Assembly: GCA_030700025.1 (NCBI GenBank)
Contig: JAUYKI010000015.1
Coordinates: forward strand, 28,623 to 92,622
Direction of reading: 5' to 3'
From: a bacterium
GTDB lineage: Bacteria; Patescibacteriota; Minisyncoccia; UBA6257; 02-FULL-45-10c
Length of the DNA: 64,000 bases
Part shown: positions 1 to 64,000 of the stretch, in pieces
Layout of the letters: the number at the start of each line of letters is the position of its first letter
How positions within the stretch are numbered: position 1 is the stretch's first letter
Notes under the pieces: generated by a model
The model's input: the letters and a program-made list of their open reading frames with translations, nothing else
The model's database searches: none
What the model was told of the DNA's origin: nothing
Translations under genes and position numbers: made by a program

Positions 1-7
1 GCCCGTA

Positions 8-275
8 GGGCCTGTCATAAAATTACTGGTTTAATTTGGAGGCCGAGATTTGAGCCAGATGCGAGGCACGACGACGAAATTGTAGCCATAGCTACGTTGA
101 GGAGGAGTAACAAAGTAGCTGGCCAAATATCGGCCTCCCCGAAGGGCCATAGTATTTTATGGGCTACGACTGCGTCACTCGTCGTCAATGTAACTCAAGT
201 TACAATCTCCTCCTCGTTTCTGGTCTCGCTCCAAAAATGCTGTGGCAAATAAGCCATTAATTTTATGACAGGCCC
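8..275. repeat. Palindromic (foldback) intergenic element bounded by an 18-bp perfect terminal inverted repeat. The arms are gggcctgtcataaaatta at 8–25 and taattttatgacaggccc at 258–275.
   Basis: The terminal inverted repeat and internal inverted repeats (gaggaggag/ctcctcctc, cgacgacg/cgtcgtc) were read directly. The element is GC-richer than its surroundings. It shares internal motifs with the element at 45814–46082 (gtagcCATAgctac, cgacga..gaaattg, gaggagg, cccgaaggg). Confidence 0.5.
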
Positions 276-339
276 TTAACTATAAAAGAGTTTATCATAA
301 ACACGTTATCTGTTAAAGTACAAAGAAGGTTTTTATCTT

Positions 340-1641
340 ATGTTTTCCAATAACAAACCAAAAGTGGCTATCATCGGCGCGGGAATGTCCGGCCTCGGCG
401 CGGCCATAAAGCTTTTAGAAAGCGGCTATTCCTGCGTTATTTTAGAATCCCAAGCCGAAGCCGGAGGGTTAGCCGGAAGTTTTTCCATTGATAAAAAATA
501 CTTTCCGTTTGGTTATCATCATATTCTTTGCCAAGATAAACCGCTTTTAAAAACCCTTAAAAAGCTGGGACTTTATCCGCAAGTAGCCTGGAAAAAAGGC
601 AAAGTGCTTTTCGCGGTAGACAATCAAATTTATAATCTGGAAAATCCCTGGGAATTTATTAAGTTTCCAATGTCCTGGAAGGCTAAAATTAAATTTGCCA
701 AATTAATGGCTTATTGTTTTTTAAAAAAGGATTGGGAAAAATCTCTTGGCAATGCCCAGAATTGGCTGGATAAAATCGCCGGCGAAGAGGTGCGGAAAAC
801 TATTTTTGATCCTTTAATGGATATCAAATACGGATTGCCTTCCGAAAATCTAAGCGCCAACTGGCTGGGAAGCCGGCTGCATTATCAGGAATTTTCTAAA
901 CCATTGGGATATCTGCCCAATCAAGATTGGACCAAAGTTTTAACTGACAAAATGGCGGAGAAAGTAAAAGAGCTCGGCGGAGAAATTATTACCAATGCTC
1001 CGGTTACAAAAATTCGCTTTAATCAAAATAAAGTAACCGGGCTGACTTATGTCCGCCAAAATCAAAGTTACGATATAAATACGGAGATTGTCATTAATAC
1101 CGCCCCGCCGCATATTTTTCTATCTTTGTGCGACTATCAGGACACCAAATTACAGAAAGTGGAGTATTTGGATGCCCTGTCTTTAATTCTGGAAACTGAG
1201 CAAAAATTACCGCGGGAACTATACCTTTTAAGCTGCCTAAGGCCGCGGTATTCTTTCGGGGGAATATTCATGCTGTCCTCTTTAAATAGAACTATCGGGG
1301 TTAAAAACGGTACGATTGTTAACTTTTTTACTACCCTAAGCCCAAAATATGAATACCTCCGGAGCCAAAATAGCGAAGAACTGCTGGAAACCTACCAGCG
1401 AGATTTTGAAAAAATCTTCGGCTTCCGCTTAGAACCCATTTGGCATCATTTAACATTAATTAAAAACTATTCTCCTAAGTTTTTAAATGATTACAAAAAT
1501 CCGGAAACTCGGGGAAATATTCCGGGGCTTTATTTTGCCGGAAATTATTTAACTTATCCGATTATTACTTCTACCGGAAGCGCGATCGCCTCGGGTGAAA
1601 AGGCCGCTGATTATATTATCCAAGACCACGATGGACATTAA
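340..1641 (+). CDS. FAD/NAD(P)-binding oxidoreductase (amine oxidase / phytoene desaturase-like family)
   Basis: N-terminal dinucleotide-binding motif VAIIGAGMSGLGAA followed by ESQAEAGG (the GxGxxG...E..GG pattern). The ORF is intact at 433 aa. Confidence 0.65.
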   Translation: MFSNNKPKVAIIGAGMSGLGAAIKLLESGYSCVILESQAEAGGLAGSFSIDKKYFPFGYHHILCQDKPLLKTLKKLGLYPQVAWKKGKVLFAVDNQIYNLENPWEFIKFPMSWKAKIKFAKLMAYCFLKKDWEKSLGNAQNWLDKIAGEEVRKTIFDPLMDIKYGLPSENLSANWLGSRLHYQEFSKPLGYLPNQDWTKVLTDKMAEKVKELGGEIITNAPVTKIRFNQNKVTGLTYVRQNQSYDINTEIVINTAPPHIFLSLCDYQDTKLQKVEYLDALSLILETEQKLPRELYLLSCLRPRYSFGGIFMLSSLNRTIGVKNGTIVNFFTTLSPKYEYLRSQNSEELLETYQRDFEKIFGFRLEPIWHHLTLIKNYSPKFLNDYKNPETRGNIPGLYFAGNYLTYPIITSTGSAIASGEKAADYIIQDHDGH

Positions 1642-2344
1642 ATTATCAATAATAATTCCCACTTATAACGAAGAGGGAAATATCGGGCGGTTGCTGACGC
1701 TAACCCATGAAATATTGCAATCGGAATCCATTTCGCACGAGCTGATTGTCGTGGATGACGGAAGTAAGGACAAAACCAGAGAAATAATCCGAACTCTGCA
1801 AAAAACTATTTCGGAAATTATACTGATTGAACGGGACAATGAACGGGGGTTAGCCACCGCTTTAATACGCGGTTATAACCAGGCCCGCGGGCTTTATTTA
1901 GGTTCCATGGACGCGGATTTTGCCCACGACCCCAAGTATATTCCAGCAATGATCCGCATTCTTGATAATGAGAAAGTGGATTTTATCATTGGCTCCCGCT
2001 ATGTCCAGGGCGCGCGCTTTGAGGGAAAGCCCCTTCTCAATAAATTAGCCAGCTTAACCGGGCAATGGCTCATTAAGATACTTTTGGGGCTAAAAATAAA
2101 AGACACGAGCAATAATTATCGGGTCTTTAGAAAAGAGCTTTGGGCGAAAATTAAAGATAAGCTGCATCCCGATGGAAACATTATGATTACCGAAATTGCT
2201 TATTTAGCAGAAAAAAATAATTTCAAATTTAAAGAAATACCAATTCTCTATATTGAAAGGCGCTTGGGCAAAAGCAAATTAAGCGTTTTTAAAGAGACGG
2301 TAAAATTTTTTAAGAATATCCGGAGAATAAAAAATAGCCGTTAA
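1631..2344 (+). CDS. GT2 family glycosyltransferase (polyprenol-phosphate sugar transferase, Dpm1-like)
   Basis: SIIIPTYNEEGNI...VVDDGSKD...DADFAHDP...IGSRY motifs of GT-A / Dpm1-like enzymes. The start was moved to the internal ATG at 1631, giving an 11-nt overlap with the upstream gene. Confidence 0.75.
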   Translation: MDIKLSIIIPTYNEEGNIGRLLTLTHEILQSESISHELIVVDDGSKDKTREIIRTLQKTISEIILIERDNERGLATALIRGYNQARGLYLGSMDADFAHDPKYIPAMIRILDNEKVDFIIGSRYVQGARFEGKPLLNKLASLTGQWLIKILLGLKIKDTSNNYRVFRKELWAKIKDKLHPDGNIMITEIAYLAEKNNFKFKEIPILYIERRLGKSKLSVFKETVKFFKNIRRIKNSR

Positions 2345-2356
2345 CGGCTATTTTTT
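2328..2356. terminator. Bidirectional hairpin terminator (perfect palindrome aaaaaatagccgTTAAcggctatttttt) between convergent genes
   Basis: Palindrome flanked by A/T runs on both sides. It covers the stop codons of both convergent genes. Confidence 0.5.
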
Positions 2357-3339
2357 AAATCAAGTTTTATTTTAGCCAGCACTTTCACGAATCCTTCTTT
2401 AATGGAATATTTCGGTTTCCAGCCCAAACTCTTAATTAATGCGGGGTCGGCTAAAACAGTAAACGAACCCTCAACTTTCTCTGCCAGGGGCTGAATTTTG
2501 GGGCTATAACCCTCTATTTCGGCCATCAACCGCGCCACCTCCTTAAAAGAAGTCGCCTGCCCCAGCCCGATATTCACGCCGCGGCCATCGCTGATATTTC
2601 TAATTGCCAAGCAAAGCGCGTCAACAAAATCATCAATATAAACAAAATCCCGAGTTTGATTTCCCGACCCCCAAACTACCAAGGGGTCCTCTCTTTTAAC
2701 CGCCCGCAAAGCAATGGAAGGAATTGGGTAAGATAAATCCTGATCCTCCCCATAACCGGAAAAAGGCCGGACGCAAACGACCGGCAGGCCGTATTTTTTC
2801 GCGGTCACGCCAGCCAAATATTCTCCATTCACCTTAATCCAGCCATAAATTGATTCCGGTATTCCCACTTCTCCTAAATTATTTCTAAGATCCAGAAATT
2901 CCTCCTTCATGGCAATTTGGCCTCCGGCCTCGCGGCTTTGCAGTTTATTCGGATAAGCCACGGAACTGCTGACATACAAAATCCGGCCAATCTTTTCTTT
3001 ATTTTTTACCGCCCAGCTAAAAAAAGTAGAATCAATAACCTGGTCATAAGCTACAAACATTGGATTCTGCTCTATCAGAACCGCCCGGCCGCCCACCACC
3101 GCCGCCAAATGATATACTTCGTCAAAATACGGCCAATCGGAATTATTATTTAAAAATTCCACTAAATTTTCTTGGACAAAATGAACTTTTGGCTTGTACG
3201 ATTCCGAAAGCCACGCATCCGGATGCTTTCCGCTAAAAAGATTATCAATAATCCAGACATCGCTGCCCTCGCTCAACAATTTATTAACTAAATGCCGGCC
3301 GACAAACCCGCAGCCGCCGGTAATTAAAATTCTTTTCAT
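2341..3339 (-). CDS. NAD-dependent epimerase/dehydratase family protein (nucleotide-sugar epimerase/reductase)
   Basis: N-terminal ILITGGCGFVGRHL Rossmann motif, with typical SDR-extended family length and organisation. Confidence 0.8.
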   Translation of the reverse strand: MKRILITGGCGFVGRHLVNKLLSEGSDVWIIDNLFSGKHPDAWLSESYKPKVHFVQENLVEFLNNNSDWPYFDEVYHLAAVVGGRAVLIEQNPMFVAYDQVIDSTFFSWAVKNKEKIGRILYVSSSVAYPNKLQSREAGGQIAMKEEFLDLRNNLGEVGIPESIYGWIKVNGEYLAGVTAKKYGLPVVCVRPFSGYGEDQDLSYPIPSIALRAVKREDPLVVWGSGNQTRDFVYIDDFVDALCLAIRNISDGRGVNIGLGQATSFKEVARLMAEIEGYSPKIQPLAEKVEGSFTVLADPALIKSLGWKPKYSIKEGFVKVLAKIKLDLKNSR

Positions 3340-3428
3340 ATCGTTATTATATTCTCTTACAATTCATTCAACAATCCTAATAATCCCGAAAGTAAACTTT
3401 TCTAATTGTAAAAAGGCCGTAATATGAC

Positions 3429-4317
3429 CTATAAAATTTCTTCTATTATATTTCTCCCCTTCCAACATAATAAGTTAGTTGCGGCATCTGGGTCGTTTGA
3501 GGGAAAAATTTTATAAAATTCGCGCTCCGTCATGCGCGTTACTTGCTTCTTCTCTTCATCGATTACGACCCACGAAAAATTCTCTTTAGTAAGAATATCA
3601 AAAAATTCCTCAATAGACGTACCGGCGCGCTCCATTTTCCGTGGCCAAACTTCACTAATCAATGTCAGATTGGGATTTTCTCCAAGTACCCGGCGCATAC
3701 CTCGCAAAGCTAATACTTCAGCTCCTTGAATATCCATCTTAATAAAACTTATCGGGGTAGGTGGTTTGATAACTTCGTCCAAAGTAGTAAGTCGTATGCC
3801 CACCCCCTTGGCGCCAAAAGATTCATAAATTCGATTATCGCCTTTATTGTAATCATTTATAAATATTTGGCCGCCGCCCGATTTGTCCGATAAACCCATC
3901 TCGTAAAGATTAACCCGATCTACAAAATGATTTTCTTGTACATTTTGCTTTAGTAACCGAAAAGTCTGTGGCGCCGGTTCAAACGCCCACACCTTACTCT
4001 CTCTCTCTCTCTCTCGTGCCTATCAACTCTGACAGAAGAACGGTGTAGTATCCGACATTCGCTCCAATATCTACCGCGTTGTCCCCTCGGGAGACTAGTT
4101 TACTTATCAAAAAAGTTTCATAGGGTTCATAAGAATTACTAAGCAGCTCTCGACTTATTGTCTCGTCAGTTGGATCAAGATTAAACACAAATCCACGCAC
4201 ATATGCCTTACGGGGCTTTATTGCGCTCAAAATTGAGCGCGCAATAGGTACCTTACGAAGACCAAGGCCTCTAAATGGTGCCAGAAAAAAAAGAATTAAT
4301 TTATATAACTTATTCAT
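3429..4317 (-). pseudogene. FkbM-family SAM-dependent methyltransferase, split into two ORFs (3994..4317 and 3429..3992) by a frameshift inside an (AG)9 tract
   Basis: The upstream ORF carries the SAM-binding motif VDIGANVGYYT and ends ...GTRERERE*, translated from the AG repeat. The downstream ORF carries the FkbM C-terminal motif FIKMDIQGAEVLAL. Adding one AG unit gives an in-frame fusion ...RERERESKVWAFEP of about 295 aa. Confidence 0.6.
3997..4014. repeat. Dinucleotide simple sequence repeat (CT)9 on the plus strand, (AG)9 on the coding strand
   Basis: Counted directly in the sequence; it sits exactly at the junction of the two methyltransferase fragments. Confidence 0.9.
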
Positions 4318-4347
4318 AGTATGGCTCGTAGGGATAAATTTTATCCT

Positions 4348-5961
4348 TTATAACTTATAAACATTTACAAAAGTGCCGCCATAAGCGCGGGCCCCGATTA
4401 ATTCGGGCGTGTCTATTTTAGTAACCCTGGAAATAGGATCGTCAATTCCAAAAAAAGATTTATAGCGATAAGTTAAAACTACCTCATAATCCACCAGATA
4501 ATCAATTCGGTTGTCTTGGAATAATTGCCAAATTTTATTTTCCTTCATTGCCTTATAAGCGCTGTTGTTGATTAATCCGTCGGAATTCATAACAAACCGA
4601 TCGGAAAAATAACCCATAATACCGCTGTTGAAAGCGGCAACCCTGGCATCCGCGGGAAGATTGTTCTTAGTCCAAATTGCGACTTGATACATTCCTAATT
4701 GATTAATATTTTCGGATAAAATCTTATTAAAATGCCCCAAATAAGAAACGCTTAGCAAAACCGCCAAAACCACCAGTGCTTTTCGGCGGTAGGAATATAA
4801 AGTGGCCCGACTTAAAACCAAAGCAATAAAAATCGTGGCGAAAATCGGGAACGTGGCAAAATACCACGACCGGCCAGACCAGCGGATTGCTCCGTGCCCC
4901 GCCACCAGCAAAAAATATCCGGCAAAAAATACCAATAAGGCCAGCCACTCCTTGGAAGAAAAAAGTTCTTTTAAAAAACTCCCCAATTCCATTTTTTTCT
5001 TTTTATAAAAATAAAAAATAATTGCCGAGGGAATGAGCGCGGTCCCCGCCATCCAAAAAAATGACTTAAGCATATCTCGGGTTGAATAATATATCGGCCA
5101 GCCCAAAGTACTAATATTGGAAGCCACGGTGCCAAAAAAATTATGCAGAGACCAAAGTCCGATATAAGTTAAACTCCGCTCTTTATAAAACCAAAGCCGG
5201 TGATTAATTAGGGTGTAAGCCAAACCGCTTGCCGGAACAAAAGAACCGAAATAAAAATAATTATATAAGAACCAGGGGGCAGCTAATAAAAACGCCGGCA
5301 ATCCAAAAAAAAGAAGTTGTTTCCACCGCAATTTCCCAAATCGAAAACCCAAGAAAATAAAAACTGCCGCCAAAAAAACACCGTAATCCAAACGAGAAAG
5401 GACTAGCAATCCTCCGATTATTCCCAAAAGAATGAGGTTCTTTGGCGAGTCCCCGCCTTTAAGGATTTTTAAAAAAATCCTGAAGAATACCGTAAACAGA
5501 AAAAGCGCCAAAGGAGTTTCCAGCCCGCTCAAATAAAAAGACAGGTTCCAGGGATTAATGGCATAAGTTAAAACCAAAAGAGACGGGGCAAGCTTATCAT
5601 TGGTAAAAGTTGAAATAATTTTCCAAATTAATACACTGGTCAGAAAAAAAAGAATGGCGGATAAGGTTAATATAATATGAAGCGGAAGAATTTTATCTCC
5701 GGGGAAAAAATAAAAAACCGCCGCGCTAATGCCCATCCATAAAGGATGGTATCCGTTCGTCGCGTGCTCTCCGTCAAAAGTAGGCCCCAATCCGCTGGTT
5801 AAATTAATCGCGGTTTTAAAATAATAAAAAGCGTCATCTACCAGAAATCTGGCGAGCAGGCTTTCAATCGGCTGCCAAGCCAGCCAAAGATAGGCAAAAA
5901 AAATCAACATCAAGAGTCCTAAAAAAACTTTATTTTCTTTTAAGGAAGTTATTAGATTCAT
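4348..5961 (-). CDS. Polytopic membrane protein with an extracytoplasmic C-terminal domain; putative GT-C-type glycosyltransferase
   Basis: About 12 hydrophobic segments followed by a soluble C-terminus of about 130 aa. It lies in a glycosyltransferase cluster. No specific motif was recognised. Confidence 0.4.
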   Translation of the reverse strand: MNLITSLKENKVFLGLLMLIFFAYLWLAWQPIESLLARFLVDDAFYYFKTAINLTSGLGPTFDGEHATNGYHPLWMGISAAVFYFFPGDKILPLHIILTLSAILFFLTSVLIWKIISTFTNDKLAPSLLVLTYAINPWNLSFYLSGLETPLALFLFTVFFRIFLKILKGGDSPKNLILLGIIGGLLVLSRLDYGVFLAAVFIFLGFRFGKLRWKQLLFFGLPAFLLAAPWFLYNYFYFGSFVPASGLAYTLINHRLWFYKERSLTYIGLWSLHNFFGTVASNISTLGWPIYYSTRDMLKSFFWMAGTALIPSAIIFYFYKKKKMELGSFLKELFSSKEWLALLVFFAGYFLLVAGHGAIRWSGRSWYFATFPIFATIFIALVLSRATLYSYRRKALVVLAVLLSVSYLGHFNKILSENINQLGMYQVAIWTKNNLPADARVAAFNSGIMGYFSDRFVMNSDGLINNSAYKAMKENKIWQLFQDNRIDYLVDYEVVLTYRYKSFFGIDDPISRVTKIDTPELIGARAYGGTFVNVYKL

Positions 5962-7160
5962 TTGTTCAGACTCTTAGATTTAATGTCTTTCATTTTATTC
6001 AGCCATCGCTCAATTTGTTTTTCGTGATTCATTTCGTCTTCGCCCAATCGCTTATAGCAATTACGGGACAGTTCCGCGCGCAAATTAGCATCGTTTCCCA
6101 GTTGTTCTATTTTTTTAGCCAAATCATCCGTATCTTCGTCTTTAAAATAAAGCGCGCTTTTCCGCGCCACCCACTCTAAACCGCCTCCGCCTGGCAAAAT
6201 AGCCGGCAAACCAAAAGCCATGGCATAAGACAGGGAAATAGAGGTATTGTCCGTCCTCCAATGGGCCTGCACAAAGATATCTACTTCCTTGTGCATTTCG
6301 AGCAACCTTTCTCGGGTAACCCAACCGGTCAATTTCATATAAGGATCAAGTTTGAAATCGCTAATCATCCGCCTAATCGCCCCCGCCTCCGGGCCCGTTC
6401 CGCCCAAAATCAAGCGGAAATTATCTTTATTCTTTAATTTAGAAAAAGCCGTTAATAATAAATCAAATCCTTTTCCGGGCGCCATCCGGCTGGAATAAAA
6501 AAGCGCAACCGGGCCGGATTTTTTATTGCGCTTTAAATAATCATCGGGCGAAATATGATTCTCCCTGAAAATTTTCGGGTAATCAATCGGGTCTCCCATA
6601 ATTTGCGCCTGCGGATCTTTTCTCATTCCAAAATCTTCATAAGCCGATCGCAAAACCGGATTGGTATAAAAAATAATATCCATATGGCTCGCGATCGGCA
6701 TTAAAAAATATTTTTCAATCCATCGGCGTAATTTCTTTTTTAGCTGAACCGGGAAAGAATCTTTGGGCGCGCGGAATAAACTGGAAATATTTTCCGGCCA
6801 GCTGGAAAGCTCCCGGTTAAAAAAAGCGGATACGGGAATGCGGCCGCCTAGGAATCGGTATAGTCCGGCGCCATAAAGAAAATTGTGGCCGTCCACGTGG
6901 AAAAAATCGGCTTGGTCAGAATACTTTTTTAAAATTTTAAAGATTCCCTTCTGAATGCCGAATAGTCCCCGCGATGTTATATTTTCTTCAATTAATTTAT
7001 ACGGCAGTGGGTTAGGAATATCGTTCGCATAAGAAAATGCCGTAACGGCCGTTACCTCATTTCCCAGCTTTATCAAGGTCCTAATCATTAAGTCAAACTC
7101 TTCTATGGACCCGCCCGCGGTCCGGAAATTTAATTTGGATGTAATAAAGAAAATTTTCAT
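5958..7160 (-). CDS. GT4-like (GT-B fold) glycosyltransferase
   Basis: Two-Rossmann-domain architecture with a C-terminal ...GLP...GGG... E-x7-E-like region. It overlaps the downstream gene by 4 nt (operon). Confidence 0.6.
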   Translation of the reverse strand: MKIFFITSKLNFRTAGGSIEEFDLMIRTLIKLGNEVTAVTAFSYANDIPNPLPYKLIEENITSRGLFGIQKGIFKILKKYSDQADFFHVDGHNFLYGAGLYRFLGGRIPVSAFFNRELSSWPENISSLFRAPKDSFPVQLKKKLRRWIEKYFLMPIASHMDIIFYTNPVLRSAYEDFGMRKDPQAQIMGDPIDYPKIFRENHISPDDYLKRNKKSGPVALFYSSRMAPGKGFDLLLTAFSKLKNKDNFRLILGGTGPEAGAIRRMISDFKLDPYMKLTGWVTRERLLEMHKEVDIFVQAHWRTDNTSISLSYAMAFGLPAILPGGGGLEWVARKSALYFKDEDTDDLAKKIEQLGNDANLRAELSRNCYKRLGEDEMNHEKQIERWLNKMKDIKSKSLNK

Positions 7161-7222
7161 TTATTATGATAATATAATTAGCAATATAACTCTGATCCAA
7201 GATTATAAGTTATAATACGATA

Positions 7223-8470
7223 ATGAATACTAAAACCGATATTGGCTATATCAGCGGCTGCCAAGTCTGCCGGTCGCCTAAATTAACCACTGTTCTCCGT
7301 TACGGCAACCAGCCTATTGTTCAGGCTTATCTTACCAAAAAACAACTTAACCAGCCAGAAACCACCTTTCCCCTTAACTTAGTTTATTGCCAAGCTTGCG
7401 GATTATTACAGCTAGATTATATCGTAGATCCCCAAATTGTTTTTCCTAAAAATTATCCTTACCGCACCGGCTTAACCAACATGCTAATCCGCAATTTCCG
7501 CGCGCTCGCTGACAAAGTCACGCCAGAATATAATTTAAAGCTAAAAGATTTAGTAATCGATATCGGCTCCAATGACGGCAGTCTATTGAAAGGATTTAAA
7601 GAAAAAGGGTTGCGCGTCTTGGGAGTAGAACCTACCGACGCGGCCAAAGACGCCAATAAAAATGGCATACCGACTATTCAGGAATTTTTTGACAAAAACA
7701 TTGCTAAAAAAATAATTAACAAACACGGCCGGGCAAAATTAATTACCGCGACCAATGTTTTCGCTCACATCAATAACGCCTCGGATCTGGCCAAAAATAT
7801 TTATTCTTTATTGGATAAAAACGGCGTATTTATTTCTGAATCGCAATACTTCTTGGATACCTTTGAAAAGACAGAGCTGGACTGCGTTTACCATGAGCAC
7901 ATCCGATTCTATACCCTCAAACCATTAATAAAACTGCTTTCCAATGCCGGGTTTACGATAGTGGATGCCGAAAGAATTTCTGCCGCCGGCGGATCCATTC
8001 GAGTTTTTGCGATGAAAGGAAAGCGTCCGCAAGCCAAAAGAGTAAAAGATTTAGTCCGAAAAGAGGAAAAAGCCGGGCTTTATAATATTAAAAAGTTAAA
8101 AACTTTCTCGGAAAAAGCTATTCAGGCGAAGCGGGAATTAATTTCTCTAGTGTCAGAATGCGCCCAAAAAGGCACCGTTGTCGGGCTGGGCTCTCCGGCC
8201 AGAGCCAATACCCTGCTAGGATTTACGCATATTGATAAAGATTTAATAGCTTATCTCGGCGAAAAATCCGGATCTCCAAAAATCGGCCTGCTAACTCCCG
8301 GAACTCACATTCCGGTAGTAGATGAAAAAAAGATATTTCAAGAACAGCCCGAGTATGTTTTAGTTCTTTCCTGGCATATCGGCGAAGAATTAGTTAAGAA
8401 AATAAAACAGCTTGGCTACAAGGGAAAATTCATTCTTCCTCTTCCTAAACCAAGAATCATATCCAATTAA
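7223..8470 (+). CDS. SAM-dependent C-methyltransferase (TylCIII/NovU-like NDP-hexose methyltransferase family) with an N-terminal Cys4 zinc ribbon
   Basis: CQVC...CQAC zinc-ribbon pairs, the DIGSNDGSLL SAM motif, and a C-terminal domain typical of C-methyltransferases. Confidence 0.6.
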   Translation: MNTKTDIGYISGCQVCRSPKLTTVLRYGNQPIVQAYLTKKQLNQPETTFPLNLVYCQACGLLQLDYIVDPQIVFPKNYPYRTGLTNMLIRNFRALADKVTPEYNLKLKDLVIDIGSNDGSLLKGFKEKGLRVLGVEPTDAAKDANKNGIPTIQEFFDKNIAKKIINKHGRAKLITATNVFAHINNASDLAKNIYSLLDKNGVFISESQYFLDTFEKTELDCVYHEHIRFYTLKPLIKLLSNAGFTIVDAERISAAGGSIRVFAMKGKRPQAKRVKDLVRKEEKAGLYNIKKLKTFSEKAIQAKRELISLVSECAQKGTVVGLGSPARANTLLGFTHIDKDLIAYLGEKSGSPKIGLLTPGTHIPVVDEKKIFQEQPEYVLVLSWHIGEELVKKIKQLGYKGKFILPLPKPRIISN

Positions 8471-8471
8471 A

Positions 8472-9530
8472 ATGATAAGGATTGGAATTATCGGAACCGG
8501 TTTCGGCGCCAAGGTGCATATACCGGGATTTCAAAAAATTAAAGGGGTAAAAATTACCGGGATTGCCGGATCTAATCCGGCTAAAACTGCCCAAACCGCC
8601 AAAGAGAGTAATATTCCCCTGGTTTTTGATACTTGGCAAAAGCTAATTGCCTCGCCGGAAATTGATGCCGTAAGTATTACTACGCCTCCGCATCTCCATT
8701 TTAAAATCGCGGCGGCGGCTTTCCGAAATAAAAAACACGTCCTATGCGAAAAACCGCTCGCTATGAACGCGCAAGAAGCCCAGCGCATAACCAAAATAGC
8801 AAAAAAGAGCGGCTTAATTCATATGGTGAACTTTGAATTTAAAAATATCCCCAATTGGTTGCTAATGAAAGATTTGCTTCAAAAAAATCGCCTGGGAAAA
8901 TTGCGCCACATTAGCGTTAATTGGATTACCGGCGGGCGGGCAAACCCCAAACTTCCCTTTATCTGGCAAAATGACGCTAAATACGGCGGGGGGACTCTCT
9001 TTGCCTTCGGCTCGCATATAGTTGACTACATTGAATGGTTTTTTGGCCCCATTGAGAAAGTTTTTGGAAAATTAAGCATCATTAAAAAAATAGCGGGTGG
9101 CAAAAAACCAACCGCGGAAGATACTTGTGATGTTTTAATGGAATTAAAGATTGGGGTTTTGTTAAATTTAACTACCTCTAATGTTTTGCCTAACGGTTGC
9201 GGGCATAGAATAGAAATTTATGGAGAAAAAGGATCGCTAAAACTGCAAAATAGCAACTTAAAAGATGCTGTGTATGGATTTGAATTAGAAGAATGGCTGA
9301 CTAAAAATAAAATGAGAAAGAAATTATCTTTGCCGGCCGGATATCCTAAATTTAAAGAAAAATATTCCGACGGGAGATTAGAAGCCTTCCTAAAAATCGC
9401 TGAACGCTTTATTAAAGCCATAAAAACTAACCGCCAAACTTCTTCGTCTTTCCAAGACGGACTAAGAGCCCAACTAGTCATGGAAGCCATCCAAAAATCC
9501 CATAAGCTCCAAAAATGGATTTCTATTTAA
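8472..9530 (+). CDS. Gfo/Idh/MocA family NAD(P)-dependent oxidoreductase
   Basis: MIRIGIIGTGFGAKVHIPGF N-terminus and EKPLA motif. The start was moved to the internal ATG at 8472. Confidence 0.75.
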   Translation: MIRIGIIGTGFGAKVHIPGFQKIKGVKITGIAGSNPAKTAQTAKESNIPLVFDTWQKLIASPEIDAVSITTPPHLHFKIAAAAFRNKKHVLCEKPLAMNAQEAQRITKIAKKSGLIHMVNFEFKNIPNWLLMKDLLQKNRLGKLRHISVNWITGGRANPKLPFIWQNDAKYGGGTLFAFGSHIVDYIEWFFGPIEKVFGKLSIIKKIAGGKKPTAEDTCDVLMELKIGVLLNLTTSNVLPNGCGHRIEIYGEKGSLKLQNSNLKDAVYGFELEEWLTKNKMRKKLSLPAGYPKFKEKYSDGRLEAFLKIAERFIKAIKTNRQTSSSFQDGLRAQLVMEAIQKSHKLQKWISI

Positions 9531-9565
9531 AAAATCGGCCGCGGATAAATTCGACTGTCCTTTTT

Positions 9566-9598
9566 ATTGACTAAAAAAGTATTTCTGGTATCCTATAA
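9566..9598 (+). promoter_or_regulatory. Candidate sigma-70-type promoter (TTGACT ... TATCCT/TATAAT) upstream of 9630..10181
   Basis: Hexamers read in the sequence. The spacing is ambiguous: 16 nt to TATCCT and 21 nt to TATAAT. Confidence 0.3.
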
Positions 9599-9629
9599 TC
9601 AGTTCGCAAAAATAATGAGGTAACTGCCA

Positions 9630-10181
9630 ATGCAATACAGGGCCTATGCCGAAAACAAGCGCGTAATGGCCCCCAAGCGGCTTACCGATAAAGAATATGC
9701 TGCTGCCATAGCGCGATTCCCGCGAGTTTGCGCCGATATAATTCCGATTAATCGGCGCAACAGAACCATTTATCTTGCCAAACGAAAATTAGGCCATCCT
9801 AACGGTTGGTGGTGGATTGGCGGCGCTTTAAGTGCCGGCGAAAAACCAGAAAGAGCGGCGCAACGAAATTTAAAACGGGAAACTTCTTTAAAGCTCCCCG
9901 TAAAAAGATTTGATAGTTTGCCGAAACTGAATTTCTATATTTGGAATCTGGGAAATCATTCCTCTAAAAATCTGAGCTGTAATGACATCGTTTTTTGTTA
10001 TCTAATTGAACCTTCGGAAAAAGAAATAGCGCGGATGTCCCGGAATCTGGACCAAGCCGAATATGAACAGTCAGCGGCGCTTATAGAATTTTCTAGGGCT
10101 GCCATAAAAAATCAAGCGGGATTTAACGAGCTTGCCCGAAAAATCATTTTAGATATTTATGACGAAGTTTTTCCAAAATAA
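9630..10181 (+). CDS. Nudix-like hydrolase with a degenerate Nudix box (possible nucleotide-sugar hydrolase)
   Basis: GGALSAGEKPERAAQRNLKRETSL approximates Gx5Ex7REUxEExGU, but with RN in place of RE. Degenerate boxes occur in GDP-mannose mannosyl hydrolases; that link is inference. Confidence 0.4.
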   Translation: MQYRAYAENKRVMAPKRLTDKEYAAAIARFPRVCADIIPINRRNRTIYLAKRKLGHPNGWWWIGGALSAGEKPERAAQRNLKRETSLKLPVKRFDSLPKLNFYIWNLGNHSSKNLSCNDIVFCYLIEPSEKEIARMSRNLDQAEYEQSAALIEFSRAAIKNQAGFNELARKIILDIYDEVFPK

Positions 10182-10185
10182 AGGC

Positions 10186-10212
10186 AAAAACGAGCTATAA
10201 GCTCGTTTTTTT
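10186..10212. terminator. Rho-independent terminator hairpin (aaaaacgagcTATAAgctcgttttt) between convergent genes
   Basis: GC stem flanked by A5 and T7 runs. Confidence 0.6.
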
Positions 10213-11218
10213 ATTTCTTGGGATGAGCTCTGTACCATTCAAACGCTCTTTTTAGCCCCTCTTGCAAAGAAACTTGCGGCTGCCAGCCAGTTAACGACTG
10301 TAGCTTAGAAACGTCCGCTAGACGCCTTTTTACGCTTCCCGGGGGCGATTGTTTGATATCCAGCTTCTCCGGATGCCAGCCAGCTATCGCAAATAGTTTT
10401 TCGGCTAATTTCTTCATAGTAATCTCTTCAAAATCGCCGATGTGCACGGTTTCAATCGGCTGGCTATCAGTTTTTACAGAATCCATCAGCATCTGCATTG
10501 CCCGGACCGCGTCTTCTATAAAACAGAAAGTCCGGGTATCGTCGGCGCCGAAAATCGGAAAAGGATCAACCCGCTTAGTAATTCTCTCAACGAATTCCGG
10601 AATCACGTGGTCATAGCCGGCCCTTGGCCCATAAAAATTATGGGGCCGGACAATTAGAGCCCGCAAATTATATTTAGCGGCATAATTAATTACAAAAAGT
10701 TCGCCGACTAATTTAGTGGCCGCGTAAGACCAGCGCGGATTATAAGTGTCTTCAATGACCAAAGGAACTTTCTCCGGCGTCGGAATTGGCAATTGGCCGA
10801 AAGCATTCAAAGCGCCGGCATAAGCTTCATTGGATGATGTAAAGCAAAATTTTCCCTTCGGGCTTTCTTTGCGGAACCATTCCAGCATATAGATCAACGA
10901 TAGCGTATTAATGCGGAGAGTTTCTTGCGGCATTTCATAAAACCACTTGGTGCCATTAACCGCGGCAAGATGATAAACGTGGTCATAATCGCTTCCCAAT
11001 TCTTTATAAGATGCCGGATCGGTTAAATCTAAAGTTAAAAACTTCACCCGCCTATCTTCCAATATTTTTTTAAAATCCGTGTCCATTTTTCCCCGCTGGA
11101 GATTATCAACCAAAACTAGTTCAACATCTTTTTCTGTATCCAAAATATGCTTGGATAAAAAGTATCCAATAAATCCCGCGCCGCCGGTAATAAGAATTTT
11201 CTTTATTTTTCCAGCCAT
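10211..11218 (-). CDS. NAD-dependent epimerase/dehydratase family protein
   Basis: KILITGGAGFIGYFL Rossmann motif; SDR-extended family. Confidence 0.8.
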   Translation of the reverse strand: MAGKIKKILITGGAGFIGYFLSKHILDTEKDVELVLVDNLQRGKMDTDFKKILEDRRVKFLTLDLTDPASYKELGSDYDHVYHLAAVNGTKWFYEMPQETLRINTLSLIYMLEWFRKESPKGKFCFTSSNEAYAGALNAFGQLPIPTPEKVPLVIEDTYNPRWSYAATKLVGELFVINYAAKYNLRALIVRPHNFYGPRAGYDHVIPEFVERITKRVDPFPIFGADDTRTFCFIEDAVRAMQMLMDSVKTDSQPIETVHIGDFEEITMKKLAEKLFAIAGWHPEKLDIKQSPPGSVKRRLADVSKLQSLTGWQPQVSLQEGLKRAFEWYRAHPKK

Positions 11219-12840
11219 ACCCAAAAACTTTTAGAGTCTTCCGCCTGGTGATTTAAAAACTTAAAACCGATTTTTTCTGACAGCGCTTTTGCTTCTGCTG
11301 GAGTTGTTGAAATTCCATACGCCCAATGCCATTTATATAAACCTCGGCCAGCGCGCAAATGAAGCTTAGCAATTCCGCCCGGCTTTAAAGTGCGATAAAT
11401 TTCTTGTAGCTTATCCGCCAAAATTTCCTTAGTCGGCAAATGCTGGAGGGTTTGATAAGAAAACGCGAGATCAAAGGAATTCGGCACCGCTTCAATCGTT
11501 TTTCCGTCAGTTAATCTAAATTCTACTTTTAGGGAGTCAATTAAACGTTTTTTAGCGCTATTCAACATTTCCGCGGAGATATCCGTCGCCACTACCTGAT
11601 TAAAGTGCCGCGGGAAAAATTCCGTCATCCGGCCAATGCCACAACCGATTTCCAGGGCTTGGGATTTATCGGCGCCCTCAACAATGTGCGCGATCAGCGA
11701 ATCTCCGGCAATATATTTTTCATAATCCGACTGGCCGGATTCCCGAATATCAAATTCATTAACATCCGTTCCTTTCGGGTGCTTGGTATTTACAAAATAG
11801 CGGGCATTTTTCTTGGCCTTGCTGTCCCAAATTGCCCCGACTTGCTCCAGGGACCGATCCGGAATTAGCCTGGCCATAACAGCGGTAACAAACCTTAATT
11901 GGCGCCTGGATGCCCTAATCCAGCGCCACGAATTAATTTTTTGCCACACAAAAGACGCGAAACCCAGATTCATAATCATTTTCCGGTCGTCGTCCCAGCT
12001 GGAAAACCATTCCGGCAAATGGCTGTAATTCCGCTCTTTTTTCTTGTGCAATTCGTTGCTTCGAAATGCCGCTTTCAGCAAATGAATATCTTTATTTTCC
12101 GCGTGAGCGGTATAAAAAGCCAAAAGATCTTTCGGCAAACAATGTCCGCCAAAAGATTTTCCATAACGGAGATAGTTCTTTTTTTCGAAAACAAAATCAA
12201 TTACCTGTTCAATTTCCAGCATAGATCGCCGATCGGTCGGTTCCTGGATCAGATTTCCAAATTCATTGATAAAGGCAATCCGCACCGCGTTCCAAATATT
12301 GGATAAGTATTTTATATGCGACGCCTGTTCTGGCGTTCCCCTGAAAACTTTCTTAGCGCGCAATTGCCAAGCCGAAAGAAAGCTCGGCTCCTTTCTGCCG
12401 GCATTGCGGCGCCCCACGACAAAATAATGAGGATCTAAGCATTCTTCCACGGCATGTTTTTCGTGTAAAAATTCCGGAACGTAGAAATGAAAATCCAAAC
12501 TGCCCAAATGCTTCGGTAAAACGGTGGATCGCAATATCACTCCTCCCTGGGCCGATTTTAAGCCAGCCATAGCTTTTTTAATCAAAGACAAATCTTGAGT
12601 CCCGTCCGGCTGAACCCGGTCGCCCACGCAGATAACATACCAAGTATTGGCGCTATCTTCGGCCAATAATTCTTTCAGCGGCAGAATTTTTTTATATAAA
12701 TCTTCGTGGCTATCCGCATAGCGAAAAACTGGCGGCGCAATGTCGTAGTAAAAAACCGGGTATCCCATTTGAGCCAGCGATAAACCGTTGGCCTGTCCTA
12801 CCCAGCCATATCCTAAAATAACCACCTTTTCTTTATTCAT
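11203..12840 (-). CDS. Fusion protein: UDP-glucose/GDP-mannose dehydrogenase-like N-terminal and central domains (catalytic GGHCLPKD) fused to a C-terminal class I SAM-dependent methyltransferase domain
   Basis: VVILGYGWVGQANG NAD-binding motif; IAFINEFGNL...FGGHCLPKD dehydrogenase catalytic region; then LEIGCGIGRMT...LKPGGI methyltransferase motifs. The C-terminal UDP-binding domain of canonical UDP-glucose dehydrogenase is absent. Confidence 0.6.
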   Translation of the reverse strand: MNKEKVVILGYGWVGQANGLSLAQMGYPVFYYDIAPPVFRYADSHEDLYKKILPLKELLAEDSANTWYVICVGDRVQPDGTQDLSLIKKAMAGLKSAQGGVILRSTVLPKHLGSLDFHFYVPEFLHEKHAVEECLDPHYFVVGRRNAGRKEPSFLSAWQLRAKKVFRGTPEQASHIKYLSNIWNAVRIAFINEFGNLIQEPTDRRSMLEIEQVIDFVFEKKNYLRYGKSFGGHCLPKDLLAFYTAHAENKDIHLLKAAFRSNELHKKKERNYSHLPEWFSSWDDDRKMIMNLGFASFVWQKINSWRWIRASRRQLRFVTAVMARLIPDRSLEQVGAIWDSKAKKNARYFVNTKHPKGTDVNEFDIRESGQSDYEKYIAGDSLIAHIVEGADKSQALEIGCGIGRMTEFFPRHFNQVVATDISAEMLNSAKKRLIDSLKVEFRLTDGKTIEAVPNSFDLAFSYQTLQHLPTKEILADKLQEIYRTLKPGGIAKLHLRAGRGLYKWHWAYGISTTPAEAKALSEKIGFKFLNHQAEDSKSFWVWLEK

Positions 12841-12905
12841 AGATTTGGAACCTATCAAGTATAAAACCCGTGATTAAAAATTAAAGTTTCTTTAAAAAAA
12901 GCGGG

Positions 12906-14627
12906 TTAGAAAGCGGAGTAAATAACTAGATTGTCTTGGTCATAAATTTTCTTGGAAAAAAATCGGTCCATATTCCAAGAAGGATCCTGGACTCTGTTCC
13001 AAATAACGTAATCAAGGCGGTATTTTTTCAATTCGCTCGCAAAATCTTTCTTAAGAAAATCTTGATATTCCAAAATCAACCCGTCCAAAAGAGAATCGGG
13101 AAAGCATCCGTAACAACCCCCGGTTTTCCGGTAATAATGCCCGAAGAAATGATTGCCGATATCGCCCCGGTGGCTGTAAAAATATTCTCGGGCATTGTTT
13201 TGATTAGCGCCGTCTAAAAAGAAATAGATAAAGTAAGAATCTTTGAGCCGGCGGGGGTCGGCCAAATAATTGGTTATCTTATTAGTAAAATAAACATTAT
13301 GGCTGGTATAAACTGACAATAGGTCCGCAAGGTCTTCGTTGGCAAAAACCACGCTCTCGGCCGGCGCGTTCTTTTGAAACCAGGAGAGCGCCGGGCGATA
13401 GCGCTGCAGGCCTGCCCAATAATCCCTTCCGACCGAATAAGAATCCTTTTGAAACAAAAAACCGGAATAAATAAAAATTAACAAAATTATTACCGCGGTT
13501 ATTTTAGAAATGATCGCGGCTCCCAGCCTCTCTAAGTTTAATAAAAATAAATAAATAAGAAGCGCCCCGCCAAGTGGAGCCACAAAATACCAATGATAAT
13601 GCGAAGGCACGGGGGCAGTCCTGCCGGTAATTAACTGCTGATTGGTAACGAAAAATCCGGCGATCCATAGGGGCAATACGAAAGCCCGAAAATTATCAGG
13701 CAAACGGCGATAAAACACCAATAAAAGCAAAAAAACGCCCCACCAAACCCGGCTAAAAATAAATTGGCGATTATATAAAACTCCCTGAATAGAAGCGAGA
13801 TTTTCATATAACGGGGATTGCAAGAATTCTGCCAAGCTCAAAAAATACGGAATTCCAATTATAACCGCTAGGCCGACAACGATTAAAATTTTCTTAATTT
13901 GTTTTCGGTCTTTTTTATATAAAAACCATAAAAATAAGATTCCGGTAAAAGCCAGCAAAAATGAATAACTAAAGAAATAAGTATAAAATGACAGTCCCAA
14001 AATTAATCCGGAGCCAATCCCTAAAAAGATTTTCTTTTTACTGGAAAATTCTTCAAATAAAAACTTCCAGAGGCAGAGCAAATATCCGAAAAAGAAAAAG
14101 GAGCTGACTTGCGGATTAATCGGCCGGGCATAATTCAGAAAACCGGGATCCGTACCCGGAAATTCTCCACGCAACAGAATAGATGCCCAGGAGCCGGGAT
14201 TTAAAAACGCCCAGGTGGCTTGCGTCAGCATAATAAAAACCGCCATTACCAGCGCCCAATCTTTTCTCTTGGTGATAGCTTCAAAAAATAAATAGATAAC
14301 AATAGTTAAGAAAAATGGCAGGACAAATTTTGTCAGTAAATTAACGCCGATTGCAGAAATTCCCAAAATTTTTCCGAACATCCCAACCAAAAACGGAGAT
14401 AAAAACTGCAAAGGGTACGGGGCGCCTTTTTGATCCGCCCAATACAGATTTCCGGAAAACCAATGCCCGTCATACACTTCTTGAATTTGAGCTAAATAAT
14501 CATCTTCGGCGTCCGAGCCAAAAAATTCTATTCCCTGATAAGCCGGGTCAAAATAATGGAAATAAAGCGCCGGACCGGCTATCAAAGCGCCTATTATAAA
14601 AGCAATTATAATAATCCAATATTTCAT
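12906..14627 (-). CDS. Polytopic membrane protein with a large C-terminal soluble domain (putative glycan-processing or GT-C-like enzyme)
   Basis: Multiple hydrophobic helices. The start was moved to MKYWIII (ATG at 14627). Confidence 0.4.
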   Translation of the reverse strand: MKYWIIIIAFIIGALIAGPALYFHYFDPAYQGIEFFGSDAEDDYLAQIQEVYDGHWFSGNLYWADQKGAPYPLQFLSPFLVGMFGKILGISAIGVNLLTKFVLPFFLTIVIYLFFEAITKRKDWALVMAVFIMLTQATWAFLNPGSWASILLRGEFPGTDPGFLNYARPINPQVSSFFFFGYLLCLWKFLFEEFSSKKKIFLGIGSGLILGLSFYTYFFSYSFLLAFTGILFLWFLYKKDRKQIKKILIVVGLAVIIGIPYFLSLAEFLQSPLYENLASIQGVLYNRQFIFSRVWWGVFLLLLVFYRRLPDNFRAFVLPLWIAGFFVTNQQLITGRTAPVPSHYHWYFVAPLGGALLIYLFLLNLERLGAAIISKITAVIILLIFIYSGFLFQKDSYSVGRDYWAGLQRYRPALSWFQKNAPAESVVFANEDLADLLSVYTSHNVYFTNKITNYLADPRRLKDSYFIYFFLDGANQNNAREYFYSHRGDIGNHFFGHYYRKTGGCYGCFPDSLLDGLILEYQDFLKKDFASELKKYRLDYVIWNRVQDPSWNMDRFFSKKIYDQDNLVIYSAF

Positions 14628-14628
14628 A

Positions 14629-15264
14629 TTATTTTGATGTTCGTTTCTCGCAAACATAAGTCACGTGGGAAAAAGGAGTGCCCTGATGAGATTTTTGATA
14701 CTGAATATTGAATTGGAGGGTCTTTAAAAAACTCAAAAGTTCCGCGGGAAAGCGATAATAAATTCGGTCGCCCGGATACAAAAGATGATCTGCCATCTGA
14801 GTCAAAATAAATTTCCACCAAGGATACCGGTCAATTTCGCAAATAATTAACTTCCCGCCCTCCTTTAATTTATCATAACAGGCGCGGATCAAAACCTCCT
14901 GCTCGGAATAAGAATTTAAATGATGCAAAACATGAATTAACAAAATACAATCGGCACTTGGTATTTGGGCCCTTGTGATATCAGCGGCCTGAAAATGAAC
15001 GTTGCCCAATCCCCGATCGGCATATTTTATCTTGGACATATCCAGTTCAAGCCCCAAAATCTCCCGCTGAGAAGATAATAACGCCAAAAGATTGGAAAAA
15101 ATTCCATAACCGCAGCCTAAATCAATAATAAATCCGTCCCGCGGCACATCCGCCTCCAGCTTCCGGTAAGGAGCGGTAAAAAACCGAATTTTAATAAAAA
15201 GGCTGGGCCATCCTAATCCTTTATATTTTTTTTTGATTTCCCGTACCGCTGAAGAATAATCCAT
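14629..15264 (-). CDS. Class I SAM-dependent methyltransferase
   Basis: IIDLGCGYGIFS motif I and LKEGGKLII motif. Confidence 0.7.
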   Translation of the reverse strand: MDYSSAVREIKKKYKGLGWPSLFIKIRFFTAPYRKLEADVPRDGFIIDLGCGYGIFSNLLALLSSQREILGLELDMSKIKYADRGLGNVHFQAADITRAQIPSADCILLIHVLHHLNSYSEQEVLIRACYDKLKEGGKLIICEIDRYPWWKFILTQMADHLLYPGDRIYYRFPAELLSFLKTLQFNIQYQKSHQGTPFSHVTYVCEKRTSK

Positions 15265-15995
15265 TATTTTTTACGATATTTGCCCCTTAAGTTCCTAACG
15301 GTAAGATTCCACATTCCCAAAAGAGTCCGGAAAGAATCCTTCAAAATAAAAACTTTAGACCGGCGATCATCCTCCCAGGAAATGGGGGCTTCTTTAATCT
15401 TATATCCAAATTTATGGGCTACATAAATTACTTCTCCCGCGGCAAGATATTTATCGTCATAGACATAATGAAAAATGTCCTTGGCTACTTTTTGCCGGAA
15501 CATTTTAAAACCGCACATAACATCCTTAAACTTCACTCCGAATAAAAATCCGAAAATAATATGAAAAACTTTCCCGGCAAAAACTCTAAGGGGCGGCTGG
15601 CCCAAAACGAAAATCGAACCCGGGAGTTCCCGCGAGCCCATGATTAAACCGACGTCCGGATTGGCAGCTAAAAAATCGATGAATTTATCAATATATTCCG
15701 GGCTAACCGGCAAATCAGCGTCAGTCTCTAAAACATATTCGCCCGAAGCCGCCAAAACGCCGGCGCGCATCCCAAAACCCCGTCCCCGATTTACTGTATT
15801 ATGGATAATTTTAACTCTGGAATTAACAGTGGCTAAAGAATCTAAAAATTTCAAAGTGCCATCCGTGCTTCCGTCATCCACAAAAATTAATTCATAATCC
15901 GGCAAATGTTTTTCCAGATATTCCAAATAGGGCGCCAATTTAACCGGCAAACGCCCCTCTTCGTTGTAAACCGGAATGGCAATCGAAAGTTTCAT
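15264..15995 (-). CDS. GT2 family glycosyltransferase (Dpm1-like)
   Basis: SIAIPVYNEE...[10 protein letters not shown]...DADL motifs. The stop/start overlaps the downstream methyltransferase. Confidence 0.75.
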   Translation of the reverse strand: MKLSIAIPVYNEEGRLPVKLAPYLEYLEKHLPDYELIFVDDGSTDGTLKFLDSLATVNSRVKIIHNTVNRGRGFGMRAGVLAASGEYVLETDADLPVSPEYIDKFIDFLAANPDVGLIMGSRELPGSIFVLGQPPLRVFAGKVFHIIFGFLFGVKFKDVMCGFKMFRQKVAKDIFHYVYDDKYLAAGEVIYVAHKFGYKIKEAPISWEDDRRSKVFILKDSFRTLLGMWNLTVRNLRGKYRKK

Positions 15996-16016
15996 AACTT
16001 AAAAAGTGGTTTAAAA

Positions 16017-17726
16017 TTAACGCTGACGCTTTTTAACAATGTAAGAATCGTCTTCAAAAACTATTTCACCGGGCACTTGTTTATAAATAAGATCTTTATC
16101 TTTCTGGTAATACACCAGGTAATCCACATGGTATTTCTCCAAATAATGATTAAATTCAACCGGGTCCGGATTAAGCCGTTTGGCGCGAATCGGCCCGAAA
16201 TCATATGGGGTATATTCCAGCAGGGTAGCGGGCGTAAAATCCCGGCCTAAAATCTTGGCTTTAATTTTATTTATAACATTATCTTTTTGCAATGCGGAAT
16301 TAAAAGCTTGGCCGAAAACCCGCGTCTGCTGTTGCTCAAGATTATCAGTAATATATTGATAAGTAACGTCCCAATAAATATAGCGGTCTAGCAATTCTTC
16401 CGTCGGCATCAGTTGCAATTCTTGGCTCGGATGAAAATATAAATAATTATTCGTTAATAAATTAATGTCGTTTCCCAGATCCTTCGGGGCATACACCACT
16501 TTATCGCGAATTTGATTCGCCAAAAACCAGTCCACGACCGCATCCGCCCGGCCGCCGACATAAGTTTCTGCGGTGGCCGGATTGTTTATTTGCGGATCGC
16601 TGATAATTAAATAAGCCTTATTAGCTGCCATCCCAACCGCTACTAAAATAAAAATGGCGGTGGCGATTTTTTTATAGGAGCCGAAATAATTGCTTACGAT
16701 AAAAACTATACCGCCCCAAAAAGCAACAAAAAAGAACAAAAGGGTGGGCAAATAATGCGAATTAAATTCTAGCTGCATTCCGGTAATTATCTGCTGATTA
16801 AGAACCATTAGTCCGGCAACCAGCCCCATGGCAATCTTATCTAAAGTCCCTTCGGTAACTGCCTTCATATCTAGTTTCGGAAAAATATATTTTCGTAATA
16901 CAAAAAAGGCTATTAATGAAGCAATTAAAAAGGCCTGAGTATATAAACCGGCCGGCCAACGGCTATATAAAGCGCCGATCCGAACCATGCTTTCTTTGTA
17001 ATAAGCTAACTGGCTGATCTGCAACAGGTGGATAACATACCAGGAAGCCACGCCGGCAATAATTAAATATTTATACAAGTATTTCCAAATAATTTTTCTT
17101 GCCTGCCAAAACATCCAGCAATCGCTGGCCGCTAAAAGCGCCAAGGCGAAAGTCCAATAATATGGATAAACATAAAATAGCGATCCGGCCAAAACAGCCA
17201 ATCCGATTTCTCGTTTCCAAAATTTTAAATTCGAAAAATAAAAAATAAAAAATAATGCTAATGGAATAAAGTTTATCTCGGGGCTCAAGGTTCGGCCCCA
17301 ATCCAGCCGAGGAATAAAAATATAGGCGGCAGCGGCTAAATAACCGAAATAATGAAAATTAAAAATTACCAAAAACGCGTTTATTAAAAGCGCCATAATT
17401 ACAAAGACCGCCAAATAGCCGGTGATTAAGGCGTAAAATTTTACATCCAGTCCCAATGCGCTTTTAAATAGCCCGGCGGCATGAATGTTTAAAGCCGGAT
17501 ACAAATACGGCTGATAACGCCACTCGGAAAGATACGGGCTGCCCAATTGCCAATTGCCCTTAGAGCTCTCATTAATCAATGATAGATAATAATTAAATCC
17601 GCTGACCTGCTTGGTATTCAAATAATTATCAAAAACAATAGCCTGGGTAAGGTCAAGCTGAATTATGACCGTAAACAAAAGGCTTAAAATCAATATAGTA
17701 TAAATGGATTTTGTTGGGGGGGGCAT
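16017..17726 (-). CDS. Polytopic membrane protein with a C-terminal extracytoplasmic domain (putative GT-C-like glycosyltransferase)
   Basis: About 12 hydrophobic helices plus a C-terminal domain of about 170 aa. A C8 tract lies at codons 2–4 (MPPPT). Confidence 0.45.
   Translation of the reverse strand: MPPPTKSIYTILILSLLFTVIIQLDLTQAIVFDNYLNTKQVSGFNYYLSLINESSKGNWQLGSPYLSEWRYQPYLYPALNIHAAGLFKSALGLDVKFYALITGYLAVFVIMALLINAFLVIFNFHYFGYLAAAAYIFIPRLDWGRTLSPEINFIPLALFFIFYFSNLKFWKREIGLAVLAGSLFYVYPYYWTFALALLAASDCWMFWQARKIIWKYLYKYLIIAGVASWYVIHLLQISQLAYYKESMVRIGALYSRWPAGLYTQAFLIASLIAFFVLRKYIFPKLDMKAVTEGTLDKIAMGLVAGLMVLNQQIITGMQLEFNSHYLPTLLFFFVAFWGGIVFIVSNYFGSYKKIATAIFILVAVGMAANKAYLIISDPQINNPATAETYVGGRADAVVDWFLANQIRDKVVYAPKDLGNDINLLTNNYLYFHPSQELQLMPTEELLDRYIYWDVTYQYITDNLEQQQTRVFGQAFNSALQKDNVINKIKAKILGRDFTPATLLEYTPYDFGPIRAKRLNPDPVEFNHYLEKYHVDYLVYYQKDKDLIYKQVPGEIVFEDDSYIVKKRQR
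17716..17723. repeat. Homopolymeric G8 (C8 on the coding strand) tract at codons 2–4 of the membrane protein gene
   Basis: Counted directly: gttGGGGGGGGcat. Confidence 0.9.
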
Positions 17727-17849
17727 AATTTTAATTAACCTAATTACTCTAATTAACCTAATGAATGTCTAATTTCTAATGACTAAAATTTAGGCATTGG
17801 TCATTGGGATTTGATTAAAATAATTAGAAATTAGGTTAATTAGAATAAT
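17727..17849. promoter_or_regulatory. AT-rich intergenic region with three copies of a 13-mer (TAATTAACCTAAT twice direct at 17732 and 17750, once inverted at 17830) and many CTAAT repeats
   Basis: Read directly. The region lies upstream of the 16017..17726 gene start. It resembles regulator binding sites but no specific site is recognised. Confidence 0.3.
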
Positions 17850-18719
17850 TTAATTTGCTTGTTTTCTAGCTAATATTAGCATATTATCCCCCAAATAAAG
17901 CTTCAGAGCAAAGGTGCCCAGCGCGGGAAATCGTTCTAAAAATAACGTAATCCACCGCCAAATAAAAATTCGTTGATACCGATAAAGAAAATTGAATATA
18001 TACTGCAAAGAAAAGGTCTTATGAATAGTCCGTATTTCTAAAATATCAAATTTATTATTCTCTAAAAATAATTTAATATTGCGATTATTAAAATAACTGA
18101 TATGTTCCGGCGGCAGCCAGGTATGCCACTTTGTTCCGAAAATCCTTGCCCACCAGCTAGCGGTATTAACCGTAATAATCGCCAAAGTGCCGTTAGCCGC
18201 CAGAAGCTTACGGATCGCTCCGGCATTATCAGCCAACTTATCTTGGGGAAGGTGTTCAAAAAAATCAAAGGCGGTAATAACGTCAAAAGACTCCGGCGAA
18301 AAACTGGCGCTTAGCAAATCACCCTGGGTTATTTTTCTCCCGCGAAAGCGCCCCTCTTCTACTGAAGAAGCGTTTAAATCTATTCCTTCAGCTAAATAAC
18401 CGCTCCGGGCAGCAACGTCTAAAAAATAACCGTTGGCAGTGCCAAGATCCAGCAATCGCCGGCCCAAATTATGCGATTGAATTTTTTTTAATAAATTTGT
18501 ATATACCGAAAACATCGGGGCCTTGTCGGCTTCATAATCCACATATCCCCGCCCCTCATTATCGTGAAGGTAAATCGGATTATTATAATAATCCGCTAAA
18601 TTAATATGGGCGGTGTCCACAAAAATAAACCCGCAATTCGGACATTTAAAAAATAAAAAAATCTCTTTACTGAACGAGGCAGGGCAATTTTGGTTTCCGC
18701 AAATGGAACAGGTTTTCAT
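17850..18719 (-). CDS. Class I SAM-dependent methyltransferase with an N-terminal Cys4 zinc ribbon
   Basis: CSICGNQNC...CPNCG, then LLDLGTANGYF and a DV.T motif. Confidence 0.65.
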   Translation of the reverse strand: MKTCSICGNQNCPASFSKEIFLFFKCPNCGFIFVDTAHINLADYYNNPIYLHDNEGRGYVDYEADKAPMFSVYTNLLKKIQSHNLGRRLLDLGTANGYFLDVAARSGYLAEGIDLNASSVEEGRFRGRKITQGDLLSASFSPESFDVITAFDFFEHLPQDKLADNAGAIRKLLAANGTLAIITVNTASWWARIFGTKWHTWLPPEHISYFNNRNIKLFLENNKFDILEIRTIHKTFSLQYIFNFLYRYQRIFIWRWITLFLERFPALGTFALKLYLGDNMLILARKQAN

Positions 18720-18727
18720 ATGAAGCC

Positions 18728-19852
18728 TTAGTCAGCGGTCTGAATAATTTTTATAAATGCCGCGGCAGAATTCCGAATATCATACCGCTTCACCCAATCC
18801 AATAATAAAATTTTCATTAATGCCAGATCGGATGGTTTTTTATATAATAATGCTTTAACTTTATCAGCAAATTGCCCCGTATCGCCAACTCGCGCCAAAT
18901 AACTATGCATTGGCTCCGGCGTTATCTCCCGAACCCCGCCGATATCGCTCGCCACAAATGGAACTGCGGCCGCCATAGATTCCAATAGAACATGCGGAAA
19001 GCCCTCTTCATCAGACGGCATTATAAACAAATCGGCAGCCGCATAATAATAAGGCAGCTGATTATTCGGCACCCAGCCTAAAAATCGAACTTTATCCAAC
19101 AGTTTGTAATTTGTGATTTGTGATTTAATGCTTTCTCGTTCTGGGCCATCGCCAATTACCACCAATACCGCATTTTCGTCTTGAAGGGCCTTTAATATTT
19201 CAGGCAAATAATGCGCTCCTTTACGTTGGGATAAACGATGAACAAAAAGCAAAACTTTGGCGTCTTCCGGAATTTTTAATTCTTGTTTTATTTCTCCAAT
19301 TTTGATTTTTGATTTTTGATTTTTGATTTTTTCTATATCTACCCAGTTAGGCATGACTTTAATTTTATTCTCGCGAATAGCATAATGCGCGGCATACTCT
19401 TTTTTTAAGCTTTCCGTTCCGGTAACTAGAAAATCGATAAATCGATACGCCAATCTCTCTAATTGATTTCTTAAAAAATTCTTCCGGTAAAGCCACGGCA
19501 AGCCGCAATTCCAATAAAAAACTTTTCCTCCCAAAATCCCGCTGATTAACGACGCGTTAAAAGCGGCGACGAAAGAATAGTGGATATAAAAATTTTGGCA
19601 GCCGGACATCCGCGCCTTCGCCAAAAGAATAAGATTTTCCAGCCAGCGTAACGGGAGAAAATGGAATTTTTGAATAAACTTTTTAAACCCCGCCGAGTCC
19701 CCCTTCCCCCTTTCCGCAATCAAAAAAATATCGGCGCTTTGAGCTAGCAAATCCAACATCTTATATATTGAATAAAAGTGAGTTGCCGTTTCCAGGTTAT
19801 ATTCCGGCACAACAAAGCAAATTTTCAGTTTTTCCATATGGCTAGCGGGCAT
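18728..19852 (-). CDS. GT4 family (GT-B) glycosyltransferase
   Basis: The C-terminal domain has the ...FIMPS.EEGFP...ESMA... (E-x7-E) region. The gene contains two heptanucleotide arrays. Confidence 0.75.
   Translation of the reverse strand: MPASHMEKLKICFVVPEYNLETATHFYSIYKMLDLLAQSADIFLIAERGKGDSAGFKKFIQKFHFLPLRWLENLILLAKARMSGCQNFYIHYSFVAAFNASLISGILGGKVFYWNCGLPWLYRKNFLRNQLERLAYRFIDFLVTGTESLKKEYAAHYAIRENKIKVMPNWVDIEKIKNQKSKIKIGEIKQELKIPEDAKVLLFVHRLSQRKGAHYLPEILKALQDENAVLVVIGDGPERESIKSQITNYKLLDKVRFLGWVPNNQLPYYYAAADLFIMPSDEEGFPHVLLESMAAAVPFVASDIGGVREITPEPMHSYLARVGDTGQFADKVKALLYKKPSDLALMKILLLDWVKRYDIRNSAAAFIKIIQTAD
19103..19126. repeat. Heptanucleotide tandem array (TTTGTRA)x3 inside the GT4 coding sequence, encoding KSQITNYKL
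   Basis: Read directly; translation confirmed in frame. Confidence 0.85.
19301..19328. repeat. Heptanucleotide tandem array (TTTGATT)x4 inside the GT4 coding sequence, encoding KIKNQKSKIKI
   Basis: Read directly; translation confirmed in frame. Confidence 0.9.
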
Positions 19853-19927
19853 TATATATAAAACTCATAAATTGAATCAACGGTTTTTTAAAAAAATAAG
19901 GGCGCGTTTGCGTCCCTTAAAAATATC

Positions 19928-20896
19928 TTATTTAGACAGTGCCTTCAAGTCTGAATTAACCATCATTTCCACCAATTCAGTAAAGCCGACTCTCGGCTTC
20001 CAATCTAATTCCTTCCTAGCCAAGGAAGAATCGCCCCTTAACAGATTAACCTCAGCTGGCCTGATAAATTTAGGGTCAGTCCGGACATAGTTTTCCCAAT
20101 TTAAATCAACGCATTTAAAAGCCGCGACTAAAAATTCTCTAATGGAGTGGCTTTCGCCGGTAGCAATAACATAATCTCGAGCCTCTTTCTGCTGAAGCAT
20201 CAACCACATCGCTTCCACGTAATCGCCGGCAAATCCCCAGTCCCGCTCCGCGTCTAAGTTTCCCAAAACTAATTCCTTCGCCGTTCCCAGTTTAATCCGA
20301 GCTATCGCATTGGTAATTTTCCGAGTTACAAATTCCAAACCGCGCCGAGGAGATTCATGATTGAATAAAATCCCGGAAGCAGCAAACATTCCATAAGATT
20401 CCCGATAATTCACCGTAATCCAATGGGCGTAAAGTTTAGCTACCCCATAAGGACTGCGGGGATAAAACGGGGTCTTTTCGGTCTGCGGAGTTTCATGAAC
20501 CTTCCCGAACATTTCCGACGAAGAAGCTTGATAAAACTTGATGCTAGGATTTACCTGACGAATCGCTTCCAAAACCCGCACCGCGCCCAAACCCGTCACC
20601 TCTCCGGTAAAAACCGGCTGTTTCCAGGACTCATGGACAAATGACTGCGCCGCCAGATTATAAACTTCATCCGGCTTAACTTCCTTTAGCGCGTGGACTA
20701 CGGACGCTTCGTCCAAAAGATCTCCGGAAACCAGCTCAATACGATCCAAAATATGATCAATATTCATCCGATTTTTTTGGCTGCTCCGCCGTTCCAATCC
20801 AAATACTTGATATCCTTTCGCCAAAAGAAACTCCGCCAGATAAGAACCATCTTGCCCGGTAATTCCGGTGATTAGGGCTACTCTGACCATTGCCAT
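19928..20896 (-). CDS. gmd: GDP-mannose 4,6-dehydratase
   Basis: [24 protein letters not shown]-terminus, with Gmd-like conservation throughout the 322 aa. Confidence 0.9.
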
Positions 20897-20952
20897 CCTC
20901 CTATTCCAATTTAAAAGTAACTGTAATAGCGTAGCACCTTAAAAAACACGCG

Positions 20953-22398
20953 TCAATTTAATACAAAAATTGAGTAACTCCCCAAATTTGAATAAGGCGA
21001 ATAATGTTTATCTAAAATAAGTTGCTCCGGGCTGGATAATCCCTCACTAGCCGAAAAAACAATGACTTCCGGCAAAGAATCGGCCAATAACGGGCTGGTT
21101 CCCATAGTCGGAATGCCGGCCATATCTACAATTTGAAACCGCTGGTCGGTTTTCAGCAATACCGAAAGCGCCAGGGAATTGATAGTGCCAATACTCTGAT
21201 TTAGAAATTCCTCATTTAAAAAACGGCTGGCTTTAATTTCGGAATCGGAATAAAAAATTTGAGCGCCGGTAAAAAGATGGGTTAGTTGAATTACAATCAA
21301 AGCTAGCGCCAAGCCAACCGGCAATCGTCGCGGATTTAACTTTAACTTAGCAATAAACAACTTAACGCGAATTAACAGCGATGATAAAACTGCCGGCAAA
21401 ACAAAAAGAATTAAAAGTTCGGCGATTAAAATATAGCGCAGCCAGCCCGGACTCCGAAGATAATAAATAAAAGCGAAAATGCCGTAAATAATTATAAAGC
21501 TATAAAGCGATTTTAATTTAATATTTTCTTCCTTAGTTCTAACCCGCCAAAGCAAAATAAACAAAATTCCGAAATAAATCAGAGTGGTGGAAAGGGGCGC
21601 GTTTAATAGATTTTGCGCAACATTTTCCATTAAAGAACCGGCGGAGTAAGGATTTTGATAAAAATTTAATATTCCTACCCAAGCCGATTTTGAAAACGGC
21701 TGTTCTAATACCAGCAACACCCAGCCAGCCGCGGCCGGCAACGCGCCCAACCCTACCAACATTAGTTTTTTAAAAAAGCCTGATTTTTCTAATAAGAAAA
21801 TAACCAGCATTACTGGCAAAATCCAGGTAAACACCGACGGCTTAGTAACTATCGCGAGGCCCCACAAAACTCCGCTCCAAAAATAAGAATTTTTATTAAG
21901 CCATAAATAAAAGCCGATAAGTAGAAAAATGAATCCCGGTATCTCGCCCACCACGGTCCGGCCGCTGTCGTGAAAAGAGGCAAAAGTAACAATTAATCCG
22001 ACTGATAACAAACTCAATTTTTCTCCGAATAAACTGCGACCCACCACAAAAATTGCCATTAGGGCAATTGCCATCCAAATCAGCATATAAATCCGCGCCT
22101 GAACCAACCCATAACCGAATATCTTAAAAAAGATGGCCAGGGGAACGGTTACCGGGTAGCCGGTAGACTGCAACAACTCTGGAAAGTCAGTGAATTCTCC
22201 GGGGGCAATCTGGACATTAAGCTTACCGAAGCCCAAAAAGCTTCTGGCCAGCTCAATACTCTTAGCCTCATCTATCCAAAGCCGTGGTTTAGTAGTCAGG
22301 GTCGCCCAAGAGCCGGTTAAAAATATAAGAAGAATCGCGCCCAGAACAACGCGAGGCCAATGTTCTTTAATAAAATTTTGATAAATCGAATTGTTCAT
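20953..22398 (-). CDS. Polytopic membrane protein (putative GT-C-like glycosyltransferase)
   Basis: About 12–13 hydrophobic helices. The start is uncertain (the ORF extends to 22443). Confidence 0.4.
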   Translation of the reverse strand: MNNSIYQNFIKEHWPRVVLGAILLIFLTGSWATLTTKPRLWIDEAKSIELARSFLGFGKLNVQIAPGEFTDFPELLQSTGYPVTVPLAIFFKIFGYGLVQARIYMLIWMAIALMAIFVVGRSLFGEKLSLLSVGLIVTFASFHDSGRTVVGEIPGFIFLLIGFYLWLNKNSYFWSGVLWGLAIVTKPSVFTWILPVMLVIFLLEKSGFFKKLMLVGLGALPAAAGWVLLVLEQPFSKSAWVGILNFYQNPYSAGSLMENVAQNLLNAPLSTTLIYFGILFILLWRVRTKEENIKLKSLYSFIIIYGIFAFIYYLRSPGWLRYILIAELLILFVLPAVLSSLLIRVKLFIAKLKLNPRRLPVGLALALIVIQLTHLFTGAQIFYSDSEIKASRFLNEEFLNQSIGTINSLALSVLLKTDQRFQIVDMAGIPTMGTSPLLADSLPEVIVFSASEGLSSPEQLILDKHYSPYSNLGSYSIFVLN

Positions 22399-23128
22399 AG
22401 TTTTTAATTCCCGATCGATGTAAAATATAGCGCGCCAAAACATTAAGAATACCCAAGCCGTATTTCAAGCTACGTCCGAATCCAATCATGGAAGCTTCCG
22501 CGAAGTATCGGGTGGTAATCGGAATTTCTTTTATTTTCATATTCGCCACCTTCATTTGGGCAATAATTTCGGTATCAAAAACAAAGTCGTTTGAATTAAG
22601 CCCCAGCGGAAGCTCTAAAACTTTCCGGCTATAAGCGCGGAATCCCGAATGATATTCAGTTAAATTCATTTTTAAAACCAAATTCTCCAGCCGAGTTAAG
22701 AAAATATTAGCTATAAACTTCCAATAAGGCATGCCGCCTAATAGCGCGTTGCGCCGAACATACATTCTTGATCCAAAAACCGCGTCGCATTCACCGCGGA
22801 CAATCGGCTGAATCATTTCGGGAATAAATGAGGGATCGTATTGAAAATCAGGGTGAACCATGACGGCAATATCCGCCCCCAGCCTCAAAGCCTCCCGATA
22901 GCAGGTCTTTTGATTGCCCCCATAACCAAGATTTTTATCATGAACAATGGTCTTTATCCCTAAATTTTTAGAAGCCTCCGCTGTATTATCCCGGCTGGCG
23001 TCGTCCACTAAAATAATCTCGTCCACCCAATCTTTCGGAATGGCAAAAAGAGTCTTTTCTAAAGTTTTAGCGGCATTATAAGCCGGCAAAACTACAATTA
23101 TTTTTTTATCGGATATTTTAACGCTCAT
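22367..23128 (-). CDS. GT2 family glycosyltransferase
   Basis: VVLPAYNAAKT...VDDASRDNT...HPDFQYD motifs. Confidence 0.75.
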   Translation of the reverse strand: MSVKISDKKIIVVLPAYNAAKTLEKTLFAIPKDWVDEIILVDDASRDNTAEASKNLGIKTIVHDKNLGYGGNQKTCYREALRLGADIAVMVHPDFQYDPSFIPEMIQPIVRGECDAVFGSRMYVRRNALLGGMPYWKFIANIFLTRLENLVLKMNLTEYHSGFRAYSRKVLELPLGLNSNDFVFDTEIIAQMKVANMKIKEIPITTRYFAEASMIGFGRSLKYGLGILNVLARYILHRSGIKNYEQFDLSKFY

Positions 23129-23830
23129 TTAATCTATAAACCGATATTTTATAATGGTCCATAAAATCAAAAATCCGTGCTTCCAATTAATTTTTTTTCC
23201 TTCTTCATAATTGCGGGGGTGGTACTTAATTGGGGCGGTAATAATTTTCTTTCCGCGCTTTAAAATTTTACAAACCAATTCATTATCAAAATCAAAATTA
23301 TTAGTTTTAACATTAATAGAATCTATCAGTTTTTTAGTAAACGCCTTATAACACCCCTCATATTCTTCGATGTTTGCCCTATAAAGCGCGTTGGTAAGCC
23401 AGGTAATAACTTCGTTGCCGAACCAGCTAAACCAATACAAAGATTTATGCCGCCGAGCATCATGCTCGGGCTGAACCCGGACGCCCAATACCGCCTCGGC
23501 CCGGCCATCTAAAATCGGCTGAATCATTGCCGTGTAATCATTGGGATCATACTCTAAATCCGCATCCTGAATAATAACCATATCACCGGTAGCGTTTTTA
23601 AATCCGGTTTTAACGGCGCCGCCTTTGCCAAGATTTTTTTCATGAAAAATATAAATAATTCCCGGGGTCTTTTTTAAAATCTCTCTGGTGCCATCCGTAG
23701 AGCCGTCATCTACTACAATAATCTCTTTTTCTATCTGGCCCAGCGAAACTGCCTTTACCGCCCCCAATAGCTTTTCTATGGTGTTTTTCTCGTTAAAAGC
23801 GGGTATAATAATGGAAAGTTTAGACATCAA
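23129..23830 (-). CDS. GT2 family glycosyltransferase
   Basis: SIIIPAFNE...[10 protein letters not shown]...QDADLEYDP motifs. Confidence 0.75.
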
Positions 23831-23841
23831 TACAATATAAC

Positions 23842-24564
23842 ATGGCTAAAAATATTATTGTCATACCGACCTATAATGAAAAAGCTAATATTTCCTTGCT
23901 TTTAGAAAAAATTTGGGGCCTGCTTCCCGATACCTACGCCATGGTGGTAGACGATAATTCCCCCGACGGCACCGCTGAAGTGGTAGAAAAATTAAAAATC
24001 CGGTATCCAAACCTTCTATTATTGAAACGCCCGGGCAAAGACGGGCTCGGCAAAGCTTATATTGCCGCTTTCCGGAATATTTTTGCCAATTATAATTTTA
24101 CTACCATTACCATGATGGACGCGGATTTATCACACGACGTAAAATATTTACCGGAAATGCTAAGATTATCGGAAAATTTTGGCCTGGTGATTGGCTCGCG
24201 GTATATTCTCGGGGGCGGAGTCACTCAAAAATGGGGCGCTGGGCGACGGCTTCTTAGCGCGGCCGGAAATTTATATCTAAAAATAATTTTTCATCGCTAT
24301 CCGATTCAGGACTGGACTACCGGTTACAATGTAATCAGGGTGAATGTTCTTAAAAAAGTAAATTTTGATGAATTAAATCCGCGGGGCTACGCCTTCATCT
24401 CCAGCCTGAAATACCGGCTGGCCAAAGCCGGAGCCGCTATAAAAGAATCCCCGATATTTTTTGAAGAACGAAATGGCGGAGAGTCCAAGATGTCCCTTTT
24501 TATTATTCTAGAGGGATTAATTTTGCCCTGGAAAATTATTTTCCAAAAGCTATTCCGTCGTTAA
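23842..24564 (+). CDS. GT2 family glycosyltransferase (polyprenol-phosphate mannose synthase / Dpm1-like)
   Basis: [12 protein letters not shown]...[10 protein letters not shown]...MDADLSHD...IGSRY motifs. Confidence 0.75.
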
Positions 24565-24581
24565 GGGAGTGTTCTTAAATT

Positions 24582-25913
24582 TTAAAGATTGCTGATTCGT
24601 TCTAAAACTCTTTCAAGATTTCTCCAGGCATCAAAAATAGTATTCAAAATTAAAAACAAGCTTACATAAAGGGCGGATTTCCAAGCAAGGCGGCCGCTTA
24701 ATAATTCCCGCAAGCCATAACCGGCAAACACCGCAAAAAATGGGTAAACCAGCATCCGATATCGCGTCTCTACGATAATGCCCACCACCGCCAATGGCAT
24801 CATGATTAATAAGGCGGTTAAAAATTGGGCTCGGGTTTTATCGGCGCCCGCCAAATTCTTAATTTTAAGGATTCCCCAAAATCCTAAAATAAATAAAATT
24901 GCGGAATATATCGCGGAAAGCGCTAGCGTCAATCCCCTGCTTAAACCGTGCAAATGAAACCAAAAACCGGTCGGCCGGGCGAAACTAAAATAAATGGAGA
25001 TTCTGTAAAAAGTTATTTTTAAAAATTCCAAAGGGTGGAATGCCATAAATTTTAAAGTTTCCTTGGTTAATTGCCGGCTGCCGGCCACCAAGCCATATTG
25101 TTCCAGGTATTGATCGGCCAGCGGATAAGGCTCTAATTCGCCGGTGGCGCCCAAGTGGTTGCCGGCCAGCAAATCCACGCCATAGGCTAAATTAGTGGGA
25201 ACAAACGCGTTAAAAACAATATAATTCCGAATAATCCAGGGCGTAAAAATAATGGCTGCTCCGCAAAGAACTAATAATCCGTGATTCCATTGTTTGGCGC
25301 GAAAACAGTAAAATAAAATCGGCAGAAAAAGAAATAGCGCGGGAGTCCGGACGCTTCCCGCCGCCCCCATCGCTAAACCCAATAATAAAATTATCGGCCA
25401 AGAGCGCCGCTGGCTATTAAAATAACGGAAAAATAAATAAGCGCTGAGGGTAATCAAAAAAACTCCCAGCGTTTCCGTCATCAGCATTCCCTGCATAGTA
25501 ATCAAATCCGGAGAAAAACCGATTAAAACAGCGGCAACAATTCCCGCGGAAAAACTCCAATTATCTTTAAAAACCTGCCTGCTAACTCCAAAAACTAGCA
25601 GGGCCGAAAGGGCCAAAAGAAAAGCCTGGATAACCCAAATTACTTCATAGCTATAGCCAATAATAAAATAAATTGCCGCCAGAAAGAATTCGTATCCCGG
25701 ACCCACCCGCATAATAGAGTTATCCTGATCCAGCGGGCCCTCTAAAGACCCCCGATAACCGTTACCGGCGACAATATTCCGGGCAATGCTATCATAAGCG
25801 CGGGCATCTACCGCCGGCGGAATTCTGAAATAAAATGAATAGGCCAAACCGCAGATAAATACCCCCAACAACACTGCCGCCAAAATTAATTTTTGATTTT
25901 TGCTTAATTCCAT
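24582..25913 (-). CDS. GT-C fold membrane glycosyltransferase (ArnT/PMT-like, GT39/GT83-type)
   Basis: An Asp-rich motif in the first loop (VDARAYDSIARNIVAGNGY) and a polytopic topology. Confidence 0.5.
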   Translation of the reverse strand: MELSKNQKLILAAVLLGVFICGLAYSFYFRIPPAVDARAYDSIARNIVAGNGYRGSLEGPLDQDNSIMRVGPGYEFFLAAIYFIIGYSYEVIWVIQAFLLALSALLVFGVSRQVFKDNWSFSAGIVAAVLIGFSPDLITMQGMLMTETLGVFLITLSAYLFFRYFNSQRRSWPIILLLGLAMGAAGSVRTPALFLFLPILFYCFRAKQWNHGLLVLCGAAIIFTPWIIRNYIVFNAFVPTNLAYGVDLLAGNHLGATGELEPYPLADQYLEQYGLVAGSRQLTKETLKFMAFHPLEFLKITFYRISIYFSFARPTGFWFHLHGLSRGLTLALSAIYSAILFILGFWGILKIKNLAGADKTRAQFLTALLIMMPLAVVGIIVETRYRMLVYPFFAVFAGYGLRELLSGRLAWKSALYVSLFLILNTIFDAWRNLERVLERISNL

Positions 25914-27010
25914 CTTTTTATTATCTTAACAACTCTTTTCTCCCAAGTATAATTCTGAACCTTGGCGTAGGCATTCGCGGATAATGATTCTGCCAATGAC
26001 TGATTGCCGGCCACGGCTTCAATGGCTTTAGTTAAATTGGCCGAATCGCCTGCTTGAAAAAAGAAGGCTTCTTTTTCGCCGATCATTTCCCGCAACGAAG
26101 GAAGATCGGACGCGACAATCGGCCTTTGGCAGGCCATATACTCAAAAAGCTTTAAAGGAGAAGTGTATTTTTCAGAAATCGGATCTCCGGCCTTATTGGG
26201 AATAACTAAAACATCAGCCGCTTTTAAATAAAACGGGATATTTTCCCTTTTTAAAAAAGGCAGTATCCTAGCCTTAGTTTTAGGATATCGTTCTTGGATT
26301 TTTGCCAATTCATGGGGATGAGCTCCAATTAAAATTACCAAATAATCCTCCCCAAGTTTATCGGCGGCTTCAATTAAAGAATCGGCCCCTTTCCAGTCAT
26401 AAAAAAGGAAACTGCCGGTATATAGAATAATTTTTTTATTCATGGGCAAGCCCAGCTTTTGCCGCGCTTCTTTTTTAGAAATATTAATGGCAAATTCGTT
26501 CAGGTCCACGCTGTCGGGCAAAACCAAAATCTTCTCCGGAGCTATTCCCAGGCGCAGAATCTCTTTTTCTAAGGAATGCGTAATGACAACAATTAACCCG
26601 GCGCGCCGCAACATACGCAAAAACCATTGCCCGGCCCGATGAGGCATGGCATGAACCTCTAAAATAAAATTGTGGAATAAAATTCCCGTTAATGATTCTC
26701 GGGTATAAATAATATCGTATTTTTTAAACAGCAAATAGATTCTAGTAAAAATCAAAAAGCTGGCGGTGGATATAAAAAACCCGATTTTATGAATATCCAC
26801 CCAATCCGGGCCGGGTATCCAAATGATTTTAAAATTTTTCCTAACCTTATAAAACTCAAATGGATCAGTCTGCAAATTATTAAAACGGCGCGGTACCAAC
26901 AGATCCACGGCAACCCCCTGCTCGGCAAAGGCTTCGCACATTTTCATAATCTGGATGCCGTGAGCCTTCTCGGTAGGCATACGGATATTGGCGATATAAA
27001 TTAACTTCAT
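25904..27010 (-). CDS. GT4 family glycosyltransferase
   Basis: GT-B architecture with a ...VLVIPNKAGDPISEKYTSPLKLFEYMA... region. The start was moved to MKLIY. Confidence 0.7.
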   Translation of the reverse strand: MKLIYIANIRMPTEKAHGIQIMKMCEAFAEQGVAVDLLVPRRFNNLQTDPFEFYKVRKNFKIIWIPGPDWVDIHKIGFFISTASFLIFTRIYLLFKKYDIIYTRESLTGILFHNFILEVHAMPHRAGQWFLRMLRRAGLIVVITHSLEKEILRLGIAPEKILVLPDSVDLNEFAINISKKEARQKLGLPMNKKIILYTGSFLFYDWKGADSLIEAADKLGEDYLVILIGAHPHELAKIQERYPKTKARILPFLKRENIPFYLKAADVLVIPNKAGDPISEKYTSPLKLFEYMACQRPIVASDLPSLREMIGEKEAFFFQAGDSANLTKAIEAVAGNQSLAESLSANAYAKVQNYTWEKRVVKIIKRWN

Positions 27011-27134
27011 CCCACACATAACAAAGACTGCGAAGCTTTTCGCAAATCCTTGCCTTTTAATTTAATGCGGCATTTTGATTTTACCATCATAGTTATTAGC
27101 TTAGATATCCTATGGTCTTTGTTATGTGTGGGAT

Positions 27135-28280
27135 TCATATTTTTAAAATTTGCAAAAACTTATTAGCGGCGTCTTGCCAGGAAAAAATTTTAGACCGCTC
27201 TAATCCCTTAATAATTAAATCTCCGCGCAGGCTATTATTGCTTAAAACTTCAAAAATTTTGTCCGCCCATTGCTGGGGATCTTTCGGGTCCGCCAACACC
27301 GCGGCGCCGCCCGCCACCTCTGCCAATACCGGAATATCTGAAACAATTACCGGCGTCCCACAGCTCATGGCCTCTACTATCGGCAAACCAAAACCTTCCA
27401 ATAAAGAAGGAAATGCTAAAACATCGGCCAAATTATAAATAGCGGGCATATCTTCGTCTTCAATATAAGGCGCAATTATTACGTCCTGATTCAAATTTCT
27501 GCTTTTAATTTGAGCCTCGATCATAGAGGTATATTTTGGCAAATGCCTGCCTCCCGCAATAACCAGTTTATGCGGAATAGGGTGGGCGCTCTTTAATAAT
27601 GAAAAGGCTTCAATGAGAGTGTGAATATTTTTATGGGGCTCAATTCTGGAAACATCTAAAATAAAAGGTTTTGCGATGCCGTATTTATCCTCCAAAAGTT
27701 TTCGGGATTTTTCTTTAGCGTCCTCCGAATATTTTTTGAAGTTTTCTCCGGCAGCGGGATAAATTATAGAAACCCTATCGGGATTCAAATGATGATATTC
27801 AATAACTGCTTGCCGCGCGTCTTTAGAAACCGCGATGACTGAATCCAAAAAATATTTGCCGGCTATTCCCAAGAACCCATAAAATAACTTTGTGCCCAAG
27901 TCTAATTTTTCTTTATAAATAAGGTTCGCCGGGGCATCATAGGCCAATAATACAAATTTCTTAGAATTTAAAAACCAAAATCCCGGATAAACAAATTTAT
28001 TAAAAATAACAGCGTCAAAGCTTTCTTTATTAGAAATAAAAAAAATCAGATAAGATATTAAGGTGGAAAAAATCGGACTAGGATAAACTTTTATCTCAAT
28101 ATTTCTGATTTTTTCAGCCAGCGGGTGGCTGCATGGCCCCGCCTTTCTAATCAGCACGACCTCTGCTTGATCGGAAAAATTAGCCAAAAGCTGTTCAGTT
28201 AATTTTTGAACTACCAATGCGGTTCCCTTGGCTTTTCTGGAAAAATCTTCGCCGAAAAAAGCAACTTTAATTTTTTTCAT
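27135..28280 (-). CDS. GT4 family glycosyltransferase
   Basis: ...VLAFPSLLEGFGLPIVEAMSCG... E-x7-E region. The start was moved to MKKIKVAFFG to avoid a 40-nt overlap. Confidence 0.7.
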   Translation of the reverse strand: MKKIKVAFFGEDFSRKAKGTALVVQKLTEQLLANFSDQAEVVLIRKAGPCSHPLAEKIRNIEIKVYPSPIFSTLISYLIFFISNKESFDAVIFNKFVYPGFWFLNSKKFVLLAYDAPANLIYKEKLDLGTKLFYGFLGIAGKYFLDSVIAVSKDARQAVIEYHHLNPDRVSIIYPAAGENFKKYSEDAKEKSRKLLEDKYGIAKPFILDVSRIEPHKNIHTLIEAFSLLKSAHPIPHKLVIAGGRHLPKYTSMIEAQIKSRNLNQDVIIAPYIEDEDMPAIYNLADVLAFPSLLEGFGLPIVEAMSCGTPVIVSDIPVLAEVAGGAAVLADPKDPQQWADKIFEVLSNNSLRGDLIIKGLERSKIFSWQDAANKFLQILKI

Positions 28281-28312
28281 CTTCTTATGCTTATGTAACT
28301 TTTTTCGCCGCC

Positions 28313-29059
28313 TTATCGTTTCGGAATATTTTTCTTCCAGCGCAAACTCCAAACTACCCCTAAAGACTCCTGAATATCCTCCCAGGAGCTTTTAGACGCC
28401 CCGCCGGTCCGTTCTAAAAACTTAATGGGGATTTCCTTAACTCTGGCGCCTAATCGGATCATTTCATATAAAAGATGGATTTTATAAGCGTGGCGCCTGG
28501 ATAAAATTTTATCCTCCGATAAAGGCAATTTATCAAAAAACCCGCTAACCCGCGTTAACTTAAATCCGGAAGTATTATCATTAGTGGGCAATTTCAGCAT
28601 GAATTTTATGAACCACCCGCCGAACCAGCTTAACAATTTGCGGTACCAAGCCCATTTTTGAGGAATAGCTCCGCCTGGAACGTATCGGGAACCAATTACA
28701 TAATCATAGCCATTATCTAATTCCGCGATTAAGCGCTTAATATCTTTGGGGTCATGCTGAAAATCCCCGTCAAATTCTATAAAAGCGCCGGCGTCCATTT
28801 TTTCTACCGCGTATTTCATGCCGGCAATATAAGCCATGCCCAACCCGCGCTTTTCTTTTTCTATCAATAATTCGATGTTGTTATACATCGGCATTTTAGC
28901 GCGAACCGCTACCGCTGTTCCGTCCGGCGAATTGCCGTCTACGACTAAAATACTTAACTCGTGATTGGCAATATTTAAAAACTCCGCCTCTACCGCATCA
29001 ATTACCCGGGTGATGGTTTTTTGCTCGTTATAGGTGGGTATAATAACAACTATTTTCAT
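28313..29059 (-). CDS. GT2 family glycosyltransferase (Dpm1-like)
   Basis: VVIIPTYNEQ...VVDGNSPDGT...EFDGDFQHDP...IGSRY motifs. Confidence 0.75.
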   Translation of the reverse strand: MKIVVIIPTYNEQKTITRVIDAVEAEFLNIANHELSILVVDGNSPDGTAVAVRAKMPMYNNIELLIEKEKRGLGMAYIAGMKYAVEKMDAGAFIEFDGDFQHDPKDIKRLIAELDNGYDYVIGSRYVPGGAIPQKWAWYRKLLSWFGGWFIKFMLKLPTNDNTSGFKLTRVSGFFDKLPLSEDKILSRRHAYKIHLLYEMIRLGARVKEIPIKFLERTGGASKSSWEDIQESLGVVWSLRWKKNIPKR

Positions 29060-29064
29060 AAAGA

Positions 29065-30723
29065 TTACTTAATTTTGTAAACGCTTACGGCCGGGCCCAA
29101 TTCTCTTAATCGGAATAAACCGCCGGGAGCGCCTTTCAGCTGGCCGATAGACAAAGAATAGGTCTCTTGCGAATCGCCAAAAGACTTCAATAATATACCC
29201 CCTTTGGCCAAAGATTGAAAATGCCGAAAATACTCCGGACGCTGAGCAAAGTCTGTCTCGCTTATCACTAAATATTGATATTGATTTTTCTTAGCGTATT
29301 CTTCCACGGAGTCAAAAAAGTCGTCGTTAGCAACCGAATAAAGATTCAAGGCGTGGAAATACTTATCCTTTCGAATTATTAGGTTTTCTTCAGCAACATC
29401 CGTCTTTCTCAAAGAGCCGGGGTCAATCAATCGCTGTTCGGCAATCGCCTCTACGCTAGACGGCAAACGTGTTAATCGCGCATATACCAAGATTTTAGCG
29501 CTCTGGGGAATATTCTCCTTAACCCAATTCCGCAAATGAATCCGGGAATCATTACGATAGGCCAAATATCCCAGCCGTCCGGCGGCCGCCAGGGGCAATA
29601 ACAACATCAGCAAGAAAACGGCCATAATCAAACGGCGGTTGAAAATCTTTTTTATTTCTCCGAAAGCAAAACCGGCCGTAATAACCCAAAATGGCAATAA
29701 CGGCAAAATAAAGCGATGCTCATAGCGGAAAAGCCAGTAAAAAACTCCCGAGTAGCCGTAAATAAAAATTAAAAGCGTAAAAAACAAAGGTTTTTGGCGC
29801 ATTAACATCAAGCCAAGCCCAATGGCCGCGAATAATGCCAAAATTGGTTCGGATAAAATAATCGGTTTTAAAAATTGAACTGGGCTTGCTAATAAACCGC
29901 TTAAAGTTTTAACTTCATTCAAGGTTACATCATTCTTAAATCCAAAGCTAGCCGGATAAAGAATTGATGGCAAAAATGCTAAAACAATAAAAATAATTCC
30001 GCCTAAATAAAAATGCTTATTTTTAATTAAGTCTCCAAAATTCCTTTTTTCATATATAAAATACCATCCCGCCATCAAAATCAGAAAAAGCGCCGTAATC
30101 GGACTAACGCCCATTCCCAGGCCGGTAACCAATAAAGCGCTGAAATATCTCTTTTCCCAGGCCCATTTCTCATTAACTAATAACCAAAATCCTAAAAGAT
30201 AAAAAATGGACACCGGCAACCAATGCCGTCCCGCTAATGAAAACATGACGTGCGTAAGGCTGGTCGCCAGAAAAAAAGCCGCCGCCAATCCGGCGATTTT
30301 ATCTTTAAAAAGATTTTTAGCCGCGTCATAAGCCAGCCACACCGAAATAACTCCCAATAAAACATTCAAAAATCGGGCAGTTAAAAAGAAGGCGGACAAA
30401 TCGCTGGTTAAATAATAAATAAATTGTCCGGCTGGTCCCGAAAATAATAAGAATTTTGCTCCCAATAAAGCTAAAAAGGGCAAAATATAAACATAGGCAA
30501 GATACGGCGGGTAATATAGTACCGATTTAAAGTCTTCCAAATTAAAGGCCGGGATCGGATTTTTCAGCTGAATCATCTTCAGAGCCGCCAGGGCAAATGG
30601 AGGCTCGTCATCTATCAGCCACAACGGCAACCCATAGCCAATGCCAATTAATCTCACTACAAACGCAAATGCCAATATATAAATTAGAATCTGCCTTGAA
30701 CTGAATATGCCAGACATACCCAT
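29065..30723 (-). CDS. GT-C fold membrane glycosyltransferase (ArnT/PMT-like)
   Basis: First-loop LIDDEPPFALAALKM motif (DE motif) and about 12 transmembrane segments. Confidence 0.55.
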   Translation of the reverse strand: MGMSGIFSSRQILIYILAFAFVVRLIGIGYGLPLWLIDDEPPFALAALKMIQLKNPIPAFNLEDFKSVLYYPPYLAYVYILPFLALLGAKFLLFSGPAGQFIYYLTSDLSAFFLTARFLNVLLGVISVWLAYDAAKNLFKDKIAGLAAAFFLATSLTHVMFSLAGRHWLPVSIFYLLGFWLLVNEKWAWEKRYFSALLVTGLGMGVSPITALFLILMAGWYFIYEKRNFGDLIKNKHFYLGGIIFIVLAFLPSILYPASFGFKNDVTLNEVKTLSGLLASPVQFLKPIILSEPILALFAAIGLGLMLMRQKPLFFTLLIFIYGYSGVFYWLFRYEHRFILPLLPFWVITAGFAFGEIKKIFNRRLIMAVFLLMLLLPLAAAGRLGYLAYRNDSRIHLRNWVKENIPQSAKILVYARLTRLPSSVEAIAEQRLIDPGSLRKTDVAEENLIIRKDKYFHALNLYSVANDDFFDSVEEYAKKNQYQYLVISETDFAQRPEYFRHFQSLAKGGILLKSFGDSQETYSLSIGQLKGAPGGLFRLRELGPAVSVYKIK

Positions 30724-31929
30724 TTATTTTACCATCTTTACGGCACCAGCCGATTCTAGGCAATCCCTGTATTGTTTCCAATATTCTTCCTGCTTAGGCC
30801 AATTTTGCAATAACCTTAAAGCATTCTGTTTAAATTCCTCTCTTTTAAAAGAGTTTTCTTTCGATTCTAAAATCGCCTTGGCGAGCGCCCGCTCATCGCC
30901 CACCGGAACCACCCAGCCATCCAAATCATCAATCAATAATTCTCCCGCCAAACCAACGTCCGTCATAACTACGGGCAAGCCCGCCGCCATCGCCTCCACA
31001 ATCGTCCGTCCGTAACCTTCATAATTAGAAGTCAGTAAAAAAATATCAGCTGTTTTATAATAAGAAGCCAGATCATCAGTCCAGGGCTCAAGAATAATAT
31101 TATTTTGTAATTTGTAATTTGTAATTTGTAATTTAAGCGCTTCGTGTTTTGGTCCATTGCCCACTATTACCAATAGTGATTTAGGGTATTTCTCCGCCAC
31201 CTCCCGCATGGCCTCAATTCCCAAGCCAATATTTTTTTCTTGAGTCAGCCGGGAAGCCATCAAAATAATAAAATCGCGATCGGAATATTTTTGGCGCAAA
31301 TCTATTTTTATTTTAGCTGTTTGAATTTTTTTAACATCAACTAAAATCGGCAATACCGATATGGGGCGTAAGGTATGGGGTTTAGGATATAGGGCTAATA
31401 ATGATTGCTTGATTCGCTCACTAACAACCCGGATGCCGTCCGCGCGGGGAAGTAAAAATTTAGCCAGCCAAACCCGCAGTTTATTTTTGAAAGATTCACT
31501 ATAAAAATAAGGGCTGAAAATATCGGCGTGTATTTGCAGCTGCAAAGACAAATTGAATTTCTTTTTCAAACACCAGCCGACTAATCCCGTTTCAAAAGGA
31601 TCCTGCGCGCTTATAGCGCAATTTCTAATTTCTAATTCCCAATTTCTAATGATATTTTTCCCGATTTTATACGCGTCCCAAAAATACAATATCCGGAAGC
31701 GCGTATTGGTGGGATAAGTAAAAACATTCTCGCTAATTTGTAATTTAAAATTTATTTGTGATTTGTCCTGCCTGCCGATAAGCATGGGATTTGTGATTTG
31801 TGATTTTCGTGTTGCAAACACGATTATGTGCAGTTCTTCAAAAAGCGGGCCGTAATTGCCAATCCTTTTCCTGGCTTCAGACTTTTCATCCAATATTTGT
31901 TTATCGGTAGAGAACATTAAAACTTTCAT
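30724..31929 (-). CDS. GT4 family glycosyltransferase
   Basis: ...IFLLTSNYEGYGRTIVEAMAAGLPVV... region. Contains three heptanucleotide arrays. The start was moved to MKVLMF (ATGA overlap with the upstream gene). Confidence 0.75.
   Translation of the reverse strand: MKVLMFSTDKQILDEKSEARKRIGNYGPLFEELHIIVFATRKSQITNPMLIGRQDKSQINFKLQISENVFTYPTNTRFRILYFWDAYKIGKNIIRNWELEIRNCAISAQDPFETGLVGWCLKKKFNLSLQLQIHADIFSPYFYSESFKNKLRVWLAKFLLPRADGIRVVSERIKQSLLALYPKPHTLRPISVLPILVDVKKIQTAKIKIDLRQKYSDRDFIILMASRLTQEKNIGLGIEAMREVAEKYPKSLLVIVGNGPKHEALKLQITNYKLQNNIILEPWTDDLASYYKTADIFLLTSNYEGYGRTIVEAMAAGLPVVMTDVGLAGELLIDDLDGWVVPVGDERALAKAILESKENSFKREEFKQNALRLLQNWPKQEEYWKQYRDCLESAGAVKMVK
31104..31134. repeat. Heptanucleotide tandem array (TTTGTAA)x4 within the coding sequence, encoding KLQITNYKLQ
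   Basis: Read directly; translation confirmed. Confidence 0.9.
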
Positions 31930-33080
31930 AGATTTTTCCATATCTCTATATATCCATTAATCATCATATTGTGGGTATAAGCCATTTCTTTTTTTCGCGC
32001 TAATTCTCCCAAACGCTGGCGCAACGATTCATCAGAAATAATATCAATAAGCGTCCGCCTTAACGCGTTATAGTCATTATACGGAACCAAAAGTCCGGTT
32101 TGACCGTGAATTACAATTTCAGGATTACCGCCAACGTCCGTAGTAACTACCGGCAATCCTAAGGCCTGAGCTTCCCGTATCTGATGCGAAAGTCCTTCGT
32201 AGCCGGTATTAAGAACAAATACATCGGACGCTTTCAAATATTTTATCAATTCATTTTTAGGCAACGAACCCATTAATACCGCATTCTTTTCAATTCTGAG
32301 CTTATTAATTAAACTCTCTAAATTTGCCCGTTCCGGCCCATCGCCGATAATAAACAAATGTAAATCGGAAAATTTATTCTTTAAATCAGCCACAATTTTT
32401 ATTAACATATCAAAACCCTTCCATGGCACCAAGCGGCCGACCGAAACCAAAATAGTTCCTTGTAATCCTAAAATTCCCCTTTCCAAATCTTTGCCGCTGG
32501 TGGAAATCATCGGGGAAACCGCATTTAAGATAACGTTTATCTTTTCTGGCGCCACTCCCCAACGAACCACTATTTTTTTTAAATATTCGCTGGGAACAAT
32601 TACCAAATCCGAACCATCGGCTACCCAGCTCCGAATCCACTTCAATCCCTCCACCACCCAATGATATTTTTTCTTGGTATCCTGAAAGTCATCAATAGAA
32701 TCCTGAACTCTAAACCGCTGCGCTCCCTGTTCCCAGGCGTAATCACCGACTGCTTTTAAGATAAACTTCCGATGCAAGAATTTATTCGCTAAAAATGCTG
32801 GCAAGCCCGCGCTAACCGGATCTTGGGCAAAAATAATATCCGCTTTCCGCCCCAGCTGCCACACTTTTAAAAAATAAATAAAGTGTCGTAATCCCTTGGG
32901 AATGTGGCGGGAAACCCTGCGAATATTAGACGGGTCGCCTTTTTGAGATTCTCCATAAGAAAGCGCGATTACTTTAAAACCCCGCTTCGGCAATTCTTCC
33001 AAAAGCAATTTAGTAAAAGTTGCCGGCCCTCCGATATCCGGCGGAAAAATTCCTGTAGCGATTAAAATTGTTCTGGCCAT
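31926..33080 (-). CDS. GT4 family glycosyltransferase
   Basis: ...VFVLNTGYEGLSHQIREAQALGLPVV... region. Confidence 0.75.
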   Translation of the reverse strand: MARTILIATGIFPPDIGGPATFTKLLLEELPKRGFKVIALSYGESQKGDPSNIRRVSRHIPKGLRHFIYFLKVWQLGRKADIIFAQDPVSAGLPAFLANKFLHRKFILKAVGDYAWEQGAQRFRVQDSIDDFQDTKKKYHWVVEGLKWIRSWVADGSDLVIVPSEYLKKIVVRWGVAPEKINVILNAVSPMISTSGKDLERGILGLQGTILVSVGRLVPWKGFDMLIKIVADLKNKFSDLHLFIIGDGPERANLESLINKLRIEKNAVLMGSLPKNELIKYLKASDVFVLNTGYEGLSHQIREAQALGLPVVTTDVGGNPEIVIHGQTGLLVPYNDYNALRRTLIDIISDESLRQRLGELARKKEMAYTHNMMINGYIEIWKNL

Positions 33081-33081
33081 T

Positions 33082-34266
33082 TTAGAGATTAATCAGCCGA
33101 TTAAAAATATTTCTGAATAATTTCACTATTATCTCCCAGGAATAATTTTGCTTCACCATCAAGCGGGCATTATTAATTACCGGCTTAATACGGCTTGGAT
33201 TATCCAAAACGTATTTTATTTTTTCCGCTAATGCCTCCGAGTCTCCAACGGGCACAAAAAAACCGGTTTGTCCGTCTTTTAAGAAATCGATTATTCCTCC
33301 AACCGGCGTGCCAATTACCGGCAAACCGGCCGCCATGGCTTCCAAAAAAGAATTACCAAGCCCCTCTGAACGCGATGCTCGGACAAAAATATCCGCAATT
33401 TTAAAATAAATCGGCAAATCGCGCTGAGGCATTTGCCCTAAAAAAATAATCTGATGGCCGATCTTTAATTTTTCACTTTGCCATTTTAATTTTGGGTGAT
33501 CCGGTCCGCCGCCAATAATCAAACATTTTACAACCAGTCTTTTCTCTTTTAACTTCGCAATGGCGTCTATCAGAATATCAATGCCGTTCTTGTAAACCAG
33601 CCGGGAAGTCGTGATAACAATATATTCATCTTTAATGCCTAAATTTTCCCGAATAGATTTTATTTCTGAATCTTTATAGGCGGAATTGAATAATTCCCAA
33701 TCCACTCCATTAGGCACTACCTCAATGGGACAGACGGCTCCTTTTTTATTGGCAATGTCTTTAAGGTAATTACTGATAACTTGAATAAAATCCGCCTTCC
33801 AAATAATTTGCTTCCCAAAGAGTCCCACCAATCCTAATTTTCCTAAAGATAAATATTTTTCTGAATCTCCTTCTTGAATAGTTAACAGCAAAGGAACGCG
33901 CGGATGGCGCATCTTAAAGAATAATGCCGCGACGCCCCCATAAGAAGCCATAATCGCCCAGATAACTTCAAACCGTTTCTGCCGGTGCAATTCTTCCGCC
34001 TTTTGCCAGGAAGAAAAAATATAAATAATTTTATCCCAAATACGGCCATAATATTTCCCGCCGCTTCGGCCCCGTCCCAGCCGGACAATATCGGCGTTTT
34101 CCGCCGCTTCCCGCGAAAGCCATCGGCTATCAAATTTGAAGGTAAAAATCGTAAAATTCAGCCCCTTTAAGCGCTTTATAACCTCCCGGGCAGCTATTTC
34201 CGCACCCCCCTCAAAAGGGGTGTAAGCAAGCGAAAAAACTGCTATATTTGGCTCTTTAGGAAACAT
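33082..34266 (-). CDS. GT4 family glycosyltransferase
   Basis: ...IFVRASRSEGLGNSFLEAMAAGLPVI... region. Confidence 0.75.
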   Translation of the reverse strand: MFPKEPNIAVFSLAYTPFEGGAEIAAREVIKRLKGLNFTIFTFKFDSRWLSREAAENADIVRLGRGRSGGKYYGRIWDKIIYIFSSWQKAEELHRQKRFEVIWAIMASYGGVAALFFKMRHPRVPLLLTIQEGDSEKYLSLGKLGLVGLFGKQIIWKADFIQVISNYLKDIANKKGAVCPIEVVPNGVDWELFNSAYKDSEIKSIRENLGIKDEYIVITTSRLVYKNGIDILIDAIAKLKEKRLVVKCLIIGGGPDHPKLKWQSEKLKIGHQIIFLGQMPQRDLPIYFKIADIFVRASRSEGLGNSFLEAMAAGLPVIGTPVGGIIDFLKDGQTGFFVPVGDSEALAEKIKYVLDNPSRIKPVINNARLMVKQNYSWEIIVKLFRNIFNRLINL

Positions 34267-34300
34267 ATAGAGATAATAATGATGTTATCTTAATATAACC

Positions 34301-35428
34301 ATGAATACCAAGATAAAAGTTCTCTACGCCATAACCAAAACCGACCTGGGCGGCGCCCAGAAGTACGTTTCCGATTTAGCGGCTAATTTAGACCGCCAAC
34401 GGTTTGAGGCTAAAATAATATATGGCGGCCAAGACTTAAGATGGCTTTCCAACCGAGTCTGGCCATGGGCTTTATTTCTAAATGATTGGCTGGCGATTTT
34501 AGAATTGCGAAAATTCTACAAAAAAGAACAGCCCCAAATTGTCCACCTTAATAGTTCTAAGGCGGGAATTATCGGTTCCTTAGCGGCTATTTTAATTTCG
34601 CCGCGCCCCAAAATTATTTTTACCGCCCATGGATGGGTATTTAATCCTACCAACGCCCTGTCATTGGCCGTTCGCTGGTTTTATATCTTATTGCATAAAA
34701 TTGCGGCATTCTTCCAAGATCATATTATCTGCGTTTCAGAATACGATCATCAATTAGCGCTGCGCTATCATATCGCGCCTCCAAAAAAAATTACCACTAT
34801 TCACAATGGCATTGATTCCGGATTAAAGTTTTTGGATAAAGAAAGCGCCAAACGGGACATTATTAAAATAATTCCAAATTCTAAATTCCAGATTCTAGAT
34901 TCTAAATTGCCCTGGATTGGCTCCATCGGCCGGTTAGTCAAAGAAAAAAATTATGAAACCCTGATTGAAGCCGCCGCGATAATACCCAATGCTTGCTTTT
35001 TTATTATCGGGAGCGGATCAGAACAACGTAATTTAGAATCCCGAATTAAAAATTTAAAACTAGAAAAGCGGTTTTTCTTGCTTAACCCATCGGGCAATGA
35101 TGCCCAATATTTAAAAGCTTTCGATATTTTTGCCATGTCCTCCATCAAAGAGGGGTTGCCCTATATCCTCATGGAAGCGATGCTGGCAGAACGCCCCATA
35201 ATTATTACGGAGGCGGGCGGCATGCCGGAGATGATCAAAAACCACGAAAATGGATTAATGGTGGCCCAAAAAAATCCTAAAATGCTCGCTCAAGCAATAA
35301 GCGGATTATTAGAAAATCCGGCCATCGCCCAATCTTTAAGCCAAACGGGCAAAAAAGTGGTTCGGGATAAATTTAGTTTGCAAAAAATGATTTTCGAAAC
35401 AAAACAGGTATATCAAAACCTGCTATAA
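34301..35428 (+). CDS. GT4 family glycosyltransferase
   Basis: ...IFAMSSIKEGLPYILMEAMLAERPII... region. Contains a heptanucleotide array. Confidence 0.75.
   Translation: MNTKIKVLYAITKTDLGGAQKYVSDLAANLDRQRFEAKIIYGGQDLRWLSNRVWPWALFLNDWLAILELRKFYKKEQPQIVHLNSSKAGIIGSLAAILISPRPKIIFTAHGWVFNPTNALSLAVRWFYILLHKIAAFFQDHIICVSEYDHQLALRYHIAPPKKITTIHNGIDSGLKFLDKESAKRDIIKIIPNSKFQILDSKLPWIGSIGRLVKEKNYETLIEAAAIIPNACFFIIGSGSEQRNLESRIKNLKLEKRFFLLNPSGNDAQYLKAFDIFAMSSIKEGLPYILMEAMLAERPIIITEAGGMPEMIKNHENGLMVAQKNPKMLAQAISGLLENPAIAQSLSQTGKKVVRDKFSLQKMIFETKQVYQNLL
34873..34907. repeat. Degenerate heptanucleotide tandem array (CYARATT)x5 within the coding sequence, encoding PNSKFQILDSKL
   Basis: Read directly; translation confirmed. 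Confidence 0.85.
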
Positions 35429-35441
35429 AGTCGGGGCCTGG

Positions 35442-36221
35442 TTATGACTTAAGTGCCGCCAGCTCCTCTCGCAATTCCTGGTTGTCGGGAGTTAATGCTA
35501 GCGCTTCGTCAAAATATTTAATAGCGTCTGCCTTCCGCCCAAGCCGGATATAATACTTACCCAACTCGATTTTCAATACCGCTACTTCGGAATTTTCCCG
35601 GATTCCCTCAAGAAGAATGTTCTCTGTCCGAACTATATCCTTTAATGAAAATTCATATAAAATCGCTAATTGTTGATAGGCCGAAACATTTTGCGGATTT
35701 TTTTGGATAGACTGCAAAAAACTCCGTTCCCCCTTGGCATAATCTTTTAAATAAAATGCGTATAAGTCGCCCAAGTTTTGATCAAAAATATAATCTTTGG
35801 GCCTTAAAATACTGCCAAAAGTCCAAGCCTCAATCGCGCCGTCATAATCGCCGATTAATCGGCGGTAAGCGCCCAAGTCATACCATTGATATACCTCGTC
35901 ATAATAATTTTTAATGGATTCATTTAACTCTTGAATTTTAGCCACGGCTTGCTGCCGGGAACTTTCCGGCAAAGACGCCGTCACTACTATCGGCCTGGCA
36001 ATGATTTTTAATACCCAGCCTTGAATGTCCTCAAGAATATCCGCCTTGGCAGGTTCGGTAACGCCGGTCGTCTGGTTGCCGCCCACCGCAAGGGATTTAT
36101 CTAAAGATTGCGGATTCTCTAAGTTGAGGTCAGCCGCGATATCCTTTCGTCCCGATTGGACATACCACCAAAAGATTCCCGCCAAAACTGCCGCCAAAAA
36201 TAAAATTAAAATTCTTTTCAT
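35442..36221 (-). CDS. Signal-anchored TPR-repeat protein
   Basis: N-terminal hydrophobic segment, then repeated TPR-like helices (A..Y..LG..Y, LGKYYIRLGRKADAIKYFDEALALTPDN). Confidence 0.55.
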   Translation of the reverse strand: MKRILILFLAAVLAGIFWWYVQSGRKDIAADLNLENPQSLDKSLAVGGNQTTGVTEPAKADILEDIQGWVLKIIARPIVVTASLPESSRQQAVAKIQELNESIKNYYDEVYQWYDLGAYRRLIGDYDGAIEAWTFGSILRPKDYIFDQNLGDLYAFYLKDYAKGERSFLQSIQKNPQNVSAYQQLAILYEFSLKDIVRTENILLEGIRENSEVAVLKIELGKYYIRLGRKADAIKYFDEALALTPDNQELREELAALKS

Positions 36222-36240
36222 GATATATAAAATATACGCT

Positions 36241-37935
36241 CTATATTATATCCGAGATAAGAAATTTGTAAACTCGGAACATGGTCCGGCTATCGCTTCC
36301 CTCAATAATCTTCGCGGGCTGAAGGCCCCGGCTCTGTAAATAACGTTCAAATTCTTCCCCTGCCTTTTTATCCGCCTTAAACGAATTCAACAGCGTTTGA
36401 TCCGTGCTCTGGACAAAATAAATCCGAAAACCGTCGAAATATTCCAAACCGCGCTCATTAACTACCTTAGTAAAATTCTCCACAAATAACGCCGGCATAT
36501 TGTGGTAAAAAAACCGCCGATAAAAAACCCATTCCAGCGTAGGCAGGGCCACATTGTCGTTATAAACAATCAGCCAAAATTGCCGGTCGCTAATTTTAGA
36601 TTTCCTGGAAGCAAATTCGTGAATAACTTTATTTAAATGCGAGTTGTCGGATTCCGGAATAACCGCCGATCTTTTGCCCGCAAATTCTTCCTCAAAATAA
36701 TGGTCTAATTTGGCCATGCCGTAATCCGGCATGGAAATAAAATTAACATTAACGGCGTGAATCATTTCCCAGATAAAAAATACGGCGATGGCTATTTTAA
36801 AAATCGGAAGCCCCGCGCCATCCTTTCGCCATTCCCATAAATGAGCCGCCCAAAAACCCACTAGAATCGCGAAAGCAGGGCCGTAAAGGGCCAAGAAACG
36901 ATGAGCGGAGCCGATCTTAACTAGAAGCAAGGTGAGAAAAATAAGATATAACCAGAAAAATAATATGCCTGGCAGACGTTTTTGCTTAAAAACGAAAATG
37001 GACCGGATTAATCCCCCCAGCGCGACAATTACCGCCAAAATTCCATAATAGCCCACCGGCCACGCCAAACCAGTCCCCCTGTCTAATTGTTGAAAGGTCA
37101 AGTTCCTCCACAAGTCTGAAAATGGCGACTGAACTTTACCCGCTAACCCGGTCCATTCCGGCGTTTCCTGGCCAAAAAGATAAGCCAATTGCAAATCGAA
37201 ATGGCCTACCGCTTGATAAAGATAAAAATTATAAACTATGACCGGAGAGAAAAGCAGTAAGGCGAATCCTAAAGCGGCATAAAGGCGCCAATTCCTAAAT
37301 AACAATCGGGCAGGCGGATTTAAAATTAAATAAAAGAAATAAACCGGCAACAGAAAAATTCCTGTGTATTTAGTAAGAGCCACCAACCCCAAAGTTAATC
37401 CGAAAAGCCACCACCGGCGCCGATTCTCCACAAATTGAAAAAAACAATAAATATTTAAAATGATAAAGAACAGCAGAAGCGGCTCCAGCATGCTGGTTCG
37501 GAAAACCCAGACCAAGGCTCCGTTAACCGCAAAAAATAAAGCCGAGAATAACGCCGCCGTTTCGTTGGCAAATAACTTTTTAACCAGCAAATAAACTAAA
37601 TAAACCGAAATTACGCCCAAAACGATGGCTGGCAAGCGGGCAATCCAAATAGAATCGCCAAAAAGCCGGAAAAAGAAATTCATAATCAAAATTCCTAATG
37701 GCGGCAAATCGTGAAAGGAAAGACCGCCCCACCACGGCAGGGCTTGATTCTTATACCAGTCAACCAGCTGAGTTTGGAAACTGGTTCCCAAAAAATCCAA
37801 ATAGCCGATGGCTCGGAAAGCGTCCGGCGCTTCATCCCCAAATAAATCTTGATTGCCCGCGCCCCAAATGCGCAGTGCCAAAGCTAAGATTAATATCCCC
37901 CAAAGCAGGTTTTGATAAGTTAAATATTTTTTCAT
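36241..37935 (-). CDS. GT-C fold membrane glycosyltransferase (ArnT/PMT-like); paralogue of 40297..41997
   Basis: DEAPDAFRAIGY first-loop motif. Long blocks align with 40297..41997 (for example FSPVIVYNFYLYQAVGHFDLQLAYLFGQETPEW against FSPVLIYNFYLLANLGHFDLQFSYLFQQETPEW). Confidence 0.6.
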   Translation of the reverse strand: MKKYLTYQNLLWGILILALALRIWGAGNQDLFGDEAPDAFRAIGYLDFLGTSFQTQLVDWYKNQALPWWGGLSFHDLPPLGILIMNFFFRLFGDSIWIARLPAIVLGVISVYLVYLLVKKLFANETAALFSALFFAVNGALVWVFRTSMLEPLLLFFIILNIYCFFQFVENRRRWWLFGLTLGLVALTKYTGIFLLPVYFFYLILNPPARLLFRNWRLYAALGFALLLFSPVIVYNFYLYQAVGHFDLQLAYLFGQETPEWTGLAGKVQSPFSDLWRNLTFQQLDRGTGLAWPVGYYGILAVIVALGGLIRSIFVFKQKRLPGILFFWLYLIFLTLLLVKIGSAHRFLALYGPAFAILVGFWAAHLWEWRKDGAGLPIFKIAIAVFFIWEMIHAVNVNFISMPDYGMAKLDHYFEEEFAGKRSAVIPESDNSHLNKVIHEFASRKSKISDRQFWLIVYNDNVALPTLEWVFYRRFFYHNMPALFVENFTKVVNERGLEYFDGFRIYFVQSTDQTLLNSFKADKKAGEEFERYLQSRGLQPAKIIEGSDSRTMFRVYKFLISDII

Positions 37936-37942
37936 ACAAACC

Positions 37943-39355
37943 CTAACGCGCTTCAAACATAGTTAGTATTTCTCCAGTATATACTATCCGGGATTTTTCT
38001 TGAATCTTAGAGTCCAGATCATATACTCGAAGAATGCTATTAGGAATTATTAAAAAGAATGGCGCCTCATTCAAGTCCCCCCGGAAAGGGGTTAAATTAA
38101 AATTCTTTTTTCGGCCGTAATAATATATAGTTTCGTAGTTATAAAAATTAGAACTGTAGACTTTTTCGGAAAAATTCTGGGCAGCAAGATATTGCCCGAT
38201 GTCTTTTTCTTCCTTCGCTAGAGCATATTCACTGCCCTGTCCGCCGCCAATTTCCCAAATCTGCCAATTAACGCTAACGAAACCAATTATTAATAACGCG
38301 CAAACGCCTGCCAATAAGCGTTTTTGAGAAGCGCGTTCAGCCGTTTCAAAAAAATTTACTAGCGCACAACTGACAAAAATGGCCAAAAAGGGATAAATTG
38401 GCTCCAAATAATAAAATAGCTTAAAGCTAGCCGCTTCAAAAAATACAAAAATAAATAAAACGCTTCCCAGCGAAGCGATGGCTAACGGATCTTTTTTGCG
38501 CCAAAAATTAAATTTCCCGATTATTCCCAATAAAATCAGCGCGAAAACAGTAATCCATGGCTGGGCGAGCTGAAAAAGAAATTTGGGATAATACAACCAA
38601 GACACCGGATCCTTTGTAAAACGGCTAGTAATACTGTGAGTAAAAAATTTCTGTAAGAAACCAGTGCCAAACTGCGCAGTCTCATACCAAAACCAGGGGG
38701 CAATCAAAAGAAGAGCCAAAACCTCTCCGACCCAAAAATAACCGCTTTTTAACCAGTCCCATCGAAAATAAACCGCGCTAAATATTAAAATAACCGGAAA
38801 AATCAGCAATCCGATCACGCTTTTAAAAAGCGCCCCGGCCGCCAAACAAATTCCAAAACCCAAATACCATTTCTGCTTATCCCACCCCCTAATAAAAAAA
38901 TACAGGGCGAAAATAATCGCCGCAGCCACCGGAACATCCATGCGCACCTGCCGGGCGGCAAAAATAAAGTCACCAATAGTAAGAAGAATGGCGCTGGCCA
39001 ATAAGGCCTTCCATTTATTTTTAGTTAATTGCCACGCCACTAGTCCGGCTCCCCAAACTGCCGCTAACCCCAGCAATGCCGCCGGCAATCGCATAGCAAA
39101 TTCATTTTCTCCAAAAATCCACACGCTTCCCGCCATCAGCCAATAGAGAAGAGGCGGTTTATCTATTTCTAGCTGGCCGTGCCGCGTAAAAGATAAAAAA
39201 TCCCCCGACTGAAAACTTTCAGAAAATACCAACGCGTAAGTCGCCTCATCATAATCTAGAAACGGAAAAGCGCCCAACCGAAATAAAAATAAAAAAAGCG
39301 CCGAGCAAAATAAAGCGCCAAATAACCAATTTTTAGAAACGCTCATAAGCGCCAA
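37943..39355 (-). CDS. GT-C fold membrane glycosyltransferase, ArnT/PMT family (GT83/GT39-like)
   Basis: YDEATYALVFSE...KPPLLYWLMAGSVWIFGENEFAMRLPAALLG matches the ArnT/PMT N-terminal signature closely. Confidence 0.7.
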   Translation of the reverse strand: MALMSVSKNWLFGALFCSALFLFLFRLGAFPFLDYDEATYALVFSESFQSGDFLSFTRHGQLEIDKPPLLYWLMAGSVWIFGENEFAMRLPAALLGLAAVWGAGLVAWQLTKNKWKALLASAILLTIGDFIFAARQVRMDVPVAAAIIFALYFFIRGWDKQKWYLGFGICLAAGALFKSVIGLLIFPVILIFSAVYFRWDWLKSGYFWVGEVLALLLIAPWFWYETAQFGTGFLQKFFTHSITSRFTKDPVSWLYYPKFLFQLAQPWITVFALILLGIIGKFNFWRKKDPLAIASLGSVLFIFVFFEAASFKLFYYLEPIYPFLAIFVSCALVNFFETAERASQKRLLAGVCALLIIGFVSVNWQIWEIGGGQGSEYALAKEEKDIGQYLAAQNFSEKVYSSNFYNYETIYYYGRKKNFNLTPFRGDLNEAPFFLIIPNSILRVYDLDSKIQEKSRIVYTGEILTMFEAR

Positions 39356-39362
39356 TAATCAA

Positions 39363-40289
39363 TTAAAAGGCGGAGATCTTAGGCCCCTGAATCGGAAAAA
39401 CATTGGTTGCGGAAATATCCGCCACCCTGTTCAAATCGTTAAAATCAAAAGCGGAAATATCGGAAGCTAATTCAAGTTCTAAACGAATATACGGTTTTTC
39501 CGCCCCATAGCTTGGGGTAAGAAGAATCGCCGAAATATAGTAAGTATTTCCGGAAACCGCTAATCCCTTGTCTGTTTTGGCAGAATCTTCAGTCATTTTG
39601 AATTCAATATATTTATCAACCGGAGACTCAACCGTAGCCAAAACTTCGCTGGTCGCTGAATTAATCAGCTTAAAACCAACTGTGTAATTATCGGTAAAGG
39701 TGCCCGAATTTTTGAAACGCATTTTAGTAATGCCGATTTTTTCGTCCGCAATAAGCCGGAATTCCGCCAAGGTCTTTAGGCCATAACTGCTTAAAGTGGA
39801 CGGGGAAAGCGTGGGCTCAATTTTCAAAGTACTAACAAAAGGACTCGGCAACGAAGGAGCGGGCGCAACCACGGGCAAGGGCGCCGGCGCGGCTTCCTGT
39901 TCCGCTGCTTGTAATTGGGCCAGCTGATCCTGTAATTCTTTTACGGTTTGAAGTAAAACGGCTATTTGTTGTTCTAGCGTTAACGCCGGCGCTGCCCCAA
40001 TTTGATTCGCCACCGCTCTGGTTTTTGGGCCAAAATAACCGAGGGCGGGAGCAATGTTATTCTTTTCCTGAAATTGTTTAACTGCCCCCTGCGTTAAAGA
40101 GAAAAAGTTTCCCGTAACCGGACCGGAATAAATTTTCTGATCGGTTAAAAACTGCTGGAGCAACGTAACACCCGGATCATTTTGCAGGCCATAATATAAA
40201 TCGCGGTCAAATTGAGCCGCCCGGGAAAGCGCCGGAAACCCGCCAAGAAAAATTAAGCCCGCGACTAAAACAATAAAGAATTTATTCAT
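39363..40289 (-). CDS. Secreted protein with a peptidoglycan-binding-like domain, a coiled coil, a Pro/Ala-rich linker and a C-terminal beta domain
   Basis: Signal peptide; LQQFL..IYSGPVTGNF...AVKQFQ (PG_binding_1-like); QLAQLQAAEQEAAPAPLPVVAPAPS linker. Confidence 0.5.
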   Translation of the reverse strand: MNKFFIVLVAGLIFLGGFPALSRAAQFDRDLYYGLQNDPGVTLLQQFLTDQKIYSGPVTGNFFSLTQGAVKQFQEKNNIAPALGYFGPKTRAVANQIGAAPALTLEQQIAVLLQTVKELQDQLAQLQAAEQEAAPAPLPVVAPAPSLPSPFVSTLKIEPTLSPSTLSSYGLKTLAEFRLIADEKIGITKMRFKNSGTFTDNYTVGFKLINSATSEVLATVESPVDKYIEFKMTEDSAKTDKGLAVSGNTYYISAILLTPSYGAEKPYIRLELELASDISAFDFNDLNRVADISATNVFPIQGPKISAF

Positions 40290-40296
40290 ATGTTTA

Positions 40297-41997
40297 TTAT
40301 AGCTTAAATTTATAAACTTTGAACATTAAGAGATTATTATGGCCATAAATAACGTGGGCGGGGCTCAAATTAAGCTCTTGAGTTAGATAAACTTCTAATT
40401 CTTGCGCTGAAGTATTTTGAAAAAGGGGATTTAAAATAGTATCTGGTTCCGCCTTAACAAAATAAATTTCATAACCGCTGAAGGCGTTCGGGCCTTCTTT
40501 TTGCAAGAAGTTTCTGAATTGATCCACGTTAAAATTAGGAACTCCCTGGTAATAATTGCGCCGGGTAAAAAGCCACAGCCTAGGCGAAAGTCCGATGTTG
40601 CTGTCATAGGCCACCAGCATGGATTTATCCGCCGGCGGAATTTTTATCGCCCAAGATTTAATAATCTTATTAAGATGGGGGTTCGGGGAAGCGGGTATGG
40701 ACAAAGACCGCTTATTGCCCAGTTGGGCGCTTAAATAATTATCCAGCTTAACGATGCCGAAGTCCGGAAAATTATAAAAAAGATCTGAGGCAAAAAATAA
40801 TTCATAGGCGGCAAAAATAGCAATCAAAATAAGCAATAAACTTTTTTTATTGAACCGCGAAAGCAAATAATCAATTGCTAAAACTATCAGCATTACCGCC
40901 GGCGCCGAATACAAAACAATAAAGCGAAAACCCGACCCGGCTGCTACCAGCATTAAAGTTATAAAAATGATATTCAGCCACCAGAATAAATAAAGCTGGC
41001 TTTTGCCCCGGCCTTCTTCGGAACCTTCTGATTTTTTAATCCCAAAAACCTTATAAAAACCATAGGCGATTCCCGCCAGTGAAAATAAGATAAATGGAAT
41101 AGAAAAAACTAATTTTAAATTAGTTAAAATTTCGGAAAACGGGTCCTGAATTTTACCCAGGGATACCCGCCACTCCGGAGTCTCTTGTTGAAACAAATAA
41201 GAAAATTGCAGGTCAAAGTGGCCTAAATTAGCTAAAAGATAAAAATTATAAATTAAAACCGGGCTAAATAAGACAGCTGCCAATCCCAACGCGCAATAAA
41301 ATGACTTCCACTTAAAAACTTCTCTGCGAAAAATTAAAAGATAAATTGCGTAAACTGGCAGCAAAAAAGCGCTGGTGTATTTAGTTAAAAAGCTAAGCCC
41401 CAAAGTGAGCCCGAATAATTTCCATTTTTGCCGATTTTCCAAAAACCGGAAAAACGCGTAAATGTTCCAAAGGATGAAAAATATCTGAACTGATTCCATC
41501 AAGCTGGCGCGGGAAATCCAAAGATGAAGCAGGTTCACGGCTAAAAGCAATGGCGGCAAAAAAACCAGCCAGGTATTTTTTTCCTGCCTGCCGACAGGTA
41601 TGGCGCCCTTGGTAAAAAAAGTTTTCTTGGAAATTAAATAGAGCAGATAAACCGAAAGCGTGCCGGCAATAGCCGAAGGCAAGCGGGCGGCAAACAGCGA
41701 AATTCCGAAAATTTTAAAAAATGCGTTTTGAATTAAAAAGAAGAGTGGCGGGTGGTCGTGAAAAGAAAGCGATGTCCACCAGGGTAAAGATGGGGCGTCT
41801 TTGAACCACTGAACCGGTGTAGTCTGGTCGTCGTTCTGAATATAATCCAAATAATCAATGGAGCGAAAGGCTTTGAATCCTTCATCGTGAAAAAACTCCG
41901 CGCTTCCGAGTCCCCACAAGCGCAAAACCGCGGCCAATATCACAATAGCCGCTAAAATCTGCTTTTCCGTTATTTTATGAGAAAAAACTGTAAGCAT
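40297..41997 (-). CDS. GT-C fold membrane glycosyltransferase (ArnT/PMT-like); paralogue of 36241..37935
   Basis: DEGFKAFRSIDY motif and long colinear similarity to 36241..37935. Confidence 0.6.
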   Translation of the reverse strand: MLTVFSHKITEKQILAAIVILAAVLRLWGLGSAEFFHDEGFKAFRSIDYLDYIQNDDQTTPVQWFKDAPSLPWWTSLSFHDHPPLFFLIQNAFFKIFGISLFAARLPSAIAGTLSVYLLYLISKKTFFTKGAIPVGRQEKNTWLVFLPPLLLAVNLLHLWISRASLMESVQIFFILWNIYAFFRFLENRQKWKLFGLTLGLSFLTKYTSAFLLPVYAIYLLIFRREVFKWKSFYCALGLAAVLFSPVLIYNFYLLANLGHFDLQFSYLFQQETPEWRVSLGKIQDPFSEILTNLKLVFSIPFILFSLAGIAYGFYKVFGIKKSEGSEEGRGKSQLYLFWWLNIIFITLMLVAAGSGFRFIVLYSAPAVMLIVLAIDYLLSRFNKKSLLLILIAIFAAYELFFASDLFYNFPDFGIVKLDNYLSAQLGNKRSLSIPASPNPHLNKIIKSWAIKIPPADKSMLVAYDSNIGLSPRLWLFTRRNYYQGVPNFNVDQFRNFLQKEGPNAFSGYEIYFVKAEPDTILNPLFQNTSAQELEVYLTQELNLSPAHVIYGHNNLLMFKVYKFKL

Positions 41998-42165
41998 AAT
42001 TTATATTTTATCACAGATTTTCGTATATTCGTAATTTTTTCGTATTTCGTAGCTATTTAAATATTCGAATGGGCGCATTTGTAACGCGCTTTCGCATGCA
42101 ACCAAAAGCCCCGCAAAGCGGGGCTTATTGGCCTCATCCCTAAATTATCTCAAGTAATTTAGAAA

Positions 42166-45100
42166 CTATTTGGTGAGAGTTTCAGAGGTCATGTTGGTAG
42201 ATGGCAAGCCCATCACGCCATAACCGTTAGTCCAGTCAAGGTTATTCAAGTACGCGGAATCGGATTCATTAGTGGAAGTAGAACGCGGTGACCACAAGAA
42301 ATCATTGTGGGTCGCATCGTTCACGCCAATTTCACCCAAGTGTCCAAAAGTACCCATATCACCGCTGACTGCGGAACCTCCTTGAATGTTAGTTGGGAAA
42401 GCGGCATCGCCTTCTAACTGAACAGACATGGATTCAGCTGTTCCGGATGGAGCAAGCGTAGCAACTGAAGCTTCTAACCGGAACCATCGGCTTTCGCCAG
42501 ACGGAATCTTGATAGTAGTAGTTGCTAAGTTGCAGCCGGTAACGTCCGGATAAATCTCAACTATAGATTGTAATCCTCCAGAAATGAAAGCTCCGGCAGT
42601 GTTTAACGCGCCGCCGCTATAGCAATTTCCGGCATTCACTAATCCACCAGGATTGTTAGCGCCGCTGAAATTACCGTCGGCAGAACTAAAGCCGGCATCA
42701 GTAAACACAAAGAGTGAGTACCGAGAAGTAGTAGCAGAAACCGTCGAAGAAGAGAAGCTGAAGGTCAACTTCGCGAGCGAAATGTCGCCGCTGTTGGCCG
42801 TCACTTTAAACTTGTAGAACGGTACCGATACTCCAGTAGTAAAGGCTCTCTCGGAAGAAGTTAAGTCAATCTTACTGAAAGAAGGATATCCTTTCGCGAT
42901 TCTTACGCCAGTAGAATCAGTAGACGCGCTAGTCGGACTTACAGTCTGACCAGACGAAACGCCTGTTCCATAGGTCGCAGTCAAGCCACCACCGCCATCG
43001 TAGTTAAGTTTCGGGAAATCACCGGATCGGGTCATAGGACCGGAAGCGGAAATTCCTGAGATTACTCCTTTAACAGTCAAAACTTTTGAACCGTCTTTAG
43101 GAACTACGAAGTTAGTGATGTTGGTTGAAGTAGCGCGGTTAGTTACACCGGCAGCTTCAGAGCCTGGGAAAGTGGCTGCGCCAACTTGAGTCGCTCCATC
43201 CCACAAAGTAACCTGTTGTCCAACTAAGTTAATAGGGGTGTTAGAAGCGGCGCCCGACATCATTAACGAAACTTGTTTCAATGAAACATCTTCGTTAGTA
43301 GCCGAGAATTTCAATTTGGCTAATTCCACAGTTTGTCCAGGAGCCACAATCATATAAGGAGCGGCAGAGTCTAACGACACGCTCATAGAACCAACAGTCG
43401 CGGCAGTCATTAACTGACCGATGTTATCGTTTTCAGTTAAAGTCGCAGTTTGGCCAGAGACCAAACCAGTTGGCGATGGAGCGGCGGTAGAATCATAACC
43501 CCAAGAATACGAACCAGTCGCGGCTGATTTAAGATCGCATTTCAATGATAACTGCTTGGAAGTGCCTTTGGTCAAAGTCAGGCCAGTGCCGTCAAAAGTG
43601 AAAGCAGTGGTAGAGCTTCGAGCCGAAGGACTTACAGCGTTGCTACCGCTGTTAAGAATGGTAACGCCATCATAAAGTTTGCAATTAGTTAAGTCAGTCG
43701 CATTGCCGGTAGTTGGGTTATATTCCAAAGGCAATGAGGTTAATCTCAAGTCTTCACCGGAAGCCGAGGTGTCTAAAATGTACCGGGCAAATTCGAACTG
43801 GTTAACACCCGCGATAACTGTCTGCGCGATTGGCACAGCAGAAACGCTAATTGTTAAGGCCGGTCCTTTTGCGGTCATTTGTTGGCCAGCAACAGCTGAG
43901 GTTGGGCTTGGAGTAATCGCATTTCCAGTAGATTGGCCAGTCGTGGTCCAAGTACTTGGCGTAGAAGAAGCCTGAAGAGTGTCGTTATTTTCAAACGCCG
44001 CTGTTCCGGCTGCTAATTTACCAACTAATTTAAAGTTGGTTACGCCAATTGGGAAGGTGATGGTATCGGTAAAGGTTAAGGATGGGCCAGTCAGAGTAGT
44101 TCCGCTAGCATCCAACGGTCCAGCCAATACTTTTCCGGATTCATCTACGATTTTAACATTGTCCAAATCATTCATACCAAGGCCAGTGGTTCCACCGGCG
44201 TCTTCAGTAAGAAGTAATTGGAACTTCATGTTGCTAACCGAGATGGCTTCACCCTTAACTTCAACAGACCAACCACCTAATGGCTGATCGGCCAAGTTAA
44301 CGGCGATGTTCTGAGCCGCCACGGTATTCCAGGAGCTGACGCTCATGGTTCCGGTGCTGATCGTAACTTGAGCAGCATCATACCATGGGTCTTCAACGTT
44401 GCTGAAAGCCGCAGTGTCATCAGTCGGATCAGTAGCGCCAGTTTGCGGAGGAACAATTCCATAGCCATAGGTTTCGCCTACGACGAAGAGATCAGTTCTT
44501 TTCGCAAGATCAAAGTCTACAGTCCGGGAAGAACCGCTAACAACATCTCCCTTAACAACGATTTCTTTGTTGAAACCCTTGTCCATTAAGATGCCGCTGC
44601 CAGGAAAGACGGTTGAATAATATTTGCCGTCAGAGCTGACCACGGTGTCATAGGAAACGCCGTCCACGATAGTCTTCACATTTTCCAAGTCTGCTTTACC
44701 AGCAGAACCAGTCTGATTCCATCGGATAGATTTAACATAAATCTTTTCCGCGGAGCCAGCAGTTACTTTTACAGACGAAAAGACATAGCCCGTAGTGCCG
44801 ATTTCTTTTGTCTGGCTAGAACCTGGATCCAATGGGCCACGAGCCATAGTAACGCTACCAATTGTTAAGGTTTCGTTAATAGTGTGGGTCGTGCCAACCA
44901 ATGGGGTGCCAAAGACGCTAGCAGAAGTATTTACCGCTGTAACGCGTAAGGCCAAAGTCTGACCGCCATAAGAACCACCGACTGCAGCGCGGTTAGCAGC
45001 TACAACGACGGATACGGTTTGGCCAGCCTTTACTACAAATGTTTCGCCAACATTTGCTTTGTGTTCAGAGTTCAAGGTCTTTTTAATACCAAGCTGATTG

Positions 45101-45801
45101 CCCACGGAGTCTAACAAGAGAACGCCATCTAATGCGGCGTCCGCAGCAAGACCAATTCTTTCCACGGTCAAAGAGTTAACAGTTACATCGCCATCGGCAG
45201 ATGCAGTTAACAAAACTTTAGTGAAAGGAATTCGTGCGGCATCACCAGGAGCCAAGCTGGAAACTGGCTGATCGGAAGCTAAGCTTACGGTCAAACCGGA
45301 ACCGGCTGGGACTGGAGCTGGGGTGGTAGTGCCAGGAACAGTAACAACACCGCCAGCCATTGAATTATATTTGGCCTGCGAAAGCGGACCAAAATAACCA
45401 ACTGCTGGAACAACGCCGTTAGCGGCCTGCCACTTTGCAACCGCTGCTCTGGTTAAAGAACCAAAGTAGGTAGATTCATTGCCAACCGAACCAGCGCCGC
45501 TTGCCGCAACCGCGTGTCCAGCAGCGTTCAAGTATTTCTGTAAGCAACGGACATCTTCACCCGTGAAGCCCACTGTGAGGGAGCGAGTCCATGAGCAAGC
45601 GCCTGCTACTACAGTACTTGGAGTTCCGGACAACTGCGCTTGCAAAGCAGTAATCTGCGTAAGCAAGGCGTTGATTTGAGCTTGCAATTCTTCTACGGTT
45701 GCACCATAAGCGACTGGCAACAAAGCGCCAGCGCCAGAAAGTGAAACGACTGTAGCAACAGATACTACAGTTGTAGAAATTTTTGTAAGTAATTTACTCA
45801 T
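42166..45801 (-). CDS. Giant (about 1211 aa) secreted Ser/Thr/Gly/Ala-rich surface protein. It has a signal peptide, a coiled coil, a peptidoglycan-binding-like domain and a long beta-rich region. It is a probable glycosylation substrate.
   Basis: MSKLLTKISTTVVSVATVVSLSGAGA signal; EELQAQINALLTQITALQAQL coiled coil; CLQKYLNAAG...AVAKWQ PG-binding-like domain; then more than 1000 aa at high S/T/G/A/V content. The ORF as listed starts at a TTG inside the inverted repeat; the true start is taken as ATG at 45801, with GAGAGGA upstream. Confidence 0.7.
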   Translation of the reverse strand: MSKLLTKISTTVVSVATVVSLSGAGALLPVAYGATVEELQAQINALLTQITALQAQLSGTPSTVVAGACSWTRSLTVGFTGEDVRCLQKYLNAAGHAVAASGAGSVGNESTYFGSLTRAAVAKWQAANGVVPAVGYFGPLSQAKYNSMAGGVVTVPGTTTPAPVPAGSGLTVSLASDQPVSSLAPGDAARIPFTKVLLTASADGDVTVNSLTVERIGLAADAALDGVLLLDSVGNQLGIKKTLNSEHKANVGETFVVKAGQTVSVVVAANRAAVGGSYGGQTLALRVTAVNTSASVFGTPLVGTTHTINETLTIGSVTMARGPLDPGSSQTKEIGTTGYVFSSVKVTAGSAEKIYVKSIRWNQTGSAGKADLENVKTIVDGVSYDTVVSSDGKYYSTVFPGSGILMDKGFNKEIVVKGDVVSGSSRTVDFDLAKRTDLFVVGETYGYGIVPPQTGATDPTDDTAAFSNVEDPWYDAAQVTISTGTMSVSSWNTVAAQNIAVNLADQPLGGWSVEVKGEAISVSNMKFQLLLTEDAGGTTGLGMNDLDNVKIVDESGKVLAGPLDASGTTLTGPSLTFTDTITFPIGVTNFKLVGKLAAGTAAFENNDTLQASSTPSTWTTTGQSTGNAITPSPTSAVAGQQMTAKGPALTISVSAVPIAQTVIAGVNQFEFARYILDTSASGEDLRLTSLPLEYNPTTGNATDLTNCKLYDGVTILNSGSNAVSPSARSSTTAFTFDGTGLTLTKGTSKQLSLKCDLKSAATGSYSWGYDSTAAPSPTGLVSGQTATLTENDNIGQLMTAATVGSMSVSLDSAAPYMIVAPGQTVELAKLKFSATNEDVSLKQVSLMMSGAASNTPINLVGQQVTLWDGATQVGAATFPGSEAAGVTNRATSTNITNFVVPKDGSKVLTVKGVISGISASGPMTRSGDFPKLNYDGGGGLTATYGTGVSSGQTVSPTSASTDSTGVRIAKGYPSFSKIDLTSSERAFTTGVSVPFYKFKVTANSGDISLAKLTFSFSSSTVSATTSRYSLFVFTDAGFSSADGNFSGANNPGGLVNAGNCYSGGALNTAGAFISGGLQSIVEIYPDVTGCNLATTTIKIPSGESRWFRLEASVATLAPSGTAESMSVQLEGDAAFPTNIQGGSAVSGDMGTFGHLGEIGVNDATHNDFLWSPRSTSTNESDSAYLNNLDWTNGYGVMGLPSTNMTSETLTK

Positions 45802-45813
45802 AATTTTATTATT

Positions 45814-46082
45814 GTCCTCTCTGTACAAATGTTTCCACTAAATTGAAATCTTTGGTTTTATATTAAGTTCAAGGCGCGAGGAGGAAATCGTAGCTATGCT
45901 ACCTTTCCGACGAGCAACGATGAAATTGATGTAAAATCAAGATTCCCGAAGGGTAAGGAAATTTTCTGAAATTCCTTCGTTATTTCTCCTCAACGTGGCG
46001 TACGCCACAGCTTCGTCGAAACGCCTTGGAATTTCAGAAAATTTCTCTTATCAATTTGTGAAAATATTTGTACAGAGAGGAC
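45814..46082. repeat. Large nested palindromic element. From outside in: outer 17-bp inverted repeat (gtcctctctgtacaaat); inner 18-bp inverted repeat (gaaattttctgaaattcc); central perfect 14-bp palindrome (gtggcgtacgccac). The left arm carries an insert of about 105 bp.
   Basis: Arms compared directly. The outer left arm overlaps the SD and 5' UTR of the giant surface-protein gene. Confidence 0.6.
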
Positions 46083-46544
46083 TTGTCCTTTCTCCTTCTT
46101 AAACAACTTTATCGACTTAGCGGCCTAAGAAGAAGCTTATTATTATTTATTAATTATTTTTTAATTTCAAAAATTATTTCTCCCGCTGTTCCCCTTGTCG
46201 ACCATCGACTTTTAACTTTCGATAATCGACTTAGAGGACCGACCTCAACAAAAGAATAATTTCCCAATATCAATGTTAAATTTTTTGTTAATGCTTCGTG
46301 AGGGAAACTATCAACAAAAAATCTCGCTTGGAGCGAGACTAAATAAACCCTTAATAAACCTTTGCCAGTCAGCAAAATCGCTGACTGATAAAAACTTATA
46401 ACGGATTCAGCCTCACTCTGAATCTCTGTGACATCAAATGATGTCACTTATTATTATATCAAATATTCAATTCTGATAAGCCTTTTTCTGTGCATAACTG
46501 GGTTTAGGCTTACGTAGAAATATAACGAATCTGCCCTATTCCTG

Positions 46545-47297
46545 TTACGACTTCAGCTGATAATACGTAGCTGGCCCGCCATTGCCAATTCTCTCCACCA
46601 CCCCCTGCTCGGCCAACCGCTGTAAGTCGTATCGCAGGGTTCTTTCGCTAACGTGTGGAAATTCAGTTATTAAATCCTTCAATCGGCAGCCGATTCCGTT
46701 GCCAGATTTGATCCTATCCATAATTGCCGATTGCCGAATTGCCATATTAACGCCGTTGCCGTTGCCGTTGCCGTTTCCATTTACACTGAGCGTAGTCGAA
46801 GCGTTGCCGTTTTCATGATAGCCATTACTACCCTCTTTAATTTCAAAGGTTTCATCCGGCAATGCCATTGGTAAACTAGATACGCCGTTCCATGATTCAG
46901 ATTTCATTAAGCTGGCAACCGGCAACGGCTGTTGCGAAGGCATTGCCGTAAACAAAGATTCTAATTTCGGCAGTTCCTGATCTACATTGCCGAATTGCCG
47001 GATTGCCGAATGGAAAGTATTTAACTCTTTAATTAAGATCGTCGCGTTAACTGGCTCAACTTCATAAAGCGAATGGCCAACCCGAACCAGGGAGTCTAAT
47101 GCCGCAATGTTCTTAAACACCGCCTGAACCATGCCCTTGTCGGTAATATCAATGCTGGCGCAAGCCATATTTTCTAAAAGCTCAAAAGCCGAGCGCTCCA
47201 GGCGATGCTTCAATTCCGGGCGCTTAACATAAAAAGACACCTTGACTAAGGCGTAGCAAATTTCCCGCGCTTTCTGCTTAAGAGACTCCGAAGACAT
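46545..47297 (-). CDS. Putative DNA-binding regulator with a C-terminal winged helix-turn-helix (DeoR/HTH_11-like) and an internal (NG)5 linker
   Basis: C-terminal LKDLITEFPHVSERTLRYDLQRLAEQGVVERI; central NGNGNGNGNG encoded by (GCCGTT)4. The N-domain is unassigned. Confidence 0.45.
   Translation of the reverse strand: MSSESLKQKAREICYALVKVSFYVKRPELKHRLERSAFELLENMACASIDITDKGMVQAVFKNIAALDSLVRVGHSLYEVEPVNATILIKELNTFHSAIRQFGNVDQELPKLESLFTAMPSQQPLPVASLMKSESWNGVSSLPMALPDETFEIKEGSNGYHENGNASTTLSVNGNGNGNGNGVNMAIRQSAIMDRIKSGNGIGCRLKDLITEFPHVSERTLRYDLQRLAEQGVVERIGNGGPATYYQLKS
46741..46766. repeat. Hexanucleotide tandem repeat (GCCGTT)4, in-frame, encoding (NG)n
   Basis: Read directly. Confidence 0.8.
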
Positions 47298-47408
47298 TAG
47301 TAACTAGTCTAAATCAAAAATTAAGCCGGTGTCAATCCCTCGTGTAACTTTACTTAAATAAATATTTATTTTACAATAACTACGCTCATTAACAATTGGG
47401 GATAAAAA

Positions 47409-48284
47409 ATGCTCAATCCTCCGGTAACCCGCGAACGGTTTATGGAAATCTTGCCTTATATTTGCGATGAAGAAACCAGCTCTGATCCGGCCGGCTGGAG
47501 AAAAGAAAATCCTCTTTGGGGGCAATGCGCGGTCGTTTCCTTGCTGGCCCAAAATATTTTTGGCGGCGAACTGTTGCGCGCCTCGTTAAGCGGAACTCCC
47601 TTCGCCGAAATGCGTTCGCATTATTGGAACGTTTTTTCCGACAAAACTATGGAAGATTTTACCGCCGGCCAATTTAAGGAAAGTTATCCGATAACCGGCG
47701 ATATGGTAATTGAAACCCGATCCCGTCAATCTGTTCTGTTTCATCCGATAACCGGCCAACCTCAAGAAATAATGAAAAGATATAAACGGCTGGCTTGGAA
47801 ATTTGCCCGAGATATTTATCCCAATAACGCCTTGCTGGAAAATCGGACTTACGAGGAATGCTTTAACGAGGCGCTGGAATCTACCTGCCAAAAAATGTGG
47901 TTTGGCTGCGTTGTCCGCCACCGCGGCGGAATAATCGCCCAAACCCACAATCAAGCGGTTCCGGAATTGCAATGCCTCTGCGAACCAACTTGTACTGAAC
48001 CTATACTGGGCGCCTGCGGCCACGCCGAAGAATTCGCCATCTGGGAAGCCGTACAGAAAAAGATTCCCCTGTCAGAATGCGATTTGTTCATTGCCGGATT
48101 TTTTACCAATGGCTTGCCTTGGCTGAAAACCCAGGCCGAATATACCTGCCTCCGCTGCGCAGTTCAAATGAAGATGGCCGGAGTAGAATCCATCTGGGTG
48201 CCGGTCCAAAATCACTGGGAAATGATCTCCCCCGCTGAAGCTCTAAAAGGAGCCATAACCAAACAAAAGGAGGCAGGGTCATGA
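47409..48284 (+). CDS. Cytidine/deoxycytidylate-deaminase-fold zinc protein (HAE ... CxxC) with an uncharacterised N-terminal domain of about 160 aa
   Basis: GACGHAEEFAIWEAV and TCLRCAVQMKMAGVESIWV (TadA/CDA-like HAE and CxxC zinc ligands). Confidence 0.5.
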   Translation: MLNPPVTRERFMEILPYICDEETSSDPAGWRKENPLWGQCAVVSLLAQNIFGGELLRASLSGTPFAEMRSHYWNVFSDKTMEDFTAGQFKESYPITGDMVIETRSRQSVLFHPITGQPQEIMKRYKRLAWKFARDIYPNNALLENRTYEECFNEALESTCQKMWFGCVVRHRGGIIAQTHNQAVPELQCLCEPTCTEPILGACGHAEEFAIWEAVQKKIPLSECDLFIAGFFTNGLPWLKTQAEYTCLRCAVQMKMAGVESIWVPVQNHWEMISPAEALKGAITKQKEAGS

Positions 48285-48781
48285 AGCGCGTAATTCTGGA
48301 AAGTCCGTTTGCCGGAGAAGTTGAAAGAAATATCCAATATGCCCGGCTTTGCCTGCGGGATTGCCTAAAAAGAGGCGAGGCTCCGATTGCCAGCCATCTA
48401 TTATATACGCAACCCGGCGTGCTCGATGACGACCAGCCAGAAGAACGGCGATTAGGAATAGAAGCGGGGTTAGTCTGGGGATCGTTGGCTGAAATGACCG
48501 TAGTCTACGCGGACTTTGGAATCTCTAAAGGAATGCAATATGGCATTGACCACGCTAAACAAGAAGCCCGGCCAGTAGAAATCCGCTATCTGTCCATAGA
48601 TGTTGTGATGAACCTCGCTAAGAGGTTTGCCATGACTATTTGCGACGGCTGTAATGTAAATGCGCCATTTGAACACCGCTGTCACGGAGATAGAGCATTT
48701 ATTAACGGAGAAAGAAAGCCATTTAAGTCCTGCGAATGCCCGATTTGCCGAGAGCAAGAACGAATCATTAACCAAAAATAA
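48281..48781 (+). CDS. Nucleoside 2-deoxyribosyltransferase-like (DUF1937/DUF4406-like) protein with a C-terminal Cys-rich zinc ribbon; translationally coupled to the deaminase gene
   Basis: VILESPFAGEVERNIQYARLCLRDCLKRGEAPIASHLLY resembles the N-terminal motif of the DUF1937/DUF4406 fold. CDGC...C..CPIC cluster. ATGA start/stop overlap at 48281. Confidence 0.35.
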   Translation: MKRVILESPFAGEVERNIQYARLCLRDCLKRGEAPIASHLLYTQPGVLDDDQPEERRLGIEAGLVWGSLAEMTVVYADFGISKGMQYGIDHAKQEARPVEIRYLSIDVVMNLAKRFAMTICDGCNVNAPFEHRCHGDRAFINGERKPFKSCECPICREQERIINQK

Positions 48782-48811
48782 AACCCTGACTTTTAAATCG
48801 AGGCTTGTCCC

Positions 48812-48840
48812 CTACATAATTTATGTGGGGGATTTTTAAT
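48812..48840. terminator. Hairpin terminator (cccctacataatttatgtggggg + T-run) between convergent genes
   Basis: 10-bp GC-rich stem with one G·U pair, followed by ATTTTT. Confidence 0.5.
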
Positions 48841-48864
48841 TTAAAACAAATTTTCGCGTTAATC

Positions 48865-49596
48865 CTATCTAATCCCCCACTGGGTAGTCGCGAAAATCAA
48901 AATTAACAGCAATATAAATATAGTAAAGTGCCGCAAAACCAGCTGGCGGTTAATCTTTCCCTGGAAATGATGCCGGGCGAAATCAAACAGAATATAAGCG
49001 ATTAGTGTCATCAAGCTGGCGGAATTAACCGGCCCCAAAGGCAACAACGCCACCGCCCACAAAAACTGTAAAACTATAAAAGCCAGCGCCAGCGCCATCA
49101 AGGCCGGCCGTTTGATGAATTTCACCAAAGAGTCCTCCGGCGGCAAAAACCATTCCCGCAGAATCAGCCAAGCTGCCAAAAATACCGCCAAATACTTAAA
49201 AAGAAACCAGGAAGACTTATCTGCCAGAAAAAACAGCAAAAACATTATATAAAATAAAAAAGTGTTCCGGACCAACAGCCATTCCGGACGCCGGATAATA
49301 ATCAGCTCCTGAATACCGACGGTTAAATAAAATAAGCCCGCGGAACCGATAAGGGCCAGAACTAAAAATAACGGGCGGTCCAGAATATTCACCAGCGCGG
49401 CCGAAACGAACAAAAAAACCAAAAAAGAGGCCTGAGCGCCGCGCGCCATCATAAAAACCGCCCAAAGAAAAAATAAAATCGGAAGAATCCCGAAATCTCC
49501 CAATTTTAACAAAAACAAAAAGCCCGCGAAAATCGCGCTCTTAAGAACTAATAGTGACTGCGGCTTCCGTAAAATTAACTTTAATTTTGCCTCCAT
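48865..49596 (-). CDS. Integral membrane protein of unknown function
   Basis: 6–7 hydrophobic helices. The 5' end overlaps the clpB 3' end; the start is uncertain. Confidence 0.4.
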   Translation of the reverse strand: MEAKLKLILRKPQSLLVLKSAIFAGFLFLLKLGDFGILPILFFLWAVFMMARGAQASFLVFLFVSAALVNILDRPLFLVLALIGSAGLFYLTVGIQELIIIRRPEWLLVRNTFLFYIMFLLFFLADKSSWFLFKYLAVFLAAWLILREWFLPPEDSLVKFIKRPALMALALAFIVLQFLWAVALLPLGPVNSASLMTLIAYILFDFARHHFQGKINRQLVLRHFTIFILLLILIFATTQWGIR

Positions 49597-52180
49597 GTTT
49601 TAACTGGCCTCTTATAATCTTATCAGCCATTTTATCTAAAATCATCTTTTGGATTAAACGCCGGATCGGCCGAGCTCCGTATTCGGGGCTAAATCCGTTT
49701 TCTACCAAATAATCTTTTAAGGATTGGGTGAATTCTACCTTAAATCCTTTACCGGAAAACTTCGCCATGGCTTGTTCCAGCTGGAGAGTAACAATCTTTT
49801 CAATATTCTTTTTGGTTAAAGGATTGAAAACAATGACATCGTCTATTCGGTTCAAAAATTCCGGCTTAAACTGCTCGCGCAAAGCATCCTGGACTTTATT
49901 TTTAAATTCCCCTTCTTGATGGACTAATTCAGTATCGCTAGCCGCTGAAAATCCTAAATTAGACATTTGCCGGATAAAATGGCCGCCGACATTGGACGTC
50001 ATAATGATAATGGAGTTTTGAAAATTAACTACCCGCCCCTTGCTGTCGGTTAAACGGCCGTTATCCAAAACCTGCAATAAAATATTGAAGACATCCGAAT
50101 GAGCTTTTTCAATTTCGTCAAAAAGAATCACGCTATAAGGCCGATGCCGGAGGATTTCCGTCAGCTGTCCGCCTTCTTCAAACCCAACATAGCCCGGCGG
50201 CGAACCGATCATTTTGGAAACCGCGTGCTTTTCCATATATTCCGACATATCCAAGCGCACCAAGGCCTTTTCATCGTTAAACATAAATTCCGCCAACGCC
50301 CGCGCCAATTCAGTCTTGCCAACGCCGGTCGGCCCTAAAAACATAAATGATCCTGAAGGCTTATTTTCATCGGAAAGTCCGGCTCTGGCCCGTCGCAAAG
50401 CATTCGCCACCGCGCTAATCGCTTCTTCCTGGCCGATTACTCTTTTCCCCAGAACTTCCTCGATCCTGGTTAATTTATCGGCTTCCGTTTCCAGCATCCG
50501 GGTCACCGGAATGCCGGTCCAGCGAGAAACCACCGAAGCAATATCTTCTTCGTCTACTTTCTCCTTCAAAAATTTGCTTTCCGAAGAAGCTGATTTTTCC
50601 GCTCGCCCAAAATGCTTTTTTTCAAAAACTTTGTATTCCTTTTCCGCCACCGGCAATTCGCCGTAAAGTATCCGGGCAACTTTTTCTAAATCGCCTTCCC
50701 GCTCCGCCACTTCCGCTTGCCGCCGCAAATCATCAATCTTCTTCCGAAAATTATGCAAATTCTCAAAAGTAATTTTTTCTCCGTGCCAGCGTGCCGAAAC
50801 ATCATCATTATTTTCTTTTAACTTAACCAGTTCTTGGTTGATTTCTTTCAGGCGTTTTTTGCCGGCCGTACTTTGTTCTTTAGCTAAAGCGGATTTTTCT
50901 ATTTCCAGCTTGGTTATTTCCCTACGCAACCGGTCAATTTCCCTCGGCAGGCTTTCGCTTTCCAATCGCCGGGCCGCCGCCGCTTCATCAATCAAATCAA
51001 CGGCCTTATCCGGCAAAAAACGGTCCGAAATATAACGAGCCGATAAATTGACAGCGGCAATCAACGCTTCGTCGCTGATCCGCAAGCCATGATGGATTTC
51101 ATATTTTTCTTTCAAGCCCCGCAAAATCGTAACACTGTCTTCAATCGTCGGCTCTTCCACGTGAATCGGCTGAAAGCGCCGCTCCAAAGCCGGGTCTTTT
51201 TCAAAATGCTTCTGATATTCTTTTAAAGTAGTCGCGCCAACGGCATGCAATTCTCCGCGCGCTAAAGCCGGTTTTAACAAATTAGAAGCGTCCACCGCTC
51301 CTTCGGCCGCACCGGCGCCGACAATCATATGAATTTCGTCTATGAATAAAATTAACCGGCCGGCGGAATTCTGGATTTCTTTTATAAATGCTTTTAAACG
51401 GTCTTCAAATTCGCCGCGGAATTTCGTGCCGGCAATTAAAGAACCGATATCCAGCATAATAATTTCTTTGTCTTTTAACGGCTCCGGAACATCGCCAGAC
51501 ACAATTCTCTGCGCCAGGCCTTCCACAATCGCGGTCTTGCCAACGCCCGGCTCGCCGATTAAAACTGGATTATTTTTGGTCCGGCGGGACAAAACCTGGA
51601 TCACTCTCCGCAATTCTTCCTCCCGGCCGATTACCGGATCTAATTTTCCTTCTTTCGCCCGATCCGTAAGATTAATGGCGTATTTATCCAATACCTGGAA
51701 TTTGCTTTCCGGGGTTTCATCCGTTACCCGCGTAGATCCGCGCAATTGCGCTAAAATCCGCAAAGCCATATCTTTTTTCAAACCAAGCCGTTCCAATAAA
51801 ATCTGCGCCGCGGAAGCGGTTTCTAAAATTCCCAAAAGCAAATGCTCACAGGAAATAAACTCGTCATGCTGAGCCTGGGCGATTTTTGCCGCCTTATCCA
51901 GCACGTGCATTAATTCCTGCGATAAATAAAGCTGTCCGACATTGCCGGAAGAAAATATTTTTGGCAATTTCTTCAGCTCTTCCTCAATTTGCTGGTCCAA
52001 AACAGAAATATTAATTCCGGCCTTGCCCAATAGCGGCTGAACTAAAGACTGTCCGTCGGACAAGAGCGCCGATAAAAGATGCAGCGCCTTAAACTCTCCG
52101 TGATTGCGCTGTCCGGCTAAATCCTGGGCGTTTTGCAGGGCCTCCTGCGCTTTGATTGTAAATCTATTGAAATTCTTCAT
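49541..52180 (-). CDS. clpB: ATP-dependent chaperone ClpB (AAA+ disaggregase)
   Basis: Clp N-domain repeats, two AAA+ modules (GEPGVGKT..., [12 protein letters not shown]), a middle coiled-coil domain, and full length of 879 aa. Confidence 0.95.
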
Positions 52181-52293
52181 ACGCTTACGCTAATGAAATG
52201 CTAATATACTAATTCATACTAATAATACTAATTAAATTGGTATAATTCGCATGTATTAGTATATTGGTATTACACTATTAGATTAGCAAAAAA

Positions 52294-52320
52294 TTAGCAC
52301 TCTGTCAATGAGAGTGCTAA
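52294..52320. promoter_or_regulatory. CIRCE operator (HrcA binding site): TTAGCACTC-N9-GAGTGCTAA, with a TTGACA -35 hexamer inside the spacer on the clpB strand
   Basis: Perfect match to the CIRCE consensus read directly. A TTGACA-17-TAATCT promoter on the minus strand overlaps it. Confidence 0.75.
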
Positions 52321-52441
52321 TTCTTAGTAAGGGTTCAGGTGTGGGAAATAATCTCAGGCTTGTAATCGGCTGTTCCCGCCCCGTCACTAAAAGAGCATTT
52401 TTATTTCTCGCAGGCGGAAGCCGTAGCGAGCAATGCTCTTT

Positions 52442-52468
52442 TTAGTGCGGGGTCAATGAGAGTGCTAA
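52442..52468. promoter_or_regulatory. Second, degenerate CIRCE-like element (TTAGTGCGG-N9-GAGTGCTAA)
   Basis: The right arm and spacer are identical to the first copy; the left arm is diverged. Confidence 0.4.
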
Positions 52469-52494
52469 TTCTTTGGTATTCAGGGAATTTTATC

Positions 52495-52710
52495 TTACAA
52501 GCTATCTATATCCGCCTCCAAGCCCTGGAGTTCGGCATCCACATCGCCCAAATCAACGGCGTTCAAATCCTGGTCAATCGCCACAGTCGTGTCTTCTTCG
52601 GAAACAGTTTCCGGAGCAATGGCCGGCTGTTGGTTCCACCACCACAAAGCCACGGCCAATAAAACAACTACGACTACCCAAATCCAAGTTTTAGATTTTT
52701 GTGATTCCAT
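52495..52710 (-). CDS. Small protein of 71 aa with one transmembrane helix and an acidic C-terminal tail
   Basis: WIWVVVVVLLAVALWWW hydrophobic segment. No similarity recognised; it may be real or spurious. Confidence 0.3.
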   Translation of the reverse strand: MESQKSKTWIWVVVVVLLAVALWWWNQQPAIAPETVSEEDTTVAIDQDLNAVDLGDVDAELQGLEADIDSL

Positions 52711-52830
52711 CCCTCACCCTTGAAAGGCCTAACGCGTTTCCGCGTTTTTGTTTCAAGGTTAATTTAAATTTATAATTTTATCGACATTTTTAAATATAAT
52801 ACATCAATTCTAATCCCAGCCTTTCAAAGG
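52711..52830. repeat. Intergenic element bounded by an 18-bp inverted repeat (tccctcacccttgaaagg / cctttcaaaggtgaggga, one mismatch) around about 80 bp of AT-rich DNA
   Basis: Read directly. Confidence 0.4.
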
Positions 52831-52848
52831 TGAGGGATTTTATCGCGA

Positions 52849-53595
52849 CTATTGCGTTACTGTGGCATCATCGTCGTCCACTTTCGGAACTCCTTTCAAT
52901 AACCGGTTAGCCTCTACCACTGCCTTGTGAGCAGTTTGAACCAATTCCTTCACGGCCTTTAAATCTTTATTTAAAGTATTCCGTACTTCGCTTACTACGG
53001 ACCGCAATTGGTCCTCGGTCGTCACATTAATCGGATAAGTCTTGGCGAGCTGGGCCTGTAAAGCAACGCGCGCCGCGGCAATCGCGGTTTTCGCTTTTTC
53101 TACGGTCGTCCTAACCACCGTAACATCCGCACCGCGGGTAGCGGCCTTATCCGCCCGCGCGCTGACTTTAGTTAAAGCATTTTCAATGCGAGTTACCATA
53201 GCCAGCCAGTGATTGGTCAACTTCTGATTAAGTTCGGTAAAGCGATTATCTAGCCGTTCTACGACTTCTTTTTTCTTGACATCTTTAATTTTCTCTAACC
53301 GGACTTTTAATTCGGCTTGTTCAGCTTTGCGCCGGGTTTCAAATTGATCCTTCGCCGACTCCAGCCGGACTTTAAAATCTTCCCGTAATTTTTCTACTTG
53401 CGCCTTCCGGTCCGCTTCCAACGTCCGCAAGGATTCCTTAAAGTCAGTCACTGCGGCTTTCCGTTCAGTTTGGAAAGTTTCCTGCGCTTCTCGAATCTTC
53501 GTTGGCACGGCTGTTTCCGCGCCGGTCTGCGCGAATGCCGCTGACCCGCTGGCGACTAGAAAAGCTACCATACTATTAATAATAATTTTATTCAT
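52849..53595 (-). CDS. Secreted alpha-helical / coiled-coil K/E-rich protein
   Basis: Signal peptide MVAFLVASGSAAFA, then repetitive K/E/R-rich helical sequence. Confidence 0.45.
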   Translation of the reverse strand: MNKIIINSMVAFLVASGSAAFAQTGAETAVPTKIREAQETFQTERKAAVTDFKESLRTLEADRKAQVEKLREDFKVRLESAKDQFETRRKAEQAELKVRLEKIKDVKKKEVVERLDNRFTELNQKLTNHWLAMVTRIENALTKVSARADKAATRGADVTVVRTTVEKAKTAIAAARVALQAQLAKTYPINVTTEDQLRSVVSEVRNTLNKDLKAVKELVQTAHKAVVEANRLLKGVPKVDDDDATVTQ

Positions 53596-53609
53596 ACTAA
53601 TTTTAGTTC

Positions 53610-54863
53610 TTAATTAGACGACTTTAATATAAAGTATAACACATCCGATAATTTTTCAGTATCTTTTTTACTCGTTCCCCGGCCGAAAGTAATCCGCAAT
53701 CCGGCGCTGGCCCGCTGGTCCGAATAGCCCAAAGCTTTTAAAACATGCGATGGCTTGCAAATCCGGGCGGCGCAAGCCGCGCCCGGGGAAACCGCGAATC
53801 CTGCCAAATCCAGCTTGATAATTAAATCCTGGGCCGTTTCTTGGCCGGGAAAATATAAATTAACATTATTCGGCAAACGCCTTTCTAAATCCCCGTTTAA
53901 TTCTGCTTTGGGCAAAATAGTTTTAATCCGGTTCAAAAAATATTTTTGTAAATCCCTTAATCGCTTGGCTTCTTTGGCCCGATCCCTATCGGCAATTTCC
54001 ATAGCCTTGGCAAAGCCAATAATGCCGGGAACATTCTCTGTTCCTCCGCGCAATCCCGATTCCTGTCCGCCGCCGGTAATCAGCGGTTGTACCGCTGAAA
54101 AATCCGAAATTCGAATATCGAAATTCGAAATGTTTTGAGTTTTAGATTTTGAATTTTGAATTTGTTTGTGATTTGTGATTTGGAATTTGGAATTTTTCCT
54201 GACATAGAGAAGCCCAACTCCTTTGGGCCCGTAAATTTTTTGAGAAGATAAAGTCATTAAATCTACTCCCAGCCGCTGAACATTGCAATCTAAATAATTA
54301 AATGCCTGGGCCGCGTCAGTATGAAAAAGCGGATATCCGCCGTTAGCCGCCTTGTTTTTCTTGAATTCCGAAATTATTTTGCTGATTTCCAGAATCGGCT
54401 GGATTGTTCCGACTTCATTATTGGCATACATTATGGAAACTAAAATAGTCCGGTCGTCCAAAGCAATTCGGAATTTTTTTAAATCCACAATTCCCTTTTT
54501 ATCTACCGGCAAATAAACCACTTCCACGCCATCCCTCTCCAGCTCTAAACAAGTTTCTAAAATTGATTCGTGTTCCACCGCGGAGATAATAATTTTCGGA
54601 CGGCTGATATTTTTAACCGCGCCCCGCAACGCCAAATTATTCGCCTCGGTCGCTCCGGAAGTAAAAACTATTTCTTTATAATGGCATCCTAAAATCTCCG
54701 CGGCCTTCTGGCGGGCATTAAATACCGCCGCCGACGCTTCCTGGCCAAACCAATGCAAAGCCCCGGGATTGCCGTAGATTTTTCTAAAATACGGCCGCAT
54801 GGCTTTCTCCGCCCGCGGATCCACGGGTGTCGCCGCCGCGTAATCAAAGTAATGTCTGCGCAT
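53610..54863 (-). CDS. Cysteine desulfurase (IscS/NifS family, class V aminotransferase) carrying an inserted low-complexity loop of about 33 aa
   Basis: SSQKIYGPKGVGLLYVRK (PLP-lysine region) and AVSPGAACAARICKPSHVLKALG (catalytic Cys loop). The insert between YVRK and GGGQE is encoded entirely by a heptamer array. Confidence 0.8.
   Translation of the reverse strand: MRRHYFDYAAATPVDPRAEKAMRPYFRKIYGNPGALHWFGQEASAAVFNARQKAAEILGCHYKEIVFTSGATEANNLALRGAVKNISRPKIIISAVEHESILETCLELERDGVEVVYLPVDKKGIVDLKKFRIALDDRTILVSIMYANNEVGTIQPILEISKIISEFKKNKAANGGYPLFHTDAAQAFNYLDCNVQRLGVDLMTLSSQKIYGPKGVGLLYVRKNSKFQITNHKQIQNSKSKTQNISNFDIRISDFSAVQPLITGGGQESGLRGGTENVPGIIGFAKAMEIADRDRAKEAKRLRDLQKYFLNRIKTILPKAELNGDLERRLPNNVNLYFPGQETAQDLIIKLDLAGFAVSPGAACAARICKPSHVLKALGYSDQRASAGLRITFGRGTSKKDTEKLSDVLYFILKSSN
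54097..54201. repeat. Array of about 15 phased heptanucleotide units (sub-families TCGAAAT, RTTTTGA, TGTGATT, TGGAATT), 105 nt in total, encoding a 35-aa insertion in the cysteine desulfurase
   Basis: Units parsed directly. The 7-nt phase is kept across all sub-families. The translation is KNSKFQITNHKQIQNSKSKTQNISNFDIRISDFS. Confidence 0.85.
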
Positions 54864-54867
54864 AATT

Positions 54868-55929
54868 TTATTGTAACTCATTCAATTGTTTTTGGATTTT
54901 ATATCCTTGGCAATGTTTTAACAAGCCCAAATAAGATTGTAAATTTTTGCCATTAATTTTTCTCAATAACCTTCTTTTTGTCTTAGTTCTTAAAATTCTA
55001 TAGTGGGGTCTTGCGATATATCCTAAAAAATCAATTCCTTGGGAAAATTTCCGAATAATTATCTTATTCGGATGTAGGGTTAAATTTAAATTATCCGCTA
55101 AAAACTTGCTTACTTTATCTGTAATTCCTATAAAATTCTCTTTTGTATCGCTTAAAACAACAAAGTCGTCGCAATAACGGAGATAATGTTTAATTTTTAA
55201 TTTATGCTTAATAAATTGGTCCAATTCATTTAAATAGATGTTGGCAAAAAGCTGGCTGGTTACGTTGCCAAGTGGCAATCCTTTGTCCGGATTTTTTTCA
55301 AAACTTTTTATAACTTTTTCAATAAGCCAAATGTCTTTTGGGTCAAAAATTTTCTTTTTGATTAAATTCAATAAAATTTGCTGGTCAATAGAATCAAAAA
55401 ACTTACTGATATCGCACTTTAAAACAAAAACCGGCTTGCAGTAATTCTTGCTCAATTTCCGAAGAAAAATTCCTAACCGTTCTACCGCGATATGCGTCCC
55501 CTTGCCCAGCCGCGATGAATCAGAATCGTAAATAAAACCCTTATCAAAAATCACGTATAAAATCCGAAAAATTGCTTGGTGCAAGACCCGGTCTCGGACG
55601 CTGGCTTTATGAATATGCCGCAATTTCGGGTCTTGAACATAAAAAGCTGTGTATAAATCAGGTTTGTAAATTTTATCCTTTAATTCCTGATGAAGTTGAA
55701 ATAAATTGTCTTCCAGATTAAACTCAAATTGCTGAACGTCCGATTTTTTCCTTTTTCCGCGCCGGAATTCTTTCCACGCTAAAAATAAATTTTCCAGCGA
55801 AATTATCCGTTCAAAAATATTATGACTTTTAATACCCCCCCCCCTCCAAATTTGCCTCTGATTCATAAGCTTGATGAATTCTATCGCAATATCTATCTGC
55901 TCGGCAAGCAAATTCCGAAACGGGATCAT
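54868..55929 (-). CDS. Diversity-generating retroelement (DGR) reverse transcriptase
   Basis: RT motifs 1–7 are present. These include DISKFFDSID and the DGR-type motif 4 GLPLGNVTSQLFANIYL (I/LGxxxSQ where other RTs have QGxxxSP). Also present are YLRYCDDFVV (YxDD) and LHPNKIIIRKFSQGIDFLGY. Similarity is closest to Bordetella phage bRT as recalled from memory. The true start is probably internal (about 55866) or near the G10 tract. Confidence 0.9.
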   Translation of the reverse strand: MIPFRNLLAEQIDIAIEFIKLMNQRQIWRGGGIKSHNIFERIISLENLFLAWKEFRRGKRKKSDVQQFEFNLEDNLFQLHQELKDKIYKPDLYTAFYVQDPKLRHIHKASVRDRVLHQAIFRILYVIFDKGFIYDSDSSRLGKGTHIAVERLGIFLRKLSKNYCKPVFVLKCDISKFFDSIDQQILLNLIKKKIFDPKDIWLIEKVIKSFEKNPDKGLPLGNVTSQLFANIYLNELDQFIKHKLKIKHYLRYCDDFVVLSDTKENFIGITDKVSKFLADNLNLTLHPNKIIIRKFSQGIDFLGYIARPHYRILRTKTKRRLLRKINGKNLQSYLGLLKHCQGYKIQKQLNELQ

Positions 55930-56181
55930 TTTGGAATTTTTTTGAAAATTGAAAATGTTTTACTAGATGTTCTCGAATTGATTATTACTGCTTCCCTAGA
56001 AACTAAAATTAATAAAATTTCGCCGTTGAATTCTGCTCGGATTAAAATAGAAATCCTAAAACGGCTGATTAGATTGATACAGGAATTTAAAATCATTGAA
56101 GCGAATAAATATCTTACGTTAGAAAAAGACCTTCAAGAAATTTCCAAAATGATCAACGGCTGGATTAAATACTTAAAATAA
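55822..56181 (+). CDS. DGR accessory variability determinant (Avd-like four-helix-bundle protein)
   Basis: 119 aa. LIHKLDEFYRNIYLLGKQIPKRDHFGIFLKIENVLLDVLELIITA aligns with Bordetella bAvd LIVERYERVISYLYPIAQSIPRKHGVAREMFLKCLLGQVELFIVA. The C-terminal EISKMINGWIKYLK aligns with EVGRILGSWIARV. The bAvd sequence is recalled from memory. The ORF is on the opposite strand to the RT and target. Confidence 0.65.
   Translation: MTFNTPPPPNLPLIHKLDEFYRNIYLLGKQIPKRDHFGIFLKIENVLLDVLELIITASLETKINKISPLNSARIKIEILKRLIRLIQEFKIIEANKYLTLEKDLQEISKMINGWIKYLK
55836..55845. repeat. Homopolymeric C10 (G10 on the RT strand) tract in the region shared by the 5' ends of the RT and Avd ORFs
   Basis: Counted directly. 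It encodes PPPP in Avd and RGGG in the RT ORF. Confidence 0.9.
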
Positions 56182-56204
56182 ATAACTCCGATTAAGGAGT
56201 TATT
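56181..56204. other. 9-bp stem hairpin (aataactcc-GATTAA-ggagttatt) between the Avd stop and the TR
   Basis: Read directly. Confidence 0.4.
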
Positions 56205-56208
56205 TATA

Positions 56209-56336
56209 GAAACTTCTGCGCGAGTCCGCAAATTACCATTGGCGTTGTCCGGATTGTACCAGTTGACCTTGAGCTTGCGATTGATCGGATTCCAATTCAC
56301 GTTCGGCACGTTGCCATTAGGATTGCGCGAACCAGC
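56209..56336 (-). other. DGR template repeat (TR), 128 nt, coding-sense on the minus strand
   Basis: Co-oriented near-identical copy of the VR. All 24 TR/VR differences sit at TR adenines. In the target frame it encodes AGSRNPNGNVPNVNWNPINRKLKVNWYNPDNANGNLRTRAEVS, with 13 AAY codons. Confidence 0.85.
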
Positions 56337-56553
56337 TTTTGCTTGTCTCCTGCTATATCACCGATAATCTTATAACAAAATTATCTGAGTTTTCCGGACA
56401 CACCGGATTTATTTTTGTAGCATTCACCAACGGCGAAACCTACACCAAAAACAAGCAAGCAGTTTCTGTTATTTGTGGTAAATCACTATCCGCCGTAGGC
56501 GGACTGATTATATTAACCGTAATTAGAATAAATCAATTTTGACCAAAAGAAAA

Positions 56554-56580
56554 TCCCCAGTCGCCTTTGGCGACTGGGGA
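56554..56580 (-). terminator. 12-bp GC-rich hairpin (tccccagtcgcc-TTT-ggcgactgggga) followed by a T-run on the minus strand, about 30 nt after the target stop
   Basis: Read directly. It could be the target-gene terminator, the DGR structure downstream of the VR, or both. Confidence 0.6.
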
Positions 56581-56609
56581 TTAAGGGTTCAAGTCAAAAG
56601 ATTCAAGGG

Positions 56610-57347
56610 TTAAACAGAAACTACTGCGCGAGCCCGCAAATCACCACTGGCGCTGCCCGGACCGTACCAGCCGACCCCGAGCCAGCGACCGATCGGACCC
56701 CAATCCACGCACGGCACGCTGCCATCAGGATAGCGCGAACCAGCGCAAAGTGTCCAATTCTTTTCATCCAGGTGTTTATTAGTTTCCAGGAAATACTTGA
56801 GTTCCAGGAGCAGACGCTCTTCCAGGGCGATGCCATTGATTTGCTCTTTGGCCAAGTCATTGGCTGACTTGTTCTTGAGCTCTTCGTCGGCTTCCTGGCG
56901 GTCTCTGACCCAGATGGCGTAGGTTTCGCCGGTGTTTCGGACCGAAGTGATGGAATTGAGATTGTTCGTGCAGGTCCAAACGCTCATGTGTTTCCTTAGG
57001 ACTTGGACAATCTGATTGAGGGTCAATCCCTTGGCAACGACAATCAACCAATCAATGCCCGGAACACGCTTTGGGGGCTGGATTTTTGAGATATCCAGCT
57101 CAATGCCAAATTCCTGGCGGTAGAGGGTTTGCCAGGCGCGAAGCATTGCTCGCACACTCTGGCCGGGTCGGGTCTGCTTTTCTTTGATGACAGAAGCTGT
57201 TGCTTCCGCGAAATTCGGATTCTCCTTAATTCGCTGAAGCGCCCCGGACACCTGATCCGGATCGCGCTTGCCATCCCGCACCAGCTCCAGCACCGTAGTC
57301 ACCAAATCCAGCAGCCGCGCTTTCTTTCGTTCGGTTCTTGCGAACAT
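56610..57347 (-). CDS. DGR target (variable) protein. The N-terminal region is uncharacterised. The C-terminal region ends in the VR and may be C-type-lectin/FGE-like.
   Basis: The C-terminus is ...NWTLCAGSRYPDGSVPCVDWGPIGRWLGVGWYGPGSASGDLRARAVVSV. The start was set at ATG 57347 (MFARTERKK), preceded by AAGGAG. The gene is markedly GC-richer than the neighbouring RT and Avd. Confidence 0.8.
   Translation of the reverse strand: MFARTERKKARLLDLVTTVLELVRDGKRDPDQVSGALQRIKENPNFAEATASVIKEKQTRPGQSVRAMLRAWQTLYRQEFGIELDISKIQPPKRVPGIDWLIVVAKGLTLNQIVQVLRKHMSVWTCTNNLNSITSVRNTGETYAIWVRDRQEADEELKNKSANDLAKEQINGIALEERLLLELKYFLETNKHLDEKNWTLCAGSRYPDGSVPCVDWGPIGRWLGVGWYGPGSASGDLRARAVVSV
56617..56744 (-). other. 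DGR variable repeat (VR) forming the last 43 codons of the target gene
   Basis: 104 of 128 positions are identical to the TR. All 24 mismatches are at TR adenines (A to G/T/C in the coding sense). It ends 5 nt before the stop. Confidence 0.85.
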
Positions 57348-57426
57348 TTTTGTTCTCCTTAGTTCTTTCACATCTGTCCAAATCCGGTTATCGCGGATTG
57401 GTATCTGATTTTGAAAGAACGTTCCT

Positions 57427-57455
57427 ATTATAATTCAATTTTTTATTCTTGTCAA
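57427..57455 (-). promoter_or_regulatory. Consensus sigma-70 promoter (TTGACA-17-TATAAT) on the minus strand, driving the DGR target gene
   Basis: The plus strand reads attata at 57427–57432 and tgtcaa at 57450–57455, with a 17-nt spacer. Confidence 0.55.
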
Positions 57456-57474
57456 GCAATAAATTGGGGGCTTT

Positions 57475-57628
57475 AAAACACAAAATCCTCTTGTTTCTGA
57501 TACCCGCGCAGCCGCTTTGCCCTGGTCCAATCGTTATGGGCGGAGCCACGATTGGCAAAGCGAGCGAGCACAAGAGAGTCCGCGGTGGCGGACGAACGGG
57601 TTGAGGGAATAAGAGGATTTTGTGTTTT
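57475..57628. repeat. GC-rich element of about 118 bp bounded by a perfect 18-bp inverted repeat (aaaacacaaaatcctctt / aagaggattttgtgtttt), lying between two divergent promoters
   Basis: Read directly. The interior has further stem-forming segments (gctttgcc/ggcaaagc, ccaatcg/cgattgg). Confidence 0.5.
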
Positions 57629-57649
57629 TTAAATTATTAAAAACTTTCT

Positions 57650-57678
57650 TTGACAAAAGTTAATTAAAAGCGTAAATT
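57650..57678 (+). promoter_or_regulatory. Consensus-like sigma-70 promoter (TTGACA-17-TAAATT) upstream of 57689..58186
   Basis: Read directly. The -10 hexamer ends 10 nt before the ATG. Confidence 0.5.
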
Positions 57679-57688
57679 ATAAGACATT

Positions 57689-58186
57689 ATGACCGAGCCA
57701 ATGCTTTTTAACAGCTCCTTCGGCCTGAAGCTGGATCCTTTTCAAATCGTTAAGGCGATTTCTGATTTTATCAACTCCGACCCTAAGCGGGAATATAAAA
57801 TTACCGTGGGCACCGATTCCCAAAAACGGCAGGACAACAAAGCGGATTTCGTTACCGCCATTGTCGTCCATCGGGTTGGCTATGGCGGACGCTATTTCTG
57901 GCGGCACATGGAAATCGCCAAATCTTACACGCTAAGGGACAGAATGTGGCAAGAAGTGCTTACTTCTTTGGACATCAGCAAAGAATTAGTGGTGCTTTTA
58001 AAAAATGCCGGACTGGAAAAATATAATTTTGAAATTCATGTGGATATCGGCGAAAAAGGCGAAACTAAATCTATGATTCAAGAACTGACCGGCATGATCC
58101 GCGCGCACAACTTTGAAGCCCGGACCAAGCCGGACAGCTATGCCGCCTCCAAAGTCGCCGACCGGCATGTTCATATTTATGACTAA
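57689..58186 (+). CDS. YkuK-like (DUF458) RNase-H-fold protein
   Basis: ITVGTDSQ...ADFVTAIVVHRVGYGGRYFW...EIHVDIGEKGETKSMIQELTGMI...AASKVADRH is colinear with Bacillus YkuK as recalled from memory. Confidence 0.6.
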   Translation: MTEPMLFNSSFGLKLDPFQIVKAISDFINSDPKREYKITVGTDSQKRQDNKADFVTAIVVHRVGYGGRYFWRHMEIAKSYTLRDRMWQEVLTSLDISKELVVLLKNAGLEKYNFEIHVDIGEKGETKSMIQELTGMIRAHNFEARTKPDSYAASKVADRHVHIYD

Positions 58187-58211
58187 TCGCTAACCACTAA
58201 TTACTAAATCA

Positions 58212-58778
58212 ATGGATAAATTAGTCTTAGACATAGAAACTAAAAATACTTTTGCCGAAGTCGGCGGGCAAGAAAACATCCACAAATTGGAGGTATCTTT
58301 TGTCGGCGTTTATTCTTACAACCAAAACCAATATTTTTCTTTTTTTGAAAATGAATTGGATAAGCTGGGCCCAATGCTCCAAAGCGCCGGCTTAATAATC
58401 GGATTCTGTTCTAACCGCTTTGACCTGCCGGTTTTAAAAAAACATTACAAATTTAATATCATGTCTCTGGAAAGCCTGGATATTTTGGAAGAAATTGAGG
58501 AAAGGCTCGGCCACCGGATCAGCCTAAACGAATTGGCCTACGCCAATTTGAGAACCCAAAAAACCGCCCACGGATTGGAAGCGATTAAATTTTATAAAGA
58601 AGGCCGGCTGGAAGAATTAAAAAAATATTGCCTGAACGACGTAAAAATCACCAAAGACCTTTATGACCTGGGAATGTCCCAGGGTCACTTAGTCGTTCCC
58701 CAAAGAACTACCGGCGAAATGCAAAAAGTGGAATTTGACTGGCATACCCGATTGCCTTCGGCGTCTACCCTATTTTAA
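58212..58778 (+). CDS. Predicted 3'-5' exonuclease (RNase-H-like / DEDD-type, YprB/PolB-exo-like)
   Basis: N-terminal LVLDIETKNTF (Exo I-like DxE), with later acidic motifs. Confidence 0.4.
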   Translation: MDKLVLDIETKNTFAEVGGQENIHKLEVSFVGVYSYNQNQYFSFFENELDKLGPMLQSAGLIIGFCSNRFDLPVLKKHYKFNIMSLESLDILEEIEERLGHRISLNELAYANLRTQKTAHGLEAIKFYKEGRLEELKKYCLNDVKITKDLYDLGMSQGHLVVPQRTTGEMQKVEFDWHTRLPSASTLF

Positions 58779-59796
58779 AACGCTTTATCCGTTTTAGCTC
58801 CTGATTCAGGAGTTTTTTATTTTTCGCTTCTATATTGATTCTTAAAAGCGGTTCGGTATTGGAAGCTCTAATATTAAACCAGTGGTCCGGAAACTCTGCC
58901 GTTAAGCCATCTAACTTAGAAATTTTCGCTTTTTGTTTTTTATAATATTGTTCTACTCTTTCCAAACTTTTAACTTTTAACTTTTCGCTTTTAACTTTAA
59001 GGTTGATTTCCCCGCTCCGGTAATACTTCGGCGATTTGTCCAGATATTCAGAAACTGGAATGTTTAATTTAGAAACAAAATTTATAATATGAATTGCCGC
59101 TAAAATACCCGAGTCCCAGACCGTGTCTGGTCCGCCTCTGGCGGAAAAATCTGGAAATCCAAAATAATAATGGCCGGAATGTTCCAGGCCCAGCGGAATC
59201 TTTTTCTCCCGCATCAGCTTTTTGAAAAAATAATGGCCGACGCGTGAAACGCTAACTTTTGACTTATAACCATTAACTATTAACTTTCTAATAAGTTGAC
59301 CGGAGATAACGCTGACGATATAAGATTTTGGCTTTAGCTCTTGCAGTAATAAATAACCGGTTTCGTCCGGACTGATTACTCTGCCCAAATTGTCTACCAA
59401 AAACATTCTGTCGCCGTCGGCGTCAAAAATCACGCCCAAGTCCGCGTGGTGTTTTAATACGGCTTTTTGTAGTTGGCTAATCGCTCCCGGCGCCAGCGGA
59501 TTCGGCCCATGCCCGGGAAAATGACCGTCGGGTTTATCGTTGATAAAAACAATTGACAATTGACAATTAACAATTAACTTCCGGAAAAGTTCTTTTAGAA
59601 CTTTTCCGGTTGTGCCGTTGGAACAATCAAAAACTATTTTTAACGGCTTGCCCTGAGCCTGCTTGCCCCGCTGTGGCGGTGGTCGAAGGAGTCTTAAAAA
59701 TCGTTTTAAATACTTAACGTATAAACCCGCGTAATCCATATGATTATTATACAGAAAATAAAAAACTCCGCGCATTACGGAGTTAGGCATAGCCAC
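58765..59796 (-). CDS. Phosphohexomutase (phosphomannomutase/phosphoglucomutase) C-terminal fragment, domains II–IV
   Basis: FDCSNGTTG, FDADGDR (Mg2+ loop), GLEHSGHYYF (sugar-binding loop) and RASNTEP (phosphate-binding loop). Its likely independent start is MDYAGLYVKYLK at about 59738, preceded by TATAAT. Contains three heptamer arrays. Confidence 0.7.
   Translation of the reverse strand: MAMPNSVMRGVFYFLYNNHMDYAGLYVKYLKRFLRLLRPPPQRGKQAQGKPLKIVFDCSNGTTGKVLKELFRKLIVNCQLSIVFINDKPDGHFPGHGPNPLAPGAISQLQKAVLKHHADLGVIFDADGDRMFLVDNLGRVISPDETGYLLLQELKPKSYIVSVISGQLIRKLIVNGYKSKVSVSRVGHYFFKKLMREKKIPLGLEHSGHYYFGFPDFSARGGPDTVWDSGILAAIHIINFVSKLNIPVSEYLDKSPKYYRSGEINLKVKSEKLKVKSLERVEQYYKKQKAKISKLDGLTAEFPDHWFNIRASNTEPLLRINIEAKNKKLLNQELKRIKRFKIG
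58965..58999. repeat. Heptanucleotide tandem array (AACTTTT)x3 plus 2 degenerate units in the phosphohexomutase coding sequence, encoding KVKSEKLKVKS
   Basis: Read directly; translation confirmed. Confidence 0.85.
59551..59578. repeat. Heptanucleotide tandem array (AATTGAC)x2(AATTAAC)x2 in the phosphohexomutase coding sequence, encoding VNCQLSIVF
   Basis: Read directly; translation confirmed. A further phased stretch lies at 59251–59292. Confidence 0.85.
59761..59784 (-). terminator. Hairpin (aactccg-TAATGCG-cggagtt) plus T-run on the minus strand, directly after the small ORF stop
   Basis: 7-bp stem followed by TTTTTTATTTT on the minus strand. Confidence 0.5.
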
Positions 59797-60019
59797 CGGC
59801 TTCTTCTTGCTGGATAGCGCTTAACACTTCTTCTAATTTCCCTTCCCGGATATGGTCAATCGGACGCTGATTGCCGATAAAAGCGTTGTGGCCGTGAAGC
59901 CAATTCAACGCGGTTTCCGGATTATACATATTTAAAAGCCGTTGGAAAATACTCAAAATTCGCAAAGACCTTAAAATCTCTTCTTCCGAGTCCCAGCTTA
60001 AAACTATCTTTTCTCCCAT
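59783..60019 (-). CDS. Small ORF of 78 aa resembling the C-terminal toxin-binding domain of DUF2384 (Xre/MbcA/ParS-type) antitoxins. It is inserted between the two phosphohexomutase fragments.
   Basis: YNPETALNWLHGHNAFIGNQRPIDHIREGKLEEVLSAIQQEEAGGYA fits the DUF2384 pattern A..WL...N.AL.G..PIDLL....G...V...L..IE.G.YA. It has its own GAGGGAGG RBS and a terminator hairpin. Confidence 0.5.
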   Translation of the reverse strand: MGEKIVLSWDSEEEILRSLRILSIFQRLLNMYNPETALNWLHGHNAFIGNQRPIDHIREGKLEEVLSAIQQEEAGGYA

Positions 60020-60089
60020 CTCTGCCTCCCTCGGGCGTCCCGCTTGGCGGGATTAGCTCTACAACTTTCAAGAACAAAATTATTTTAAA

Positions 60090-60476
60090 CTATTTTTTAA
60101 ATAAAAGCAAAATTTCCTTCCCACTAATCGGTTTGGCGTTTTTCCCAACCACCTTCAGCCCGTTAAAATTTTTCGGATTATGGGAAGCCGTAACCATAAT
60201 CCCTCCGCTCGCCTTCAGCTTATTCACCAAAAAATAAAACATGGGGGTTGTTGTCATTCTAACGTTCTTAAGAACGTTAGAATGTTGCAAGCCCTTTAAA
60301 ACCGCCTTATAAAGCGCCGGCGAACTCAAACGCGCGTCATGGGCAACAACTATCCTCTTTCCTAAAAGCTTAGGTAACTTTATCGCTATCGCGGAAACCA
60401 CCCTTTCATTTATCTCTCTCGGGTATTGCCCCCTGATATCATAGGCTTTAAAAATTTTCTCATTCATTACTTCCAT
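60090..60476 (-). CDS. Phosphohexomutase N-terminal fragment (domain I with the active-site serine loop)
   Basis: IFKAYDIRG..., GIMVTASHNP (TASHNP phosphoserine motif). It ends at a TAG about 70 nt upstream of the small ORF. Confidence 0.7.
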   Translation of the reverse strand: MEVMNEKIFKAYDIRGQYPREINERVVSAIAIKLPKLLGKRIVVAHDARLSSPALYKAVLKGLQHSNVLKNVRMTTTPMFYFLVNKLKASGGIMVTASHNPKNFNGLKVVGKNAKPISGKEILLLFKK

Positions 60477-60508
60477 TATATAATAGATATATCAAGAAAA
60501 GGTATTTC

Positions 60509-62668
60509 ATGGCCAAATTAATCAAAAAAATTAAAACTAAAACCGGGCTGGGAGAAAAGCTCCGCCGCCTGCGTTCCCAAATCCATCCGGAAACCGAACA
60601 AAGCGTTCTGGGAATTATTTTTATCGGCGTGGCAACAATTTTAATTCTGGCGAATTTCCATAAAGCCGGGCCGGCCGGAGAATTAACCTACAAAATCCTG
60701 TCCCAGCTTTTCGGACTGGGCTATTACCTCTTCCCAACCATCTTCTTAGTGATGGCGGGAACATTCTTGTCCGGCCAGGAAAAAAAGGAGCGCGCCATGA
60801 CAGTTACTTTTCTAAGCGCGGTTTTCTTTGTGGCGGCCGGACTGGGACTGATTGATATTATTTTCCCGGACAAAGGCGGAATGGTGGGGCGCTGGATCGG
60901 CACTCTGGAAATTCCGTTCGGCTATACCGCCGCTATTATTGTGGATGCCACAATTCTTTTGGCGGCCCTAATTCTGACTGCCAATGTTCCGCTGAAAATC
61001 CGGCGCTTGCTGAAAGAAGAAAAGAAGCCGGAAGCGCCGCTGGTGGTTAAAAATGCCGACAGCTTTACCGCGCCTGCCGCCGCTTCAAAAGCTGAAGAAT
61101 CAAAACAAGTTCCGGAAAAAGAAACAAATGCTGCTCCGACGCTCGCTGAAAGCGAGGCCGGAGGCCCGAATACCGCGTATGTCGGGCAAAATCCAAAGGC
61201 CTTTTTCGTACCGAGAAAAAAAGCTTCCGGCGCTTTGCCGATAAGCAAAAATTATACGCCTCCGCCAACCTCTTTACTGAAGTCCAGCATTGAAAAGCCG
61301 ACTTCGGGCGACTTGCGCGCCAACGCCAATATTATAAAAAGGACTTTGGAAAGTTTCGGCATTCCGGTAGAAATGGGCGAAATAACCATCGGCCCGAAAG
61401 TTACCCGCTATACTTTGAAGCCGGCGGAGGGAATTAAATTGACGCGCATTATTGCTTTAAACCAGGATTTATCTTTGGCGCTGGCCGCCCATCCCATCCG
61501 CATTGAAGCGCCGATTCCCGGAAAATCTTTAGTGGGAATTGAAGTGCCGAACAAATCCGCGGCCATTGTCCGCTTAGGCAGTTTGATGGCCTTTCCGGAA
61601 TTTACCGGTTCCGGTCCGCTGGGATTTATTTTAGGGCGCGATGTCAGCGGCGATCCGATTATCGCGGACATTGAGAAAATGCCGCATCTTTTAATCGCCG
61701 GTTCCACCGGCAGCGGAAAATCAGTCGCCATCCATTCTTTAATTATTTCTTTGCTGTATAAAAATTCTCCGGAAACTCTGCGGATGATTTTAATTGATCC
61801 AAAACGGGTAGAGCTGACAATTTATAATGATATTCCCCACTTGATTGCGCCGGTAATTACCGAGGGCAAAAAAGCTTTGGGAGTTTTCCGCTGGGCAATT
61901 GAAGAAATGGAAAAACGCTATGAAAAACTGCAGGGCGCCGGCGCCCGCGACATCCGCAGTTACAATAAAACCAATCCGAAAGATACCCTGCCTTACTTAG
62001 TGATTGTCGTGGATGAATTAGCCGACTTGATGGCGGCTTACGGCCGGGACATTGAAAGCTCCATCGTCCGCCTGGCGCAAATGGCCCGCGCCACCGGCAT
62101 TCACTTGGTGCTCTCCACCCAACGGCCATCCGTGGAAGTCATTACCGGCCTGATTAAAGCCAACATCACCGCCAGAATGGCGCTTCAAGTGGCAAGCCAG
62201 GTTGATTCCCGCACCATTTTAGACATGGCCGGAGCGGAAAAACTTTTAGGCGGAGGCGATATGCTTTTTACTTCATCGGATCTTTCCAAACCAAAACGCA
62301 TTCAGGGGGCTTATATCAGCGAAGAAGAAATGCACGCCGTGGCTGATTTTATCCGCGATCACAATCCCTCACTCTTGGAAGACCAAGAGCCAACGGCTCT
62401 TGAGAAATCTTTAAATCAGTCTTCCAAAAGTGAGGGATTAGATTTTGATAATTACGCCCAGGTCGATGACGACGAACTTTATGACGAAGCCGTGCAAATA
62501 GTCCGGGAGGCGCAAAAAGCTTCGGCTTCTTTATTGCAAAGGCGTCTGGCTGTCGGCTACGCGCGAGCCGCCCGCCTGCTGGATATAATGGAGGAGCGCG
62601 GAGTAGTCGGCCCGGGCGACGGCGCCAAGCCCCGGGAAGTTTATTTGGACCGCGGCGAACAAAATTAA
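60509..62668 (+). CDS. ftsK: DNA translocase FtsK
   Basis: N-terminal transmembrane helices and a linker, then the motor domain (GSTGSGKS Walker A, VVDELADLM Walker B). A C-terminal gamma (winged-helix) domain with LYDEAVQIVREAQKASASLLQRRLAVGYARAARLLDIMEERGVVGP. Confidence 0.9.
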   Translation: MAKLIKKIKTKTGLGEKLRRLRSQIHPETEQSVLGIIFIGVATILILANFHKAGPAGELTYKILSQLFGLGYYLFPTIFLVMAGTFLSGQEKKERAMTVTFLSAVFFVAAGLGLIDIIFPDKGGMVGRWIGTLEIPFGYTAAIIVDATILLAALILTANVPLKIRRLLKEEKKPEAPLVVKNADSFTAPAAASKAEESKQVPEKETNAAPTLAESEAGGPNTAYVGQNPKAFFVPRKKASGALPISKNYTPPPTSLLKSSIEKPTSGDLRANANIIKRTLESFGIPVEMGEITIGPKVTRYTLKPAEGIKLTRIIALNQDLSLALAAHPIRIEAPIPGKSLVGIEVPNKSAAIVRLGSLMAFPEFTGSGPLGFILGRDVSGDPIIADIEKMPHLLIAGSTGSGKSVAIHSLIISLLYKNSPETLRMILIDPKRVELTIYNDIPHLIAPVITEGKKALGVFRWAIEEMEKRYEKLQGAGARDIRSYNKTNPKDTLPYLVIVVDELADLMAAYGRDIESSIVRLAQMARATGIHLVLSTQRPSVEVITGLIKANITARMALQVASQVDSRTILDMAGAEKLLGGGDMLFTSSDLSKPKRIQGAYISEEEMHAVADFIRDHNPSLLEDQEPTALEKSLNQSSKSEGLDFDNYAQVDDDELYDEAVQIVREAQKASASLLQRRLAVGYARAARLLDIMEERGVVGPGDGAKPREVYLDRGEQN

Positions 62669-62671
62669 AAA

Positions 62672-62692
62672 CCGTCCCAGGGACGGTTTTTT
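62672..62692. terminator. Bidirectional hairpin terminator (accgtccc-AGG-gacggt + T-run)
   Basis: Read directly between convergent genes. Confidence 0.5.
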
Positions 62693-62701
62693 ACTTTTCA
62701 A

Positions 62702-63253
62702 TTAGTGCAGGCCGGTACCGCCTCTTACTTTAGCGCCGCCAGTTTCACAATAATCTTCAATAATAACGCAGGAGCTGTCAAAATCATCCAGATTTACTTC
62801 CGAACCGTATTGCTTAACTAATTTATTCAAAATATCTTTCGTCACCGCTCTTCCGTCGGCCAAAAGCCGGTCCAACACCTCAATTCGGCACAGCATTTCA
62901 TTCTTGTATCCGCTAAAATCCGGGTTGTCCAGGCGGTGGCGGTACTCCTCACGCTTGCGCGTTAATCTCTGTTTCCGCTCTTCGTCTTTGGGCAAAACAA
63001 TGACTGCCGGCCGAACGGAAAAGCCGTACTGCTTTTTTTCTTCCGGCGTTAACTGCCGGGTGGTGTGCTTCGGAAACCGGACGTACATAAATCCCATGCC
63101 CGATGACCAATTGCCAACCCAGTTTTCCCCATCCTCGCCAAATACCAAACACAAATCCGGATCCTTCCGGCTGATATCACCCATCTTATGCATCGCCCTG
63201 GTAGCCATCATGTTACGTTTCGATATGTGGCGGAAGTCCTCTAGTTCGGGCAT
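62702..63253 (-). CDS. Hypothetical protein
   Basis: Intact ORF. The start was set at MPELEDF, with GGAG 6 nt upstream. No recognisable domain. Confidence 0.35.
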   Translation of the reverse strand: MPELEDFRHISKRNMMATRAMHKMGDISRKDPDLCLVFGEDGENWVGNWSSGMGFMYVRFPKHTTRQLTPEEKKQYGFSVRPAVIVLPKDEERKQRLTRKREEYRHRLDNPDFSGYKNEMLCRIEVLDRLLADGRAVTKDILNKLVKQYGSEVNLDDFDSSCVIIEDYCETGGAKVRGGTGLH

Positions 63254-63378
63254 TGTGGCTCCTTTTTCAAAGAATCTCGCGTTTTTCCAACGCGCTAATA
63301 ATTTAAACCAATAAATGAAATATGTCAATCCATTGATTGTTGAAGTAAAATTTATTATCCTTAATTCATTATTCTCGT

Positions 63379-64000
63379 ATGGAACCGCAAAAAGATTTTA
63401 AAACTTTAATCAACGAAGCGCTGGAGTTAAAAAATATAACTTGGACGCGGCTTTCCCAATTAACCGGCATTCCCGACCGCTACCTTACGGCGTTTCAAAA
63501 TTTAAATATCGGGCAATTGCCGGCCGCTCCCTATGTCCGCGGTTATCTGCAAAAAATCGCCCTGGTTCTGCATTTGAACGCCGAAGAGCTTTGGCAGCTC
63601 TACAAAAAAGAATTAACTCCAAAAACTTCCGGCGCTTTGGATAAATTGCCAGCTAACCGATTCGCTATCCAATCTCTAAATAAAAATATAGTAATTGTAG
63701 CGGTAATAATTGTATTGGGCTTGCTGTATATTCTGATCAACGCGAATAATATCTTCGGCGCCCCAGTATTGAAAATAATTTCTCCGGAAGCTTCCATTAT
63801 CTCCGTCACCGAACCAATAGTTAATTTAACCGGAAAATTCAATATCAAAGATAAATTAACTATTAACGGTGAAGAAACTCTGGGTAATGAAGGTGGCGAG
63901 TTTCAGGCGGATTTCCCCTTACAGCCCGGCTTAAATACGATAGAATTTAAAGTAAAGCGATTTTTAGGAAAAGAAACAGTAGTTCTACGGCAAGTATTAT
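63379..64000 (+). CDS. RodZ-like protein (N-terminal Xre-type HTH, a transmembrane helix, a C-terminal domain); 3'-partial at the window edge
   Basis: LTWTRLSQLTGIPDRYLTAFQN...PYVRGYLQKIA (RodZ HTH signature), then the hydrophobic IVIVAVIIVLGLLYIL. No stop occurs before the window end. Confidence 0.5.
   Translation, partial: MEPQKDFKTLINEALELKNITWTRLSQLTGIPDRYLTAFQNLNIGQLPAAPYVRGYLQKIALVLHLNAEELWQLYKKELTPKTSGALDKLPANRFAIQSLNKNIVIVAVIIVLGLLYILINANNIFGAPVLKIISPEASIISVTEPIVNLTGKFNIKDKLTINGEETLGNEGGEFQADFPLQPGLNTIEFKVKRFLGKETVVLRQVL

Follow-up and report, generated by a model that had tools for sequence, protein, structure and literature searches.

The stretch of DNA analysed here (the window, 64,000 nucleotides long) contains a complete diversity-generating retroelement (DGR). 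The preliminary description had claimed as much, and its three parts, a reverse transcriptase (RT), an adenine-only pair of template region (TR) and variable region (VR) at the 3′ end of an open reading frame, and an Avd gene, were each tested and upheld. The DGR is a real but ordinary example of a kind already known from candidate-phyla-radiation (CPR) bacteria; its possible novelty is a stretch of some 10 G residues, conserved and variable in length, in the region where the RT and avd genes overlap at their starts. The explanation that best fits the locus as a whole, and in which our confidence is high, is a chromosomal CPR-type DGR, which by analogy would work by a mechanism like that of BPP-1 and is probably controlled through this tract. 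The features are listed below.

54868..55866, minus strand: DGR reverse transcriptase, 332 aa from ATG 55866 (ORF open to 55929); Pfam RVT_1, 2.8e-22
55822..56181, plus strand: avd, 119 aa from ATG 55822; Pfam bAvd, 1.1e-16
55835..55844, both strands: homopolymer, G10 on the RT strand and C10 on the avd strand, inside the 45-bp antisense RT/avd overlap
56178..56207, minus strand: hairpin with a perfect 12-bp stem, immediately 3′ of the TR, then TTTT; from the sequence
56208..56336, minus strand: template region (TR), rich in AAY codons, 35 A; from alignment
56358..56391, minus strand: TR-leader element, consisting of AAC-N-CAG, a 9-bp hairpin (56363–56385) and GGTGA
56507..56536, minus strand: promoter-like site for the TR RNA, TTGATT-18-TATAAT, 10/12
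56552..56582, minus strand: 14-bp GC-rich hairpin plus T-run, about 30 nt past the VR; scored as an intrinsic terminator
56610..57347, minus strand: target (variable-protein) gene, 245 aa from ATG 57347, with the VR at its 3′ end
56616..56744, minus strand: variable region (VR), the last 43 target codons, in register with the TR, from which it is offset by 408 nt
57427..57455, minus strand: promoter-like site for the target, TTGACA-17-TATAAT, 12/12

The proteins and the repeat pair

The RT had been described as colinear with the Bordetella phage enzyme bRT, and this was borne out: residues 13–305 aligned with residues 4–285 of bRT, and 8ub7_A was the best solved relative (E 4.5e-40). The DGR signature LPLGNVTSQLFANIYL / LGNVTSQLFANIYL (LGNVTSQ, of the I/LGxxxSQ type) and the YCDD box were likewise present. 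The protein scored 141 bits with bRT as opposed to at most 66 bits with LtrA, GsI-IIC and retron RTs, and was thus 75 bits nearer bRT than any other solved RT; group II, retron and DRT RTs matched it at about 1e-17 or worse. It fell far below the cut-off of all NCBIfam models for group II, retron, Drt2-5 and AbiA enzymes. For the group II RT/maturase model TIGR04416 it reached 142 bits against a cut-off of 300, and it has just 332 residues. Rfam returned neither group II intron nor retron ncRNA hits in the window. By these sequence comparisons, the RT groups with Bordetella phage bRT and not with group II or retron RTs, and its homologues number more than 7,000 at E ≤ 1e-60.

The Avd ORF reached 61.7 bits with Pfam bAvd, above the cut-off of 40, and 68.5 bits (5e-19) with NCBIfam DivGenRetAVD, under the equivalog cut-off of 80; it also weakly matched 4dwl, from Bordetella phage Bbp7. 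Its strand, absent from the preliminary description, is opposite to that of the RT, TR and target, and 94 of 107 related loci likewise have an inverted avd where the RT gene starts.

The target protein comprises a helical N-terminal region and a C-type-lectin/FGE-like C-terminal domain, and the VR is the end of this C-type-lectin-fold domain. Identity with the solved DGR variable proteins TvpA of Treponema denticola (2y3c) and TaqVP of Thermus aquaticus (5vf4) is only about 10–12%, and their N-terminal domains differ from that of the target; Foldseek alone gave no significant match for the fold, and Pfam gave none for the sequence. No signal peptide or transmembrane segment was seen by eye. 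In related genomes, many homologues of the target lack an RT gene within 6 kb, and one remote target, P0051, is without an RT. The RNase H-like (PF04308) and exonuclease genes beside the target were considered as DGR accessories and set aside as not part of the system, because only one other locus (L048) has them near a target homologue.

An ungapped pairwise alignment of 56209–56336 with 56617–56744, both on the minus strand, reproduced the 104 identities and 24 mismatches reported for the 128 positions. All 24 mismatches fall on a TR adenine (20 A>G and 4 A>T) and none on C, G or T, so that 24 of the 35 TR adenines are substituted; the translations given earlier for both repeats also agree with those of the ORFs. 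The boundaries needed slight revision. The repeat is one base longer at its 3′ end (TR 56208, VR 56616; 129 nt), and its span could extend to 56203–56340 if A-only differences are allowed. Counted from the earlier boundary at 56617, 4 bases separate the VR from the TAA stop codon, not 5 as claimed. A GC-rich conserved 3′ block (GCGGNCTCGCGCAG.AGTTTCT) closes both TR and VR, and the flanks diverge beyond it. The probability that 24 random mismatches would all hit the 35 A positions is 6.9e-18. Every VR substitution lies at codon position 1 or 2 of the target frame, 12 at each, and the TR adenines themselves are distributed 16/17/2 over codon positions 1/2/3. No further VR for this TR was found in the 64-kb window.

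The related loci follow the same pattern. The cassette target-TR-(inverted avd)-RT is common to 41 related Patescibacteria loci, and 50 related TR/VR pairs are A-specific, with pooled counts of 519 A>G, 238 A>T, 151 A>C and 35 non-A changes. In a sister species represented by three strains, about 2.4 kb are identical save for 29 VR columns and one G of the tract, and 18 of the 19 variable residues correspond to TR codons whose first or second base is A. The share of A>G is 83% at our locus (20 of 24, with no A>C) and 57% on average in the family, whereas bRT misincorporates in vitro in the order dA > dC > dG (PMC7826257). Since the spectrum of the locus is more G-skewed than both, its explanation has to appeal to selection or to another bias of the RT. 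Ongoing diversification at the window locus itself is something we infer, because a single VR sequence is known for it: the NCBI MAG and the Logan contig are identical, and an RT look-up for population variants gave only this one Logan contig, the same as the window.

RNA elements and the proposed mechanism

A GC hairpin had been reported after the VR as in characterised DGR homing sites. The hairpin is present, but its stem has 14 bp rather than 12, and it is first of all a terminator, scoring as an intrinsic one because a T-run comes after the stem; by analogy, it possibly serves as a homing-site hairpin as well. An equivalent hairpin (z < −2), placed 35–50 nt past the VR, was found in 82% of 49 related loci. 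The hairpin that follows the TR, unlike the one past the VR, is AT-rich, and it overlaps the final avd codons on the opposite strand. Its position is occupied in 92% of 50 related loci by hairpins of differing sequence, and by comparison with BPP-1 it probably corresponds to the Avd-binding stem-loop of the spacer RNA or else terminates the TR RNA. Avd-binding stem-loops just past the TR have been predicted in 207 of 278 DGRs, CPR included (bioRxiv 10.1101/2023.10.23.563531). Because both hairpins resemble plain terminators, the homing and Avd-binding roles are assigned by analogy only.

The leader hairpin upstream of the TR showed compensatory changes in 8 of its 9 pairs, between near-invariant flanks, when 42 loci were analysed with RNAalifold. 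The leader element had no match in Rfam, and we found no mention of a covarying leader hairpin of CPR DGRs in the searchable literature. No counterpart of the BPP-1 spacer RNA could be demonstrated in sequence or structure. Two candidate pairings were rejected: a leader-to-downstream duplex like the BPP-1 'cPRT stop' gave no RNAduplex signal over shuffles (mean z −0.36), and GGUGA:UCAUU showed no covariation in alignments inspected by eye. Rfam searches of the whole window at the gathering threshold and of 55700–57750 at E ≤ 1 gave nothing relevant, the single hit being a sub-threshold NsiR1 match on the terminator hairpin. A structured 170-nt element at 57465–57635 belongs to no Rfam family and has no copies in the relatives.

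On the model of BPP-1, the TR would be transcribed from its own promoter within a structured RNA, which would carry the conserved leader hairpin with its AAC-N-CAG and GGUGA flanks and a 3′ stem-loop that probably docks Avd. RT and Avd together would then turn the TR into cDNA, misincorporating opposite adenines, and this cDNA would replace the VR, re-randomizing some 24–35 positions of the ligand-binding face of the target, a small protein that appears to be cytoplasmic or non-classically exported. The tract could make the supply of RT and Avd stochastic, either through heritable length changes by slipped-strand mispairing or through slippage in transcription or translation.

The poly-G tract at the RT and avd starts

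The 45-bp antisense overlap is that of the start regions of RT (ATG 55866) and avd (ATG 55822), and the tract, which codes for Gly-Gly-Gly in RT and Pro-Pro-Pro-Pro in Avd, lies between these ATGs and the conserved bodies of the two genes. Frame analysis showed that each ATG does or does not share the frame of the gene body behind it, depending on tract length. With the G10 of the window, which is found in both assemblies of this organism, both ATGs are in frame (the 'on' configuration). Of the related loci, only about 30% have their upstream ATGs in frame, a proportion that fits a switch and also fits irrelevance of these ATGs.

The tract is the only C run of at least 7 in the window. At least seven G residues occupy the same site in 82 of 107 related loci, most commonly 9–10, and 27 of the 31 G/C runs of at least 8 in 717 kb of related loci are at this site. 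Tract length varies inside three related species, over a range of G7–G11: the three strains of the sister species have G7, G7 and G8; a second species has G8, G9 (six assemblies), G10 (two) and G11; and a third has G9, G10, G11 (three) and one interrupted tract. A G6 run in a neighbouring gene was constant in all four loci that reach that far. When RT proteins are clustered at 90% identity, the members of a cluster differ precisely in the poly-Gly. Relatives without the tract have either clean back-to-back ATGs or other repeats, (GT)n and (CCTGT)6, at the same junction. Because coverage is only 2–6x in some contigs, some of the variation in length from one assembly to another could stem from errors in sequencing or assembling homopolymers. 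We found no report of a homopolymer at avd/RT starts in the searchable literature; the 2017 paper in which Paul et al. reportedly described the CPR DGR set may mention it.

Since the tract sets the reading frames and varies within species, RT and Avd are probably expressed stochastically, which would make mutagenesis stochastic too, and these sequence patterns make the tract a probable stochastic switch or slippage site controlling the mutator. We propose tentatively, at a little less than an even chance, that in a large clade of CPR DGRs one hypervariable G/C tract sets the production of the RT and Avd subunits by length change or slippage. If so, targeted hypermutation would be on only in a stochastic subpopulation. 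This would amount to second-order bet-hedging, of which the searchable literature gave no description for DGRs.

The tract could act instead at the level of RNA or the ribosome, through transcriptional slippage or frameshifting on G9–10/C9–10, such that RT and Avd are always made at a low level. Among genomes, the frame of the assembled tract is near random while its length is held at 9 or more, as would be expected from relaxed selection on exact length together with selection for slipperiness; furthermore, the sister species, out of frame at G7/G8, still diversifies its VR. Length polymorphism of the DNA is nevertheless seen directly within three species, and we regard this explanation as somewhat unlikely, although RNA-level slippage and a heritable DNA switch are not mutually exclusive.

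A further possibility is that the tract has no switching role, RT and Avd starting independently of it (for instance, Avd at the TTG past the tract and RT at a non-canonical codon) and the lengths being neutral or sequencing error. The window does contain an alternative avd start, TTG 55852, right behind the C-run, where the Avd family profiles begin; a TTG or GTG start past the tract is found in some other loci as well. Similarly, the alignment with bRT begins at K13, immediately past the poly-Gly, the upstream ATGs are in frame at about the one-third expected by chance, and the coverage of some contigs is very low. However, a canonical Avd start past the tract exists in only 22 of 71 loci, in-frame ATG, GTG and TTG codons are absent between the tract and the conserved ENLFxAW motif in nearly all loci, and the residues directly past the tract show conservation at the protein level. 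If the run were neutral, decay would be expected, yet the lengths cluster at 9–10 and uninterrupted runs persist across a clade with more than 7,000 RT homologues. Particular lengths recur in independent assemblies (G9 six times, G11 three times), a nearby G6 is invariant in the four loci that reach that far, and relatives place other simple repeats at the same junction. We therefore consider it unlikely that the tract is without a switching role. The poly-G was also considered as a Shine–Dalgarno sequence for a downstream RT start and rejected as such, as no canonical in-frame start follows and the first codon is CTT, GTT or ATT.

It is more improbable still that the cassette is a relic whose VR was diversified formerly and which no longer works in this lineage. 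The one known VR sequence, the many target homologues that lack a nearby RT, and the assembled tracts, which in roughly 70% of relatives leave neither canonical ATG in frame, would all agree with decay. By contrast, the three ORFs (RT, Avd and target) are intact here, as are the two promoters and the RNA elements of the TR, and the tract is in frame. A decaying repeat would also gather mismatches of other kinds, whereas 24 of the 35 TR adenines differ with no non-A change, and strains of the sister species vary in the VR only, in spite of their out-of-frame tract.

Finally, the reading that this is no DGR, but an ordinary duplication diverged by chance or by adenine deamination (A>I>G) beside a group II, retron or defence RT, is effectively refuted: the 20 A>G changes are what deamination would give, but the remaining 4 are A>T (A>T or A>C make up 43% family-wide), confinement of the mismatches to A has a P of 7e-18, codon position 3 is avoided, only one copy is substituted, the RT lies 75 bits closer to bRT and below the cut-off of every group II, retron and DRT model, and an avd gene adjoins it.

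Comparison with known systems

DGRs with the layout of the window have already been catalogued in CPR bacteria, as architecture 'B3' (Wu et al. 2018, NAR 46:11, PMC5758913), and an avd/TR arrangement like that described here accounts for 90% of CPR DGRs (PMC5758913). With the CPR/DPANN DGRs the element shares a Patescibacteria host, an avd, TR and RT without any other accessory gene, the order and orientation of avd and TR, unlike those in Bordetella, a small target with a C-terminal VR and no Pfam match, and A-specificity with occasional non-A changes in relatives. The core cassette shows no essential difference from them. As one more example of a well-catalogued class, the DGR matters little alone.

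The likeness to BPP-1 (mtd-avd-TR-brt) extends to a colinear RT with IGxxxSQ-type and YxDD motifs, Avd, a TR of about 130 nt rich in AAY codons, a VR at the C-terminal end of a C-type-lectin fold, a stem-loop that immediately follows the TR and, past the VR, a GC hairpin. Unlike BPP-1, the window DGR is chromosomal, without surrounding phage genes, and its 245-aa target has no tail-fibre context. Its avd is inverted and placed between TR and RT, so that the sequence following the TR runs antisense to avd, where BPP-1 has a non-coding spacer. The TR is preceded by a predicted promoter of its own and by a leader, where BPP-1 has the 3′ end of avd.

The tract itself resembles the poly-G/C contingency loci, by which Campylobacter, Neisseria, Haemophilus and Bordetella phase-vary genes through slipped-strand mispairing. 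Common to both are a G/C homopolymer of 7–12 at the 5′ end of a coding region, variation of its length within species between identical flanks, a start codon moved into or out of frame by +1/−1 changes, and other repeat types at that place in relatives. Here, the genes that would be controlled encode both subunits of a targeted mutator instead of a surface antigen or a restriction–modification system; and, unlike in the usual contingency loci, one tract in an antisense overlap acts on the frames of two divergent genes together. For the host, an uncultivated CPR bacterium, switching is proposed by analogy.

Mutagenic homing is rare and potentially costly, and, to our knowledge, the natural regulation of DGR activity is largely unknown. 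If the tract gates both RT and Avd, it would provide a concrete mechanism for the stochastic control of targeted hypermutation in CPR bacteria. The tract also has a practical consequence: automatic gene calls of RT and avd are truncated or wrongly started at this site, and DGR surveys may for this reason rate such elements as defective.

The cassette and its adenine-specific repeat pair

The preliminary description proposed a complete diversity-generating retroelement (DGR) at 54868-57347, with a reverse transcriptase (RT), an accessory gene (avd), a template region (TR) and a variable region (VR) at the 3′ end of a target gene. This layout agrees with the ORF list and with the sequence of 54500-58500 on the minus strand, and both the observation and its interpretation are correct after the adjustments given below.

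Features of the cassette
54868-55866, minus strand: RT, 332 aa in the NCBI annotation, with a Pfam RVT_1 match
55822-56181, plus strand: avd, a 119-aa ORF, above threshold for Pfam bAvd
55835-55844: G10/C10 homopolymer inside the antisense RT/avd overlap
56178-56207: TR-proximal hairpin, a perfect 12-bp stem followed by TTTT, overlapping the avd end on the other strand
56209-56336, minus strand: TR
56358-56391, minus strand: TR-leader element (AAC-N-CAG, 9-bp hairpin, GGTGA), from an alignment of 42 loci
56536-56507: second good promoter, before the TR (consensus scan)
56582-56552: 14-bp hairpin and T-run, after the VR (consensus scan)
56617-56744, minus strand: VR
56610-57347, minus strand: target ORF, 245 aa, of which the VR forms the last 43 codons
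57455-57427: perfect sigma-70-type promoter, before the target (consensus scan)

An ungapped alignment of TR and VR gave identity at 104 of 128 positions, as had been claimed, and a script count reproduced the adenine-only pattern: all 24 mismatches have A in the TR, 20 being A>G and 4 A>T. The TR holds 35 adenines among its 128 positions, and the probability that all 24 mismatches would land on these by chance is 6.9e-18. Every one of the 24 substitutions is at codon position 1 or 2 of the target frame; the TR adenines themselves are distributed 16/17/2 over codon positions 1/2/3, which is the AAY-type design expected for a DGR template. The repeat includes one further identical base at its 3′ end (TR 56208, VR 56616), and could extend over 56203-56340 if A-only differences are tolerated. 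No second VR for this TR was found within the 64-kb window. The target protein is identical to MDP3999658.1, from an NCBI MAG labelled 'bacterium'.

The RT had been described as DGR-type and colinear with that of Bordetella phage (bRT), a claim that database comparison bears out. Its best match among all PDB sequences was 8ub7_A (E 4.5e-40, 141 bits), a chain identified as bRT from the alignment (RHRNLIDQITTWENLL..., IGSLTSQLFANVY, YMDD), with RT residues 13-305 colinear with residues 4-285 of 8ub7_A. By contrast, group II intron RTs, retron RTs and DRTs scored at most 66 bits, and the NCBIfam models for group II, retron and DRT families were all far below cut-off. The proposed Avd-like ORF is likewise an Avd according to Pfam bAvd; it fell just under threshold for NCBIfam DivGenRetAVD and matched 4dwl weakly. 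What needed adjustment was its orientation, as avd is inverted, being encoded on the plus strand whereas RT, TR and target are on the minus strand.

Related loci, VR diversification and substitution spectrum

We collected 78 related loci from a one-genome-per-species scan and 80 from a metagenome scan with RT alignment. Almost all of the target family's more than 380 members come from Parcubacteria/Patescibacteria; their alignment is conserved as far as '...NWTLCAGSR', beyond which it becomes hypervariable on a fixed scaffold. According to tblastn mapping, 41 loci have the order target(+)-TR(+)-avd(-)-RT(+), and 94 of the 107 loci in which this region is present have an inverted avd at the RT start. 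[quoted passage not shown] Since the 'B3' avd/TR arrangement accounts for 90% of CPR DGRs, being nearly absent elsewhere (Wu et al. 2018, PMC5758913), the cassette is the standard CPR form. For about half of the target homologues in loci L002-L079, no RT lies within 6 kb, and there are genomes with several target paralogues (for example L003 and L007, on one contig); these copies may be remote targets or orphans.

The first 186 columns are the same in all three target proteins of one 90%-identity cluster (P0104, P0131 and P0132), whereas the last 50 contain 19 variable positions, and 18 of these 19 match TR codons of locus L013 in which A occupies position 1 or 2. At the DNA level, the cassettes of L013, L080 and L081 share ~2.4 kb in which only 29 VR columns and a single base of a G-run differ. 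The window's own organism is represented by only one VR sequence among those available, and for this reason current activity at the window locus is something that we infer. Within one cluster, P0118 and P0128 have Asn-rich, TR-like ends and P0125 has a diversified VR; the Asn-rich ends may stem from chimaeric assembly of TR and VR, or the VR may be unmutated.

A diagonal scan that tolerated mismatches only at TR adenines found 50 TR/VR pairs, which, pooled without the window, contain 519 A>G, 238 A>T and 151 A>C changes, together with 738 unchanged adenines and 35 non-A differences. The A>G share is 83% in the window and 57% as the family average, placing the window at the G-rich end, where L025 (24/28) and L043 (17/18) are comparable. 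In vitro, bRT-Avd inserts dA (A>T), dC (A>G) and dG (A>C) opposite template A at 22%, 18% and 12%, respectively (PMC7826257). The A>G excess reflects either an RT of this clade that favours dC or selection for Gly, Asp and Ser. Deamination alone is excluded, since 43% of the family-wide changes are A>T or A>C.

RNA elements and neighbouring features

In 92% of the 50 loci the TR is immediately followed on its 3′ side by a strong hairpin, whose sequence varies by locus. In BPP-1 the Avd pentamer docks on the first spacer stem-loop, and stem-loops of this kind have been predicted just downstream of the TR in 207 of 278 DGRs, CPR included (Handa et al., bioRxiv 10.1101/2023.10.23.563531). By analogy, the hairpin 3′ of the TR is most likely the counterpart of this Avd-binding stem-loop; because of its U-run, it is also terminator-like. 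In the leader element, 8 of the 9 hairpin pairs show compensatory changes across the 42 loci and the AAC-N-CAG and GGTGA flanks are near-invariant; Rfam gave no match to it. A long-range duplex between leader and downstream sequence, like the BPP-1 'cPRT stop', was looked for and could not be demonstrated. The GC hairpin after the VR, which had been likened to those of DGR homing sites, is present, and its position is conserved in 82% of loci. Since a T-run always comes next, we regard it as at least a terminator, here with a 14-bp stem.

Between the target promoter and an RNase H-like gene lies a GC-rich structured element of 170 nt (57465-57635; z ~ -7 on either strand), with an 18-21-bp inverted repeat at its bounds. 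It had no Rfam match and no other copy in the window or in the relatives, and could be a small ncRNA or a MITE-like insertion. The RNase H-like gene (PF04308; 57689-58186, plus strand) and a 3′-5′ exonuclease-like gene (58212-58778, plus strand) adjoin the target divergently. This pair recurs next to a target homologue only in L048, so it is probably unrelated to the DGR. Farther on, a phosphomannomutase gene (58765-60476, minus strand) is split into domain I (60090-60476) and domains II-IV (58765-59796), with a 78-aa ORF between the parts (59783-60019) that weakly matches an Xre/MbcA/ParS antitoxin C-terminal domain.

The homopolymer at the RT and avd starts

The ATGs of RT (55866) and avd (55822) face each other across a 45-bp ORF overlap, and the tract inside it is the only C run of at least 7 in the 64 kb. 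It is absent from the preliminary description. A tract of G7-G12, mostly 9-10, occupies the same place in 82 of 107 related loci, and 27 of the 31 G/C runs of at least 8 in 717 kb of related sequence are this junction tract. Relatives that lack the tract have clean back-to-back ATGs a few bases apart. L116, L140 and L144, which have no poly-G, instead carry (GT)7-8 or (CCTGT)6 at the avd/RT junction, within the avd 5′ frame.

By homology, the poly-Gly is immediately followed by the RT core, K13 aligning to bRT R4, and the residues immediately following the tract are conserved. In nearly every locus, the stretch separating the tract from the conserved ENLFxAW motif lacks an in-frame ATG, GTG or TTG; the canonical ATGs of RT and avd are both on the far side of the tract, each being the reverse complement of a His codon in the opposite gene. 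The tract length in the window puts both ATGs in frame. Frame offsets of the two ATGs were mostly concordant among 71 loci (both in frame, 14; neither, 43; discordant, 14).

Tract length also varies within three related species (L013/L080/L081, L168-L177 and L178-L183). It is G7, G7 and G8 in species A; among ten independent assemblies of species B with identical flanks, it is G8 in one, G9 in six, G10 in two and G11 in one; and species C has G9, G10, three times G11 and one interrupted tract. These differences may in part be homopolymer error at low coverage, but such error fails to account for lengths recurring across several assemblies, or for the invariance of a G6 run in the adjacent H+-PPase gene of species C (four loci reaching that far). 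Inside single 90% clusters, the RT proteins diverge precisely at the poly-Gly or have truncated N termini in the gene calls, and gene callers alternate, pairing a long RT with a short Avd in some cases and a short RT with a long Avd in others.

We interpret the tract as a conserved element, hypermutable or slippery, which determines the reading frame of the two RT-Avd subunits. It may act as a heritable on/off switch, or it may be a site of transcriptional or ribosomal slippage; that it is a tolerated nuisance is the least likely reading. As a testable means by which a targeted mutator might be controlled stochastically, the avd/RT homopolymer makes the locus somewhat more interesting. A full-text literature search, with Paul et al. 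2017 outside its scope, found no link between DGRs and homopolymers or phase variation.

A second G/C tract occurs in the window, in a 569-aa ORF without a Pfam match (16017-17726, minus strand), whose ATG is followed by C8 (17716-17723) in codons 2-4. As this 'ATG + poly-C' design is the same as that of some avd starts, the ORF is a candidate and may, by analogy, have another length-variable gene start.

What the first reader, a model, noticed from the sequence alone, without database searches (positions are those of the whole stretch)
55822..55929. Avd-like ORF on the opposite strand to the RT, with overlapping 5' ends and a shared C10/G10 homopolymer
The Avd-like ORF (plus strand) and the RT ORF (minus strand) overlap by up to 108 nt at their 5' ends. 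The RT N-terminal extension (MIPFRNLLAEQIDIAIEFIKLMNQRQIWRGGG) is not conserved relative to bRT.

This suggests the true RT start lies at or just after the G10 tract; on the RT strand that tract reads GGAGGGGGGGGGG, which looks like a Shine-Dalgarno sequence. A 10-nt homopolymer is prone to slippage and could toggle RT and/or Avd expression.

The usual DGR arrangement is target–avd–TR–RT on one strand, so an antisense Avd is atypical.
Basis: partly seen in the sequence, partly recalled or inferred. Interest (0 to 1): 0.6.

Follow-up and report, generated by a model that had tools for sequence, protein, structure and literature searches.

The report
Slippery repeat gating a DGR's genes
In this candidate-phyla bacterium, a run of ten G/C bases lies inside the overlapping starts of the two genes that drive a targeted-mutation element, and related genomes show its length varies in nature, so it probably switches the mutator on and off.

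Summary
The locus is a complete DGR.

The antisense avd is not unusual. It is published architecture B3, typical of CPR DGRs, and 64 of 65 related loci with an avd hit share it.

The RT most likely starts at Met22 (ATG 55866), upstream of the tract, not after it. That ATG is the complement of an in-frame Avd His codon, and Avd's ATG is the complement of an in-frame RT His codon. Both genes are therefore in frame only at the same tract lengths. G10 keeps both intact; G9 or G11 cuts both to 12-20 aa.

In 80 related loci, 48 of 52 G/C runs of 8 nt or more sit at this junction. Distant relatives have (GT)n, (GA)n or a pentanucleotide repeat there. Near-identical contigs differ only in tract length (G8/G9/G10; G11/G12). 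Repeat-free relatives nearly always have both ATGs in frame, while repeat-bearing ones mostly do not.

Best reading: a repeat-based phase-variation switch gating DGR activity. I found no published description. Switching and its effect on expression are inferred, not measured.

The parts
56610..57371 (-). DGR target gene (253 aa; no family match) with the variable region at its C-terminus
   Evidence: ORF; contains the VR; no Pfam or NCBIfam hit
56616..56744 (-). Variable repeat (VR)
   Evidence: 129-nt direct repeat of the TR, 81% identical. All 24 core mismatches lie at TR adenines on the minus strand
56552..56582 (-). 14-bp perfect GC-rich hairpin just downstream of the VR and target stop codon (the DGR hairpin and/or a terminator)
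   Evidence: Inverted repeat I14; terminator-like site with a T-rich tail. A weak sub-threshold Rfam NsiR1 hit here is taken as chance
56507..56536 (-). Promoter-like site upstream of the TR (candidate promoter of the template RNA); weak evidence
   Evidence: TTGATT-18-TATAAT, 10 of 12 matches. The number of such sites in the region is not above the shuffle expectation
56208..56336 (-). Template repeat (TR); its sense strand is the minus strand, the same as the RT and target and antisense to avd
   Evidence: 24 of 35 TR adenines are substituted in the VR, with no other mismatch in the core
55822..56181 (+). avd (119 aa from ATG 55822). The conserved Avd core starts at residue 11-14, so the tract (codons 5-9, T-P-P-P-P) lies in an N-terminal leader
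   Evidence: Pfam bAvd residues 14-117; NCBIfam Avd profile 1-104 matches residues 11-116
55835..55844 (.). C10/G10 homopolymer shared by both reading frames; the proposed slippage switch
   Evidence: conserved position in relatives; length polymorphism in related lineages; the effect of changing n is
55822..55866 (.). 45-nt start-to-start overlap module: Avd ATG (55822-55824, complement of RT His36 codon) ... C10 ... CAT (55864-55866, Avd His15 codon, complement of RT Met22 ATG)
   Evidence: Read directly from the sequence. The same geometry without a repeat is seen in L095-L104
54868..55866 (-). DGR reverse transcriptase, 332 aa from Met22 (the maximal ORF extends to 55929)
   Evidence: RVT_1; NCBI's protein P0001 is 332 aa; homologue matches start at residues ~28-39; N-terminal comparisons
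55878..55907 (-). Promoter-like site inside avd coding sequence that would start RT transcription about 5 nt upstream of ATG 55866; weak evidence
   Evidence: TTGCCG-18-TAGAAT, 9 of 12 matches; not above chance on its own

Best explanation
The window holds a complete CPR-type DGR: target with VR, hairpin, TR, reversed avd, RT. The G10/C10 tract lies inside the overlapping N-terminal leaders of the divergent avd and RT genes.

Each gene's ATG is the reverse complement of an in-frame His codon of the other gene. The distance between the two start codons therefore sets the frame of both genes at once. When that distance is a multiple of three (45 nt here, with 10 G) both proteins are made. One base gained or lost by slipped-strand mispairing during replication frameshifts both, leaving peptides of 12-20 aa.

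The tract is thus a contingency-locus type ON/OFF switch for the two trans-acting DGR proteins, and so for mutagenic retrohoming. A lineage would keep most cells with a fixed target-protein variant while a shifting minority diversifies it.

Shown: the anatomy, conservation of a repeat at this site, natural length polymorphism, and the in-silico frame consequences.

Inferred: the slippage rate, that out-of-frame alleles are truly silent, and that switching controls VR diversification.
For: 1. DGR identity: 24 of 24 TR/VR core mismatches are at TR adenines, and Avd and RT match their profiles.

2. Position-specific conservation of a slippery repeat, whatever its sequence. G7-G14 occurs in 50 loci, and (GT)n, (GA)n or a pentanucleotide repeat in 10 more, out of 77 evaluable. 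48 of 52 G/C runs of 8 nt or more in 616 kb lie at this junction.

3. Length polymorphism with identical flanks:
- G8, G9 and G10 in L113, L106-L111 and L112, with 0 mismatches over 2,355 and 1,318 bp.
- G8 against G9 in L105 and L006, with 1 mismatch in 3,051 bp.
- G11 against G12 in L093 and L094, with 0 mismatches in 4,751 bp.
- RT clusters at 90% identity or more contain N-termini in different frames around the Gly run, and GGG/GGGG variants.

4. Frame logic. In the window only n=10 (of 8-12) gives full-length Avd and RT. The tract lengths that put the RT ATG and the Avd ATG in frame agree or overlap in 36 of 41 loci.

5. Control. Repeat-free relatives have an in-frame ATG for the RT in 15 of 17 and for Avd in 14 of 14. 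Poly-G loci have 20 of 50 and 9 of 41; other-repeat loci have 8 of 10 and 2 of 10. Fisher tests give p=7e-8 for Avd and 6e-4 for RT. The Avd in-frame fraction, 11 of 51, is not significantly different from the one third expected for a drifting length (p=0.08).

6. Repeat-free lineage L095-L104 uses exactly these two ATGs with a 24-nt overlap. Avd-less relatives keep ATG + ~8 codons + G-tract + RT core, so the leader is not just a shadow of antisense Avd coding.

7. A lineage with G8-G11 alleles shows VR differences between samples, two of three at TR adenines, so its DGR is active.
Against: - No read-level data, so tract heterogeneity within a sample and the switching rate are unmeasured.
- The window's own lineage is represented by a single contig (P0001), so polymorphism is shown only in relatives.
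- Most assembled genomes are out of frame, with a skew to one G too many (RT: 21 need -1, 8 need +1, 8 are in frame, counting loci with a single solution).
- The Azambacteria lineage has G11 in more than 75 contigs (plus one G12 contig, L094) and no ATG-in-frame allele was seen. This could mean expression does not depend on DNA length there, for example through an alternative TTG start or recoding.
- In the window, an in-frame TTG at 55852 downstream of the tract could give an Avd with the whole conserved core, so Avd might escape the switch.
- All repeats are G-rich on the RT strand, which a purely DNA-level switch does not require.
- Some single length calls could be homopolymer assembly errors.
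Confidence: 0.6

Rival explanations
1. Programmed recoding. The tract is a site of transcriptional slippage or ribosomal frameshifting, so a fixed, low fraction of transcripts or translations yields full-length RT and Avd whatever the DNA length. The repeat sets dosage and is not an ON/OFF switch.
For: - Most consensus genomes are out of frame, with a skew to one extra G.
- The Azambacteria lineage is G11 in more than 75 contigs, with one G12 contig (L094), and no in-frame ATG allele was found.
- VR differences exist in a lineage whose majority allele (G9) is out of frame for the RT.
Against: - DNA-level length alleles, including in-frame ones, do coexist.
- From established knowledge, RNA polymerase slippage is best documented on A/T runs, not G/C runs.
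- Dinucleotide and pentanucleotide repeats at the same site are typical of DNA slippage, not of known recoding signals.
- This reading is not exclusive of the main explanation.
Confidence: 0.15
2. The tract lies in the 5' UTR or promoter. The G-run is the RT's Shine-Dalgarno sequence, or a spacer between divergent promoter elements whose length tunes transcription. The true starts lie beyond the tract on each side.
For: - GGAGG precedes the run in the window.
- In the (GT)n group the RT has its own GGAG + ATG downstream of the repeat.
- TTG or GTG codons just before Avd's conserved H-K exist in many loci.
- From my own knowledge, the Haemophilus hifA/hifB (TA)n repeat is a precedent for one repeat in overlapping divergent promoters.
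Against: - No canonical start lies between the tract and the conserved RT N-terminus in the window or in 39 of 50 poly-G loci.
- GGAGG is not conserved upstream of the run.
- Repeat-free relatives start both genes at the outer ATGs.
- Avd starts in repeat-free loci are at least 14 codons upstream of residue 20, further out than the inner TTG/GTG codons.
- Avd-less relatives keep the ATG plus leader.
Confidence: 0.1
3. No function. The tract is a neutral mutational hotspot or a sign of decay, and out-of-frame loci are DGRs on their way to becoming pseudogenes.
For: About 60-80% of repeat-bearing loci lack an in-frame ATG for the RT or for Avd.
Against: - A repeat is kept at the same spot across dozens of species-level genomes and in at least four different sequence forms.
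- G/C runs are enriched at the junction by roughly 1000-fold (48 in about 8 kb of junction sequence against 3 in about 608 kb; my estimate).
- The rest of the RT and avd ORFs are intact, so tblastn aligns them end to end.
- In-frame alleles coexist in the same lineages, and VRs are diversified.
Confidence: 0.1
4. Sequencing or assembly artefact. The homopolymer length differences, or the strand arrangement, are errors.
For: - Homopolymers are error-prone.
- One contig (L020) starts with a C50 artefact at this site, and L038 starts inside the run.
Against: - The tract and the divergent arrangement recur in genomes from many projects and assemblers.
- The same alleles are recovered repeatedly: G9 in six contigs; the in-frame Portnoybacteria RT N-terminus (cluster 3: P0060, P0182, P0185, P0186) on 18 contigs.
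- Alleles differ by up to 3 nt.
Confidence: 0.03

Closest known systems
DGR cassette architecture B3, TR-(avd)-RT (Wu et al. 2018, NAR, PMC5758913); CPR 'DGR clade 2' of Roux et al. 2021 (PMC8144416)
   Same: Same components and order: target/VR, TR, avd on the reverse strand, then RT. It is reported as 90% of the CPR DGR set. All related loci found here are Patescibacteria/CPR.
   Different: Those papers do not mention an overlap of the 5' ends, a repeat tract, frameshifts or any switch. Paul et al. 2017, the main CPR DGR paper, could not be read.
Intragenic poly-G/C contingency loci of Campylobacter jejuni, Neisseria and Haemophilus (translational phase variation by slipped-strand mispairing)
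   Same: A G/C run (G7-G14 here, mostly G9-G10) near the 5' end of a coding sequence in a low-GC genome. Length alleles occur among near-identical strains, and reading-frame ON/OFF logic applies. The C. jejuni parallel, G7+ tracts in 29 loci, is from the abstract of PMC4965091.
   Different: One tract is read on both strands by two overlapping divergent genes. What it gates is a retroelement mutator, not a surface structure or a restriction-modification enzyme. Switching has not been measured here.
Haemophilus influenzae hifA/hifB fimbrial switch: (TA)n in overlapping divergent promoters (recalled from my own knowledge, not checked here)
   Same: A single simple repeat placed between two divergently transcribed genes co-regulates both.
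   Different: There the repeat changes -10/-35 spacing and acts on transcription. Here, in the poly-G group, the repeat lies inside both reading frames and acts on translation frame. The (GT)n subgroup may be closer to the hif case for the RT.
Bordetella phage BPP-1 DGR (mtd-avd-TR-brt)
   Same: Avd plus RT plus TR/VR with adenine-specific mutagenesis and a hairpin after the VR. The RT N-terminus H-x-N-(L/I)-(F/I)... lies close to its start.
   Different: All genes are on one strand, avd lies upstream of the TR, and there is no repeat tract. The region downstream of the TR is a non-coding spacer, whereas here it is antisense avd.

Membership tests
Diversity-generating retroelement (DGR) | Reverse transcriptase of the DGR type next to the repeats | tested here: met
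   RVT_1 79.9 bits. More than 7,600 homologues, the closest named from Patescibacteria. The DGR-typical G-N-x-x-S-Q motif can be read in the translation (GNVTSQLFAN). No DGR-specific RT profile was available.
Diversity-generating retroelement (DGR) | TR/VR pair whose mismatches fall at TR adenines | tested here: met
   129-nt repeat. All 24 core mismatches are at TR adenines on the minus strand, affecting 24 of 35 adenines.
Diversity-generating retroelement (DGR) | VR at the 3' end of a protein-coding target gene, followed by a GC-rich hairpin | tested here: met
   The VR at 56616-56744 ends 6 nt before the stop of ORF 56610-57371. A 14-bp perfect hairpin lies at 56552-56582. The fold of the target (C-type lectin) was not tested.
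Diversity-generating retroelement (DGR) | Accessory protein Avd | tested here: met
   Pfam bAvd 61.7 bits against a cut-off of 40. NCBIfam DivGenRetAVD 68.5 bits, below its strict equivalog cut-off of 80.
DGR architecture B3 (TR-(avd)-RT) | avd on the strand opposite to the TR and RT, located between them | tested here: met
   Window coordinates. 64 of 65 related loci with an avd hit share it. The definition is in PMC5758913.
Simple-sequence-repeat phase-variable (contingency) locus | A simple repeat long enough to slip, located in the coding sequence or promoter | tested here: met
   C10/G10 lies within codons 5-9 of avd and codons 8-11 of the Met22 RT. A repeat is present at this position in 60 of 77 related loci.
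Simple-sequence-repeat phase-variable (contingency) locus | Repeat length varies among otherwise near-identical genomes | tested here: met
   Met for related lineages: G8/G9/G10, G8/G9 and G11/G12 with 0-1 mismatches in the flanks. Not testable for the window's own lineage, which has one contig.
Simple-sequence-repeat phase-variable (contingency) locus | Length change alters expression (frame or promoter spacing) | tested here: inconclusive
   In silico, a change of one base truncates both proteins, and repeat-bearing loci often lack in-frame ATGs while repeat-free loci do not. No expression data. Alternative starts or recoding are not excluded.
Simple-sequence-repeat phase-variable (contingency) locus | High-frequency, reversible switching within a clonal population, with a phenotype | not testable with these tools
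   This needs read-level tract distributions, cultures or reporters. CPR organisms are mostly uncultured.

The most novel reading that the evidence does not exclude
A large part of the CPR DGR clade carries a built-in hypermutable switch. One simple repeat is read on both strands inside the overlapping leaders of avd and the RT, and it turns the whole mutator on and off stochastically. Populations would alternate between diversifying a target protein and locking in a variant. That would be a second-order bet-hedging device (a contingency locus controlling a targeted hypermutator) that has not been described for any DGR.
Probability: 0.55. Interest if true: 0.85.

Novelty: new variant of a known kind. 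Interest (0 to 1): 0.72.

Why it matters
How DGR mutagenesis is regulated in cells is largely unknown. An always-on DGR would erode any useful variant it creates.

A conserved slippery repeat that frameshifts both DGR proteins together would be a simple genetic answer. [quoted passage not shown]

The idea can be tested directly on existing metagenomes by counting tract lengths in reads and linking them to VR diversity on long reads.

There are two practical consequences:
- Many CPR RT and avd genes are probably mis-annotated, with truncated or wrongly started calls (for example 324-aa against 357-aa calls from the same locus).
- DGR surveys that require intact ORFs may under-count these elements or label them inactive.

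A single repeat read in two overlapping divergent reading frames is also an unusual design for a phase-variation switch.

Tried and rejected
1. Exact-protein contig look-ups for the RTs P0077 and P0044. All contigs had the same tract length, but only because the called ORF spans the tract. I discarded these as a test of polymorphism.

2. A flank-anchored pattern scan of metagenome contigs for the Azambacteria lineage. It returned only two contigs.

The Avd cluster P0135 turned out to be a repeat-free lineage, so it was useless for polymorphism but useful as a control for the start codons.

4. Paul et al. 2017 (Nature Microbiology), the main CPR DGR paper, is not held. I cannot exclude that it mentions the tract.

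5. The Rfam scan of 53000-59000 gave only a sub-threshold NsiR1 hit on the VR hairpin, which I take as chance.

6. The promoter and terminator scan found no more promoter-like sites than shuffled sequence. I use the individual sites only as weak hints.

7. My first tract-finding script missed loci whose RT alignment started far upstream, including the window. Searches replaced it.

8. Rejected: assembly inversion, and the idea that the tract encodes a needed poly-Gly/poly-Pro linker. Other repeat types encode different peptides, and frames are often broken.

Full report
**1. What is in the window**

The ORFs are as described: a plus-strand ORF at 55822-56181 (119 aa) and a minus-strand ORF at 54868-55929 (353 aa), overlapping by 108 nt.
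- The plus ORF is Avd (Pfam bAvd, 61.7 bits against a cut-off of 40; NCBIfam Avd profile positions 1-104 on residues 11-116, 68.5 bits, below the strict cut-off of 80).
- The minus ORF is a reverse transcriptase (RVT_1).
- A 129-nt repeat pair links 56208-56336 (TR) with 56616-56744 (VR), which is the 3' end of a 253-aa minus-strand ORF.
- All 24 core mismatches are at TR adenines read on the minus strand, affecting 24 of 35 adenines.
- A perfect 14-bp hairpin follows the VR.

This is a complete DGR. Its template RNA, target and RT are on the minus strand, and avd lies between the TR and the RT on the plus strand.

The C10 run is at 55835-55844 and is the longest homopolymer in the 64 kb.

**2. 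The antisense avd is the norm for this clade**

A scan of one genome per species with the RT returned 80 loci, all Patescibacteria/CPR or unnamed MAGs.
- tblastn with the window's Avd finds avd head-to-head with the RT in 64 of 65 loci that have a hit. Only L068 has it on the same strand.
- A profile search adds L015, L017, L018 and L079 as divergent.
- Wu et al. 2018 already define this as architecture B3, TR-(avd)-RT, '90% of the CPR set' (PMC5758913).

So the arrangement is neither an inversion nor new.

**3. Where the genes start**

NCBI's protein for this RT (P0001) has 332 aa, so it starts at Met22, ATG 55866. Homologue matches begin at residues ~28-39.

Between the tract and the conserved H-N-I-F-E motif there is no ATG, GTG or TTG in the window, nor in 39 of 50 poly-G relatives. 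A start 'at or just after the tract' therefore lacks a start codon.

GGAGG before the run is specific to the window. Other loci have ATC, GTT, GTA, GCC and so on before the G-run.

The key geometry can be read directly from the sequence:
- Avd's His15 codon CAT (55864-55866) is the complement of the RT's Met22 ATG.
- The RT's His36 codon is the complement of Avd's ATG (55822-55824).
- The two starts are 45 nt apart with the tract between them, so both genes are in frame, or both out of frame, together.

Three observations support these ATGs:
- The repeat-free lineage L095-L104 reads ATG AGT GAG AGA AGC GAT AAA CAT. Both genes start at exactly these positions and overlap by 24 nt.
- Five relatives with no avd at all (TR directly upstream of the RT) still have ATG + ~8 codons + G-tract + RT core. 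The leader is therefore not merely a shadow of Avd coding.
- The N-terminus M-(N/H/R)-Q-(R/G)-x-(I/V)...GGG...H-N-I-F-E recurs in many database RTs of the clade.

A promoter-like site (TTGCCG-18-TAGAAT, ending at 55878) would start transcription about 5 nt before ATG 55866. This is weak evidence.

**4. The repeat is conserved in position, not in sequence**

In RT orientation, 50 of 77 evaluable loci have G7-G14 at this junction, mostly G9 (22 loci) and G10 (17 loci). Ten more have (GT)n, (GA)n or a TGTCC/CTGTC pentanucleotide repeat. Seventeen have none.

Across 615,921 bp of these loci there are 52 G/C runs of 8 nt or more. 48 are at the junction, all as G on the RT strand. One is a contig-edge artefact at that spot and three lie elsewhere.

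P0010 translates a (GA)n repeat in frame as M-N-K-R-Q-I-C-RERER-V-I-G-H.

In the (GT)n group the RT has its own GGAG + ATG after the repeat. Avd's ATG lies beyond it and must read through (AC)n.

**5. The length varies in nature**

Exact-protein look-ups are biased, so I used two other routes.

A flank-anchored pattern found two contigs of the Azambacteria lineage that are identical over 4,751 bp except for G11 against G12.

Members of RT clusters at 90% identity or more show N-termini that change frame at the Gly run, or have GGG against GGGG:
- MNQGNIEAV-GGG / -GGGG / KLS-GGG / truncated calls
- MRQRNIKPI-GGG against MLSPS-GGG

At the DNA level:

| Contigs | Tract | Flank differences |
|---|---|---|
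| L113 / L106-L111 / L112 | G8 / G9 / G10 | 0 mismatches over 2,355 bp (L113 vs L107) and 1,318 bp (each vs L112); L106 differs from L107 at 4 positions |
| L105 / L006 | G8 / G9 | 1 mismatch in 3,051 bp |

In-frame and out-of-frame alleles coexist, in different proportions in different lineages (contig counts).

In the lineage with G8-G11 alleles, three of the four differences between L106 and L107 lie in the VR, two of them at TR adenines. That DGR has therefore been active.

**6. Consequences for the reading frames**

In the window, only n=10 (of 8-12) gives Avd of 119 aa and RT of 332 aa. At n=9 or n=11 both stop after 12-20 aa.

Across loci, the tract lengths that bring the RT ATG and the Avd ATG into frame agree or overlap in 36 of 41 cases.

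| Junction type | RT in-frame ATG | Avd in-frame ATG |
|---|---|---|
| No repeat | 15/17 | 14/14 |
| Poly-G | 20/50 | 9/41 |
| Other repeats | 8/10 | 2/10 |

(Fisher p=6e-4 for RT and 7e-8 for Avd)

The Avd in-frame fraction, 11 of 51, is close to the one third expected if length drifts (p=0.08). The broken frames are thus caused by the repeat, not by my choice of start codons.

**7. Interpretation**

The best-supported reading is a simple-repeat phase-variation switch placed in the shared leaders of avd and the RT. It would turn the DGR machinery on or off by slipped-strand mispairing. The window is in the ON/ON state.

What is shown is the anatomy, the conservation, the polymorphism and the frame logic. 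Silencing of out-of-frame alleles, reversibility, rate and the effect on VR diversification are inferred.

Open points that favour rivals:
- Most consensus genomes are out of frame, with an excess of 'one G too many'. This may reflect shared ancestry.
- The Azambacteria lineage shows no in-frame ATG allele in more than 75 contigs, and its RT frame is open to an upstream TTG.
- In the window, a TTG at 55852 could give a complete Avd core independent of the tract.
- The repeats are always G-rich on the RT strand.

Transcriptional slippage or ribosomal frameshifting at the tract cannot be excluded and could act together with DNA-level variation.

**8. Comparison with what is known, and novelty**

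The DGR and its B3 architecture are known. Poly-G contingency loci are known.

Full-text searches combining DGR terms with homopolymer, poly-G tract, phase variation, slipped-strand, contingency or hypermutable found nothing relevant. Three DGR surveys do not mention it. Paul et al. 2017 could not be read.

I therefore rate this as a new variant of a known kind: a contingency-type repeat, read on both strands by two overlapping divergent genes, gating a retroelement mutator.

Noticed in passing
window 17716-17723 (ORF 16017-17726, minus strand): The only other G/C run of 8 nt or more in the window is a C8 run on the minus strand, directly after the ATG of a 569-aa ORF (ATG CCC CCC CCA...). The ORF has no Pfam match. 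It may be a second repeat-controlled gene in this genome.
   Followed up: partly
P0028, P0057, P0075; L095 1-535 and L096 1-790: Some RTs of this CPR DGR clade are fused to a uracil-DNA glycosylase domain (PF03167; 483-528 aa), or have a UDG ORF immediately downstream of the RT. I do not know of a reported UDG partner for DGRs.
   Followed up: no
L020 1-50; L038 1-5: Two contigs end exactly at the tract. L020 starts with 50 C where the G-run is expected, and L038 starts inside the G-run. This suggests assembly breaks or poly-G artefacts at this site.
   Followed up: no
L081-L086, L093, L094 (Azambacteria lineage): G11 occurs in more than 75 contigs (plus one G12), with no allele that puts the conserved ATG in frame. 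Instead the RT frame stays open to a TTG 26 codons upstream of the tract, giving a 378-aa call. The simple ON/OFF model does not explain this.
   Followed up: partly
junctions of L001-L080: All 48 homopolymers are G on the RT sense strand, and the other repeats, (GT)n, (GA)n and TGTCC, are also G-rich on that strand. Assembled lengths are skewed to one G more than the in-frame length. This could be shared ancestry or an RNA-level role. It remains unexplained.
   Followed up: partly
window 55924-55946 and 56132-56154: A 23-nt inverted repeat, 91% complementary, with arms near the two ends of avd. On the minus strand it would lie in the RNA downstream of the TR, where the Bordetella DGR RNA has a structured spacer.
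   Followed up: no
window 56393-56417 (+ strand): A terminator-like hairpin with a T-tail on the avd strand, located beyond the TR. If used, the avd mRNA would run antisense across the whole TR.
   Followed up: no
L047, L063 and similar repeat-free loci: The two start codons abut as the palindrome CATATG, leaving no intergenic DNA. Each gene's promoter must therefore lie inside the other gene.
   Followed up: no
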